Shown here piece by piece: positions 1 to 64,000 of a stretch of DNA of 64,000 nucleotides (its first letter is position 1; every line of letters begins with the position of its first letter). The stretch comes from Entomortierella parvispora E1425. Lineage: Eukaryota; Fungi; Mortierellomycota. The notes beneath the pieces are model-generated. The model made no database searches and had not been told where the DNA came from. It saw only the letters and a program-made list of their open reading frames with translations. The translations under genes and the position numbers were made by a program. Location of the stretch: positions 1,054,001 to 1,118,000 of the forward strand of contig BQFW01000014.1 in assembly GCA_020891255.1 (NCBI GenBank). Reading direction: 5' to 3'.

Positions 1-150
1 TTAGTTTGTTGTCTATTGTATTTCTTTTGTTGTTCTTCTTCATGCTTGCTATAGACCAAATAATAGTATCCTTTCCTTGATGCAAAGTTCTGCTATGGGA
101 TGCTGTCAGTGGGCGGAAATGATGATGACGATGCAGGGTATAAATATTGC

Positions 151-178
151 TTAGAGTTTCGGGTGAAGGTTCTGTGCC
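151..178 (-). CDS. IPP1: Candidate alternative terminal exon of IPP1 encoding (V)AQNLHPKL*, a PTS1-like tail
   Basis: Donor GTAAAT at 553 overlapping the stop codon; CTAAC branch point at 227-223; pyrimidine tract; CAG acceptor at 181-179; in-frame join ending PKL-TAA at 151. Confidence 0.65.
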
Positions 179-549
179 CTGTGGAGGAATGAAACGGAGA
201 AAAAGAGAGGGAAGGAGAGAAAGTTAGTAGTGCCATCCACCAAATGTTTCTCTTGGTATCCTTCTGCCGTGGCCCACCCTGCATGAGGCTTCTCTCTGTA
301 GGGTTCTTTTTTGTTATTTATTACAAAATCATCCACACCAATCGACTTGATGATTCGATAGGAGAAAATGACCTTATGGATCTGAAAGGTATGAAAATGG
401 AGAACCCATCCCGCAGACATTTACAGACCCCAACTCTTTTTTTGTAGTGGAAAAGTGTACGTTGGAACAACAAGAGGGATGAGAGAAAGAAAAAAAAAGT
501 GGGAAAAAATACACTGAAGGGAAGAGGAGAAAAAAAAACAATCAGATAT

Positions 550-1941
550 TTACACCCTGTTGACGTAGAACCACTTGTCGATGGAGCCGTCGATGGGAGC
601 AGCAGGCTGGCGAGAGTCGGCAGGAACGCTGGTGACAATGGGGTTCTGGGCATCAACATGGCCAATGCTGTTGGCAACAGTGACGTTGCTCCTGTTGGTT
701 TCAAGACAAAAAAACAAAGTTAGAACATCATCATATTTTTATCTCTCTTGACCTTACAAAACAGGACAGAAAAACCAAGCAGATGGATGATCAATTGTAG
801 CTTACACTTTGACTTCTGAGGGGGTCTTGCCAGACATCAAACGGGTCCAGGCCTCGTGAGTGTCCTTGACAACCTGGAGGGCGTAGTCTCTGTTCTTGGC
901 AGCGCCATCGAAAGCAAACTGGTTCTCGGGCTTGCCATCGGGGATCTTGTAGATGCGGAACCAGTCACGGGTGGCATCAATGAATCCGGGCATGTTCTTC
1001 TCAATATCCTCAATGTCGTTCAACTTCTCGGCCAAAGGATCGTTGACATCGATAGCAAGAAGCTTCCAGTCAGTCTCACCTAGATAAAATGAACAGGCAA
1101 AAAAGTTGCCCCACCAGGAGTATTGTTAAGATTTCATCATATGAGCGTGGATGTGTGTTCATTGTCATATCTAAATTTGTCATTTTTTTTTACCTTCATC
1201 CAAGAGAGCCATAACACCAAGAACCTTGACCTGCTTGATCTGACCAGTGTAGCCAATGGCCTCACCAATCTCGCAGACATCAACGGGATCGTTATCACCC
1301 TTGGCGCCAGTGTCCTTGTCGACGTGAGTGGGGTCCTCCCAGGTCTAAAATATATCAAGAGTCGAATGTCACACGCGTTTAGTACTAACCCGACAAAAGT
1401 AATCCGCATCTTATCTGCAAATCCTTTGCTCTTTTTTTTTTTGCTGATCCGGATCTACACACACGACACAACCAAATCACCGCCACCTCCCGAGTGACAA
1501 AAAAGAATCCAGCCGTACCTGGGGAAGAGCACCATAGTTCCAGATGTAACCCTTGTGGGGGAAGGGGTTGCGGACGAAGCGGAGCTTGCCCTTCTTGACA
1601 TCCTGCTTGATGGGGTTCAACTCATCATCCTTGGAGATCTCGAGCTTAGCGTTGGACCAACGGGGAATCTCAACAATCATGTTGAAGACGTTGTTGGCCT
1701 TGTCAGCGTAGAGAGGAACGTCGTGGAAGGCGGAGACGGGGGTGCCCTCCTGGTTCTCTAAAAGTCGAGGTATCCGTCACCATCAAGCGGAAGGAAGGTG
1801 TTAGCAGAGAGGCACCAACGAAGGCGCGAAATACAGCTTTCATCAGAATGTTTGAAAACAAGACGTGGCCTTACGGAGGTAAACACGGTAGTCGAGGGTG
1901 TTGGGGGCACCGATGACACGGGTGGTGAATTGCTGGGACAT
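550..1941 (-). CDS. IPP1: Inorganic pyrophosphatase (family I), 5 exons (1941-1875, 1757-1519, 1344-1194, 1079-806, then a last exon to TAA at 550)
   Basis: [21 protein letters not shown]..., [47 protein letters not shown] and [18 protein letters not shown] motifs; canonical GT-AG introns join in frame. Confidence 0.97.
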
Positions 1942-2580
1942 GTTGAAGGCTGAGGAGTGGAGGGTGCGTGCACGGATTGGGGAGTGAAGGGATGCGGTGC
2001 GGAGGAGGCGGACGCTTGTAGAGATCAGGGAAGCCAGGATGGAAAGGGGAAAGGGAAGGAAGAGGTGTGGGAAGCGAATGGAACAAAGGGAGGAATATGA
2101 AGGGCGACTTGGTGACATCGGCATCGAGTGACTGCTGCTTTGATCTGGTTCTTGCGCCTTCCCAGTGCACTCCGGGCTGGAAGCATTGCAAAGGAGGCGT
2201 CTGTTCTTGTTAATTGCTCCGCCTTCCGCAGTTCTGCACAAGTCTATGGCTGCTACCGAGATGCATCGGTTGTCCTTCAACAACCTTTCTCTTCTCGTAC
2301 AGTCAGGAAAGCCAGTGCTTTTTGCGATATCGCGAGGCTTTTCGACGCGATTGAGTCACGTGCTCAAAATAATGCCCCACTTTGAAAGGCACGGTGGCTT
2401 GTGTTGTTATGGCGAGCAAAAAAAGAAAAAAGCAGACGCCCAAGCAAAAGAAGACCCAATGGTACTCTGAATGTTGTTCTCGTCCACTCCTCAGTCTCAT
2501 CTCCTCACTGTGTAGCTGCCCTTCCTTCCTATCCCTTTCCTTTCATCTACCCACCGTTCCATCACACCTACACATACAGC

Positions 2581-4444
2581 ATGTCCACCCAGTTTGCATT
2601 GGATGGCCTGGAGGTGCGTCTTTCTTTTTTTTTTTTACACCGGGGCGATTGCTAATTGCCTTGAAGAAGAAACAGAAAAGAAAACCAGACCTTTTCGGTC
2701 GTTGGTTGTGCCTTGAAGTCTGTTGGAGCATCAAGAAGCAAACCATCAGAAATTTGACGCTCTCCATCCTAACTCTTTTCTTCCCCCCTGTCCCTGCCCC
2801 TTTATCGTTCGATTCCCTGATTTACAGGAGAGGATCAAGACCCACGGAGGAGAGTTTGATTCCCTGTTGAAGTTGATCCCTGCCCAGTACTATATTACAC
2901 AAGAACTCACAGAAGAAGAACAGGTAAAGATAATTACCCACGATCTTTGTCATCTAGTTCTTTTGCTTTCCTTCATGTGCTCATCTAGATGTTCTCTCAT
3001 TCTCTTCTAGAACTCAAAATACCAACATAACAAGAAGAAACGTGCCCCAAAACAGGAGATCAAGGACCGGTCAAAGAAGGCCAAGAAGGCCAAGGTACTT
3101 TCTCGACCCACCTTGCTCTTCATGGAAACGCCAATGCATCATTGCAACTTGCCGATGATGATGGGTCTCCTTGGATGTACAATTGATGTTAAACAATGCT
3201 TTCTCCGATACTGACCCCTTATTTTAAATCGTTATTTTTTATCCTTTTCTTCTTGGTCATTGTTACCAGCTCGACCCAGAAAACATCAAGTCGATCGCAG
3301 ATATTCAGTCAGAGATGGCCAACAAGGGAGGCAACAGCGACGACGAGGATGAGGATTCCGAGAACGACGCCGACATGGTCGATTCAGATGAGGAGAACCC
3401 TGTTGAGGACGACTCTGAGGCCCCAGTGATTGCAAAGTCATCGACTCACAACTTTGACGGATTGTTGGCCCAGGTCCAGAACGTGGCCCAGACCCCAGCA
3501 CAGGGTCCCAAGTCGATCACTGAACTTCGTGCCAAGCTCGAGGAGCGTTTGGCCAAGCTTCGTGGACGTCGTGGCAACAATGCAGAGGCCAATGCCGGTG
3601 CAGCCAAGCCAACATCTCGACAGGCCATTTTGGAGGCTCGCTTGAAGAGGAGAAAGGACAAGAAGGCGTCACAGAAGCTCGCCAAGGAGAAGCGTGCCAA
3701 CGGTGGATCCGAGGGATTGTTGGTCAAGGAGACAGAGGGTACTTCCAGCAATGGCAAGCCTTCGGCCTCCTCTATTAATGACAAGGGCGAGGTTCGTTTC
3801 AGCAAATTCGAGTTTGCTGGATTGCAAAAGAAGAAGAAGGGTCCCACAGATGCTCAGGGTCAGCTCAAGATGGTGGAGGCTCACAAGGAAAAGTTGGCAG
3901 CTTTGCAGGTCGCTGATCCTGAAAAGGCCAATGCCTTGAAGGAAAAGGATACCTGGAAGAAGGCTCTTCAGCTCGCTCAGGGTGAGAAGGTCAAGGATGA
4001 TGTCAAGCTCTTGAAGAAGACCATCAAGCGTGAGGAGACATTTAAGAAGAAGAGCTCCAAGGAGTGGGGTGAGCGCAAGTCTACTGTTGCCAAGGGCAAG
4101 GACCAGAAGCAGAAGAGGCGCGAGGAGAACCTCAAGGCTCGTCTTGATCAGGCCAAGAACAAGGGCAAGAAGGAGAAGACTGGCGATAAAAAGAAGGGCG
4201 GCGCCAAGGGAGGAAAGGGAGGAAAGGGAGGCAAACCTAAGGCTGTAAGTGACTTTAGATTGTTGTTTTCCCCTTTGTTTTCCTGTTTATGTTTGTTTGC
4301 GCAATCACCAGCCATGATATTGCGAACGCGAATGCTATTCTAACCTACTCTTCCTCTTTCTCTTTGATATCTTTCATTCAATAGCGTGCAGGATTCGAGG
4401 GTAAAAACAGCAAAAAGCCCTCGTCCAAGCCATCCAAGAAATAA
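2581..4444 (+). CDS. RRP14: SURF6/Rrp14 family nucleolar ribosome biogenesis protein, multi-exon
   Basis: N-terminal ERIKTHGGEFDSLLKLIPAQYY; Lys-rich body; SURF6 motif KVKDDVKLLKKTIKREETFKKKSSKEWGER; last exon RAGFEGK. Confidence 0.92.
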
Positions 4445-4558
4445 ACAGCATTGCATATCATTATACACATTACAAGGTCTATGTTCAATTGATTTATATG
4501 ATAATGTATGATGCGATGCTGGCGTGTGAACGAGTATATTTCTTCATGTCGGGTATTC

Positions 4559-5775
4559 TTATACGCGGAATCCCTTCTATAAATATTGAAGGTGTTGAGT
4601 GTTAGCAAGTCATCTCTTTCAGTTCTTTATCGATTCTTCCAGTGTTGAGAGGGGTAGTTTACCGAAGCAAAGAGACCAAGAACAGACTTTGCGCCGAATT
4701 CGGCCATTTGGATCACTTCCGAGGTGGCTTTGCCGACGGTGGCAGCATCCTCGAATCTTCGCTCCAAGAACCTTTGGGTGGCCTGGTAGTTGGGGGTCTT
4801 ATCCGTGGTCATGTAAAGCTCCGTGGTCGTGTAAACTCCAGCAAGAGAGGCGCGTTTCGTGTACCAGTTCATCTATTATTGATTGATGGAGGATCAAGGT
4901 TACATTAATGTGGTTCTTTTCCGATATGAACTAAGGTAGAGAAGCCATCGAACTCGCGATTACATCACGCGCTCAACTTACATCTGCGCTTTTGTCTCCA
5001 GCAAGGTGCCAGATCTCGTCCACAATCTTGGCCAAATGGTTCAGTGACATGGGTACATTCTTGGGCTGGCCCATAACGGCCAATGCTTCAGGCCAGCGGT
5101 CGATATAGGGAGCAATCATGCCGAGTCTGGTCAATGTTCCGAGCTTGATCTTTTCCTGAGTGCTCAATCTATCCGAATTTCCGTACACTGTTAGGCTAGG
5201 CAGTGTTGTCGGTGGCATTTGGTCTAATCACTTGTAAATAGGATGTCACATTACCCCTCCATGCGTCCCTCCAACTCCAGAGGCAGACGGTTGAGACAAT
5301 CCTGCAAGAAGTAGTCAATGAGATCGGCTCCGCCGTTGGGGAACATGCCATGAACAATCGCGGGATACCCCATGGACTCGGCAGCCTTGGCGATTGAGGT
5401 AGAAGTCCATCCATGCTCTGGGACGAAGGTCAGCGCATTCTTAAGGATGGCCTCTGGGGTGGTCTTTCCAGCAGGACGGAGAGTTGATTCGGAGGATCTT
5501 GATTTCCAATAAAAAAATAAAAAAAGCAAAATATGAGTACATTGCGAGGGAAGAAGGGAGGTTGCGGAGCAAACTAAACAGGCGGAACCCTCCTTCAGCA
5601 GCCGAAACAAGGTGTCCTACTTGGGTTGTTGAGTATCTTCTGCTTGCAAGGATGCGGCGGAGGAGTTCAAGCAGCGAGCAGGGGTTGAGCGTGCAAGCAT
5701 GGGACCGGCACTGGAGCGCGCAAGGGCAGCAACGGCGGGGCGAGTGCTTGTGAGAGTTCGTTGCAACAGTGACAT
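4559..5775 (-). CDS. COQ9: Ubiquinone biosynthesis lipid-binding protein Coq9, with mitochondrial presequence
   Basis: MSLLQRTLTSTRPAVAALAR presequence; FVPEHGWT...[49 protein letters not shown]; last exon KGFRV*. Confidence 0.93.
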
Positions 5776-6157
5776 GGCAAGGTAGATTCAAATGAAGGAA
5801 AGGGCAGTTTGTAACGAGTGAAGCTGATTGTCGCGGGTGGAGCGAGTGTGAATGCAGAGAGAGCAAAAGAAGAGATCTCGACTGTGATCATTCCACCAAG
5901 GACACAGGCCAGGGAGAACAAGGGAAGGGAGAAGGACAGCCACCAAATCGGATGCAGCGCCCCTTAGGTACGATGAGGGCCAAGAAGAGATTGGACACGG
6001 CACACGGCACAGAAGCACCCGTCTGCGAAGCACACCTGTTCAGTGCTGTCCCTGGGAAGGGCACAAGTAAAAGTCTTAATCTTCTTTTGGCTTTGCTTTG
6101 TCTCTTTTCTTCATCCATTCCTCCTTCATCCTTTTCATCCCCTTCATCCCAGCAACA

Positions 6158-7814
6158 ATGTGGTCATCCTGTAAGTCCTTGTCCGCTCTTCCTTCCTTCC
6201 TTCCTTCCTTCCTTCCTTCCTTCCGTCCCCTCAGTCTTTCTCTCTTTTGTAAATGATTCCCTTCTCGGAGGACTCACTGTCGACCTGGTCCTTGAGAGCG
6301 ACACAGGTGCTCAGAGTCTCTTCTCGACCCAGCCCTTTTTTGCTCATGCTTCCTTGCTTACCGCAAATAAGCAAGTCCGTGTTCAAGCGCAAAGCGAGCT
6401 ACAATGACATCGCCCATGAGAGCCACTCTGGCCTCAGCATCCAATGACCACATTGTGCCTATCAATGGTATTGACCTTGACCTTCTTTCTTCCCCTTGGA
6501 TGACCCAGTGACATCCTCTGTTTCTTCTCTCACCGGTTACGGTACTCCCACTGACTCGCCCAAGCCCGGTGATATCCCCAATGCCGGTGAGGGCGTCCAG
6601 TCTGCTGCCTCGCTCTGCAAGGACGGCAACTACTACTCTCCCTTGACCACCAAGGACCTTGAATGGACCATTGCCGCCACTGCCTCTACTGAGACCCAGA
6701 CCTTCTACTGCATCAATGACCAGGGGTACTTTGGTCACGTTCAGTTGATCCACTCCAACCTCGGGTAAGGACATGCCTCTTTCCCCCCTTCTCCTTTAGC
6801 CAGACAAGTGACTCCTCCGCTGCAGCAGGACGCAATGTGGCAAACGACTGGACCAAGCACCGATGGCCTGACCCCTGACCCTGACCCTGACCCACCCGTC
6901 TTTAATTTTTGTTCGTCATCTCTAGAATCTGGGGTGCGCCTGCCTCTGTCCAGATGACTGCCCGCTTCCGTGGCGACGGCATCAACAAGTTCTTCTCCAT
7001 CAACTTGACCAACTTTGTGCTCTCTGGTGACAAGCTCTCGGCCTCGACCAACTTGATGTCTGTTACTATGTCCCCTGACGGCAATAAGTTCACAATCCAA
7101 GTCACCAACCCCCCAGATCTGATTGCCTCCTTGACCTTTGAGCGCACCACGGCCGGCTACAAGATTGGAGAGGGCAAGAGCTTCTTTGGCGATGGATTTG
7201 TCTCTCACAAGTTCTGGCCCGCCTGCAAAGTTTCGGGCATGATGATTGTCGAGGGCAAGGCTCATGATATGGCTGGCGAGGGTACATTTGTGCACGCGAT
7301 CCAGGGAATGCGTCCTCACTTGGTCGCCTCCAAGTGGAGCTATGTCGACTTTTCAGGAAAGAACGCCGAGACCGACAACAAGGCCAAGCTCTCGTTGGTT
7401 CAGTTCACCACGCCCGAGTACTACGGAAGCGCCACTGTCACTCAAGGATCGATCGTCTTTGATGGAGCATTGGTCGGCGTTGCTGTCGACAACAAGACCG
7501 AGTTTGTCACAACTGTGTTTGACGAGGAGACTGGGTACAATCCCCCCACAGAGATTAACTATGTTTGGGAGGGCAAGACTTTGGAGGGTGGCAAGCCTTT
7601 CAAGGCCATCTTGAATGTAAAGCCTAAAGGTCTTTGCCAGAAGGTTGACTTGTTGGCTGAGATCCCATGGGCTCTTCGCAAGATTGTTTCCACGTTCGTG
7701 GCCAAGCCCATCATCTACCAATGGTACGATGATGCTTCTGCCGTGGTCACACTTGATGATAAGGAGCACAAGGTGACAGGTCACGTCTACCACGAGGCCA
7801 CCTTTGTCATGTAA
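6158..7814 (+). CDS. SVF1: Survival factor 1 (Svf1-like) protein; first coding exon is 13 nt
   Basis: Spliced start MWSSLTSSVSSLTGYG; TETQTFY...QLIHSNLG; HKFWP, GEGTFVHAIQGMRPHLVASKW; KVDLLAEIPWALRKIVSTFVAKPIIYQW. Confidence 0.9.
6188..6224 (+). repeat. (CTTC)n microsatellite in SVF1 intron 1
   Basis: About 9 tandem CTTC units read directly. Confidence 0.9.
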
Positions 7815-7957
7815 AGCGCCTCTTTTTCTCAATCATTCACCCTAGAATACACCTAATGTCACATGTTTTTTTATTAAGGGTCTGCCCTGTCCCTCTTGGT
7901 TTCAACATGCATCGCTTTTCTGCACTTTCGCTCAAACAACTTATACACATCCACACC

Positions 7958-9286
7958 ATGATCGCAACGAACGGGAGCATCGACCACTCAGATATATCTA
8001 AAAGACCCGAGAATGTAGCACGGATATGTAGCCAACTCAGAGATCTCGCCACAGAGATGGCATCACTACGCCGACAAAAGTCATCCAATCAGGACAATGT
8101 CATGGACGTTGACCTTGAGTACGAGGTAAAGATTTAAACAACATGGAGGCGGAGGCAGGCATCAGGCATGGGAGGGAAGGGTCAAGAGAAGAAACTATCT
8201 CAATGTCAAGTTCCATGGAATATCCAAAGAGACCTGTCGTTACGTAGTTGATGATCGCTGCACTTTTTGTATTTATTACTAACGAGAGATCTTGATTTTG
8301 TTTTTTGTTCTTTGTGGACCTTAGGATCTGAACGATTCCACCACCACCAAAACCAACACGCCTGTCGACCCCGAGATCAAAAAGCAACTGGGAGAAAAGT
8401 CGTTCCAGGGCATGATGTTGATCTCCTCCCTCAAGACCCTGAACCGTCAGCTGTACCATAACGAGCGAGCATTGCGAAATGATCTCACGGACCAGAAATT
8501 GAACGTGGGCAAGGTTGATCTGGGCATTCAAAACATCAAATACCAGCGCAAATATCTTACGAATGAGATTGCTCGTTGTCGCGATATGGAGTAAGCTACC
8601 CCTTTGTATAACGAAGGACAGTCGTCCTGTTTTTTTTTTTTTTTTTGAAATGAGAAAGAAGACTAACCCTTGGTTTTATAATCACTCTTTCAATTAGAAC
8701 TATATATCAGGAGGTGCCCCTCGTCTCTCTAGAAGAATTCAGACAGACAGCACCCAAGGAACTGACCACTGTCGAGGCCATGGATGACCAGGAAGAAATG
8801 CACCAGTTGATGCTGAACCGTCTCCAATTCGAGCTCGAGGAACGGAAACGGATTGATGCAGAGAAGAGGAGGTTGATTACGGTCAAGGCTAATCTCACAA
8901 AAGTCAACAAGGCCAGAACTTCGACCCTGAACAAGATTGAGCAGCAGTTGGAGAATTACATCAAGTTGAGTCAGCCTCTGCAGGATCTCTTTCAGGATCC
9001 AGTTTTGGACCCCTCAGCCCCTGCAAAGGCAAAGGAACAGGCTGCCGCTGCGTTTGCGGCCGCAACCAATGCTGCTGCTACCGCTGCCGCCTCTGCTGCA
9101 GCTGCTGCGGCAGAATCTTCTAAAACAACAGAGCCTGGAGAGATGGTGTCGTCATCTTCATCACCTGCGGCATCGTCTCTAGCAAGAGTGAGTTCTTCCG
9201 ATTCTCGTCGTCGAGGGGGAGGAGGAGGTGACAGACCTTCATCATCATCACAGGACAAGGAGGACAGGTACATGGATCTTAGCTAG
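7958..9286 (+). CDS. THOC5: THO complex subunit 5 (FMIP/Thoc5) family protein
   Basis: LKTLNR...KVDLGIQNIKYQRKYLTNEIARCRDME-TIYQEVPLVSLEEF...HQLMLNRLQFELEERKR is the Thoc5/FMIP signature. Confidence 0.85.
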
Positions 9287-9660
9287 ATAACGAGACGCAG
9301 CCCCCATTTTTGATCCCCGGTGGGGTTGTCAGATAGAATAAAATGTATGCAAATAACACGCAAATCTCGTTGGTCAAAAGGGTGTGATTTATTGGTTGTT
9401 GTTTTTTCTGTTTCTTTTTGAGAATTCGAGTTTGCAAAGTGTCGTTTTGTATGTACACGGGTGTTTTGTCATCTCTTCTCGGTCTGTCTTGAGGGCCAAG
9501 ACATGGACTCTTTTAATCTTTGGGATGCAGGTCGAATTTGTTCGTTGAACGGGACGGAGGGGAGGTTGGATTCCTTCTGGTTTCTTTTGCAGGGCCATCG
9601 CGGCGGGCATGGCGCCTTGGCATCCCATTCATATCGCCAAGGCACACCTGTTGTCTTATT

Positions 9661-12600
9661 TTAAATAATCATGCCCTAAACAAGTGGCAACAGTCGCGTT
9701 AGTCTCATGGACAGAAAAAAAAAAGATCGTTTTTAAAACAAAGCGATAGGACCAATGAGACGGAGAGGAATCTTTTTTACCTGCAAGAGCATCTCCTTGC
9801 GGACCTGCTCAAAAACTTTCAGCATCTTGCGACGGGCTCCCAGAGCAGCCACTCCCTTGTTGATCAGATCTCCATCTGAAAGATTAACAATATCGCGCCA
9901 GTTCATCCCCTCAAAGATGTTGTTATATTTGTGCAGCCGTAATGATCTCAGCCATGCTGGGGTATCTGTTGAGGAGAACAAAAAAGAGATTAGGTTAAGA
10001 GTCGTTAGTGAGCTATTCTTGAATCAAACAATATGACAACGAGGTTTTGACTTTTTGGCAACTAACAAAGAGAAGCATGGAGAGGATGAAACCAAGTTTA
10101 CCTTGTAAGAGTTCAAAATCGACGCCCTCGGGTTGCTTCTTATCTTTGGGTGCAGATCCACCACGGCCATGGTGACCATTCATACCAAGACTCGAGATAT
10201 CACTGGTGTCGCTCAGATAGTCATCGTCCAAAGCAGTCGTGGAGGAGGATGACCCCATATGGTGATAATGGCTGTTGTAGAGGTTGCTATTATGATGCAT
10301 CTGCATCTGCTGCTGTTGAGGCGGCTGCTGCTGCTGAAGAGGTCGAGAATGGTTGTTACCAGGTGGGGACAAGTGTCGCTTTTGGTTGTATTCCACAGGA
10401 ATCAATCCTTGGTCAGAGCCAAAAGCGTGGCCACCATGGTTGAATTGACTTGCTCCAGGGGTCCAGGCGTTGTTGGCAGTGGACGGCCCCGAATTAGTGT
10501 TATTGGTGTTGTTGCCATTGTTGTTGTATTGTTGTGGCTGAGCTGTCAATCGAGGCGAGGTCGATCCCGAAACCGGTCGAGAGCGGAAACCTGCCTTGAT
10601 GGGGGAAGGAAGCGGCGAAGAAAAGGGAGAGGCGGCTCTAGAGCGAGGTTGCTGAAGAGACTGCGAGTTCTGTTGCTGTCCTGGGGAGGAGCGATGGGTG
10701 TTCGAGGCTGAGGGATCCAAACTCAGAGTTTGCAACAGTTGAACAGCCTGCTGTTGTTGCTGATTGTACCCATCCTGGGCAGTGTTGCCTCCTGCAGCCC
10801 CTGTCGATCCAGCTTCGGCGCCGCTGGAGGGGACGGATCCAGATCCATCTCCCTTGGCACTTTCAGTACTCGTCGTTTCATTAAACATGGTCGAGACAAT
10901 GTTGATCGAGGAAGTGTTGGCGCTCGCGCTCAACAACTTCTCATCACCTTCAAGAACTGTAACCGGTACGTTCGAGATGATGGCGCTCGGTCGAAGCAAA
11001 GTCCTGCGCCTGTTGTTTGCCTTGATTTCCTCTAGGCTAGCACCCGATCTCTGGGACGATCCAGCGTTACCCCCTCCACCAGCCGCAGCACTGTTGTTTT
11101 GGACCCATTGTGAAATGTTCAACTTTGCCAAATCGGCCTCCGTCACAGACTTTGGCCGCTCAACAGCTAGTCCGGACGAGCCTGAAAAGCTTCCTGCGCT
11201 CAGGCTATGACCCGTTCCGTTGGACCCATTGTGGAAACCACCCATGGTCGGGGACATGATCAAAGGCGTCCATGGCTTATCTAACCCATCAGCAGCGCCT
11301 CCCTGCGACGATACTGATCCTGATCGAAGGCTGTTGTGGTTCGAAGAGCTCAACATCCATTCTGCGCCACCAACAGATTTTGGTCGTCCAAACGAAGTTC
11401 GATCTCCAATGTTGCCAGGAGATCCAGAGGTTGATCCAGCAGAGCCCGAAAGGGCACCATTTGCTCCCCCATTCATATTAGGCAGAGGGTTGGCACCCAA
11501 GGAAGCAAAATTCCAGTTGGACGAGAACACAGAAGAAGAGTCGCCTTCGTGTACAGACTTGGGTCGGTTGCCAAACATGTTCGGAGCACTGATCCTGTTG
11601 AGCGATCCAGGCGAAGTCTTGAACTGATTCGAGCGTGCGGCAATAGACTCTGACAAAGCGCCGCTTCCGATCACACCAGAAGAGTTGCCGTTGGCGTTGC
11701 CATTAAGACTGCCACTGCTGCCAAACTTGTTGCTGTTGTTGTTATTGTTGCCATTATTGTTGTTGTTGGTGATGGGAGTAGTTCGGCCCAGAAAGTCAAT
11801 GCTGTTCCGATGGCCGTCTCTCCTGAAAAGACGGTTGTATTCTTCGCTTCCACCAATAGTCACAGAATGGCGATCATACAGTCGACGCTGTTGTGCAGGT
11901 CGATCCAGTGGTGCAGGAGGCTGAATGGGCAACACGTTCAGCAGTCGCTGACTTGCCTCCATCTCCGCCTTGAGCATGGCACCATGCAGTTGGTTCTGCA
12001 CTGGGTCTATGGAGCAATCAAAACAAAGAGTATGGTTGAGTCTGCAGCCCAAATCGCTCTCGGTTCATTTCCAAGGTGGCTCCCAATGTTCCATTATTAT
12101 CGTTACCTTTTTCATTGTGAGTTGGAGACAATAAAGCACCCACAGGATCCTTCTTGGCCATTTGCTGGAGAACAGTGATGAAGAAGCGGATCTGAACCTG
12201 GGAAGAGTGCTGAAGCAGAGAGTACAGCGCAGCTGTCCGCTCAGCCTCCGACAACACCCTGAACCACGACTCGATCGTCGACAGTTCGTCCTTGAAGACC
12301 ATGTCCAGTGATACTACAGCCATCTCCTCCAGCGTCTGTTCATAATGCGACAGGTCTTCGAACCACTTGTCGATGGCCTCGGCTAATGAGTCAGCAGTTA
12401 TCCATATTACGCCGCAGCGGAATGAAAGACAAAGGCAGATAAAAAAAGAAAGGATGGCAATAAACAGCGAGAGTGTTCCTTTGTCAGTAACAGCGCAATG
12501 TAGCTTTAAAAAAAAGACTCCTGGCTCCAAGGCAAAGAACAAGGTGCAAAGGCAAAGAACAAGGTGCGAAAGACGCGGAGGAGAGAGTGCTGTCATGACA

Positions 12601-12795
12601 GGTAGACATCTTTGGCAAAGCATACCTTCAGGCGACTGAAAGTTGTTGGTGTGGAAGGGATGATGGTGTCCCTGGGGCAAGATTTCCGATGCAGGTCGGG
12701 CACCCCGATGGAAGTGTTGCTGCTGCTGCTGCTTCTGTTGTTGGTTCTGTACATGTTGCTGCTGGTGTCCAGACGCAAAGTGGTTCTGCTGTTGC

Positions 12796-12827
<32 letters not shown>

Positions 12828-12935
12828 AAGCATGGTTGGGCTGAAGTCTGGCTGTCGAAAGCTCGCAGTGGGATCAAACGACTGCTTCCCCTGGTCAGAC
12901 AGCATGGTAAGGGGCTCGGAGGGGCGTCTTGCCAT
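9661..12935 (-). CDS. VTS1: Vts1/Smaug-like SAM-domain RNA-binding protein with Q/N-rich regions
   Basis: N-terminal [36 protein letters not shown]; C-terminal SAM domain [50 protein letters not shown]. Confidence 0.93.
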
Positions 12936-14382
12936 TCAAGCTGCGGGTGACAGTGAGAGGTAAATGAGCAAAAGGTTAGTCGAGCGACAAAGGCGGGTCA
13001 GGAAGGAGCTGCAGTGCGGGTGAGGTGATGAGGATGGTCAAGCAAAAGAAAAAAAGGGGGGCACGAAGAGATGGAGCGAGTGTGCGTGGTGTATGTATGT
13101 ATATGTCGTGTATGTGTATGTGTATGAGTATGTGTACGTCTTTGCCAGATTGCAAGATGCGCGAGGTGACAGAAAAGAAAGCAGGAGTGCGAGGGGTTGG
13201 CCATGCAGAGCGCTTGGTTGGTTGGCTGTTCACAAGGGTCGAGAATATGAGAGAAAAGAAAAAAAAAAGGGCGCGAGCTCGTCGGTCGAATCTGAAAGCT
13301 GGGTTTTGCGTCTGGCTTGGTTGTGATTGCATTTGTTTGTTTGCTTGATTGAGTGATTGATTGTTTGCTGACTCTCACTCTCTGGGTGTGTTGCATGGGT
13401 TGAGTCGAAGGTGTAGGATGCAACGGTGATGAGCAGACGGTCTTACCAAAGGGAGAGTCGGCCAGAGAGATGGCCTTGGCGTGGGAAGGGGATGGGGAGA
13501 ATGAGGGAGGTGAGGGAGGGATGAGGAAAGGAGGAGGGAGCAGAGACGGGAGAAAAGAGAAAAAGAGGGAAGAAAGGAAAGAGATGCAATGGGATGAACA
13601 ACAGAAAGGGAACAAAGGAAAAAGAGAACGAGAAAGAAATTGAAATTGAAATTGGACGAAAAAAACCCCGTCCGTGGGTGGTGCAACCATACCGTAGGCG
13701 AGGTACCGCTTGGTCTGCCAACATCCAATGAGCGACCCCTGGCCGGCGCCTGTTGTTCCCTCTCCTCACTGTCCCGGGGCCCCCTTCTCTCTTGTGTCTT
13801 TGTACTCCCCTTGCCATCCCAACCATTCCTCCAACTCCTTCACTCGCGCTACGAGTCCGGGCAAAAGGCCCACAGCGCCATTCATGCGAACGAGACGCCA
13901 CAGAAGCACCCAGGCGGAACAAAGAAAAAAAAAAAAAAAAAAAAGACCGCGGCAAACATCTGTGCCCGCCTGACCTCTTTTCTTCTTTGCCGACATCGAT
14001 CCTCTCTTGTCTGTGCCATGCATGCAAACAAATAAAAATCAAATTGCAACCTTGTAGAACGCACACGCCTCTCCTCTCGCCCATCTCTCGAGTGTGCGTG
14101 TGCTCGGGGTCATTCAGATGGTGGGATCAGCCGCCCTGTCATCGATTTTGTGTCCACACTCTTTTTCTCTCCAAGCACTGTCGCACCCTTGTATCCATCG
14201 CGTGCACCTCTACCCAAAACTATGGTAAACCTTCGGAAAGCAGGGACCAGGATCCGGAGCCTTCACTGGCAAAAGAAGCTCTTTTTTGTATGCAAAATTG
14301 TGTATATTGTGAATTGCGTAAACAGGGTTTCTCATAGATGGCAGCATGTCAACCTTCGATTTCTTTTTTCTTTTTTTGGTGT

Positions 14383-16450
14383 TCAAGAAGAACCGTCCGA
14401 CTCGACATCCGATTCGGCTGGAGCTGCGCTGCCCTGTCCACGCTGAATGATTGCGCCTTCAGGAATGGCACCTTCCTTATTCAGGTACTTGAAGTTGTAG
14501 CGGTCTGCGTGTCCATCCAGAATCTGGAGGTACTCGTCAAATCGGTTGAATTCCAGCTCCTCCTTAATAATACCGTCGTAAATGAACTTTTCCTTGAATG
14601 CGTCCATCTCCTCAGTGTAGGGATCAAAGTCCAGAGGTTGGTGAGTCGCTGCTACCTTACGGTTATAGGTCAAGAATTGAGGCTATTGCACCAATTTGGA
14701 AGGAGGTAAGAAAGGTTGATTTGCATTAGTCTTGGGCGTTAGCACTGGTCCATCCTACGTCAACGAGAAAGAACAAACAGTGAGATATAAACTAAATGAT
14801 GCAAGCCTTACTCTCTCCAACAAAAGGCCCAGACTGGGCGCCTTGGGGATGTTAATCTGGTTTGCCTTGAAGGTCTCAGGGATCAAGTTGACAGGCGTCT
14901 CTGTGCGAATCATCATCACAACAAGACCGACCATCTTGCGGATCTGGTGAAGCATGAACGACTGGCCGTGCACCTTCAAACTAAGCCATTCTGTGCCTTG
15001 GATCATCTTGGGGTCGCTTGCCTGGAAGGATCAATTGATTCCACGATTAGCATACTGCGGCAAAGACCATTCCAGACCCTCCGGCATTTCTATAACAGAA
15101 TCCAGTTGGATAATTAAGCAAGCAGCTCTTACCTTGAAAGTCATCATGTATCTGTTACAAGCACGATCGTTGAATTTCTTTCCAATGGTAAAGTTGTGGA
15201 AGTTGTGGGTTCCTTCATAGGCCTGGAAAGCTTCACGGACCTTGGCCAACGTGGCCTCGTCAATGCGGTACTTTCGCTTCTCAGCCATTTCTTCTGGTGT
15301 CGAGATCTTCACGTTTTCATCCCAGGCCATGCTGCCTTCAGGAGCGTCCCTGAGAACTGTTGTCGTAGGCGCCTCTCCCTCTGGGCGCTCTGGAAGGGGA
15401 GGTCTAGGAAGGAAAACGTAGGTTGGCAACAAGTATTCGTAAACTCTTGAATCGCACAGAGTCTTGGCATTGAACGAGTTCATAGTGCGAACATAGCCAA
15501 AGAGGCGGATCTGCTCTGGAAGGTTGTCGTTGATCTTGGTGATGACATCGGGGTCCTCAACAATCATCTTGAGCGACACAACATTTCCCGCTGCATGGAC
15601 TCCCTTGTCCGTTCTTGCTGAGCGCATCATGCTGACCTGTGGGTATTCAAGCACAGTCCGGTTAATCTCTAGTAAGAACAATTGAGGTCGCTGTTTTCCA
15701 ACTTCCTGGACCATACCTTCTTGATGTCGTCTGCGTTGTCCTTGGACACAGCTCCTGCAGCAATCATTGCCTTGAACAGATCGCCCTCAATTGTCTTTGC
15801 GTTTGGATTACTAGTGGTGCATTCAATATTGGAGTTTGCAGTTAGCGCCACCATCACTTCCAGTGACTGAAGGACAAAAGGCACTCATCTCTGATCGAGT
15901 TCGCTTACACCTGCATGCCCTGGTATCCAGTGCCACAGTATCCCATAAGAAGAGCAATCTTTCTCTTGGGAATACGAGCCTCCTTGTTTTCATCGTTGTC
16001 CTGAGCAGCAGTGCTGTCTTCGCCGGCGGCGGCCTTTGCGGCTGCAGCGGCGGCATCCTGAGCATTGCGAGATTGGCTTCCCCAGCCGTCTGTCCGCTTT
16101 CCCTTGTAGTTGTCCGCACCGCGGATGTTGCCTCTGACCTTGCTGCGTTTTGTTCCCATGTAGGCAGCAGTATCTTCCTTCTCGATCTGGGGTCTGTGCT
16201 TCTTGGCAGCCGATTCACCGCTCTCAGTTTGTCCCTCAGGAGCGGATGAAGCAGGCTCTTCAACTGCTTCAGAGGCAGGTCTCTTGACGGGCTCGCTCTC
16301 GGCCACGGAAGGGGCAGGCGTGGTCATGGTGATGTCGTTGGATGGAGGAGGAGAAGCCATGGTGGGAAAACGCGAGGTCGTAATTAGTCTTGTGAGTCGA
16401 GGGGCAGAGAGCGAAGGAATGAATGCAGAAAGAAGACGAGAAACGGCCAT
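14383..16450 (-). CDS. PUS1: tRNA pseudouridine synthase 1 (TruA family) with two in-frame ATGs (16450, 16360)
   Basis: KRKIALLMGYCGTGYQGMQ; RSARTDKGVHAAGN catalytic motif; YEGTHNFHNFT; VHGQSFMLHQIRKMVG; IPKAPSLGLLLE. Confidence 0.96.
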
Positions 16451-16685
16451 GAAGGAGAGTTGATTGTCTCGTAAGAACCTTGCGAACACCACCAAATGGC
16501 AACGGTGACTGTTATTCAAGAAGACTTGTTATGATTTTTTTTTCTTTTCTGTTGCATGGCAACCAAGGAGAGATCAAACGACGGGAAGAAGAGTTTTTTT
16601 TGAAGTGGATTTTTGTTTATTGTCTTTTGGATTTATCATTGAAACACACTGCTATCAACTGAAACGAAAGAACCTACTAGGGAGA

Positions 16686-16917
16686 CTGGAAGGGGAAAAA
16701 GAGGTTAGATTTCTTTTCTCGTCTGAATCAATTGTTGAACATTAACATTTTGAAAGTGGGCGAATGGAGCAGATCAGAAAGTTTAGAAAATTGGTTGTCT
16801 TCCTGTAGCGGGGTCTTACTTCCGCCTCATAAACACGGACCAAACAAATATTCATCATATTGCTCATTGCCTCACTTTGCACCAAGGGTAGAAGAAGAAA
16901 GGACTCAAAAAACTTAC
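16686..16917 (-). other. Non-coding spliceosomal intron hosting the snoRNA
   Basis: GTAAGT donor at 16917; CTAAC branch point; TTTTTCCCCTTCCAG acceptor ending at 16686; no coding exon flanks it. Confidence 0.75.
16767..16865 (-). ncRNA. Box C/D snoRNA, U18/snR18-like (guide for LSU rRNA 2'-O-methylation, yeast Am649-equivalent)
   Basis: Terminal stem GAGCA/TGCTC; C box ATGATGA (16858-16852); D' ATGA (16830-16827) preceded by a 13-nt guide TTGGTCCGTGTTT complementary to the conserved LSU rRNA sequence AAACACGGACCAA; D box CTGA (16777-16774). Confidence 0.85.
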
Positions 16918-17022
16918 TTGTGATGACTTTTGTCAAGAGGGAGGAAGGAAGAAGGAAAGGGACAGTGCAAGAAGGACGCGGTTTCGCTTCTTTTTTATTG
17001 GACAAAAAAAGGTCACGTGCAC

Positions 17023-18224
17023 CTACTTTTTTGGTGGCGCAAGAAATCGATTCCCTCGGATGGTTTTTGGGACGATGCGGAAAGTGAGTGATATCCGCGT
17101 GTCTCGTTGAAGAGGAGATATAGGAGCAGGATTATTGGGTGGGAACGCGCGATCCAGGTTCAAGATATTGCCCTCTGTGAGGTTATCTGAGTGCACCTCG
17201 CGGATACCATGCATGTAATGGTTGTAGACATCTTCTTTGAGAACAAGTAACGACCGCGGTTGAACCAAAATTGAAAACTCGGGTTCTTGGTTTTTTCTAT
17301 CCTCGGACAGATCCGAAAATTTGAAGAACTCCAGAACACAGTGAGAAGATAGCGAGACTGTGGCAACTGTGGGATGGTATGCTGGTCCATCCTTGTGCGG
17401 GAGGATACCCTGTCCTGGCAGGTATTCATTGATGAGACAGTGGTTTGGATCTTTGTGAATCGGATCCAGGCCTTCAAATACTTCCAGCTCACGAAACCTA
17501 GGGTTGAAGGAAGTCAGCCAGGGGGGCAACGGCTCGGCGACCATTGCGTTGTTCACCACCACGCCACCTAGAAGGGATAAAATAAGAGGCTAGGAATCAG
17601 TTGATAGGTCCTGTATCTCGCCATCGATCTAAGGTCGGTAACGGAAATGATCATCATATGAAGGTCGCATGGTCCTTCCCATATGTTGTGTTGTATTTCA
17701 CGTCCTTTCGAGAGCTCATTGTCTGGGCTCCATGGTTGCTCCAACCATTGGCCAGTTAGTAACAAATATTAGCAATCAAACTCATACCCCAGTTCTGTAG
17801 TCTAACATGTGGGAGGATTGTGGAAAGTTAGTTCTTGGAGAACAATGTAGGCCCCAGGGGGGTCACTTTGAGGTGAAAAGATCGGCCGCCCTGGCTGCGA
17901 AAAAAAGGCTCACCTTCGGTTCTTGAGGTGGACCCACTTTGGCTTTGGTGCGGAAAGGACCTGCATACGGATATCATAGACAAAGATGAGATTCTACTCC
18001 TTGAGAGGGAGGTTTTTTGCTGCAATAAAAGTGTCTCCATTCAGTTTCTCCCATCAGTTCATTCATGCACGATGGATCCATGTCGTTTCAGCACTGAAGT
18101 GCCCGTGGATACCTACCTTGTTGATCAAGTTTTGCTCCTCTTCTGAAGAAATGAAGTCTGGAATGTAGTAGACGCTGGCAGGAGCATTGGGCAGGCGGCC
18201 CTTGGTGATGGTGTCTCGTGTCAT
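17023..18224 (-). CDS. ALKBH6: AlkB homolog 6 (Fe(II)/2OG dioxygenase), includes a 14-nt microexon
   Basis: [66 protein letters not shown] (HxD); HYMHGI; RISLTFR. Confidence 0.93.
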
Positions 18225-18670
18225 GATGGGATCAGGTGTGCAAGATGGATGGATGTCAGCGCAAGAGAAACCGTGTGTTCAAGAACGCAGAGTGGTCTGT
18301 GGTTTCGTTGATGTTGGTTGGGTGTGAGCGCGCGCGCGACATTTTTTTTTTTCTTTCTGCCGTTCTGGTGGGTGCAGTGTGCAGCGTGCAGCGTGCAGAA
18401 TGCAGTGCGAGGTGAGGTGTGAGGTGTGAGGTGTGCGAATGGCTCTGCCGTCTCTCCTTTCCCCCTGCTCAAGAGTCTGGAGCGCTGATCAGAGCAGGCG
18501 GAGACCGGCGCCCTTCTCGCACGCATCCTCTCGGCTCGCGGGCCGTGTTCTGACGCAGCCGAGTCAAGCGACACTGGCAGACGGTGGACGGCCAGTTCGA
18601 CCCTTGCCGTTTCCCGACAGCCCTTGCCATGTGGTGGTTCATTTTGTTGTGTGCTGTCTGCGCACTGTGG

Positions 18671-18737
18671 CTGTCTGTCTGTCTGTCTGTCTGCCTGCCT
18701 GTCTGTCTGTCTGCCTGTCTGTCTGTCTGCCTGTCTG
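18671..18737 (+). repeat. (CTGT/CTGC)n compound microsatellite in the ALKBH6/OSH3 divergent region
   Basis: Read directly from the sequence. Confidence 0.9.
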
Positions 18738-19363
18738 ACACCGCGGATGTCTGTCGGTGTCAGTCGAGGTCACTCAGCCAGCAAGCCAGCCAGCCAGTCT
18801 GTCAGTCGATCAGCCTGCAGGCAAGTAGTCAAGTACAGTAGACAAAACATCAGCCTGCCACTGCTCGGTCGATCTGTTTGGGACAATGGTTGATCTGTGA
18901 GTGCTCTCTTGAAGTCGCTCTGTCTTCTTTACGCTTTCGACCAACGTGAAAATTGGCGCCAGCAGCAAAGTGAAAGAGGACAATACATGTACGAAAGGGC
19001 ACGGGTAAAAATAACTCGCCAGGACACACCCTCTGCTGGCCACCGCCACGGGCATGCCACAAGCGAGTGAACCAGACGAGAGCAATCAGAACGAGAAACG
19101 AGAACGAGAGAGAAGACGAAAAAAAGAGAGCGCCTCTCTTCATAATCAGCATCATTGCTGCAACGCACGCAACAACCTAAAGTCGCCGTGCCTGTGCCTG
19201 TCTGTCCGTCTGGCCGTCCGTGCCACTTTACCCTTCCTTCCCTTTTTTTCCTCCTTGTCTCCCTCTCCCTCTTCTTTCTCATCTTCTTTCTTCCATCATC
19301 CTCTTTCCTCTCATTCCTCATTCCCCCTTCATTCTTTCCTTCCATCCACCCTCTCTCCCCGCC

Positions 19364-22300
19364 ATGCAAGAGATCGAGGTCCCGGCTAGGGATGTGTTTC
19401 AGCACTATGTCCATGTCGACAACCCCGAGAACAAGGCCCTCGTCTGGTGGTTCTCTACAAAGAAGAAGAACATCTCTTTTGGACTCTTCTTTCGCAAGTC
19501 GGCTGCTTGCCCCCCTCAGCTAAAGTCCAACACCCTGGCGCCTTCTATCACCACCTCGGGAAGTGGACCCTCTCCCACAAGACCAGAATCGATCTCCTCG
19601 CGTCATACATCGAATCAGCCAATGTACACTGGATCCAACGTGCTGTCAACCTCTCCAACAAAGTCGAGCCGTGCCAGCAACTACGCTTCCAGCAGGGCCT
19701 CCATCGACAGTGCCAGCGAGGATGAGGATGATGACCATGGGCTAGAGTTGGCTAGTGTGTTGGGAACGAACCAACACAACCCAAGCCAGTCATCCCTTCC
19801 ATCATCTTCGCAGCCTTCCTCGAGAAGGAAGAAGACAGTTGCAAAGTTCAAGGATCCGGATCTGATTGAGATCTTGCCTATCCAGCACTATGATTCTGCT
19901 TCTGCGACGATCCGTGGCGAATTCACCATCAAAGAAGAGGGCAGCTACGTCCTGGTTTTTGGTAAGGGAGGGAGGAAAACAAAAATGGACTCTGAACTGA
20001 TTGGTCGACGGATATTAACCACCACGCGTGCTGGTCCGGTTCCTGAAATTCTGCACTTTAGACAATTCGTTCTCAATCCACACGTCAAAGAGGTTGACCT
20101 TCTTTGTTGCCTTGGAGGAGCGTAGCACTAAGCCAATCTCGAGCCCTACCTCCGAGATGTCGGGTTGGCTGTTGAAGAAGAAGCGCAAGAGAATGCAAGG
20201 TAAGATTGTCTAATGTATGAGTGGAGTCTTTTTTGTTGTAAATCATTGTTCTTGACTAATAAGTTTATGTTGTTTTCTCCCAATCCATCCAGGTTGGGCA
20301 AGGCGATGGTTCCAGATCGACAACGGTATCCTCTCCTATTACAAGACACCTGACAGTCCTTGCCGTGGCAAGGTCCATCTTGTGATCTCGTCCGTGACTT
20401 TCAGTCAGAATTCTCGCATGATCTTTATCGACTCTGGGACTATGCTCTATCATCTCAGGGCCCTGACTGCAGATGATTACAATGCTTGGACATCAATCAT
20501 CAAGGCCTTCAAGGCCACGGAGCAAAGAAACGCTTACGATACAGTTCATCGCATGACTACCCGAGATTCAACCCAAAAGCGAGCTCATCTCCGCAACAGC
20601 TGGATCTCCAACGGTACAACGGAAATTGATCAGCTTAAGCAGATCATGTCAACCATGGATGAAGGGTTCGCAGACATTAAGGAACAACTTGAGTCGATTC
20701 GGACCCAGACGTCAGAGGTTGGTTCTCCTTCCAGCGGTGGATCCTCTCAATCAGCACGTAGTCCTCATGCCCGCGAGAGACAGGGGTCTGTAGATAGCTC
20801 ACCTGCCAACAGTGGCGGAAGCAGTAATGGCGGCAAGTTTAGGATGAAGTTTGGTATCCCCTCCCTCCAGCGCAGTAAGTGTTTTGATTATTTTTGTACT
20901 TTGAATGCAACCTGTGCCTTCTTGAGCACAAAAAAAAAGTATCTCGGTACACGTATTATTTGACTGACACGAGCGTGTAAACTCCAATTCATATAGCTAC
21001 AAGCGATGGCAGTATTCTCTCGACACAGTCCTCTATCGAGAACATTCATGCAAGACTCCAAGCTTCCTTTTTGAAGCTCAAGTCAGACAAGGAGAAGGCT
21101 TTTGAGATCATGAGGTCCGAGATGGAGAAATGGGAAAAGAACGAGAAGCAGTTCCGTCTTTTGTTGGCCGAAGGTGACAGGAACGTGTCGTCCACCTCCC
21201 TCTCGCGAACGATTGTCGCAGGCGACAAATCGACGCTATCGAGACAAGCGATGGAAGAAGCCTATATCGCTCACACACGCACGTCCATGAACTCTGATCG
21301 GACAAACTCGTTCACTTCCTCGGTCACTGGCTCTGATATTTTTTACGATGCGGACGATGCTATTTTGACCGCCGACCTGTCTTCTGCAGATCTGTCTGAT
21401 CTGGAGGGTGTCGGATTTGATGATCAAGGGGATGATATGGACGACAACTCGAGCGATGATGAGTCGGCCGAAGAAATGGCCCACCAGAAAGAAGAATCGG
21501 TTGCGGAACAACGACAGCCTGCAGCTCCACAAGAGACCAAAGCCGAGGAGCCAATTGTCCGCCGATCTGTTCTTCCAGCGCCTGTTTCGGGCGAGGATAT
21601 TTCCTTGCTTTCCATCTTGCGCAAGAACGTGGGCAAGGATTTGTCTACCGTTGCTATGCCTGTGTCATTGAACGAACCCATCAATGTGTTGCAGCGTCTG
21701 TGTGAAGAACTTGAGTACAGTGAGCTTTTGGATAAGGCCGCCGGATTGGAGGACTCTCTGGATAGACTGGTCTATGTGGCCGCCTTTGCTGTCAGTGGAT
21801 ACGCAACGACTCAATGGCGTGCGGCCCGAAAGCCCTTCAACCCCCTCCACGGAGAGACTTTTGAATTCGATTGCCCAGAGAAGGGATTCAAGTTCATTTC
21901 TGAAAAAGTCAGCCATTACCCTCCCGTCATGGCAGTAAGTTGGATCTTCACACAATCGCTGTACGAAAGGGAGACAAGTAGTTGAATTCAACTAACAATT
22001 GTATGATATATTCTTGATCTTATAGTGCCACGCCGATTCAGTCCACAACTGGAGCTTGTCTATGGATTCTCGCGCAAAAACAAAGTTCTGGGGCAAGTCC
22101 ATGGTAAGCTGCTCTGCTTTTTCTTGAAAGCCCCTTACTTGATCCGCCTGCACTCTTGATTCTTACACCCGGCCGTTGTATATTTTTATCCCGCTCTTTA
22201 TAGGAATTGATTCCCAATGGCACGATGCATATCCGTTTCAGCAAGTCTGGAGACCATTATACCATCATCAAGCCCTCGACCTGGATGCGTAACCTCATGG

Positions 22301-22899
22301 CCGGAACTAAATACCTCGAGCATACAGGAGAACTCAAGGTCATCAACCATACGACCCGTGAAAGCTGTGTCCTCACCTTTAAGGAATCTAGTTTCTTTGC
22401 TGGAACTAAACACGAGGTCATCGGCCAAGTCTTGACTGCGAATGGAGTCAAGAAGAGAACCCTCCAGGGACGTTGGAGTGAATCCTTGATGGAGGAGGTT
22501 GCTCCCAACAAATTGGAGCGACTCTGGAAGTGCAACACCCCTCCTCCAAACCATGACAAGTACTATGGTTTCACAGAATTCACCATCCACTTGAATGAGT
22601 TGACCAAGGGCTTGGAGGCCAAGTTGCCAAGGACCGATACCCGTTTCCGACCCGATCAATCCCTCTTTGAACATGGTCAAGTGGAGGAGGCCGACCAGGA
22701 GAAGCTGCGCGTGGAACAGAGACAGAGAGAGTTGAGAAAGGCCATGGAGACCCGAGGCGAGAAGTGGGAGGTCCGCTGGTTCGAAAAGAGGGTTGATCCT
22801 CAGACCGAGGATCCCGAGGGCCAGACCTGGTTCTACAAGGGCGGATACTGGGAAGCAAGAGAGACGGGCGAGTGGAACGAAAAGGTTGCACTTTGGTAG
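19364..22899 (+). CDS. OSH3: Oxysterol-binding protein Osh3-like (GOLD + PH + ORD domains)
   Basis: [15 protein letters not shown] (GOLD); [19 protein letters not shown] (PH); FFAT-like IFYDADD; [41 protein letters not shown] (ORD). Confidence 0.93.
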
Positions 22900-22913
22900 A
22901 TATCTGTCTCTTT

Positions 22914-22968
22914 GTCCCTTTCGTCCCTTTTGTCCCTTTCGTCCCTTTTGTCCCTTTCGTCCCTTTCC
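22914..22968 (+). repeat. Tandem GTCCCTTT(C/TT) 9-10-mer, about 6 copies, in the OSH3 3' UTR
   Basis: Read directly from the sequence. Confidence 0.85.
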
Positions 22969-23749
22969 GTAGTTCTATTATTGTTGTCCAATAAAAGCAT
23001 CCAGTCTACGTACTTTTGATTGGCATTGAGCTAGTCGACTTTCATCGACCTTCAAACTGAAGTTGTTGGCTACGAGCGAGTGCGCATGCTGTTCATTATC
23101 CCCCTTCCTTCCTCTTTTTCACTAGCACAAGAGTTCAGCGTCCTTCACAAACGTTTTTCACCCTTTCATCGTCAAATATTGGCCTTTATTCTTGAAAGTG
23201 GTATACAGCTAATATCAATATTCGAAGGTGCCAATCTGAAGGTGTAGTTTGAATATCGCACTCAAAAAAAATGTACTTTTGACTCTTGCAGCCCATCATG
23301 TAGCCAAGGTTGCCGTTCTCCGTCCAAAGTTAAAAGCTGGAAGTTTCGCTTGAGGCGGCCTGAAGGTAGGACGGTACTGGAAGGTGGCAAGAAGCTCGAA
23401 AGGAGTTCTTCTCTTCCCTGAATCCTGTATTTAACTGTTCCACAAATGGCATTCGTTTGTGCTTCCCGAGTGCTTCACTGAAGCTGGTCTACAAACAATC
23501 CTGCTCTACTGAAAAAAACACAACCTCCTGGAAAGTCCCTTCTTTTTTTTTTTTTTTTTTTTGCTGTCACCCTTGCGATGAAATCCGACATTTGATTGAG
23601 ATCTGCATGGCGCCACGGAAATTCTTGTAAAACACGCGTGCAGAAGACGCGCTTCTCTCTCTGAACCGCTTCATTTTTAGGTTCTTAGAGTAACGCCCCC
23701 TGCCTACCACACATACCCCACTATCCCTCGAAGGACCCAGACCAGAAAG

Positions 23750-23753
<4 letters not shown>

Positions 23754-23786
<33 letters not shown>
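23754..23786 (+). repeat. (GA)n microsatellite
   Basis: About 16 GA units read directly. Confidence 0.9.
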
Positions 23787-23790
<4 letters not shown>

Positions 23791-24243
23791 CAAGCATGTT
23801 CAAACATAGACAGGCACGCTCCAGACCAGACGGGCTGTTCCCTTTCATTCAGCTCATTGGCCCCGTCCTCATTCGCGGCCAAGTTCAAGACATTGACCCC
23901 CGAGCCCTCCGAGAAATTTCGCGACTGCTCCACAGCGGTCTGCATGCAAGGCCTTGGCTCCGTTGGTCCTTCTTCCTTTTCTTTCGTCTAGTAGCATGTG
24001 TGGTGTGTGGGGGGCCGTTTCTGTGGGCGCCAAGGGTATAACGGCTGGTTAGGAGTCAGGGCCCACGCTCTACAGTCACTTCCTTTGATACCTCACCTTG
24101 GGCGAAAGTGCAGAGCGGTGACTAGATAGCTGGGTTGGGTTAGGGCACAGGATCTTCCTCTCTTGAAGTCTTCAAATATATTCATTGCAGAAGCCCTCTG
24201 CCACCAAACAGCATGCTTTAAAATGCGTGTCTATGCTTTATTT

Positions 24244-25789
24244 CTATGGGTATACTTTACTATTCTCGCGAACAAGGATCGTTACTCCAGCGACGATGCT
24301 GAGGCCACCGATGGCGTTGCCCCATCCGACAGCCTCATGGAAGAGGAACCAATCTACGACAGCCACAACGGGGATAGTAGCCATGATTCCAACTGCTGCA
24401 AAGACTGGGGATGTTTGGGCCACCAGGACCATGAATGATCCATTGTACATCAAACCCAGGGCGGCAATCATCAAAATGGACAGGAACTCGTTCCGGGTTG
24501 GCAGCTCAAACACTTCATGACCGATCCAGTGGAGAAAAGGGATGGGGATCCACAATGCCGTGAAGGTAACAACACCCATGAGACCCGTCAAGGTGTTGGC
24601 GAATGCCACGCCTTCTTTCTTTGGGGAACAATACTTTTTGTAGACCACCTACAGGGAGTAGCAACTTGTTAGGAGAGGAGACGTCCAACCCTTTGTCACT
24701 TCAGGGCTCAATTCACTCTCACATACCTCCTCAAAACCATAAAGGGCAGCGCCGATGAGAGCCAAGGCGTTTCCTGCGAGGGCCAGGCTTCCATCGTTTT
24801 CGGTCCGGCTATCTGGTGCTGGAGACTCGCGAGTCGCCAGGGTGATAACGGCAACTCCCAAAAGGGACAGGGCAACAGCCAGAATCTTTCTGCCAATGAT
24901 TTTGTCTTTTAGTAGAATGACTGAAAAGAGGTAGGCAAAGAAACAGGAGGTATTGTAGATCGCCGTCAACGAGCTCATGGTCGTCATAGAGACGCAGGTA
25001 TACCAGAGGTAAGAGGGAACCATGAAAAGCGTCGTCATGAGCAAGGTGATCCAAAACAGGTGCCGGGCCAAGGCCTTCTTTTCACGTGGTGTAAACGCCG
25101 TAGTGCCATCTGCGAGCAAGGGCTCTGCGGATCCTGATGCAGCAACGGCGTCATTCTTTCGGTGGTAGAGACTGCTGGTGCTTTGTTGGATCAAACCCAC
25201 AAAGTAATCAATTCGATCCTGAAAGGAGTCGAGCCGTGGGGCGTTGGATGCGATTTGAGTGGTGTACAAGAATTGAGCCGGAAGCGCAATGGCCCAGAAA
25301 GAGTGTGAAATGTATAGGATGAAGTATGGCTTTTGGTAGCCCATAGAAGTCTGCACGAACCGGGCCAATTCCTATGCAGGGGAGGACAGGGCAGGGATGA
25401 GAGAGAAGTGAAAGAGTCAGATCATGTCGACTCTAGATATTTGCCACCAAAATAGAAAATAAAAAAAAAAAAAGAAAAAGAACCACAAAGACGCTCATGC
25501 GGTTTTGTGCATTGTTGATGTCTCGTACAGTTTGAAGCACAAAGGAGACGATGCAGATGCACAAGATGGCCATGGCGAGCCTGAAGCGCTTTGCAGCGTC
25601 ATGTCGCCGGCTCTCAAGTTCGGCGGCATGCTCAGAGGCCCGCGAGGAGGCCGGTGGTGAAGTTGGAGATGCAGCGGTGCGGTGACCGGAGGTGCCGCCG
25701 CTGTGGGTAGTGTTGCCCCTGGTGGCACTGTGGTCCCGCTGCTTCCGTGCTCCTGCTTGTCCTGGGGTAGCGCTGGTGGTTCGTGACAT
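24244..25789 (-). CDS. DMT/EamA superfamily (SLC35F-like) membrane transporter
   Basis: About 10 hydrophobic segments; YQKPYFILYISHSFW; LTAIYNTSCFFAYLFSVILLKDKI; GNALALIGAALYGFEEV; SPVFAAVGIMATIPVVAVVD. Confidence 0.85.
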
Positions 25790-26068
25790 TGCAGCGACAG
25801 TGGAATGATGGAGCCTGCAGGATGTTTCGTCTGAGGAGGTGAAGGAAGAGAGAGAGAGGACAATCCAGAAAGATCATTTCCGGTGACGTCTCTTTTCCCT
25901 TGCGAACACGAGACAAAAGGAAAGGTCGCCCTCCTTCTTTCCCTTTCTTCTCTACTCCACATCGAGATCACCCCGTACCCATCACCTCCTCAACGCGCGC
26001 CTTCATCGCATCAACTCACCTGCAACACCACCAGCAACTTAACCAGCCCAGCCCAACCCAACCCAACC

Positions 26069-29000
26069 ATGTCCAACACCATGAACTTTGGTCCCGAGTG
26101 GTAATTGTCATCCTTCTTTGTCATGCCAATGTCCTGATCTAGATCGGCGCGATCAATCGATCCTCTCGAGGCTGACATGCTCCCTTCCAATCTAGGATGA
26201 GACGCTTCCCCGCAAAGCCTGACCTCACCCCCAAGGCCCCTTCGCCTCCACCCGCTTCTCGCCCTCTGCCTGCTCCCGCGCACTCTTATTCCTCAGTCGC
26301 AGCCAACAATGTTCGGTCCCAGAATGGAGGCGATTCTGGCAACCCCGCCTTCGAAAATGACTTTGGCAGCAGCGGATTCATGTACTCCAAAGAAATGATG
26401 ATCTCGCTTTATCGACCATCTCCCATGCCAATCGAATTCGAAAAGTATGACATCATGACCAGCGAGGATTCGTTGCTGCCAATGTCTTCCCAGCCCCTAA
26501 CTGAACAGGAGATCAAGGTAACGCCAACATCTCGTCTTTTCATATTTTTCTTTGTGGAGAAGGAAGGCTATTGTTTTACTCAGGATCGTCCGTCAGTACT
26601 GCAATGATACCAGGCGCGTCTTACGCTCTCATCTCTGAAGGATCGACAGGCACATAAACGCAGACGTACTTGAGAGTTGACACGGCCGTTGCTCACGAAA
26701 CATTCGGATCTACGGATCAATCAGGATTCTAAAACAAAGCGGCTATCTCCACTATAGATCCTTTCTGGAAGCGTAAACAGTGAAATCGCAAGACGCCCTC
26801 CCCAACCAGAAGGGCAGCAAGAACGTACCCCCGGTCAAAGGCGTGAGAGCTTCTCTGGCGAGCATTCTTCAGCGCGTTATGATCGATCAGACAAATCCTC
26901 TGGTGGCGCACGCAGCCATGAAGCCAGGAGCCATGGAGCAAGGACAAGACCTTCCAGTGAGTTTTTCAACCTGTCAGCGCAATTCGCATCGATCATGATT
27001 CAGGGACAATTGACTCGTGAACAGGAATCATACCATGTTGTATTTCACAATGGCTGATCAGATCTGCAATCCCTTTTCAACGATGCTCGATAGACTTGAC
27101 AACTGAGGGTCGCAGTCACTCTTTTCGGCGGTCAGAGCCAGTCGAACGCGAGCGTGAACGTGAGCAGCCTGAGGACGAAACCCTCTGGAATTCCCCTGTA
27201 GGAAACTCGGTTGGATCGTTCGACGCCAATGGCGTTTTCCGCATCACCAATGAGGGAGCGGATCTTCAACCTCTATCGGAGCTCGAGGAGTCTGTCCCTG
27301 AATCAACAGAAGCTACCTGGGACGATTCTTTGACCGACAAGGATACCGTTCAGCATGTAGGCGAGACAAGCGCGGGAGTCAGCTTGCAGGATCAGGATCG
27401 TCAAAGCACTGCAGGGGAAACAATGTCCTCGCCTGACCAATTACGTCGGGAAGCGGAGTTAACTGGCGACAATTTTCACTACTCAGGCCAGCACATGGGC
27501 GCCACTCCTGCCATGGAATCCTCCAGGTTCTCATTTGCCAGCGAGCAATTGTCAGACCCTGAGCCATCTTTCGCCCAAGCTCCTGTCGAGGCTAGCAAGT
27601 GGTTATATCGCGATCCCAGCGGCAGTATCCAAGGTCCTTTCTCGTCGGACGAGATGCACGAATGGTACAAGGGGGGATTCTTTTCTCCTGATCTCATGGT
27701 CAAACGTGAGCAGGATCCAAACTTTGAGCAGCTGGGCTCTATGATCCATAGGATTGGATCGGATGACAAGCCATTCCTGTTGGCTGGAATTGTCCGTGCG
27801 GAGCCACCGCAAGCCCCAAGCTCACTCCTTCGTCAGGGGATTCCCTCCCTGGCGGCAGGCCGACAGCCTGTGTCGCAAGGACTTGGGTCCTCCTGGGCTG
27901 CAGGTCTGAGTGCCCCTTCGACACCAAGCACCCCCAGCTTTGGTGGTGACCGCCTCTTTTCTCAACAACGCCCTCTGCAGCAGCACGCTTCTGGCGATTT
28001 GTTCAGCAGCACCAATGTCGGACAGCAAAGACCTAACCAGGATGCTGGATTTGAATCCAACTGGGGCGCAAACCAGTTTGGCCGCGCTGCAGAGGTTTCC
28101 TCTGGTTGGGGTGGCGATGCCTTCTCTCGCTCCCCCATGACCAGCATGTCTGCCGCGCACACTCCTCTTGGCGGACCCCAATTCATGGACCATCAGCGCC
28201 TTCATGCTCAGGAGCTGGAGAGGCAGCAATACATGCAATTGCTGCAGCGTCAAAGTCAGATGCAGGCCATCTTGCACCAGCAGCAATTCATGGCAGCCCA
28301 GCAGCAGTTTGGAAATGATCCCCATGCTCTTGCTGCTCTTCTTGCTCAACAGCAGGCCCAGCAGCGCCAAATCCAGATGAGGTACCAACAATTGCAGTTT
28401 GCGGCACTCCATAACCAAGGTCCTTCTACCCCTGGTGGAACTGCCATGCCTTGGGGAGGGTTGGGTCAGCCTACCAGTCCTTGGACGACATCTATTATCC
28501 CTGGAGCCTCGGACAACTATTTTGACTTTGGCAAGGGTGACAACCAGGCGGCCCCTCATACTATGCAGCAGCAACAGTACATGCAGATGGCCCAGCACCA
28601 GCAACCTACTCCCCAGCAGCAGCATCAACATATTCAACAGCAGCACCACCACCAGCAAGATGTCGCCTCCCACAAAGAATCCCGCTCTGAGGATTCGCTC
28701 CATGGTGCTCAGCAGCAAAACACACACGATGTCACCCAACAGATGGAGACTCTCCACATGAATGATCCCGTCGAAGACTCGACTTCTGATAAGCACGTGG
28801 AGCCTTCTCATGAGAAGATGGTCGCACTTGAAGAAGCCGCTGAAGCTGCCCATATTAACAACAAGGAACAGGCTGAGGAGGACAAGACTGAGCAAGTTGT
28901 CCCTGAGGAGCAACAACATGATGCTGGAATCGAGGAGAACGTCCAGGACGTCCCTACCCAGGAAGAAGAAGAGGAGGTTGAGCAGCAAGTGCAGGAGGAA

Positions 29001-30261
29001 GAGGAAGAGGAAGAGGCTTCCCGCACAGGCGAGCAGGAAGATCAGGAGTCTGTCGAGGAGAATGTATCCGAGACTGCCTCTACCAAGGCACCCGAATCTC
29101 GTTCCTCCATCAAGGCCAGCCCTGCCCCTTGGGCTAAGCCAGTGAGCGCTGAAGAAGATGCCCAGGAGCGTCGTGGACCTACCCTCCGCGAGATTCAGGA
29201 GATGGAGGCCAAGAAGGCTGAGGAGGCCAAGGCTGAGCGTATGGCTCAGATGGCGGCTGCTGCTGCCTCTGGCAGTGTTTTGGACTTTGCCAAGGGCCTT
29301 CCCGGTGCACCTGCATGGAGCAGCTCTGCTGCGGCCGTGCCCAAGAAGAAGACTCTCAAGGAGATTCAGCAAGAGGAAGAGGCCGCCTTGAAGCGTGCTC
29401 GCGCTGCTGCCCGTCAAACCAGCGCTGCCCAGGCACCTTTGAGCGGAACTAGCACTGGCTTGGCTGCCATTGTGGCTACCCCCTCTAGCTCTGCTGGCAA
29501 GCGCTATGCTGACACTATTGGACCAAAGGTGAGGGCAGTCAACCATGTTAGTGATATGAAATGTCATGGGACGTGTCCTAACTCTTTTTTTTTTTTTTTT
29601 TTTTTTTTTTTCTGTAAAATTATAGCCTGCCGCTTCTGTTCCTACCGGACCTTGGGGTTCTACAGGCTCCATCTCTGCTGCAGCCTCCAGACCTGCAGCT
29701 GTCTCTCGCAGCTCCTCCGTCTTTGCTTCCAACCCTGCTCTCAGCAGCGGTGCTTCTGTTTCTCGCAGCTCCGATAATGGCTGGACCGAGGTCGAGTCCA
29801 AGCGCAGCGGACAGCCCTCTGCAGCTCCTGTCATGATCCCATCTGCGCCTGCTGTTGCTCGCCCTGTCCACAAGCCTGCCACTCCAACCAACTCGAACGA
29901 TCCTCGTCCTCCTTCGGAGGATTTCATGCGCTGGTGTCGCCAGGCTCTCAAGGGATTGCAGGGCGTTGTCTTGGAAGACTTTATCCAGATGCTTTTGACC
30001 TTCCCCTTGAACCCTGATCCCATGACCGTGGAGATTATCCAGGATTCCATTTATGCCAACTCGCAGTCTTTGGATGGAAGACGCTTTGCAGATGAATTCA
30101 TTAAGCGTCGCAAGGCGGATGCCTATCCCCACGGTAGCGCTCCTTCCTCATCCTCGTCCGCCACAGCTTCTTCGGCTGCTGGTGCCGGGGGATCTTCCCC
30201 TGGTATGGACTTTTCGTTCAAGGTCGTGTCCAAGAAGGGAAAGAAGAAGGGCACTGCTTAA
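26069..30261 (+). CDS. GYF-domain protein (Smy2/Syh1/GIGYF-like translational repressor adaptor)
   Basis: MSNTMNFGPEW start; YSKEMMISLY 4E-binding-like motif; GYF domain WLYRDPSGSIQGPFSSDEMHEWYKGGFF; TLREIQEME repeats; FMRWCRQAL...FADEFIKRR. Confidence 0.92.
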
Positions 30262-30454
30262 TTGTGATGACCACCCTACGAAAACATTTGCAAGAGACGA
30301 CGCATCCCTGTCGTTCTTGCAGACACTCTTATCCCGAAAGAGTTGATGAACACAAGCTCCAATAAATAAAGAATATGCCCCTCTACCACCACAATTTTGC
30401 TCCGCAATTACTTTCTATTTGGATCTATTATAGTTCTTGTTGCGATACTATCTC

Positions 30455-32051
30455 TCACCCTGTCAGCTTCTCAGCTCCGTCGGCAGTGATCAAGATCTAG
30501 ATAATTCAAGATGGTATGAGATGTAACGCTCTAGGACTCTTGTACCTGCTGTCATGTGGACAGTTCAATTTTCTTACCGTATGCTCAAACTGAGCGCTGC
30601 GGCCACCGTCTGCGGTTGTCACGGTCCATTTATCCGGCCATTGCACACCAACAGCTGTGCCTTGGCAAAACATGGGTTCGATCGTGAAGATCATACCCTC
30701 TTCCATTGTTCCGTCCTCATCATTGTCTAATCAATGAAAGAAAATAAAAGGAAAGAAAGAGGTTTGTTAAGCCTCCAGGTATTTCACGAGGAAATGAAAA
30801 TACGGTATCCATAGAGACACTGAAAGATGGAGGGAATGTCGTTGTTACTGACCATGGTGATAGATCAATGGCAGGCAATGGAATTCCTTGCCGATACCGT
30901 GTCCAGAGAACTGTTCCGAGACTGAGTAACCGTACTTATCCGCCAGAGCCTGGATCGTCTTTCCAATGTTGTTCAATGGCACTCCGGGAGCACAGATTGC
31001 GATCGCTTGATCCAATGCTTCTTTTGTTCTCTCGACCAAAGCCACACCAGCTTCGTCGACGTTTCCTACCAAAAACGTGGCCGAGGTGTCACCATGGAAT
31101 CCGTCCAAGAAAACCTAAGTGGGCCATCATTGTTTGGTATTTAGGAACATTGTCTCTCTTGTAATAAAATATAAAGGGAAGGACAAACGAGTTTCTTCTC
31201 GGACTTACAGTAATATCAATGTTGATAATGTCACCATCCTCGAGGCGTCGACTTTTTGAGAAGAGATAGATATGCGCGGAGCAAATTCAATGGGGAAGAG
31301 TCCATCAGTAAACTCGCTCAGGGTCCAAGATCGAGTCAATCATTTAAACGTGTTCCACTTACCTGTCTGGGATTCCATGAGCAATGACGTTGGAGACAGA
31401 AGTGCAGACAGATTTTGGAAATCCCATGTAGTTCAAAGGAGAAGGGTAGGCACCATTGGCAATGATCGCCTCGTGCAAAACGCGATCGATTTCGTCCGTG
31501 CTCACTCCAGCCTGTTGGGGGGGGGGGGGGGAAATGAAAAAAAATCTGATCAGAAAAAAAAAAGAATTGATCTTATTTTGTTGGATCTTTTGGTCATCGT
31601 TCCAGCGCTTGGTTTTCCTTGTTACCTTGACCAGTGTTCCTCCAAGCTCCAGAATCTTTTTCGCCAATTGACCTGCTTTCCGAGCCTTTTGGATCGTCTC
31701 TGGAGTGTTGATCGGGATGCCAGAAGCCCATTCGGAGGGTTCTCCTCGAGCTGCATAGCTGGGTCTCAGGATATGAGGGGGCACCAGACTATCGACATCT
31801 GGAGGAGTCACACCCAGTTTCAGGGACATGGGCGCCAGTCGTGAATAGTCTCCAAAGTGTAGCCGATGGAGAATCCCTCCTCCATGAGCATTCTTGGGTT
31901 TGCGTGGTTGAAGACTCGGGCATGAGGAGTGAATCCAGCGGGATCGAGATTGTAATGAGACTGCCACTTGTCGATGAGCGAGGCTGGAGAAGAAGGAGCC
32001 GGTCCTGGGCTTAGCGACTGTCCGCAAGATCTGTCCAAGGGGTGATGCCAT
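30455..32051 (-). CDS. Methionine aminopeptidase type 1, mitochondrial (METAP1D-like)
   Basis: Arg/Ser-rich presequence; YPSPLNYMGFPKSVCTSVSNVIAHGIPD; DGFHGDTSATF; FSGHGIG; FTIEPM; SAQFEHT. Confidence 0.92.
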
Positions 32052-32346
32052 GCTGTCGAGGGGTCTGAAAGGAGAATGACGAAAAGAAATGAGGTCGACG
32101 CGACTTGTTGCAAGTTTGTTCCTTTGTCCCCCTCTGATCGGATCATCTTGCACACGTGACGGATCAGCTTTTTCGCTGTGGTCAGTGCGCAAAAGGTATC
32201 TCTTCTTCAGGTCCCATTTGACTCTGCGAGCCAGGTGCATCTGCAAGATATTTTTCATGTCAAGTTTTTTTTATTCATGCTGGCATGCTTGATGGGCGGG
32301 ACTGATGAATCCTGAAAGAATATGGACAAAAGAGATGCTCCCAGAT

Positions 32347-33522
32347 TTACTCGGACTTCTTGGCCTTGGCGGGGCCAAGGTAACGCTTGCGCTGGCCCAT
32401 CATGTGGGTGTACATGACAAAGAAGCCTACGCAAAGCAGCGTAAGGAAGGGGAGTAAAAAAAGTAAGAACGCCGATTAGCTATCAATTGGTACTGACAAG
32501 AAGCATTATGAAGGAAAAAACAGCAATAAAATCAATTCTTACCAGGGGGGTAAATGCAGAGCATAGCGCACAAGAAGTAGTAGTATGCGGGGTGGACGGT
32601 GTGAGCGAAGGGAAGAGACTGGTAGATCTCAATGGCCTCGCTTCCGGCACCGACGGGGTACAAGATGTAGAAGAAGGTGTAACTAGTTGGGGTAGGCGAC
32701 GGAGGGTTAGCGGTCCGCAAGTCCATTGGGTTCGCGTCACCTGTGGAGAAAACTCTTTCTCAGCCAGGTAATTGCCGATTGCAAATCCGATATCCTCAAA
32801 TCAACAATTTTTTTTTGCCCTCCTCTTTTCTTCCTCGGTCCGTCCCTATGATGAAAAAAACTTACCGGCACCAGATCAACCAGGAGGGGCCGAGGTTGAC
32901 AAGGTTAAGGGCGTAGTAGGCGTAACGGATGCACTCAGTGACGCACCAGGCGATGGTCATGGTGGTGAAAGCCCAGTAGTGGCGAACCTTTTTTTTTTTT
33001 TTTGGGAGGTGATAGGGAACGGTTAGATTTAAAAGATACGCCACCATTCACTATTGGATTGTTTTCTTGGTGCAGATCCTTTACCTCAGGGACAGGGAAG
33101 AGAGTGCAAACACCCCAGACAAGGAGAAGACGGGAGGCAACCTGCATGGCGGTGGTGCCGACGGGGGACTTGACCAAGCCAAAGAGGGAATGCAAGATCT
33201 CGAGACAAGCAGCGGTCTGGACCCAGACGAGCTGATCGCCAACAACAGCATAGACCTTGGTGTAGTCGTTTCCAGTAGCAAGAAGGGTTCTGACAGTCTG
33301 GACGAGCACGTAAGACCACGCGGCGAAGGAAGCCCAGTTGTAGGCGATCAGGTACGAGTTGACGATGGGGTTGACGGGCTTGGGAGCACGCTTTCCAGAG
33401 GCTAGATGGATTTAGGAAGACGATGGTTAATACATGATGGATGGATGGAGACGACGTCGGACCTAAAACACGAGATTCATACAGGCAGCGGGAGCACGCT
33501 GGGCTTGAGTGGAGGATGCCAT
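32347..33522 (-). CDS. PHS1: Very-long-chain 3-hydroxyacyl-CoA dehydratase (PTPLA family)
   Basis: VQTAACLEILHSLFGLVKSPVGTTAMQVASR; AWCVTECIRYAYY; RYTFFYILYPVGAGSE; C-terminal KKSE ER-retrieval signal. Confidence 0.95.
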
Positions 33523-33782
33523 GGCTGTGATGGATGGAGAGGGACAAGGAGAGAAGAACGAGAGAGTGTCTGCATCAAGCGCAGGGTATGGGTGGTGGAA
33601 GGTGGAAGAAAGTCCCCCAACGAAAAAAAAGGGAAGAGGTCACATGATCTAGAGAGGTCCTCCTGCTCCTCGAGGAACCAGGGGCAGGGTGCCTGGAGTC
33701 TGGAGGTGGATGAGCACGATGAGCACGACAGACAGACAGACAGGTAAGCGCATACACCCACCCACCCACACACACACACACA

Positions 33783-33860
33783 CCAGCCAACCAGTCAACC
33801 AGCCAACCAGTCAACCAGTCAACCAGTCAGCCAGCCAACCAGCCAGCCAACCAGCCAGCC
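33783..33860 (+). repeat. (CCAG/CCAA/TCAA)n compound repeat, flanked by (AC)n and (GA)n tracts, in the PHS1/PDK divergent promoter
   Basis: Read directly from the sequence. Confidence 0.85.
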
Positions 33861-34379
33861 AGGGCCCCTCCTCCAGTGACAGAAGTGACAGGGGGCAGCA
33901 AGCAGAGCACAAGGGTCAGGGACCACACGCACGCACGCACGCACGCCACCCTCTCGGTGCACCAGTGCATTTTATTATTTTATACGCTACTGCTGCAGTT
34001 GAATGAATCGAGGGTGGGAAATGACACGAGAGAGAAAGAGAGAAAGAGAGAGAGAACGAAAGAGTCAAGGTTCCCTGCTCTCTTTATGTACTTTACCCCT
34101 CTTTCCTCTTCTTTCCCCTCTGCTTTTGTTGCTTCCCCACCTTCTCTTCTTTCTCTCATTCTCTCATTCTCTCCATCCCTTTTGTTCTCTCTTTCCTTCC
34201 CCATCTCTGCCCTGCCTCTCATCCCCTTCCTGTCCGAGATCTAGTCCCCGTTCGACCACTCCCGACCGTCCGACTCTGCTCTCCCGACCACTCCCCACTC
34301 TTTCCCCTTTTGCTCCCCTCCTTCCTCCCTCCTCCCTCCTTCCTCTCCTTCCTCCTTCCTCCTTCCTCGGTCCGCAACC

Positions 34380-36406
34380 ATGTACAGGATTACTCCCCAG
34401 CTGTCCGAGAAGATCAAGCACTTTGCCACATTTCCCCAGACGGGCGTGTCCCTCCGCCAGATGGTCATGTTTGGTAAGACCGCCACAGCCATCAAGGCGA
34501 TCCCATCCTTAATCCTGCCCACGGACACACCCCCAAGGACGCGCGTCAAAGTTTCCATTCTGACCCTCAAAACTAACACAAGACCTCTCTCATTCATTCG
34601 CATGTTCCTCTACCTTTGTTCTCCATTGTCCTTCCTTCAGGCCAAAACCCAACACAGGGTACGCTGTTCAAGGCCAGTCAGTTCTTGTCCGAGGAGCTGC
34701 CTATCCGCCTGGCCCACAGAGTCAAAGAGTTGGAAGAGTTGCCACATAACCTCAGTGACATGCCTTCGATCATCAGAGTCAAGAACTGGTATGCCCAGTC
34801 CTTCCAGGTAGAGCGATTGACTCCTTCAGAGTCACCCTTGTTCCCCGTTGATCCGAGCTGCAGGAAATATCCCGTTCTTAACCTCAATATCATTCCCAAT
34901 GCATAGGATCTGGTCGAATTCCCTAACCAAGAGATGACACCAAGGCTCAAGGAGATGGCCAAGAGCATGAGCAAGCAATCCGAGATGCAAGCCCTTCCCG
35001 AGAACTCGCCTAACCTGGCCATGCCCAATGGTACCAACCAGAACGGTCGCAAGGGTGTCTCATTATCTCACAGGTACAGGTCAATGTAGTGATGACCAGG
35101 GGGGAAAGTAACGGGATCTGACCCATTCAATTTCTTCCTTCTGTTCTGTAGGTATCATAGCGCTATGGATGGAGCAGACTGGCCGGCCGAGATGCATTCT
35201 TACAATGAAAAGTTCACAAAGATGATTGAGGCAGTCAAGCGCAGACACGACCCCGTTGTCACTACCGTCGGTAAGTCGTCTGAGCCGGCTGTCATTGGCG
35301 CCCACATTTGTTCTGAGCCAGCGGTCTTTGATTTGCTAGGCCGTGACAGCGAATTCCTTCCCGACTAACCGAAAGCCCCGATCATCAAACAACAGCTCAA
35401 GGAATTCTCGAGTTCAAGCAGTCAAAGCGGTCGCATATTGTTGATACAGACGTGCAGGCGTTCCTGGATCGGTTCTACATGTCGCGTATCGGGATCCGTA
35501 TGCTCATTGGTAATGTCAAAGGGTCTCTATCCGTCTTTTTTTACGTTTTGATCCGGTCCGCTGACATCGATCTTCGAATAATTCCCAACAAAAAAAACAG
35601 GTCAACATATCGCTTTAAACAAAGGACCGTCGCGCAAAGATTACGTGGGAATTATTTGCACAAGGACCAACTTGGCAGACATGGCACAGGAGGCGATTGA
35701 TAACGCAAAGTTTATCTGCGAGGATTATTACGGACTTTTCCGTGGCCCCGAGGTCCATTTGCACTGCAATAAGGATCTTGAATTCATGTACGTACCTTCG
35801 CACTTGAGCCACATGCTCTTTGAGCTGCTAAAGAACTCTCTTCGCGCTGTCGTGGAGCAATACGGAACGGAGTGCGATGAATACCCGCCAATCAAGCTGA
35901 TTGTTGCACAAGGAAAAGAGGTTAGTACAATCACATCTGATGACAAAAAAGATGTCCTTCCCAACGCGCCTGGGTCGATTTGAAACTAACGACTTTAATT
36001 GTCTTTGTGCTTGATCTAGGACATTGCCATTAAAATCTCGGATGAGGGTGGCGGAATCCCCCGCAGTGGCGTCCCATTAGTCTGGACCTACATGTATACG
36101 ACGGCGCCTTCACAGCATCTGGACCCTACCTTTGATAAGTCAGACTTTAAGGCACCAATGGCAGGATTCGGCTATGGTCTGCCCATTAGCAGACTCTATG
36201 CTAGATACTTCGGAGGCGACCTCAAATTGATATCGATGGAGGGGTAAGAGCCACATGCTGGAATAGAGAACGAACAGGTCTACTTTTAAATGCCAAAAAG
36301 ACTCTAGAGCTAACACTTCTTTGACTCTGTTTACTTTCTTAGCTACGGTACGGATGTCTACCTCCACCTCAACAGAATTTCCAACAGCGATGAGCCTTTG
36401 CCTTAG
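34380..36406 (+). CDS. Pyruvate dehydrogenase kinase (GHKL family)
   Basis: [21 protein letters not shown]; [17 protein letters not shown]; [14 protein letters not shown]; ISDEGGGIP; [22 protein letters not shown]. Confidence 0.96.
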
Positions 36407-36991
36407 AAGATACTACGTTGGCTCCCAGTGGCTGATCATCTGACATTTCAGCTGACAATAAAAGGGGAGCTTCAGGTTCATTGCGAAACTTGTTCGAATA
36501 GGAAAACTATGCACAATGAGAGCTAGGGAGGGAGATAGAGGAGACCCTGTGAAAATGAGCGTGAAATAATACCGGTATCCTGTTTTACAAGGATTGGGGG
36601 AAGGTCCACTGAATGATGGGGAAGTCTATATAGGTTGTGGCCGTGATGATTAACGGGAAAACTGGTTCGCTAAAACTCTCCAGGATGGAAGCCAATGCTC
36701 GTGCAAGATAGTCTGGAAGGAAGGACTGGTGAAGGACTGGGCGCAGACGGGACACCCCACTGTCACAGTCAGCAAAAACAAAACAAATTAAAAAAACATC
36801 CAAACTGCGACTCGGTGAGCACGCGTTTCCTTCCAGAAATGCATGCAGTCCTCTCGATGCATCTGAAAAAAACAACAAAAAAAAAGGGGGTAAAATCCGT
36901 TGTGTTGCATCGCTTTCTTTTTGAATTTTTTTCCCATCCTTCTTCCCTTCCTCCCATCATCACCCGTCCGCTTCCCACTCCATTGATATCC

Positions 36992-39900
36992 ATGAACCGC
37001 CAAAATCCGAGAGCAACCTCCACACAGAATACGACCCGCCTTGATAGCGCAACAAGCGAGGACGTGGTCTCTTCCTCTGCAAGCGGCTTTCAGCAAGCTG
37101 CTCCTGGAGTCTCAGCACCTCCCCAAGCCAAAACAAACGCTGTTTATTCTGCCTCTGGCGCTGAACAGGTTTATACATCTCGCCAAGAATCATTTCGGTC
37201 AATATCAGCTAGCAGCTCCACTGCCCATGAGTCCGCACAAAAGCGTGCTCGCTACAGTCTCTCGGGAGCCACACAGCGGGTGCTTGAAAGGCAATACAAT
37301 CAGCAAAAGCTCCTCGACGATAGTACCGCAATGCCTCCACCTCCTCCACCCAATGTTGCACATCAGTCGACCCGCCAACCACTACAAAGATCTCAGGTTC
37401 CTTCGCATCAAGGCCATTGTGTGACATCGAGGTATTATGATCCTCAAGTCCACCATAATTATTTGCCACCAACACAATGGCCCAACTTGAATTATCATGG
37501 CATGACCACCACTATCCCGTCTCCGCCACAGAGTCCTGGTCCTGATATCAGCAGGAATTACCTCTCATTTCACCCGCCGCTTGCTCCAGTGTATATGAAC
37601 ACTCCTATATATCCGCCACTACCACCACATGTATTGCCGCCAGTACCAGCACCACCGGCACCGATGAGCTGGAATGAATGCCTTAGTTTACCTCTGGGTC
37701 GGCTTCCTAGATCAGCAGACTGCTATCTCCATAACAAACACTTGCTGGCCCAAATTCCTTTTCGGACAATGGATTCGCGAGCCCCGGACTTCATGTATCG
37801 ACATTTTTTTCTGACTCTTACGCCACATGTTGACCCCAACAAGGTCAAGTGGCAACTCGACAACTATCAAGATCTGGAAGAGCAAGGCCATGGCGACGGG
37901 TATTATGATCCCTGGGGAAACCCTTCTCATCAGCCGCACCTTCCCGAGCCCCAGAGGGATGAAGGCGCTCTATACGTTATCATGTGCTTCCATTTGGAGA
38001 ATGATGGATCAATATGTGGACAGACAATGTCTGACGATTCGACCGAGAAGAACGACCACTGCATGAGAGAGCACGCTGCCACATGGCAAGCACTGAGCGA
38101 ATTCCGCAGCGAGCAGATCCGATATCAAAAATCGCAAGGAGGTAGAGCACATTCAGCCTATTATTTGTACTTTTAGTTACTCTCTTGATCCCTTGTTCTC
38201 AGAACTGTCAGTTGCGGTTCTGTCAAGGATATATTGATCTTGCTGCCCATTAACTCTCATCCCTTTCCTCAAACGCAAACAGTAGTTCGACAAGGGGTTC
38301 AGCCTACAAATTCCACACCTGGTCAACTATCCAACCCTTCAGGTCTGACCATTTTCAGCCTGATCCCAGGCTTTTTAGAATTGAAGGATCCACCCAAGTC
38401 TCGGAGCCCTCTCGCCCTAAGAACACAAATGGTGGCGACAGTGTCTTTGCATCTCGCTGTTTCTTCTATGACTCTCACCAGCGTGCAGAGCCGCTTTATC
38501 CCGGAGATATGTGCTTGCTTCGGATACGATGTCAAAGCACCTTCCACCAAAGAGATTCAAGACGCCCTCAAGGCGATCTTCTCCTTGACAAGGCTGCACC
38601 TAAAAATCAAACTAGCAAACGACGTTTTAAGAGGGTGCTACAATTGCGATGTGTGGACACAGCACGGATGCCACTACGACGGCATTACTTTCCGCTATCT
38701 GGATTGGGACTTTAGACCGCATGTCGTTGCCCTTGGGCTTAATAAGAGTGCCCAATCCAATGAAAAGACTGCTAGCAAGTTTCTTGGTGAGTGGTTGCAA
38801 GTTTTTTTTTTTTTTTTTTTTTGTGGGGATGAGGGTTGTAGGAACACTTGTTCTACACAGCGATTAATCCCAATTTCAACCCAAAATGAATGTAGATGAA
38901 AGGCTCAGATCTTGGGGTCTCCATGATAAGGCATTCCCTGGTGCTGCTGACAGCGGTGTGGTCACCGAAGCTATGGAGGAGGCTTCGGAAGACGAGGACG
39001 AATCAGAGTCTAAAACGTCTTGGATTTTCTTCCCTGCACACAAGATGCAAAAGTGCATCGAGCAAGCCATGAGAAAATCTCCGGATGCGTTCGCTTTGTT
39101 TTCAAAGATGGAGATGCTCTCTGAGATACTACATGCGTCTGATGGAGCAGAATATCTCCGAAATGCCCAAAAGGATCTTGGTTTGGAAGTGCTCTGTTCC
39201 CTGGGACTTGAAGAGAGCCGTTGGAGCACTTCCTTCCTCGCGGCTGTGCGATGCTTGGAACTTGAACAGTCGATTTCGCATCTAGCGAAGATTTTGAAGG
39301 CCGAAGAGACTGATGTGGGGAGGACATGCTTCTGGAAATGCACTAGCCCTATGTTTCTGAACACAGCCCAGTTCGAAGTAGGGCGACAAATCATCAACAT
39401 TCTACACCCAGCATTCGAGTTTATCAGCTCAATGTCGGAGCACGGACCTGCCGTCTCTCGCGTATACCCCAAGATCAAGGAGATCCTCGATGATGCAACT
39501 TTACCCTTGGCGCCAGAGGCTATTGAACTACGAGCAGCCTTGCGCGCCGAACTTGAGGCGACTTTTCCCTTGGATGATATTCCTGACGAAACGCTCATGG
39601 TCACCTTTTTAGATCCTGCCAACGTGGGCGGTCCTCTTTTAGAGATGGTATCCAATGGCGTTAAAATGAAGGACAGGGCTGCAAGACTGCTTAAAGATGC
39701 CCAAAGGAAACTCCTTGGACAGAAAGTGCCGCTCTATACCAACCGACAAGGCACGGACTTTGGGGCTAGGTACACACTAGAGGCGATTCAGCGGCACCTG
39801 GGCTATGACCTTCTCGAGTACAATCATTTGGCTCATCAAGACAATGCTCGCAACCACAAGGTAGAGGACTGGTGGAGGGACAATGAAAAGTCGCTTCTTT

Positions 39901-40112
39901 TTCTAGCCCCACTGGCCCGAATTTATCTAAGTGTACAGGCATTTCCGGCCGGAAATGAACCTCTTGCTGTTGTCGCAGGATCGATGATCACCGAGAAGCA
40001 ACGTCCCCTAGGTGATCCCGTACTAGCCTGTATGGTCTTGATGAAGGCCTGGTTCAACAATTTTGTCAAACCCACACTGCCAGAAAGGGAGTCCATTTGG
40101 GACGAAGAATAA
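36992..40112 (+). mobile_element. hAT-superfamily transposase-derived gene, intact 3-exon ORF (36992-38141, 38283-38786, 38896-40112; 956 aa)
   Basis: Zn-finger C-x9-C-x13-H-x4-H; CDVWT (D1); LDERLRSWGLHDKAFPGAADSG (D2); FPAH (degenerate CxxH); SRWST; FLDP; WWRDNEKSLLFLAPLARIYLSVQAFPAGNE (hAT C-terminal dimerisation motif with E). Both introns restore the frame. No TIRs seen. Confidence 0.8.
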
Positions 40113-40639
40113 AAGCTACTCTAGACTTGATATGGAGGAGGACGGAGTGTCCTCAACTGTTTCAACGATGTGGAGAACCGAGATAAAGCATTTGAAGAGG
40201 GTTGGACATTAATAGGAAGGAGCGTTGGTGCACTGACCTCCAGGTGATGTTTCTGAGCTACTGGGACACATAATTTCCTGGCAAGGTAAGGCGAGCAACA
40301 CCTTTGGAAGGATCAGTTCACAGCATGATAATGAACAAAATAGTTGCAATGCAACGGTTCTTGTGATCTTTTCCTTGAATCCATGCATGGAGCAATTGCA
40401 TGTGGGGGTCAGTTTTGGTTTCACGACGTCAAAAACGCGAACGGAAAAGTCGCCCTATATAGAACTCTGGTCGATGGCAGGGCAAGTCGACAACGCGACG
40501 CAGAATCTGGTCAAGAGATGTTCACTCTATGTTTGCTGCGTAGATGGAATTTTTCAAAAGCACGGCGGGTCGCGTTCATTTAGTTCAAGCTGATTCATCA
40601 TGATTACATCTATTCCGTCGCAAGCGAGCTGCACTCTTT

Positions 40640-40674
<35 letters not shown>

Positions 40675-41462
40675 CGCGCGCATTCGATTGCAGGCGCCTG
40701 CATGAGGGGGCATTTGTCAGATAGAGGAATTGATATGCGATCTCGAAAATTTCCTTTCAGAATCAGAACGTTTGCGCTGAGAGACGAAGGTAACGATGCT
40801 GAGAGAGCAAAGTGTTTTTTCTATATTTTCCTCACATGTTTACTCAAACTATTCTTTGAATTGACAGCTCTGCTTTCAGGACCCAGACAAGAATGCCCCC
40901 CGCCTACGCCCACACCGCACAAGCGCAAGAGACAAACAAAGGGCTGGATTTTGTGTCTCTTTTACGAGCTCTTGCAGCGCAAGCGTCGCGCTCTCTGCGC
41001 TCGACTCTGAGGACTGATGTCGGTGACACACAATGTGTGGACTAGCTCGAAATTCCGAGGGGAGGGGGGCTGTTGTCGTTCACTTCAGGCCATGGTCTTT
41101 CATTGATTTGAGTGCTGTAAGAGGCACCATCCCACATTCACTTCAAATTCTATTGTCCCGCATCTCATTCATTCAGCAATGTGGAGGATCACCAAAGTGA
41201 CAGTGCTTGTTTACCAGGTTCATTTTCAATGTTGTATTGCAGGAAAAAATCCGTTTTTTGGGCGCGGGCAGATGAAAAGAGATACCGTGCTCCCTCACTC
41301 GCTAGCCCTGGAAGAGTACATCATAAAACCGCCAACTGTGGTGCCTCTCCAATTACAACTCCTTATAAAACGAGGAATGTCTCAATTGGTATTTGCTCAC
41401 TCTTCAGGCCCACTTCTCCAGCACCCTCCCCTCCTCGTCCACCTGTGTCAGACCAGATATCG

Positions 41463-43217
41463 ATGAAATTCTCCATCAAGGCCATCGCACTGAGCGCTCT
41501 TGCTGCGTCTGTTGTCGTCGCCGCGCCAATTGAAAAGCGCGATGCCGCTGCCGACGCTCGGATTGCCGCTTGCTTTGCCGGGTATGACTCGATGTGTCCA
41601 CTTACTTGTTGACGCCTGGATCTAACACACGCATCTTCCACAATAGCCTCCTCTTGACTGGGAAGTGGCCTGGCAGCTGCCAAGCAGCGGTTGCAGTACG
41701 TTTCGCTGACATGGCTTGTTGAACTGCGTGATACGACTTTCATTGTGCTGAGTTGTTTGCTCCCCTTTAGGTCAACATGGGCCTGATTAAGTCGATCGCG
41801 ATTAACCAAATGACTATGGATTTCACACTTTCGAACCCATGGGCGCCAACAACGGCTTCAAGCAATGTCGTTGCCACGATGCTCTCTATCCCCGGAGTCA
41901 TCCTGCCCATTGACACCATCTGCCAGCACATCATCATTGTGGTAGGGTTTCAATCTCAAAGGGAATTGTTTCCAGCATTATTTTTTCACTTATCTGATCG
42001 CCTAACGCCTTCGTTCATTTTGTATTTTTTTTTCTCTCAGGATAACGGAGTGCAGATTGGAAACATTGACACTCCCTGGAGCTCAGCCAAGGTTAGCGGC
42101 TCGACCCTGACTACATCGTTCCCAGCCCCAGCTTTGAACGTCTATTCAAGCTCACATGCGGCCTTTTCCAGCTTTGTCAGCGCGCTCTCGACCACTGCCT
42201 CGCACCCGCTCAACCTGCAAGGAACTGTTGATGTTCAACTGGACCTAGGTATTTTCGGTCGAATGACCATCCCCGGCATCGGATTCGCGGCCACGATCCC
42301 TTTCTCTGGTTTGAACAACTTCAACAAGATGCAATATACCTACCAGATCGACAGCAGCTTTGATACCCCGGGCTCTATCACCTTGACCTCCGCTATCAAC
42401 TTGGTGAACCCGACCGAACTGAGTGTCGTCCTAGGCAACATTGCTTTGAGTACCGGCTGCCGGAGGTTATGTTGGAATCTCAACGATCAAGAACCTCTCA
42501 TTGGGCCCTGGAAACAACTATGTCCTCTCGGCCACCGCCCAGGACTTGAGCCAGAAAGCCACCACGGATTTCTTGACCCAGCTTTCAACCACGGACACCC
42601 CTCTCTATCTCGCCGGTTACAATGCCACTTCGACCAATCCAGCTTTGAACGCCGGTCTGGCAGCTTTGAAGAGTACCCTTGTGATACCTAGCAGTGCCGG
42701 CAATCTGCCCTTGTCCCAGCCCCCTTACAAGAACTGGTCCCTCAAGACCCTGCCCACGACCAACACAGATCTGATTGTTGAGATAACAGCCACGTTCCAG
42801 TCCCCTAACTGGGGCTACCCCATCGAGATGGTCAATGCTGCTGCAGATGGGTACGATAACTTTGCACAGGTCAGCATTGGTGTCGATGACGCGGATGCAC
42901 TTCGACTTTTCCAATTCCAGAACGATCTCACGTTCACGGCCTCGGGCACTGGTACCGCGACCGTGACCTTCAAGTGTGCGATTCAGCCCACACCCTTCAC
43001 CATTGGCCAAAAGCCTGCCTGGCAGGATGTCGTCAACTTTGCGAACCAGAACAAGTATGTCACCGTGAACTTCAACTGGATCGTGGACGTGATCATTAAT
43101 ACCGATGGTGTGAACCACTACATCGACTGGGGCAATGTCGCTACGGGCCAGAGCAATGTCAAGGTGGCCGTCGACTCCAACTTTGCCTCCATCATGAACG
43201 CGTTCCCGTCTTTGTAA
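41463..43217 (+). CDS. Secreted protein of unknown function (DUF3712-like beta-rich), interrupted by a 1-nt frameshift near 42455
   Basis: Signal peptide MKFSIKAIALSALAASVVVAAPIEKR; coding-like continuity from frame 2 (LGNIALST) into frame 0 (AAGGYVGISTIKNLSLGPGNNYV). The family assignment is from memory and not searched. Confidence 0.7.
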
Positions 43218-43564
43218 AAAAAAAAAATCCTCTACAAGTTCTCAACTAGCTGTGGAGGTGAAGGGAGTTCTGTCTGTATTTCTCTCCTACCATTGACTTG
43301 TACTGTTGCACTTTGTTCTCACCTCCGCAGCTGAGCAGTGGTAGCGAAACGAATAAAACGGAGGGAGACAGATTTCATCTTGGTGCCGTAATGATGAAAA
43401 AGAGAAAAAAAGCGCCACCAATACATCGAAGTCACGTTACCATCAGCCCCTTAACGGACTATGTTCGCCGTCCTCCGTCGGCGGTGTCATGGAAATCGCA
43501 TTCTGCTCCGTCTCTGATCCACTTCCCTCAACCCATTCACAACACCCACACATAACTTACAATC

Positions 43565-44133
43565 ATGGTCAAATTGGAAGAAGTCAGTCTCGATCACGTC
43601 GAGGAAGAGTACACAGATTCGGATTCCTCCTCTGTCTACTCCTCCGATGATGAGGAGGGTGATGTTGATAACATCGAGTCGATCATGGACCGTATCTGGG
43701 CCCTCCAAGACGTCATCCCCGCAAAGACCCGCAAATCCATCAAGGACGGTTGCTCATCCGTCTACGGCTGGGGAAAGACCGGCGCTAATTTCTTGGGAAA
43801 CTCGGCCTGGGTCTTGACCACTAGCGCTTTGCTCTTGGTCTTGCCATTGATGATCGAGTTGGAGCACGAGCAGGGATTGGTCGAGTTTGAAAAGATGCAG
43901 CAGCAGGGATCTCAGGCAAGTTTACAATTTCAGTCTTTCTTCAACGTTGCTTGTTTTATTCTTCCGAGCAAGCCCCTTGCAAAGAAGAAGGCATTGGGAT
44001 GCTAAATTTGGCGAGTTTTTGTTCTATGGCCTAACAGTCCCATTGTTTGTCTCTATGTTAATAGATGCTTTCGCAGCCTAACGGCCAGCAGCAGCAGCAG
44101 ACCAAGACTGGAATTGTTCCCCCAGGCTTCTAG
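43565..44133 (+). CDS. TOM22: Mitochondrial import receptor Tom22, with one GC-AG intron (43916-44064)
   Basis: Acidic N-terminus; ESIMDRIWALQDVIP; AWVLTTSALLLVLPLMIELEHEQ transmembrane motif. Confidence 0.95.
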
Positions 44134-44819
44134 ATGCATAAGAAAGCAGACGTCTAAATATGCAATGGATCAGATCGGAAACGACATGGAGGATGCACAT
44201 TGAAAGGACGAAGGATAGGGAGGGGACTGAGGGATCTATTGTCCGACCCTTACTTTGGACCCCTTCCTTCAATCCTCTTGTCTGCGACTTGCAGTCTTCA
44301 TTGCCCCCAGCAGGGGCGTAAAACCTACCGATCCGCCTTTGGCTTTGTTTTTACCGTCGTAGTGTATATTATCATTCCATTCCTCATTATCCTGTTCTTT
44401 GTAACAAAAATCCTTACTCAATCTTCAAAAAACTGTGAGAAATCTTTGGGGGTGGGGGTGAAGGTGTGTGTTTGTATGGAGTAAAGCCATAGCCGACTCT
44501 AGGATACACGAACAGTATCGACCGTAGAACAGACAAAAAGAGAGGCAGAGAACGAAGGTAGAAAAAGAGAGATGTTCCAATTGGGCTTGCTGGGTGGCCG
44601 AGTGGATGTTCTTGTGAGCATTCCTTCCCAGCCAGCCAGCGCTTTTTTTTGTTATTGATTTTTTGCACATAATTTTTTCCACTCCCTTCTCCCCCCCCTT
44701 TCGCTTCTCGCTCTCATCAGCAAAAAAAACTCCTCTTTTGCCCCCTCTCATTTTTTTTTCTTTTCGCGACATCACCCCATCACCCCATCCCAATCAGCCC
44801 CATCGTCTTTATCATCATC

Positions 44820-46045
44820 ATGTCTGGATCTGTCGAGAAAACCACCGTCGTCGAGTCTGTTGCTGTCGAGCAATCTGTCACCTCACTCGAAGTCACCGAG
44901 GTCACCAAAGTCAGCGCCTCCACCGCGTCCTCGGTCGTCTCTTCCCCTGCCAAGAGCAAGGCCGACCATCGCGAGCTGCCCATCTTTAGCAACCCCTTGT
45001 TGGCTAATGCCACTCAGAGCAACTCTGTCCCCATCAAGCCCAAGACTGGACGCGTCAAGGCCGGCGGCAAAACTGTTCCCGTGTTGAGGATCAGCGCCCC
45101 CAAGGTCGATGGCGAAGTTGTTGTGATGCGCAGGATGGATTCTGACCTCGTGAATGCCACCTCGATGTTCAATGCTGCCTACCCTGCCATCTCTGAGAAG
45201 ATGGAGGCCAAGGAGAGCGCGTTTGTCACGCGCAAGTACCAAGGCCAGGTTGAGAAGACAGGCGCGCTTGCCGGTGTCTGGTAAGTCAGGAACAGCAGAA
45301 GAAGGTTATCCGTAGTGTGGGGCGGAGGGACGGGAGGGTGCGAAGTCCTCCGTTCTGGCTCAATGCGTGCGTGTGTGACATGTCAGGGGACACAACCGCT
45401 CTCCAGGGCGTGGCAGAGAACAGGAGTACAGTACTGACAGCGTGGCGATCCTTCTTTTTTGTCTTTTCTTCCCGCTTGTGTTCAACGACGTTTGGTCCTT
45501 CTCGACGTGCGGCTCATCATAACAGGATCACCGTTGCTCAAGGTACAGGCATTAACTCAACCGATATGATCTTTCAACAGCAAGAGAATGTCCCTTGCAG
45601 ACGAAAGATCACTCCTCGTCCTCTACCTGCATTCTCATTCACCCTTCTTCGTCATATCACCTGTCCAATTTTAGCCAAGGAGCTCGCTCTCGAGTACGAT
45701 GTTGGCAAGTTCATGAGCACGTTGCTGGATGCTCCTAGCGCCAAGAATGCCCCTGCCACCGCCGCCTCCGAGACCACTGAGTTTGTTACTGAGGTTACTA
45801 TTGTGGAAAAGTCTGTCGAAGTTGAGGTTCAGGAAAAGGAGACAGAGTCTGTTCAGGACACAACCGAGAAGATGGAGGAGTTGACCGTTGCCGATGTTGC
45901 CGGCATGAAGCGCAGAATTGAGGAGCTCGAGGATCAGGCTACCAGAGACAAGAAGAAGCTCCGTGGTTTGGTCGCCGTTGCTGTTGGTGCTGCCGGCATT
46001 GCTGCTGCCTCAGTTATTCCCCAGGTTCTCCCTTACTTTTCTTAG
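44820..46045 (+). CDS. BQT4: APSES/KilA-N domain, tail-anchored protein (Bqt4-like), with a 17-nt internal exon
   Basis: VMRRMDSDLVNATSMFNAAYP...LAGVW-ITVAQAKELALEY APSES fold; coiled coil; C-terminal TM LVAVAVGAAGIAAASVIPQVLPYFS. Confidence 0.75.
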
Positions 46046-46632
46046 ATGACAGTGTATTTTGCTGTCAACTGCACCCTTCCCTTCTGATGGACGGTTTGAA
46101 CTGGTCGATGGTTGACAGGATCTTTACGTCGAGCGTTTCATTCCCCCCACAGAGGGTTCATATCCTAGGACCTTTGTTCAGGACATGCCCTTCCTGGACC
46201 AATTTGTTTCCGTTTGTTCCACTCTCTCGCGACTTTTTGCGTGCTTTTCTCCCTCCCGTTGTTCGTCGTTCTGTTACCTTGTTTCTCGTTTCTCTCCTTC
46301 CCACCCGTTCCTGTTATGAATGTACCCTACCCTATTATATATATACATATACATTTTCCTTTGTCCTTCCTAATGCTTTGTCTTTTTGTTTCTACCAACA
46401 TCCCTTCCCATTGTCAATATCTATAACCCACCCACCCAAAAACATCTGAAAAATAAAAAAGACCTTCATGGCTCAAGAAAGTTGTGTATTTTTAGCAGTA
46501 GATGACATTTCAGGTTTTGGTGTGACATCGGGCGCAGGGACCCAACGGCCTTACCGTTTCTCCATTTGTTCCCTTGGCATTCCTTCATTCCTTCATCACT
46601 GTTCTCCATTACTCCTCAAGACGACGACTTCC

Positions 46633-48227
<1,595 letters not shown>

Positions 48228-48345
48228 ACCTCAGAAATTGTTTTGGTGGCGTCTTTCGTCAAATAAAAAACCTCGGACTCACTTTTTTTTTTTGGTCCTT
48301 TTCCACTTCATCCTCTCCCCTGTCCATCGCCCCTTTCAGTCCACA

Positions 48346-49344
48346 ATGTCCTTGATTGCTTCCATTCGCGGCGAGGCCGAAGCTCTTGTCAAGGAGCACA
48401 TGAAAGATTACGATCCTTCTCATGATTGGTTCCATGTCGATCGTGTGCGTCGCTTAGGTTAGTGTAGACATTCACCTCGGACCTGATTCGCATTGGTTCG
48501 GTAAAAGCATTGCGCCGCGTCAAACGAACACGAAGTTAACATACAAAACGTTCCATTCCCATCCTTTCCAGCTCTCAATATTTGTGGTAGCCTTATTGAG
48601 AATGGCGTGTCGGTGGACAAGGAGTTGGTCGAGTTTGCGGCTCTCTTCCATGATATTGGCGACGCAAAGTTTTACAAGGAGGGTCAACCCACTGGCCGTG
48701 AAATCATCACTGACTTTTTGATCAGACGTGGGTACGCCAAGACGGAGACCGTTGCCAAGATTGTCGAGAACGTCTCCTTCAGAAAGGAATTGGCCGGTGT
48801 CAAGAACGTGTGGGCAGACAACTGCATTGAGCTTCATGTGTAAGGACCGGTTATATTTCTCCCTTCCACCTCGCGTTTATTTTTCCTATGATTTTTTCAG
48901 TTGACTGAATGATGAATTCGTCGCGTGGCGGATCAAATTTCAACTATATAGTGTCCAAGATGCCGATAAATTGGATGCTATCGGAGCCTTTGGTAAGTGC
49001 TAGCGTCATTGGGTCCAATTCACTATAATCCGGTTGTTCGTCGCGATCTAATTCGCGCTTTCTATGTTGCGAAAACAGGTATTTTGAGATGCGCTGCCTA
49101 CAGCGGTTACAAGAACCGTCCCCTCTATGATCCGGCCGAGAAACCCAAGAAGAATATGACCCATGAAGAGTACCAAACTCAAACAAAGGCCAATACTGGC
49201 ACTGCCATCGGTCACTTTCACGAGAAGTTGCTCCGTCTCCAGGATATGATGAAGACTGCGCCGGGCCAGGTGATGGCGATGAGGCGCCATAGTATTATGG
49301 TCAACTTTGTTGAGGAGATCGAGGACGAATACAAAATGTGGTAA
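48346..49344 (+). CDS. HD-domain metal-dependent phosphohydrolase (YedJ/YpgQ-like)
   Basis: DPSHDWFHVDRV; AALFHDIGDAK; VQDADKLDAIGAFGILR; HFHEKLLRL. Confidence 0.88.
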
Positions 49345-49498
49345 ATCCATTTGGACTACAACCATAATACACTCTTGCGTCTTAAAAGAATAGCACATGC
49401 AATGACGATATGGAAGGGTTTCATGAATATGCTAGTGTTATTGTACAAAGAATGCAGGTCCTTGAAGAATGTCTATGACGTCGTTTTTCTTATCTTAT

Positions 49499-50648
49499 CT
49501 ATTCGAGCCACATAATGTATCCGTGGACAGTCGCGCGCACTTCCTCGCTGCCAGGGTCCTCCAAGAACATTGGAGTCATCTTTTCTTCCAGAACTTTCTC
49601 CACCTTGAATCCAAATCCCCCGAGATCGCGTTCGTCGTCCGAAGACTCATCCTCTGGTGGAGGGGGGATCACAGCAGCGGAAGCAATCTCAAAAAACTTG
49701 TTGTCCGCGTCAGCAAGCCAAGGGCGATGGTGTGTAAAGAAGACGAAGACCCGACCCGTCTTGGGTTTGAGGGTCTCCTTGCAGGTCTTGAGCATGGCGC
49801 GATGCTGAGAGTGGTTGAAGAGCAGATCCGACATGATGATGGTATCAAAGAGTTGCTTTTGGGAGGGATCCAATGGAGGCTCAGAGGACTGAGATCCAGA
49901 AATCACAGCAGTGTTGCCGGTCAGAAGAGAGGGGTTCAGGTGGGCGAGGAGGGGGCGAGTGTTGCTTCCCCAGAGGTATCCTTGCACGACCACGGTCTTA
50001 TCCTCGATTTGCTTGGGGACGACTTGCTCGGCATTGTATTGAATGTTGGCAATCAGGTCCTGATCCGGGTAGTCTGTGATAATGACCTAGATGTGGCAAA
50101 TTGACGCGATGAGACACTCTAAAAACGAGCTAAGGAGACTACGACTCTCAGGCAATCCGCACCCAGTTCTCTTTCGGCAATTGGCATGTGTTATCTGGGG
50201 CACTGAAGGAGTGACATGGACATACACACACACACCCGAGCGCTGGACCATGCATCCATTGAATCGATAACAAATGAGCACAAGGAAAGGGCTACAAGCT
50301 AAAGAGCCAAAAAAAAAAGTTTACCTTTGAAGCACCATTGACGGCCGCCACGAACCCAGGCAAGGCTGCGCCAGCTCCGAGCTCGAGAACAGTCTTGTTG
50401 TGGGAGTGCTCCGGGTGCGAGTCCATCCAGTTGGCAAAAACCTTGGCCGCATTCCAGAGATGGTGACCCCAAAGAGGATGGGATCCGACCAGACGCAGCT
50501 TAATCTCACGTGGGGTCTTTGTTGCATCTGCACGGGTAAAGATCTCGTAGGTGGGCTTTGGTGGGGGAGGGCGAAAGTCCTTTGGCTCGGAAAACATATC
50601 GCCCATCTCGCCCTCGGAAGAGTTTGAGGATTCGTCGTCAGAATGCAT
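49499..50648 (-). CDS. EFM7: Protein N-terminal/lysine N-methyltransferase Efm7/Nnt1
   Basis: LRLVGSHPLWGHHLWNAAK; VLELGAGAALP; IMSDLLFNHSQH; VFFTHHRPWL; EEVRATVHGY. Confidence 0.93.
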
Positions 50649-51147
50649 GCTAGTGAAAGTGGGGGGTGATGAGGAATGGAGGTCTAGAATCAATCAATCA
50701 ATGGGTGGCCCGAGCTATTGCATATGGAGAATAGAAAGGGCTCTGAACAAAAAAACAAATCGGATCTGTGACTGTGTCCTGTTCAAACAAATGAAACAGG
50801 TCAAAAGCGGCCTTCTCGAGGCTTTCCTTCACCTCCTCTTCCCCACCTTTCCTCATCAATCACTTCATCTCGTCTGCCTGGCTCTTCCTTGCTCTCCTCA
50901 TCCCTTCTTCCCCCCTCTTCCGTGCACTCACTCTCCAATACCGGCCTACCATGTGGTCAGAAGGCTGAACGCTCGTCCTCCTATCCTTCTTTTATTTGCG
51001 CTACTTTTTTCTTCCTTTATTGCCTCACAGAAGCACGCCATAGCCCTGCTGCATCCTCCTTTGGCCCTCCCCTCTCTATCAGTCCTGCATCCTCCTGTTC
51101 CTCTCTCTCTTCACTTCTTTACTCTTCATACCCTTTTGTCCTTATCA

Positions 51148-52629
51148 ATGGCTCACTCCTATAGTCCTTTCCCGGACACAAAGTTGACTGATCTCGCCGT
51201 CTCCGCCCATGAGACAAAGGTCGTGATCTCGGAAAAGAATGAACAATCTCTCAAGGATCTCGCTTTTGGATCTGTAAGCTGCACAGTCAGAACCATCTCC
51301 ACTGCTTGTCCTGCTTACGCCACTTCGCTTGCTTACAATCGATTTTTTGCTTTACTCTTTGCAGTTGGCAGGGGTTGCTGGCAAGTTTGTCGAGTTTCCA
51401 TTTGACACCGTCAAGGTTCGTCTTCAGACTCAGCCATTGGACCACCCGATCTTCAAGGGTCCATTCGATTGCTTCCGCCAGACAGTCCGCAACGAGGGAT
51501 TCCTCGGTCTCTACAATGTAAGACGCCACACTCTTTATCTTTTCTGCATGCCAGAGAGCACAGTCCACCGAGGGAATTACCAGCAGTCTCCTGGTTTATT
51601 TGCTCAACTTTTCAATTTGGGATGAAGCTAGTACTGCTTAGCGCTTCCCCACAATTGCCGCAGCGACCCCTTTTCGGGTCGATGCGCACGGTTGTTGACC
51701 AATCTCTGACTCTTCTGAGATAATTTCGATCCTATCACATCTTTAGGGTCTATCCTCGCCCTTGGTCGGAGCAATGCTTGAAAATGCCGTGCTCTTTGTA
51801 GGATACAGACGTGCCCAGGACATGTTGCGCGAGTTTGTCGCAGTGCCAGACCAGAATGCCGTCCCCGGAGCAGAGCCTGCGCCTCTTAGTATCCCGATGC
51901 TTTGCCTGTCTGGAGGCATCTCTGGAGTTTTTGCCTCCATGGTTTTGACACCTGTGGAACTCGTCAAGTGCAAGTTGCAGGTTCAGCAGATCGGCCACTT
52001 GTATACCAAGGATCCCACCAAGGGACCTGCCCCCAAGGCCCTCCACTCTGGACCTCTTAGCGTCATCAAGCACATCTATACCCAACATGGCCTCCGTGGA
52101 TTCTATCTCGGTCATTTCCCTACCTTTCTTCGCGAGACTGGTGGTGGCGCTGCTTGGTTTGGATCGTACGAGGCTGTCTGCCGATTGTTGATTGCACGCG
52201 AGCAACTGACAGCTCCTTTGGGCAAGACTGTCACCCAGAGTGATTTGACGGCTCCCCACCTGATGTTTGCAGGCGCTCTTGCAGGAATGGCGTACAACTT
52301 CATTCTCTTCCCCGCGGACTGCATCAAGAGTCACATGCAGACCCAGGACGAACTTCGTAGCCACGCTCGAGCTGGCCATGGAGGTCAATTCATGCGACAG
52401 GGCTTTATGGCCACGGGCAAGGAGATCTTCCGATCCGAAGGCCTCCGGGGGTTGTACCGCGGATGCGGTATTACTGTCGCACGCTCAGCGCCTTCCAGCG
52501 CCGTCATCTTCTTGACCTATGTAAGTTCCCATGTAATGACCCGATATCGCAGATCAACTAGTCGATATATATTAACACGATTTCGTTTATTTTCTTTCAT
52601 AGGAACTCCTTTCTCGTCGTTTCATGTAA
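51148..52629 (+). CDS. ORT1: Mitochondrial carrier family, ornithine transporter-like
   Basis: Three PxD/ExxKxxxQ repeats ([30 protein letters not shown]); [10 protein letters not shown]; [11 protein letters not shown]; [10 protein letters not shown]. Confidence 0.88.
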
Positions 52630-52852
52630 TAACAGCATCTCATAGACTTCATTGCACATCCAGCATTCACGTTTGCCGAAGGAGGGGAGTTTTTTTTTCT
52701 CCTTCAGTCTCTTACATTATTAAAAAATATCAACTTCACGACCAACTTTTTTTTAAAGTTCACGTGACTACCATGCACGCGAAGTTCTTCCTCGAGGCAT
52801 ACCGTACATGCATTGAAGCATCTCTTTCTTTATTCTGCCTATTGCTGCCACA

Positions 52853-55647
52853 ATGTCGCGTAGTATCCCCTTCGAGGACCCGTTGCTGCATCCGTCAACC
52901 CCACCCATCGAGGCAGCAGCCGCCCCTTCACAGCAGATTCCGGCACCACCAACAAAACAAGTTGATGATGGACCCATCCCATTCGCCTCCTCGCCATCAG
53001 CAGCAGACGACGTCGTCTTTTCTCCGCCTCCATTCCACAGTGCTACTGTTTCCAGCCGAGCAGCAACACCATCCATTACTCCAGCACCAACGATCGCTAA
53101 TGTGGCAAGTGTGCCCGCATTTGACGATCCTCTGCAGTCTGCATTTGAAGATCATGTAGAAAAGAGTCAACAGCCACATCCACCGACTCGTCAGCAAGCA
53201 CTGTCGCCTGATATTGGCATCCCAGCCTCGGACAACAGCATGCCAACCGAATTTCCAACTCATTTGGCATCACCCCCTCTACCACAACGACCGCCTTCTA
53301 TGGGAGGCACGAGCTTTTCAGCCTTTCAAGCGTTCTCAACCACCTTGCAGCCGCCTACTGTCAGTGGGACCCCTGTGTCGACCAATGTTTCTGGAACAGG
53401 CACGCCAATTCAAAACGAGTCCTCCAGCACGATCCCCCTCAACAATGAGAGTACCTTGTCGCTCCCCCCATTGCACCCCGGGACAGTTGGACTGGGTCTC
53501 GGAGCACACGATCATACCACACAGCAAGCGATCTCGGGATCTGGATCAACTGGTCAATGGAATAGCAGGCGGCTGTCTATGGGTGTCTCAACGAATCCCT
53601 CGGGTATCATTAACTCTCGCAATATGCCCGATATGATTCAGGAGGAGCTGAAGAGTCCTCAGCAAGAGTCAGACGCCAGACACTATCCTTTGTCTGATGT
53701 CCATCAAGGCTTCTCGTCCCCCCATCAGGAACGGTTAATTTCCCCGACTGCTCAGCCTCAATTACATATCAAACCCTTGGAGAACATTGGAAGAGAGCAC
53801 TCAGGGTAACGGACATGTCATCTGAACTTGGATCAAGAGAGGATCCGTTAAAGGTCGCTGCAGGTTACGACTGACACTTCTCAACCTTTGACTAGACTTC
53901 GATCTCCGAGCTTTGCTGTACCTCCAAGCCCTATGCGATCCCAAGGATTCCCGATCTTGAACTCACCAAACATGTTTCATGAGATCAATATGGTAGGCAA
54001 GGATGTGATATCCCAGTGGCACTATGTTCTTCCAGTCCACATTTCCATACTCACTCAATTTTTTTTAGGCGGACGCGATGAATGATCTCATGGTGCGACA
54101 TATTCCTGCAGAACACAGGACCTTGCGAGATTGGAGCGCATTGACAGAGGCTGAACAGCGTCAAGCTTCACGCTCAGAAATTTTACATGAACTTACAGTA
54201 GGGACCATTGGGATGAAAAAATGGACACATGATGGCTCGATGAAAGTACTTGGCACTGATATCATTGTCAAATGCATAGATCAACAATTCCTGGAGGGCA
54301 ATGACACGCTATACTCGGTCACAAATCCTCGCGACACCTTCAGACAGGATCGTGGAACTAATCAATGTAAGTAGCGGTATGAAAGTACAGATAGCTCTAA
54401 GAGACAACTTGAACACTGATGCCAGTCGCTCGGATGTTGTGAATGCTTAGCTTTGGTACGCTCGGCTCCTGGCTCTCACAAAACTCGGTCAGTACGAAAT
54501 GGCACAAGCAGAGCTGGATCAACTAGGCGATTTGCGGGGACCCCAGTACAGATTTGAAAGTTATCCTCCGGAAGCCTTCGACTCTAGCCTAGATTTTCAG
54601 ACGAACGAGCAACGGCAAGGAGAATCACGAAAGAGGGGCAGCATCGTGCCATTCGAGCTACTTGTTCTGAAAGCCAGACTGCAGGGACATTTGGGAGATA
54701 TCTACGAAGCAATTGACCAGCTGTATGATCTGGTGCTGCTCTGTAAAAAGGTACGAACGTTTTATACTGGCTGGAGGGCTTATGTCGTCAATAGTGCTGA
54801 CTTTATTCTTCTCTTTGTATAGTTTGAGGCGATTTGTAAAGTTGGCGAGGACATTTCTGGCGAACTACAATGGCTCAGTCTGTCAGGGCAGTTGCATATC
54901 ATGGTCTTAAACTACCTCATCGAGCTCAAAGATTACCCAGCAGCTACAAGGCATGCTCGGGATCTTGCCAAACGATACCCACACGACATCAACTTTCACT
55001 CTGGATTAGGAAGACTTTACCTCCAACTGGGTGACCTGGACAGTGCTCAAATAGTATTTCAAAGAGTCGAAGACCAGGTGAAAGCGTTGCCCGATGATGG
55101 AAAGGAGAAGTCGCATTTCAAGTTGCAGCTGATTATGAACAGGTATAATGATTTATTACAATTGTGCCCCTTACCTTGGACCTCTGTTATTAATGACGAT
55201 CCCCGCTGTTACGTCCTAGGGCTTTGCTTGCTGTTGCTACGGGAGAATGGATCACTGCCAGAGATGCATTCGAGGAGGTGTTGGTTTTGGAGCCCGAAAA
55301 CTTGGTTGTAAGTCTATTGCCTTCCAGTCACTTGGATATGTCTGTCCACTATCGAATGCGATACTAATGATACGGACCTGTGATTTTGCACCGTCGTAAC
55401 ATAGGCAACCAACAACCTTGCTGTCTGTGAGCTGTATGCCGGTCAACTGAACGAGGCTATCCCAAGGATCGAGAAACTGATGTTTGCATACCCTACGTCC
55501 GCCGGCACAAGTGAGCCTCTTGTGTTCAATATGGCCACTCTCCATGAACTGAGAACTGAGGGGTCATTGAAGAAGAAGCAACAGATGCTGGTGGAGGTGT
55601 CTCAATGGGCCGGCGATCAGTTCAATGTAGGCGTATTCAAGATCTAG
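52853..55647 (+). CDS. TRAPPC12: TPR protein, TRAPPC12-like trafficking subunit
   Basis: Long disordered N-terminus; RLLALTKLGQYEMAQAELDQLGDL; VPFELLVLKARL; TPR helices; NNLAVCELYAGQLNEAI; FNMATLHEL. Confidence 0.8.
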
Positions 55648-56571
55648 ATTGCTGTGCTTTGTTGGTATTCTTGAGTACATAATAAATATGGATACAGCAA
55701 CAAGTGTCTGTGCAAAAGGAAGGAAAGAAAGGTGGGAATCCGCGAGAAGAAACAAAGAAGGATGGTTGGAAGGAAGTGAGTAGAGAGAATGTGGTCGTGG
55801 TCGATCTCTTAGATCAATAAGATAGATCGTGATATCGGAGATGCTGTGTCCATTCTTTTCGAGACCTTGGAAAGACAGGGGGTGAGTAAGAGAGCGGGCG
55901 GGACTCAGCGGCAGCACGATCCAGCCGCCCTGTTGGTTCCGAAGGAGATGATCAAGCAAGACGAGACGGAAATCCACACGCGCAAGAAGGACGAGGGAGA
56001 GCGGCCCAATCAAGACGCGTGCTCAGAGGGTGATGCGATCGATGGTGCCATCGCACGGCGATGTTGTGCTTTCGGATTTGTGTGACTTTGTGACTGCTGG
56101 AGGAAATTGTGTCCGAAGCAGGTTGATCAGTGAGAGAAGGTGGGATCAGACCTCACACGCGTTGGGTTAAACTCTCTGTGTGCCTGGCCATTCAAGACAG
56201 ACTGAGATTGTGCAGATATGATCCTTCCCCTCTCCCCCTATGGCGCTCTCTTCAAATGATGCCATTGGCAATCTCGGACATGGCGACAGCGGGCAGCGCA
56301 GACCCTTCCTTCTTCCTTCTTCCTTCTTATAAACTGCTTTCTCTCGGCCTTTTCTTTCCCTTTCTTCTCTTCCCTTCTCTTCCACACTCCTTCCCGCTAG
56401 ATTTATTTTATTCTATCCTTCCTCCCCTTCTTTCCGCACTTTCTTTCCGCACTCTCACGCATCTTTTATATCCTGTATCATATCTCCTCCCCTTCGTCTA
56501 CTCCAGCATACTCTCTTTCTCTTGCCTGTTTGTTTTTATCTTCTGTAATATCCTCTTTCTCTTTGTAAAAA

Positions 56572-59500
56572 ATGGTTTCCTCCTCTGTCGACGCCCTGGC
56601 CCAGGCCGCCTTTGCTTCGTCCGAGTCCATCTTTGCGGTTGATTCGCCCAGCTCACACCCTTCCCAGACCATTGAACGCCTCGGAGATAAATACACCATC
56701 TCGAACCAGTCTCCTGCCGTGACCATCGTACAGGCCAATGCTGATCCATTCCACAAAGTCCAAGAATCGGCCTCGGCAAAGAAGGATTTGACTTCGGTCT
56801 TGGCCACCTCGGATGTTCTCTTGCCCGCCATCCCCCATCTCTTCAAGATCGCCTCCCAGAGATCTGCAGTCGTTGTGCATGTTGAAACCAAGGAGCGGGA
56901 ATCAGAGAACCATCACGGCAACAACAGCAAGGGCGCAACAAAGAGTGGAGTTGTTCCTTCCCACGCTGATTTGATGGCAGTGCGTCAGACTGGATTTGCT
57001 ATCTTGACCTCCGATAACACTCAGACGGCCTTTGATCTGGCCTTGGTGGCCCAGGCGGCTGCTGTTCAGACCAGCACCCCATTCGTGAACGCTGCGAATG
57101 CTTCGGTGACCAAGAACGACAAGGTGGTTTTGGATCATCAAAAGGTTGCACCTGCTTTGATCTCGGAGCTTGATTTGGCTCAACACAAGGAGCGTCAAGC
57201 GGCCGTGAGCGAGATCTCGTTGTCTACTTTGTACTTGAAGCCCACCCCTGCTGCCTCTGCCGATGCCGCCACTGATGCCCCCTCGACAGCCACTGCGACT
57301 GCTGCTACTCCCGAGGAGATCTACAACAAGGTGGAGGAGCTGTTGGTGACTCTTCAAAAGCACACTGGCCGTGCGTACCGCCCTATTGAATACCAAGGTA
57401 ATGCATCTCTTTATTCTTTCCAAACTCCAGAGGTACAGGCACAAGAGCAGGAGCAGAGAAGCAGGAGCGCGGTGCGCGGACACACATCAATCAACCTTAA
57501 CGGCGACAGAGATGCAGTCCGTCGAACATCGAAATCGAACGCCCAAATGACGAATCGGCGGACTCTTTTCTACACACAAATCCCGAGCAAAGTAAAAAAG
57601 ATCAGTCACACGCAGAGTCACTAACTTTTTCTGTGTAATTGCCTTCCCTTGATCCTCACTTAATAGGCCCTGCCAACCCCAAGACCGTAGTCGTCTCCCT
57701 TGCCATCGGATCGACTGGTCTCGAGAACACCCTTCAGGCCCACCATGCCGATGTCGGTCTCATCAAGATCTACCTCTACCGCCCTTGGTCTGAACGTCAT
57801 TTCCTCGAGGCTCTTCCTGCCTCTGTGGAGCGTGTTCTTGTCTACGAGCAGGCCCCTGCTTCCCACACCGCCTGGACTCCTCTCTTCCTCGATGTCTCTG
57901 CCTCGTTCCATTCGGCTGAGGCTGCTTGGGAGGGAACCATCCCCAAGATCGTCAGCGCCCGCTACCGCGGATCCGGAGCCGATCTCTCGCAGGCTGATCT
58001 CAAGGACAGTCTTGCCTCTGACAAGCCTCAATTGATCATCAACCCTAGCTACGTTGCCCCCGCTCACCACAGCACCGCCTCTGTTGTCAGTGAGGCCGAT
58101 GTGGATACCCCTTATCTCCAGATGTTGACCCAGGTCTTTGCCGATCGGCTTAACATTGAAAACGGAATCAAGACAGACTCTGTCTGGGGTGCAAGCCAGC
58201 AATCACCTGAGTTTGGTTACGGTACCTTGGTGACCAAGGTCGCTGCCCGTGCTCGTTTCGCTGAATTGGTCTCCAAGACCGTCCAGGACTCTTCCCTCAA
58301 GATCTCTGAGCAACTCCGCAAGGCTCTGACTCAGTGGCACCTGAACCGATCTGACAGCAAGTTGGCGAAGCGTCATGGTGATGAGGCCATTCTGTTGTTG
58401 CAGGAGGCCAAGGAGAGCTTGGTCGGATCTTTGGCCGAGATCAGCGCTCAGTCCAGCCAATTTGTCAAGCCCTCTCACTGGCTGATCGGTGCCGATGCCT
58501 GGGCCTATGATATCGCCAACTCTGGAGTCCACCATGTCATCTCCTCCAATGCCGACATTAACCTGTTGATCCTCGACACTGAACCTTACACCGCTCGCAC
58601 TCAGAACCCCGAGAACCGCAAGAAGGACATTGGTCTCTATGCCATGAACTATGGCTCGGTCTTTGTTGCCTCCGTTGCTGTTTATTCGAGCTATTCTCAG
58701 GTCTTGCATGCTTTGATTGAGGCCGATCAGTTCCAGGGTCCCTCCATCGTGCTCGCCTACTTGCCCCGCCCTGACGAGGAGAACGTTTCGCCCATCACTG
58801 TCTTGAAGGAGACCAAGTTGGCGGTCGACACTGGTTACTGGCCCCTTTACCGCTGGAACCCCTCTTTGGATGAGAAGGGCGAGGAGCCTTTCCGTTTGGA
58901 CTCCGAGCGTATCAAGCTCGATCTCCAGCAGTTCCTCGAGCGCGAGAACCACCTCTCGCTGATTCTCCAACAAAACCCCGATGTGGCCCGCACGCTTACG
59001 CACTCGATCGAATCCGAGGCCAAGGCGCGCGATGCTGCCTTGAAGAAGAAGGCCAAGGATGATTTCGCAAAGCTGATGGGTGGTCTCGGTGGCCCCCCAG
59101 TCTTGATCCTCTTTGGTTCCGATGGTAGCAACGGTGAGGGTCTTGCCAAGCGTCTTGTCAAGGGCGCCAAGCTCCGCAACCTCTCTGCTCGTTATGTCGC
59201 CATGGATGATGTCTCGATCGAAGACTTGACTTTGGAGAAGCATGTCATCTTTGTTGTCAGTACCGCTGGTCAGGGAGAGTTCCCCGTCAATGCCCGCGAG
59301 TTCTGGAAGGCCTTGAGCGCTACAACCGAGTTGGGTGTTTCCGATACCAAGTTTGCCGTCTTTGGTTTGGGTGATTCTCACTACTGGCCTCGCGAGGAGG
59401 ACGCCATCTTCTATAATCGTCCCTCCAAGGAGCTTCACGCCAAGCTTGTGGAGTTGGGTGCTACTCCCTTGGTCGATCTGGGACTCGGAAACGATCAGGA

Positions 59501-61378
59501 TGCTGATGCCTACGAAACCGCCTGGGCCGCCTGGGAGCCTCAACTTTGGGAGTCTCTTGGATGCAAGCCCTTGGAGGGTGTTGTGGAGGAGCCCAAGAAG
59601 TCGGCTGATGATGCCATGAAGATTGACTCGAACTATCTCCGTGGTACCATTGCTGAGGGTCTTCTCGACGAGACCACTGGTCAGCTCCGCGCTGAGGCTG
59701 ACACCAAGTTGACCAAGTTCCACGGTATTTACCAGCAGGACGACCGTGATCTGAGAGAGGAGCGCAAGAAGCAGGGATTGGAAAAGGCCTTCTCTTTCAT
59801 GGTTCGTGTCCGTGTTCCTGGTGGTGTGGCTACCCCTGCTCAGTGGTTGGCCATGGACAGCATCTCGGATGTCACTGCCAACGGAACCTTGAAGTTGACC
59901 ACCCGTCAGGCCTTCCAGTTCCATGGTGTTTTGAAGCGCAACTTGAAGAAGAACATTCAGTTGATCAACAAGTCTTTGCTCGATACCATTGCTGCTTGCG
60001 GTGATGTGAACCGTAACATCATGTGCAACCCCAACCCCCACCAGTCTGATCTCCACAAGCAGGTCAACGACTTTGCCACGGATTTGTCTGCCCATCTCTT
60101 GCCCAAGACCTCTGCCTACCGCGAGATTTGGCTTGACCAAAAGTTGGTAAAGGGCGAGGCCGTGGTTGACCACGAGCCCCTCTACGGACCCACTTATCTT
60201 CCCCGCAAGTTCAAGATTGGTATGTGAAAAAGTGCTCAAGTTTTGAATTTCTTTTTTTTACCTTTGTTCTCAGACTCTAACCCATTGTGCCTTTTCTTTT
60301 TTCAATGATAGTCGTCGCCGTTCCTCCCAACAACGATGTCGATGTCTTTGCTCACGATCTCGGTTACATTGCCATCACCAACAAGGACGGGTCTTTGGCC
60401 GGTTTCAACGTTACTGTTGGTGGTGGTATGGGTATGACCCACGGTAACAAGAAGACCTATCCTCGTCTTGCCGATATCATTGCCTTCTGCACACCCGAGC
60501 AGGCCATCGAGACTGGTGAGAAGGTCATGTTGGTCCAGCGTGATTTTGGTGACCGCATGAACCGCAAGCATGCCCGTCTGAAGTACACCATTGATGACCG
60601 CGGTATCGAATGGTTCAAGGCTGAGCTCCAGTCGCGCCTGCCCTTCCAGCTCCAAGAGCCCCGTCCATTCAAGTTCCTCGATAACGCCGATCGTTATGGA
60701 TGGACTCAGGGTCAGGACAAGATGTGGCACTACTGCTGTTACATTGAGAACGGTCGTGTCAAGGACACCCCTGCTGAGCCCCACAAGACTGGTCTTCGTG
60801 AGATTGCCAAGATCCATCAGGGCGAGTTCCGCTTAACACCTAACCAGCACTTGATCATTGCCAACGTCAAGGCTTCTGAGAAGGCCAAGATCCAGTCCAT
60901 GTTGGAGCAGTACAAGCTGGACAAGCTCAACTACACCGGCGCAATGCTGAACTCGATGGCCTGTGTGGCTTTCCCCACTTGCAGTTTGGCCATGGCTGAA
61001 TCAGAGCGTTACTTGCCATCGCTTGTGAGCCTGCTCGAGTCGACAATCGAGGAGGTTGGATTGAGGGATGACGCGATCACGATCCGTATGACGGGCTGTC
61101 CCAACGGATGCGCGCGTCCTTATGTGGCCGAGATTGCATTTGTGGGCAAGGCCTTTGGTGCTTACAACGTCTACTTGGGAGGCGGTCATCATGGAGAGCG
61201 CCTGAACAAGCTTTACAAAGAGTCGTTGACGGAGCCAGAAATCGTGGCAGAGTTGACGCCCATGATCCGTCGGTATGCCCACGAGCGTTTGGAAGGCGAG
61301 CATTTCGGCGACTTTGTGATCCGTGCTGGCATCATCAAAGCAACCTTGAGCGGAAAGACCTTCCATGATCTTTCATAG
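56572..61378 (+). CDS. MET5: Sulfite reductase (NADPH) beta/hemoprotein subunit with PFOR-like, flavodoxin and siroheme-4Fe4S domains
   Basis: [12 protein letters not shown]; [14 protein letters not shown] and STAGQGEFP flavodoxin motifs; [12 protein letters not shown]; [11 protein letters not shown]; AACGDVNRN; [12 protein letters not shown]; [11 protein letters not shown]. Confidence 0.96.
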
Positions 61379-62194
61379 AGTATTTTTTTTATATTATCAT
61401 TGCCTCTTTTTTCTGTTTTCATTGTTCATCATTTGCAACCCCACATACCATTATTAATAAATTCAAGAAAAGTAAAAAACGTCTGCTTTATATTGACATT
61501 CTCACCAAAAGACGAGCAGAAACAGACGCCGTGGAAGAGAGCCACAGATGACCAATTCAAGAATTTGAACAAAGGCAATGGCGAACATCGCACGAAAGTC
61601 TCCAGAGCATGTCATGTCTTTGACAAGGATCTCGCAATAGGGTCCTGAGCAAAGAGCAGCAGCTGTCCCTCTCTCTCCTGATTTTCCGACCACTTCTTCC
61701 CCCTGTGCTAGTCCCAATACTAATCCTTCTTCAATGCTCTTTTCGTTTGGTCGTTGGCATCTCCAGGTATGTCATTGGTACAAAATATATACATTTCTCC
61801 TGATGTCGTCCCTCTTCCGCTGTTATCTCTTTGGTTCCCCTTCCCCCTTAACCATCTCTGCAGTATCCTTACTATGGCTTTCTTGATCCCCCCTCTTCCT
61901 TTACCTAGGTGATCTACCTATTTTTGCCTTGAAGCTGGATATGCCCAGCTCGGCATCACTAGTTTTTTCTTAGTCTACAGTGGTTTGCATAGATCATTCC
62001 CCTCCTTTTTTTTTAGTCCTCATCACTCTTTTAGTGTTAAGGGCACCAAGGCAGCAGATGGAGCCACCAAGGAATGGGAGTCACCAAAGAGAGGATCCCG
62101 GATATAAAAGCGCGTCGTCTATTCAATTCTCTTGCCTACAACACAACTCATCACTCAATCATCCCTCAATCCACCTATCCAATTCCAATTCACC

Positions 62195-63040
62195 ATGTCC
62201 ATTCACAAGGGCCGTAATGCCTCAAGCCTCCTCAAGACCTGTGTCTTGTTCATTGTCGTCCTGACCGTACTTCACCTCGCAGTCTCGACCTTTACCGTTG
62301 ATGCCTCCCCAATCGCGCTCGTCAATCGACCAAGCAACCGCAAGAGAACCGAGGGTCCCGTTGATGATCAAGGCGCAACGGCTGGTGCGACAAACATTAA
62401 TGCAGCAGCGAGATATGCTGGAACAGCGGTCAACCAAGCTGCTCAAGGTGTGGGTGATGCTGCTCAGGGAGTATCTGAAGGCGCTAGTACCGTAGCAAAC
62501 GCTCCTCCAAAGGTCTTGGGAGGCACTACTCAGGGTGACCAAGGCACATCAACTGGCGCTGGAGACGTTAGTGCCGCAGCGGGAGCTGCCGGAGAAGCGC
62601 CCAAGCAGGGTACGCAAACTGCTGGCGATGCTGCAAATGGAGCACTCGATGATTCCCGGAGCACAGTTCAGCCTACCAAGAGAGTCTTGGGAGATGCCGA
62701 AGCTCCCAGTGCTGAGGGCGGTGTTGCAAAAGGAGCTGCTGACGGCGCTGTCGGTACCATGGAAAAAGCTGCTTCCAAGGGAAAGTTGGGAGACGCTACT
62801 CAGGGTACTGACCAAGGCGCTGCGACTGGCGCTGAAGGCAATAAGGGAGCGGTGACCAATGTTGGAGAAGCAGCCGATCAAGTCGCCAATGGGGTGGCCG
62901 ATACTGCAAAAGGAACTCTGGTCGGCGCTGGTGCGACTGTGGCTGAGGCTCCTGGGACCGCCGGCCAGACCGTCCACAGCGTCGAAGGAGAGGGAGGGCT
63001 TGCAGGAAAAGCTACAGATGTTATCATTGGGCACCCGTAG
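62195..63040 (+). CDS. Intronless secreted Gly/Ala/Thr-rich repeat protein of unknown function
   Basis: Hydrophobic N-terminal segment (CVLFIVVLTVLHLAVSTFTVDA); KR sites; three imperfect DQG...GA repeats; 281 aa. Confidence 0.75.
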   Translation: MSIHKGRNASSLLKTCVLFIVVLTVLHLAVSTFTVDASPIALVNRPSNRKRTEGPVDDQGATAGATNINAAARYAGTAVNQAAQGVGDAAQGVSEGASTVANAPPKVLGGTTQGDQGTSTGAGDVSAAAGAAGEAPKQGTQTAGDAANGALDDSRSTVQPTKRVLGDAEAPSAEGGVAKGAADGAVGTMEKAASKGKLGDATQGTDQGAATGAEGNKGAVTNVGEAADQVANGVADTAKGTLVGAGATVAEAPGTAGQTVHSVEGEGGLAGKATDVIIGHP

Positions 63041-63484
63041 TAACTAAACCTCCAGACCATTGTTCAGTGGTAGCCATTAGCAGAAATTGCGAAAGGTCAA
63101 AACTCATCCACCTTGCGATTCACAGCCCTTTTGTTTGACTCTGTTTCATCGGCATTCTCCGCCATAGATGCACATCTCATCTATTCAGCCTATTTAGCCA
63201 ACGCAACAACTTTTATACATAAATACAAATGAACGTGTTTGTTCTGTCTACAGGGAAGACACGCGCGCTGACCACAGTTTATCACTCTGAAAGGAACTTT
63301 TAGATATTTACAAGTGATGAGCTTCACCATCAGAAAAATCGGCGAGACTGGAGGGAAAAAAAGATATTTCCATTTAGACAACTGCTTGGAAGGGTTCTAC
63401 CCATGCTATCTATTAAAAAATAGTGTCTAGCCTACATTATTAACCCTTTTGTCCAAGCCATGAAGCAATTGGTATTGGAGGCCA

Positions 63485-64000
63485 TTAAATGAGGATCTCG
63501 TCTTCATCTTCGTCATCTTCGTCATCATCCGACATATCAGATCTGTCCGACTCAACTTCTTCCGCATCGTCCGACTCTTCCTCCCCAAAGATCATCAAAA
63601 GTGGGTCGTTCTCGAGCATGGGCAGCAAGAACTGTGCGTCCTTCCAAAAGTCCGTTTCCAAATCTGGAATCTTTCCTCCACATTCCGACTCATTCAAATG
63701 TTTGACCAATCCCTCCTCACCTTCCTGGGGCTTTAGGCACGAGAAGCAAACACCCAGAAGAGTCTGTCGACGGATATAGTTGACCAAAGAGATGGTTTGG
63801 TAAAAGTTTAGCCCCATACGATGACGTTCCCCATCAAGATCGAATCCATGCGCCTCCTTCATATGGTCTCGAGTTGCCTGGGCTGAGGGGAAATAAGAAG
63901 CCTCAAACAAACACTTTGTCTTTTCTTCTTCCAGAGCATCGTCCCAATCGGCCCAAGAGTCATCCCGACGATCATCATCCGAGTCGTAACGATCGTGCTC
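63485..64000 (-). CDS. PRMT3/Rmt3 N-terminal-like zinc-finger protein without a methyltransferase domain; 5' end lies outside the window
   Basis: WADWDDA..KCLFEASYF..DHMKEAHGFDL...GLNFYQTISLVNYIRR..CFSC...KHL; FLLPMLENDPLL; acidic tail then TAA at 63485. Confidence 0.75.
   Translation of the reverse strand, partial: EHDRYDSDDDRRDDSWADWDDALEEEKTKCLFEASYFPSAQATRDHMKEAHGFDLDGERHRMGLNFYQTISLVNYIRRQTLLGVCFSCLKPQEGEEGLVKHLNESECGGKIPDLETDFWKDAQFLLPMLENDPLLMIFGEEESDDAEEVESDRSDMSDDDEDDEDEDEILI

Follow-up and report, generated by a model that had tools for sequence, protein, structure and literature searches.

The IPP1 gene of Entomortierella parvispora, which encodes a soluble inorganic pyrophosphatase, probably has a genuine alternative last exon, used in few transcripts, that would add a PTS1 to the enzyme, a reading to which we assign a probability of about 0.55. 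In the proposed scheme, most IPP1 transcripts would be cleaved and polyadenylated near a conserved AATAAA (about position 300 of the window, the whole 64,000-nt stretch of DNA analysed) to give the ordinary protein ending in YVNRV, and a minority would read beyond this presumed proximal poly(A) site. From these longer transcripts, splicing would excise 375 nt (553-179) as an intron with a donor that shares bases with the stop codon. The spliced protein would end in AQNLHPKL, Pex5 would read PKL as a PTS1, and the resulting small pool of pyrophosphatase in peroxisomes may clear PPi from acyl-CoA synthetase reactions. Judged from alignments with relatives, the comparative prediction is borne out in a manner that seems hard to put down to chance.

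The IPP1 gene and candidate splice signals past its stop codon

In the E. parvispora assembly GCA_020891255.1 (contig BQFW01000014.1), the minus strand of the window carries a five-exon IPP1 gene at 1941..550. The translation of this model is identical to the 290-aa NCBI protein P0267, 'inorganic pyrophosphatase [Entomortierella parvispora]', with a precomputed PF00719 assignment, and its identity of 60-76% over the whole length with fungal IPP1 proteins places it in the family I soluble inorganic pyrophosphatases (IPP1/PPA1 type). All four introns are backed by spliced RNA contigs of run X2. The next gene downstream, encoding a cation channel (Ion_trans), is convergent; it terminates at a stop codon 133 nt ahead of window position 1, which puts an intergenic region of 682 nt between the two stop codons. 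The features are as follows.

550-1941, minus strand: IPP1, family I soluble inorganic pyrophosphatase (model translation identical to P0267; PF00719; introns skipped in RNA contigs)
1941-1875, 1757-1519, 1344-1194, 1079-806 and 691-550, minus strand: IPP1 CDS exons (290 aa, ending in YVNRV and the stop)
548-553, minus strand: candidate 5' splice site GTAAAT, which shares bases with the TAA stop (552-550) and takes its G from the third position of GTG, the final Val codon
310-331, minus strand: conserved block TTTGTAATAAA with AATAAA at 322-317, within the candidate intron; probable proximal polyadenylation signal of the ordinary mRNA
223-229, minus strand: candidate branch site TACTAAC, placed 45 nt before the acceptor AG; its CTAAC recurs at the aligned position in the soil-metagenome contig L017 and in Gryganskiella
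179-222, minus strand: pyrimidine tract (222-182) and CAG acceptor (181-179); ACAG is identical in the three taxa compared, and the tract is pyrimidine-rich with differing sequence
151-178, minus strand: candidate terminal micro-exon, G GCA CAG AAC CTT CAC CCG AAA CTC TAA, encoding V-AQNLHPKL and a stop with the preceding GT
136-142, minus strand: TATACCC, shortly past the micro-exon stop, kept in the three taxa after a spacer of varying length
1-115, plus strand: 3' UTR of the Ion_trans (cation channel) gene, from gene calls in L003 and a 1806-nt X2 RNA contig reaching 115

The last IPP1 codons, TAC GTC AAC AGG GTG TAA, occupy 567-550 of the minus strand with the stop at 552-550, and the ordinary protein ends in NRV with no PTS1. 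The first-pass annotation described a donor overlapping this stop together with downstream splice elements, all of which lie where it placed them. When 554 is joined to 178, the frame runs through ...YVNRVAQNLHPKL into TAA at 153-151; sequence and translation thus confirm the in-frame protein end ...YVNRV-AQNLHPKL, the last 12 residues of this predicted form being VNRVAQNLHPKL. The annotation also likened the donor to a GTAAAA donor used elsewhere in the gene, and this is the donor of intron 3, the use of which is shown by the RNA contigs. An alternative donor, GTGTAA at 555, was rejected, as it yields a long non-conserved tail. TATACCC at 136-142 may act as a signal for a distal 3' end, or it may belong to the 3' end of the convergent gene.

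Two properties of the arrangement count against an alternative exon. At 375 nt in E. parvispora, 383 nt in L017 and 277 nt in Gryganskiella, the candidate intron exceeds the other IPP1 introns two- to threefold in length, and the distal 3' end of a spliced form would overlap the mRNA of the convergent gene. The frequency with which such an arrangement arises by chance was estimated from 5000 dinucleotide shuffles of the 3' flank with the donor fixed. An AG-led, in-frame PTS1-like tail, defined as at most 30 codons ending in [SAPC][KRH][LMI] and a stop, appears in 6.3% of the shuffles, and in 0.12% when a CTRAY branch site, a pyrimidine tract and YAG are required in addition. The latter value is rare for a single gene but permits false positives genome-wide, and the verdict therefore rests on conservation.

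Conservation of the candidate micro-exon in relatives

Three taxa of the A type (see below) were compared, namely E. parvispora, Gryganskiella cystojenkinii and L017, two of the three being close together. L017 shows 91% identity over the C-terminal half and shares the downstream region, and the synteny RRP14/SURF6 - IPP1 - Ion_trans is common to E. parvispora (L003) and Gryganskiella (L005). The latter two have 76% identity between their IPP1 proteins and differ at 33% of four-fold degenerate sites; their four IPP1 introns are unalignable, the shared stretches being no longer than 9-13 nt. The conservation of donor, acceptor and PTS1 tail expected under the first-pass annotation is found in both syntenic orthologs: the donor, CTAAC, the ACAG acceptor, the reading frame, PKL and the immediate stop are all kept in Gryganskiella and L017, and the distance from CTAAC to the acceptor is similar in the three taxa. 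The predicted tails are AQNLHPKL in E. parvispora, AKNLHPKL in Gryganskiella and AKNLQPKL in L017, each followed directly by a stop, which is TAA in E. parvispora versus TGA in the other two. The amino-acid changes among them fall at -7 (Q/K) and -4 (H/Q), none in PKL, and the last 12 residues are devoid of acidic residues in all three. Directly past the micro-exon stop, Gryganskiella has a 10-nt insertion.

The micro-exon is 93% identical to that of Gryganskiella, as compared with 89% for the CDS tail and 26-53% for the neighbouring 3' UTR segments. The best HSP of the 682-nt intergenic region against Gryganskiella comprises 30 nt with one mismatch (E 3e-10) and extends exactly from ACAG to CTCT. 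This 30-nt island coincides with the predicted micro-exon and is the sole strongly conserved island of the intergenic region. The block TTTGTAATAAA (331-310) is 100% identical in L017 and 73% identical in Gryganskiella, with flanks of 26-28%.

At the nucleotide level, the micro-exon shows zero synonymous changes at wobble positions across the three taxa, and three of its eight codons (GCA, CCG and AAA) each occur at most once elsewhere in the gene, yet are unchanged. Selection on the peptide alone would let such rare codons drift, which points to a constraint on the nucleotides themselves. A constraint of this kind is known for small alternative exons. All three taxa have GTG as the last Val codon, which supplies the G of the donor; it is the sole GTG among the 31 Val codons of the Gryganskiella gene and one of two among 26 in E. 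parvispora. That a rare GTG is kept at the donor counts for the alternative-exon reading. The donor region GTGTAAATATCTG is identical in Gryganskiella (L005), L017 and L004. Conservation of the donor as such is not specific evidence, however, since CTGTAAATA is present at the stop of two B-type loci without the micro-exon. At 554-547 the donor sequence doubles as UGUAAAUA, a core of Pumilio/Puf3 type, which could explain its conservation just as well.

UGUAAAUA over the IPP1 stop (window 547-554, minus strand) is found in L005, L017, L004, L090 and L091 as well, and about 30 nt further downstream comes another conserved block, TTCAGTGTAT (window about 518-509); from their sequences, both are possible 3' UTR regulatory sites. 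Another short sequence, TGGTATAGAATTGC (L003 8007-8020 / L005 4500-4513; 65-78 nt before the window start), is kept in all three taxa and sits in the 3' UTR of the channel gene near the channel stop codon.

Searches for other identities of the island gave negative results. It shows neither an Rfam match above noise nor a conserved structure, and it lacks consistent C/D boxes, so that a snoRNA or other RNA gene was rejected; a repeated motif was likewise rejected, the sequence being unique in the window with no second copy. A search of the representative library with exon 4 returned mostly fragments and no close ortholog. A metagenome scan for the degenerate micro-exon gave zero matches with a pattern that demanded CAY at the His codon and thus could not match the CAG of the L017 type.

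RNA evidence

The only RNA run used, X2, was read as Logan contigs; it is one of three indexed runs labelled 'DNA?', with none listed as RNA, and comes from the same sample as the genome run. Its contigs skip exactly the four IPP1 introns and X2 is therefore an RNA data set of this strain. The IPP1 contig, at a depth of about 400, extends without a break from exon 5 past the stop and the candidate donor at 553 to position 373, which shows the ordinary unspliced IPP1 mRNA directly. From the opposite side, the contig of the channel mRNA (1806 nt, depth about 54) reaches 115. Positions 116-372, including the micro-exon, are uncovered, and the contigs, which drop rare forms, contain no 554|178 joint.

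Since the IPP1 contig stops at 373 and 116-372 is uncovered, the bulk mRNA end probably lies upstream of the branch site. The contig end is just upstream of the block TTTGTAATAAA, in accordance with the AATAAA at 322-317. Because this AATAAA block falls inside the candidate intron, only the minority of transcripts that escape it could be spliced, and any such form is minor in the X2 sample. As contigs lose rare variants, the missing joint is weak evidence against the spliced form and does not refute it. Of the two forms proposed in the first-pass annotation, the cytosolic-type mRNA retaining the intron is thus borne out by the contig continuous past the stop, while the spliced form has no counterpart among the contig joints. 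The further suggestion that one gene serves three compartments finds no support in the contigs, in which IPP1 sequence begins at 2004.

This 5' end is only 63 nt upstream of the ATG at 1941. The N-terminal extension that had been proposed to reach 2124 (window 1942-2124) lies mostly outside the assembled transcript; contigs can miss rare longer 5' ends.

Alternative explanations of the conserved island

The main rival to an alternative exon is a shared element for 3'-end formation or termination, as the channel mRNA probably ends near the island. In its general form, the island would be a non-coding element between the convergent genes, either such a signal or a protein-binding site, possibly for the Ion_trans mRNA, and the PKL reading would be coincidental. 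We consider this the less probable account, with an appreciable chance of being right. It readily accommodates the invariance of every wobble position, three rare codons included, and the Ion_trans contig reaching 115, together with a TATAAATA-like plus-strand motif at about 131-142, suggests that the 3' end of the channel mRNA is at or near the island. It also agrees with the lack of a spliced contig in the X2 RNA, and conservation of the donor could be explained by coding constraint plus UGUAAAUA. On the other hand, a non-coding element offers no reason for the borders of the island to be exactly the predicted acceptor and the predicted stop codon, or for the stop to be kept despite the TAA/TGA change and for an indel of a length not divisible by three to come after it. 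Upstream on the IPP1 strand, a consensus branch site is also preserved together with a pyrimidine tract, and the failure to find an Rfam family, a conserved structure or a second copy in the window argues in the same direction. We know of no fungal poly(A) signal that resembles a GC-balanced 30-mer, which also counts against a non-coding element.

The island could also be read on the plus strand as an alternative 3' exon of the convergent Ion_trans gene, with an open frame ...EFR[V/L]KVLCPV... after TTAG/TCAG, a very improbable explanation. YAG is present at the island border in all three taxa as the reverse complement of the TAA/TGA stop, and in the alignments the Q/K change is synonymous on the plus strand (CTG/CTT) and the H/Q change becomes Val/Leu. 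Yet the region before YAG is purine-rich in E. parvispora and L017 and has no consistent branch site, the frame continues through four to six unconserved codons, and no donor is known. Moreover, the annotated C-terminus of the channel, ...VRLS and the stop, is itself conserved, and the RNA contig is unbroken from the channel CDS past its stop to 115, with no joint. A chance arrangement without function in the 3' UTR is the least credible of all: a genome-wide scan will yield such patterns now and then (0.12% per flank with a donor at the stop), but an island of 93% identity among neighbours of 26-53%, next to a gene with unalignable introns, and the E value of 3e-10 for the best intergenic HSP are difficult to obtain in this way. 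The alternative last exon of IPP1 remains the preferred reading.

Related dual-targeting systems

Dual localization in cytosol and peroxisomes by alternative splicing is known for 6-phosphogluconate dehydrogenase of Candida albicans, likewise a fungal enzyme of central metabolism that acquires a peroxisomal signal via a minor splice form, though it is another enzyme with the signal at the other protein end. GAPDH and PGK of Ustilago maydis and other fungi obtain cryptic PTS1 motifs by alternative splicing or readthrough (Freitag et al., 2012, as cited in PMC9549241; Stiebler et al., 2014, PMC4207609). The likeness to IPP1 is that a housekeeping cytosolic enzyme has a PTS1 behind its normal stop, with the tagged form in the minority and the tail conserved among relatives. 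The present case differs from GAPDH and PGK in concerning IPP1 in the early-diverging fungal family Mortierellaceae, in that the donor overlaps the stop itself, and in that a probable proximal poly(A) signal within the intron would impose a choice between polyadenylation and splicing, the spliced IPP1 form being a predicted one.

For the same enzyme, inorganic pyrophosphatase has been proposed to reach peroxisomes 'by various mechanisms' (Stiebler et al., 2014, Fig. 6; PMC4207609). A peroxisomal form is proposed to arise by readthrough for C. elegans pyp-1 and mammalian PPA1/PPA2, by alternative splicing for Drosophila Nurf-38, and by an N-terminal PTS2 for U. maydis Ipp1 (PMC4207609); pyrophosphatase activity in rat liver peroxisomes is among the work cited there, and a 2022 review repeats the peroxisomal isoforms. 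These examples resemble the present one in enzyme, destination and rationale, that is, removal of PPi from ATP-dependent fatty-acid activation, and Nurf-38 also in gaining a C-terminal PTS1 by alternative splicing. They differ in lineage and in having an independent gene structure, and the only fungal case among them uses PTS2. Stiebler et al. (2014) had already proposed peroxisomal pyrophosphatase isoforms by several mechanisms, alternative splicing among them, which makes the idea less novel than the first-pass annotation implied. A literature search returned nothing on peroxisomal pyrophosphatase isoforms in Mortierellaceae. What is new here is the lineage, the stop codon as part of the donor and the probable poly(A) signal inside the intron; the principle was known.

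The annotation was right to call PKL a known PTS1 variant. Fused to a fluorescent protein, -PKL is enough for peroxisomal localization in Histoplasma (PMC13343957), and a change from AKL to PKL barely alters PEX5 affinity (PMC6770196). PKL is also cited as working in human, yeast and Penicillium, and it serves as the PTS1 of several fungal siderophore enzymes (PMC3709128). These results concern the tripeptide in fungi and elsewhere rather than this particular tail, and AQNLHPKL is a predicted PTS1.

IPP1 clades in Mortierellaceae

The full-length IPP1 family was reached via a scaffold alignment from the exon translations, and a tree was built, in which the Mortierellaceae IPP1 proteins form three groups, A, B and C. 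Members of the C clade have 296 aa and end in -FISGTSNL, a tail common to Glomeromycota. Those of the B clade have 293 aa, are located at ICE2-IPP1-HAUS1 and end in -SNL, -SNI or -SNM. The A clade, consisting of E. parvispora and Gryganskiella cystojenkinii (support 100/97), ends in -NRV or -NNV. Among the clades compared, the micro-exon is confined to the A clade. It is absent from the B-type loci of Gamsiella, E. chlamydospora, E. beljakovae, Mortierella sp. GBA30, M. polycephala and Dissophora, where the locus differs from the A type and only about 100-270 nt separate IPP1 from the next gene.

SNL is a weak PTS1-like tripeptide, and IPP1 enzymes ending in it may be partly peroxisomal without splicing; a human SNP-to-SNL variant gained PEX5 binding comparable to that of PKL (PMC6770196). 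The IPP1 tails of Mortierellaceae and Glomeromycota and of paralogs are represented by P0270-P0296, P0314, P0331 and P0371, and a Syncephalis protein ends in -ASNL. A pyrophosphatase homologue of about 50% identity, the JGI metagenome protein P0194 (308 aa), ends in the canonical -SKL.

E. parvispora IPP1 is on a long branch (0.40, as compared with 0.058 for Gryganskiella). Neither a B- nor a C-type IPP1 from E. parvispora is present among the top 120 matches or the clusters listed, and this fungus may rely on a single divergent IPP1. Its locus matches that of Gryganskiella and not those of its congeners E. chlamydospora and E. beljakovae (L003/L005 versus L001, L006-L008 and L090-L092), which reflects either differential paralog loss or a genus that is not a natural group for IPP1.

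Implications for peroxisomal metabolism

The fate of PPi released by peroxisomal acyl-CoA synthetases is poorly documented, and proposals of hidden peroxisomal pyrophosphatases have relied mostly on sequence. An independent and conserved example from the oleaginous Mortierellaceae would lend weight to the idea that selection maintains a small peroxisomal pool of the enzyme. Its gene design would be unusual as well, with a stop codon that is part of a splice donor and a poly(A) site inside the intron. A broader and quite speculative model, which we regard as unlikely as a whole, is that Mortierellaceae, and perhaps early-diverging fungi generally, routinely share pyrophosphatase with peroxisomes: the widespread paralogs would do so by a weak constitutive -SNL, and the clade of E. 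parvispora and Gryganskiella would instead use a stronger -PKL gated by the choice between polyadenylation and splicing at the stop-codon donor. If such routine sharing and gating were true, the supply of the enzyme to peroxisomes could be regulated. The tail offers a simple target for localization and lipid-metabolism experiments in an industrially relevant fungal family.
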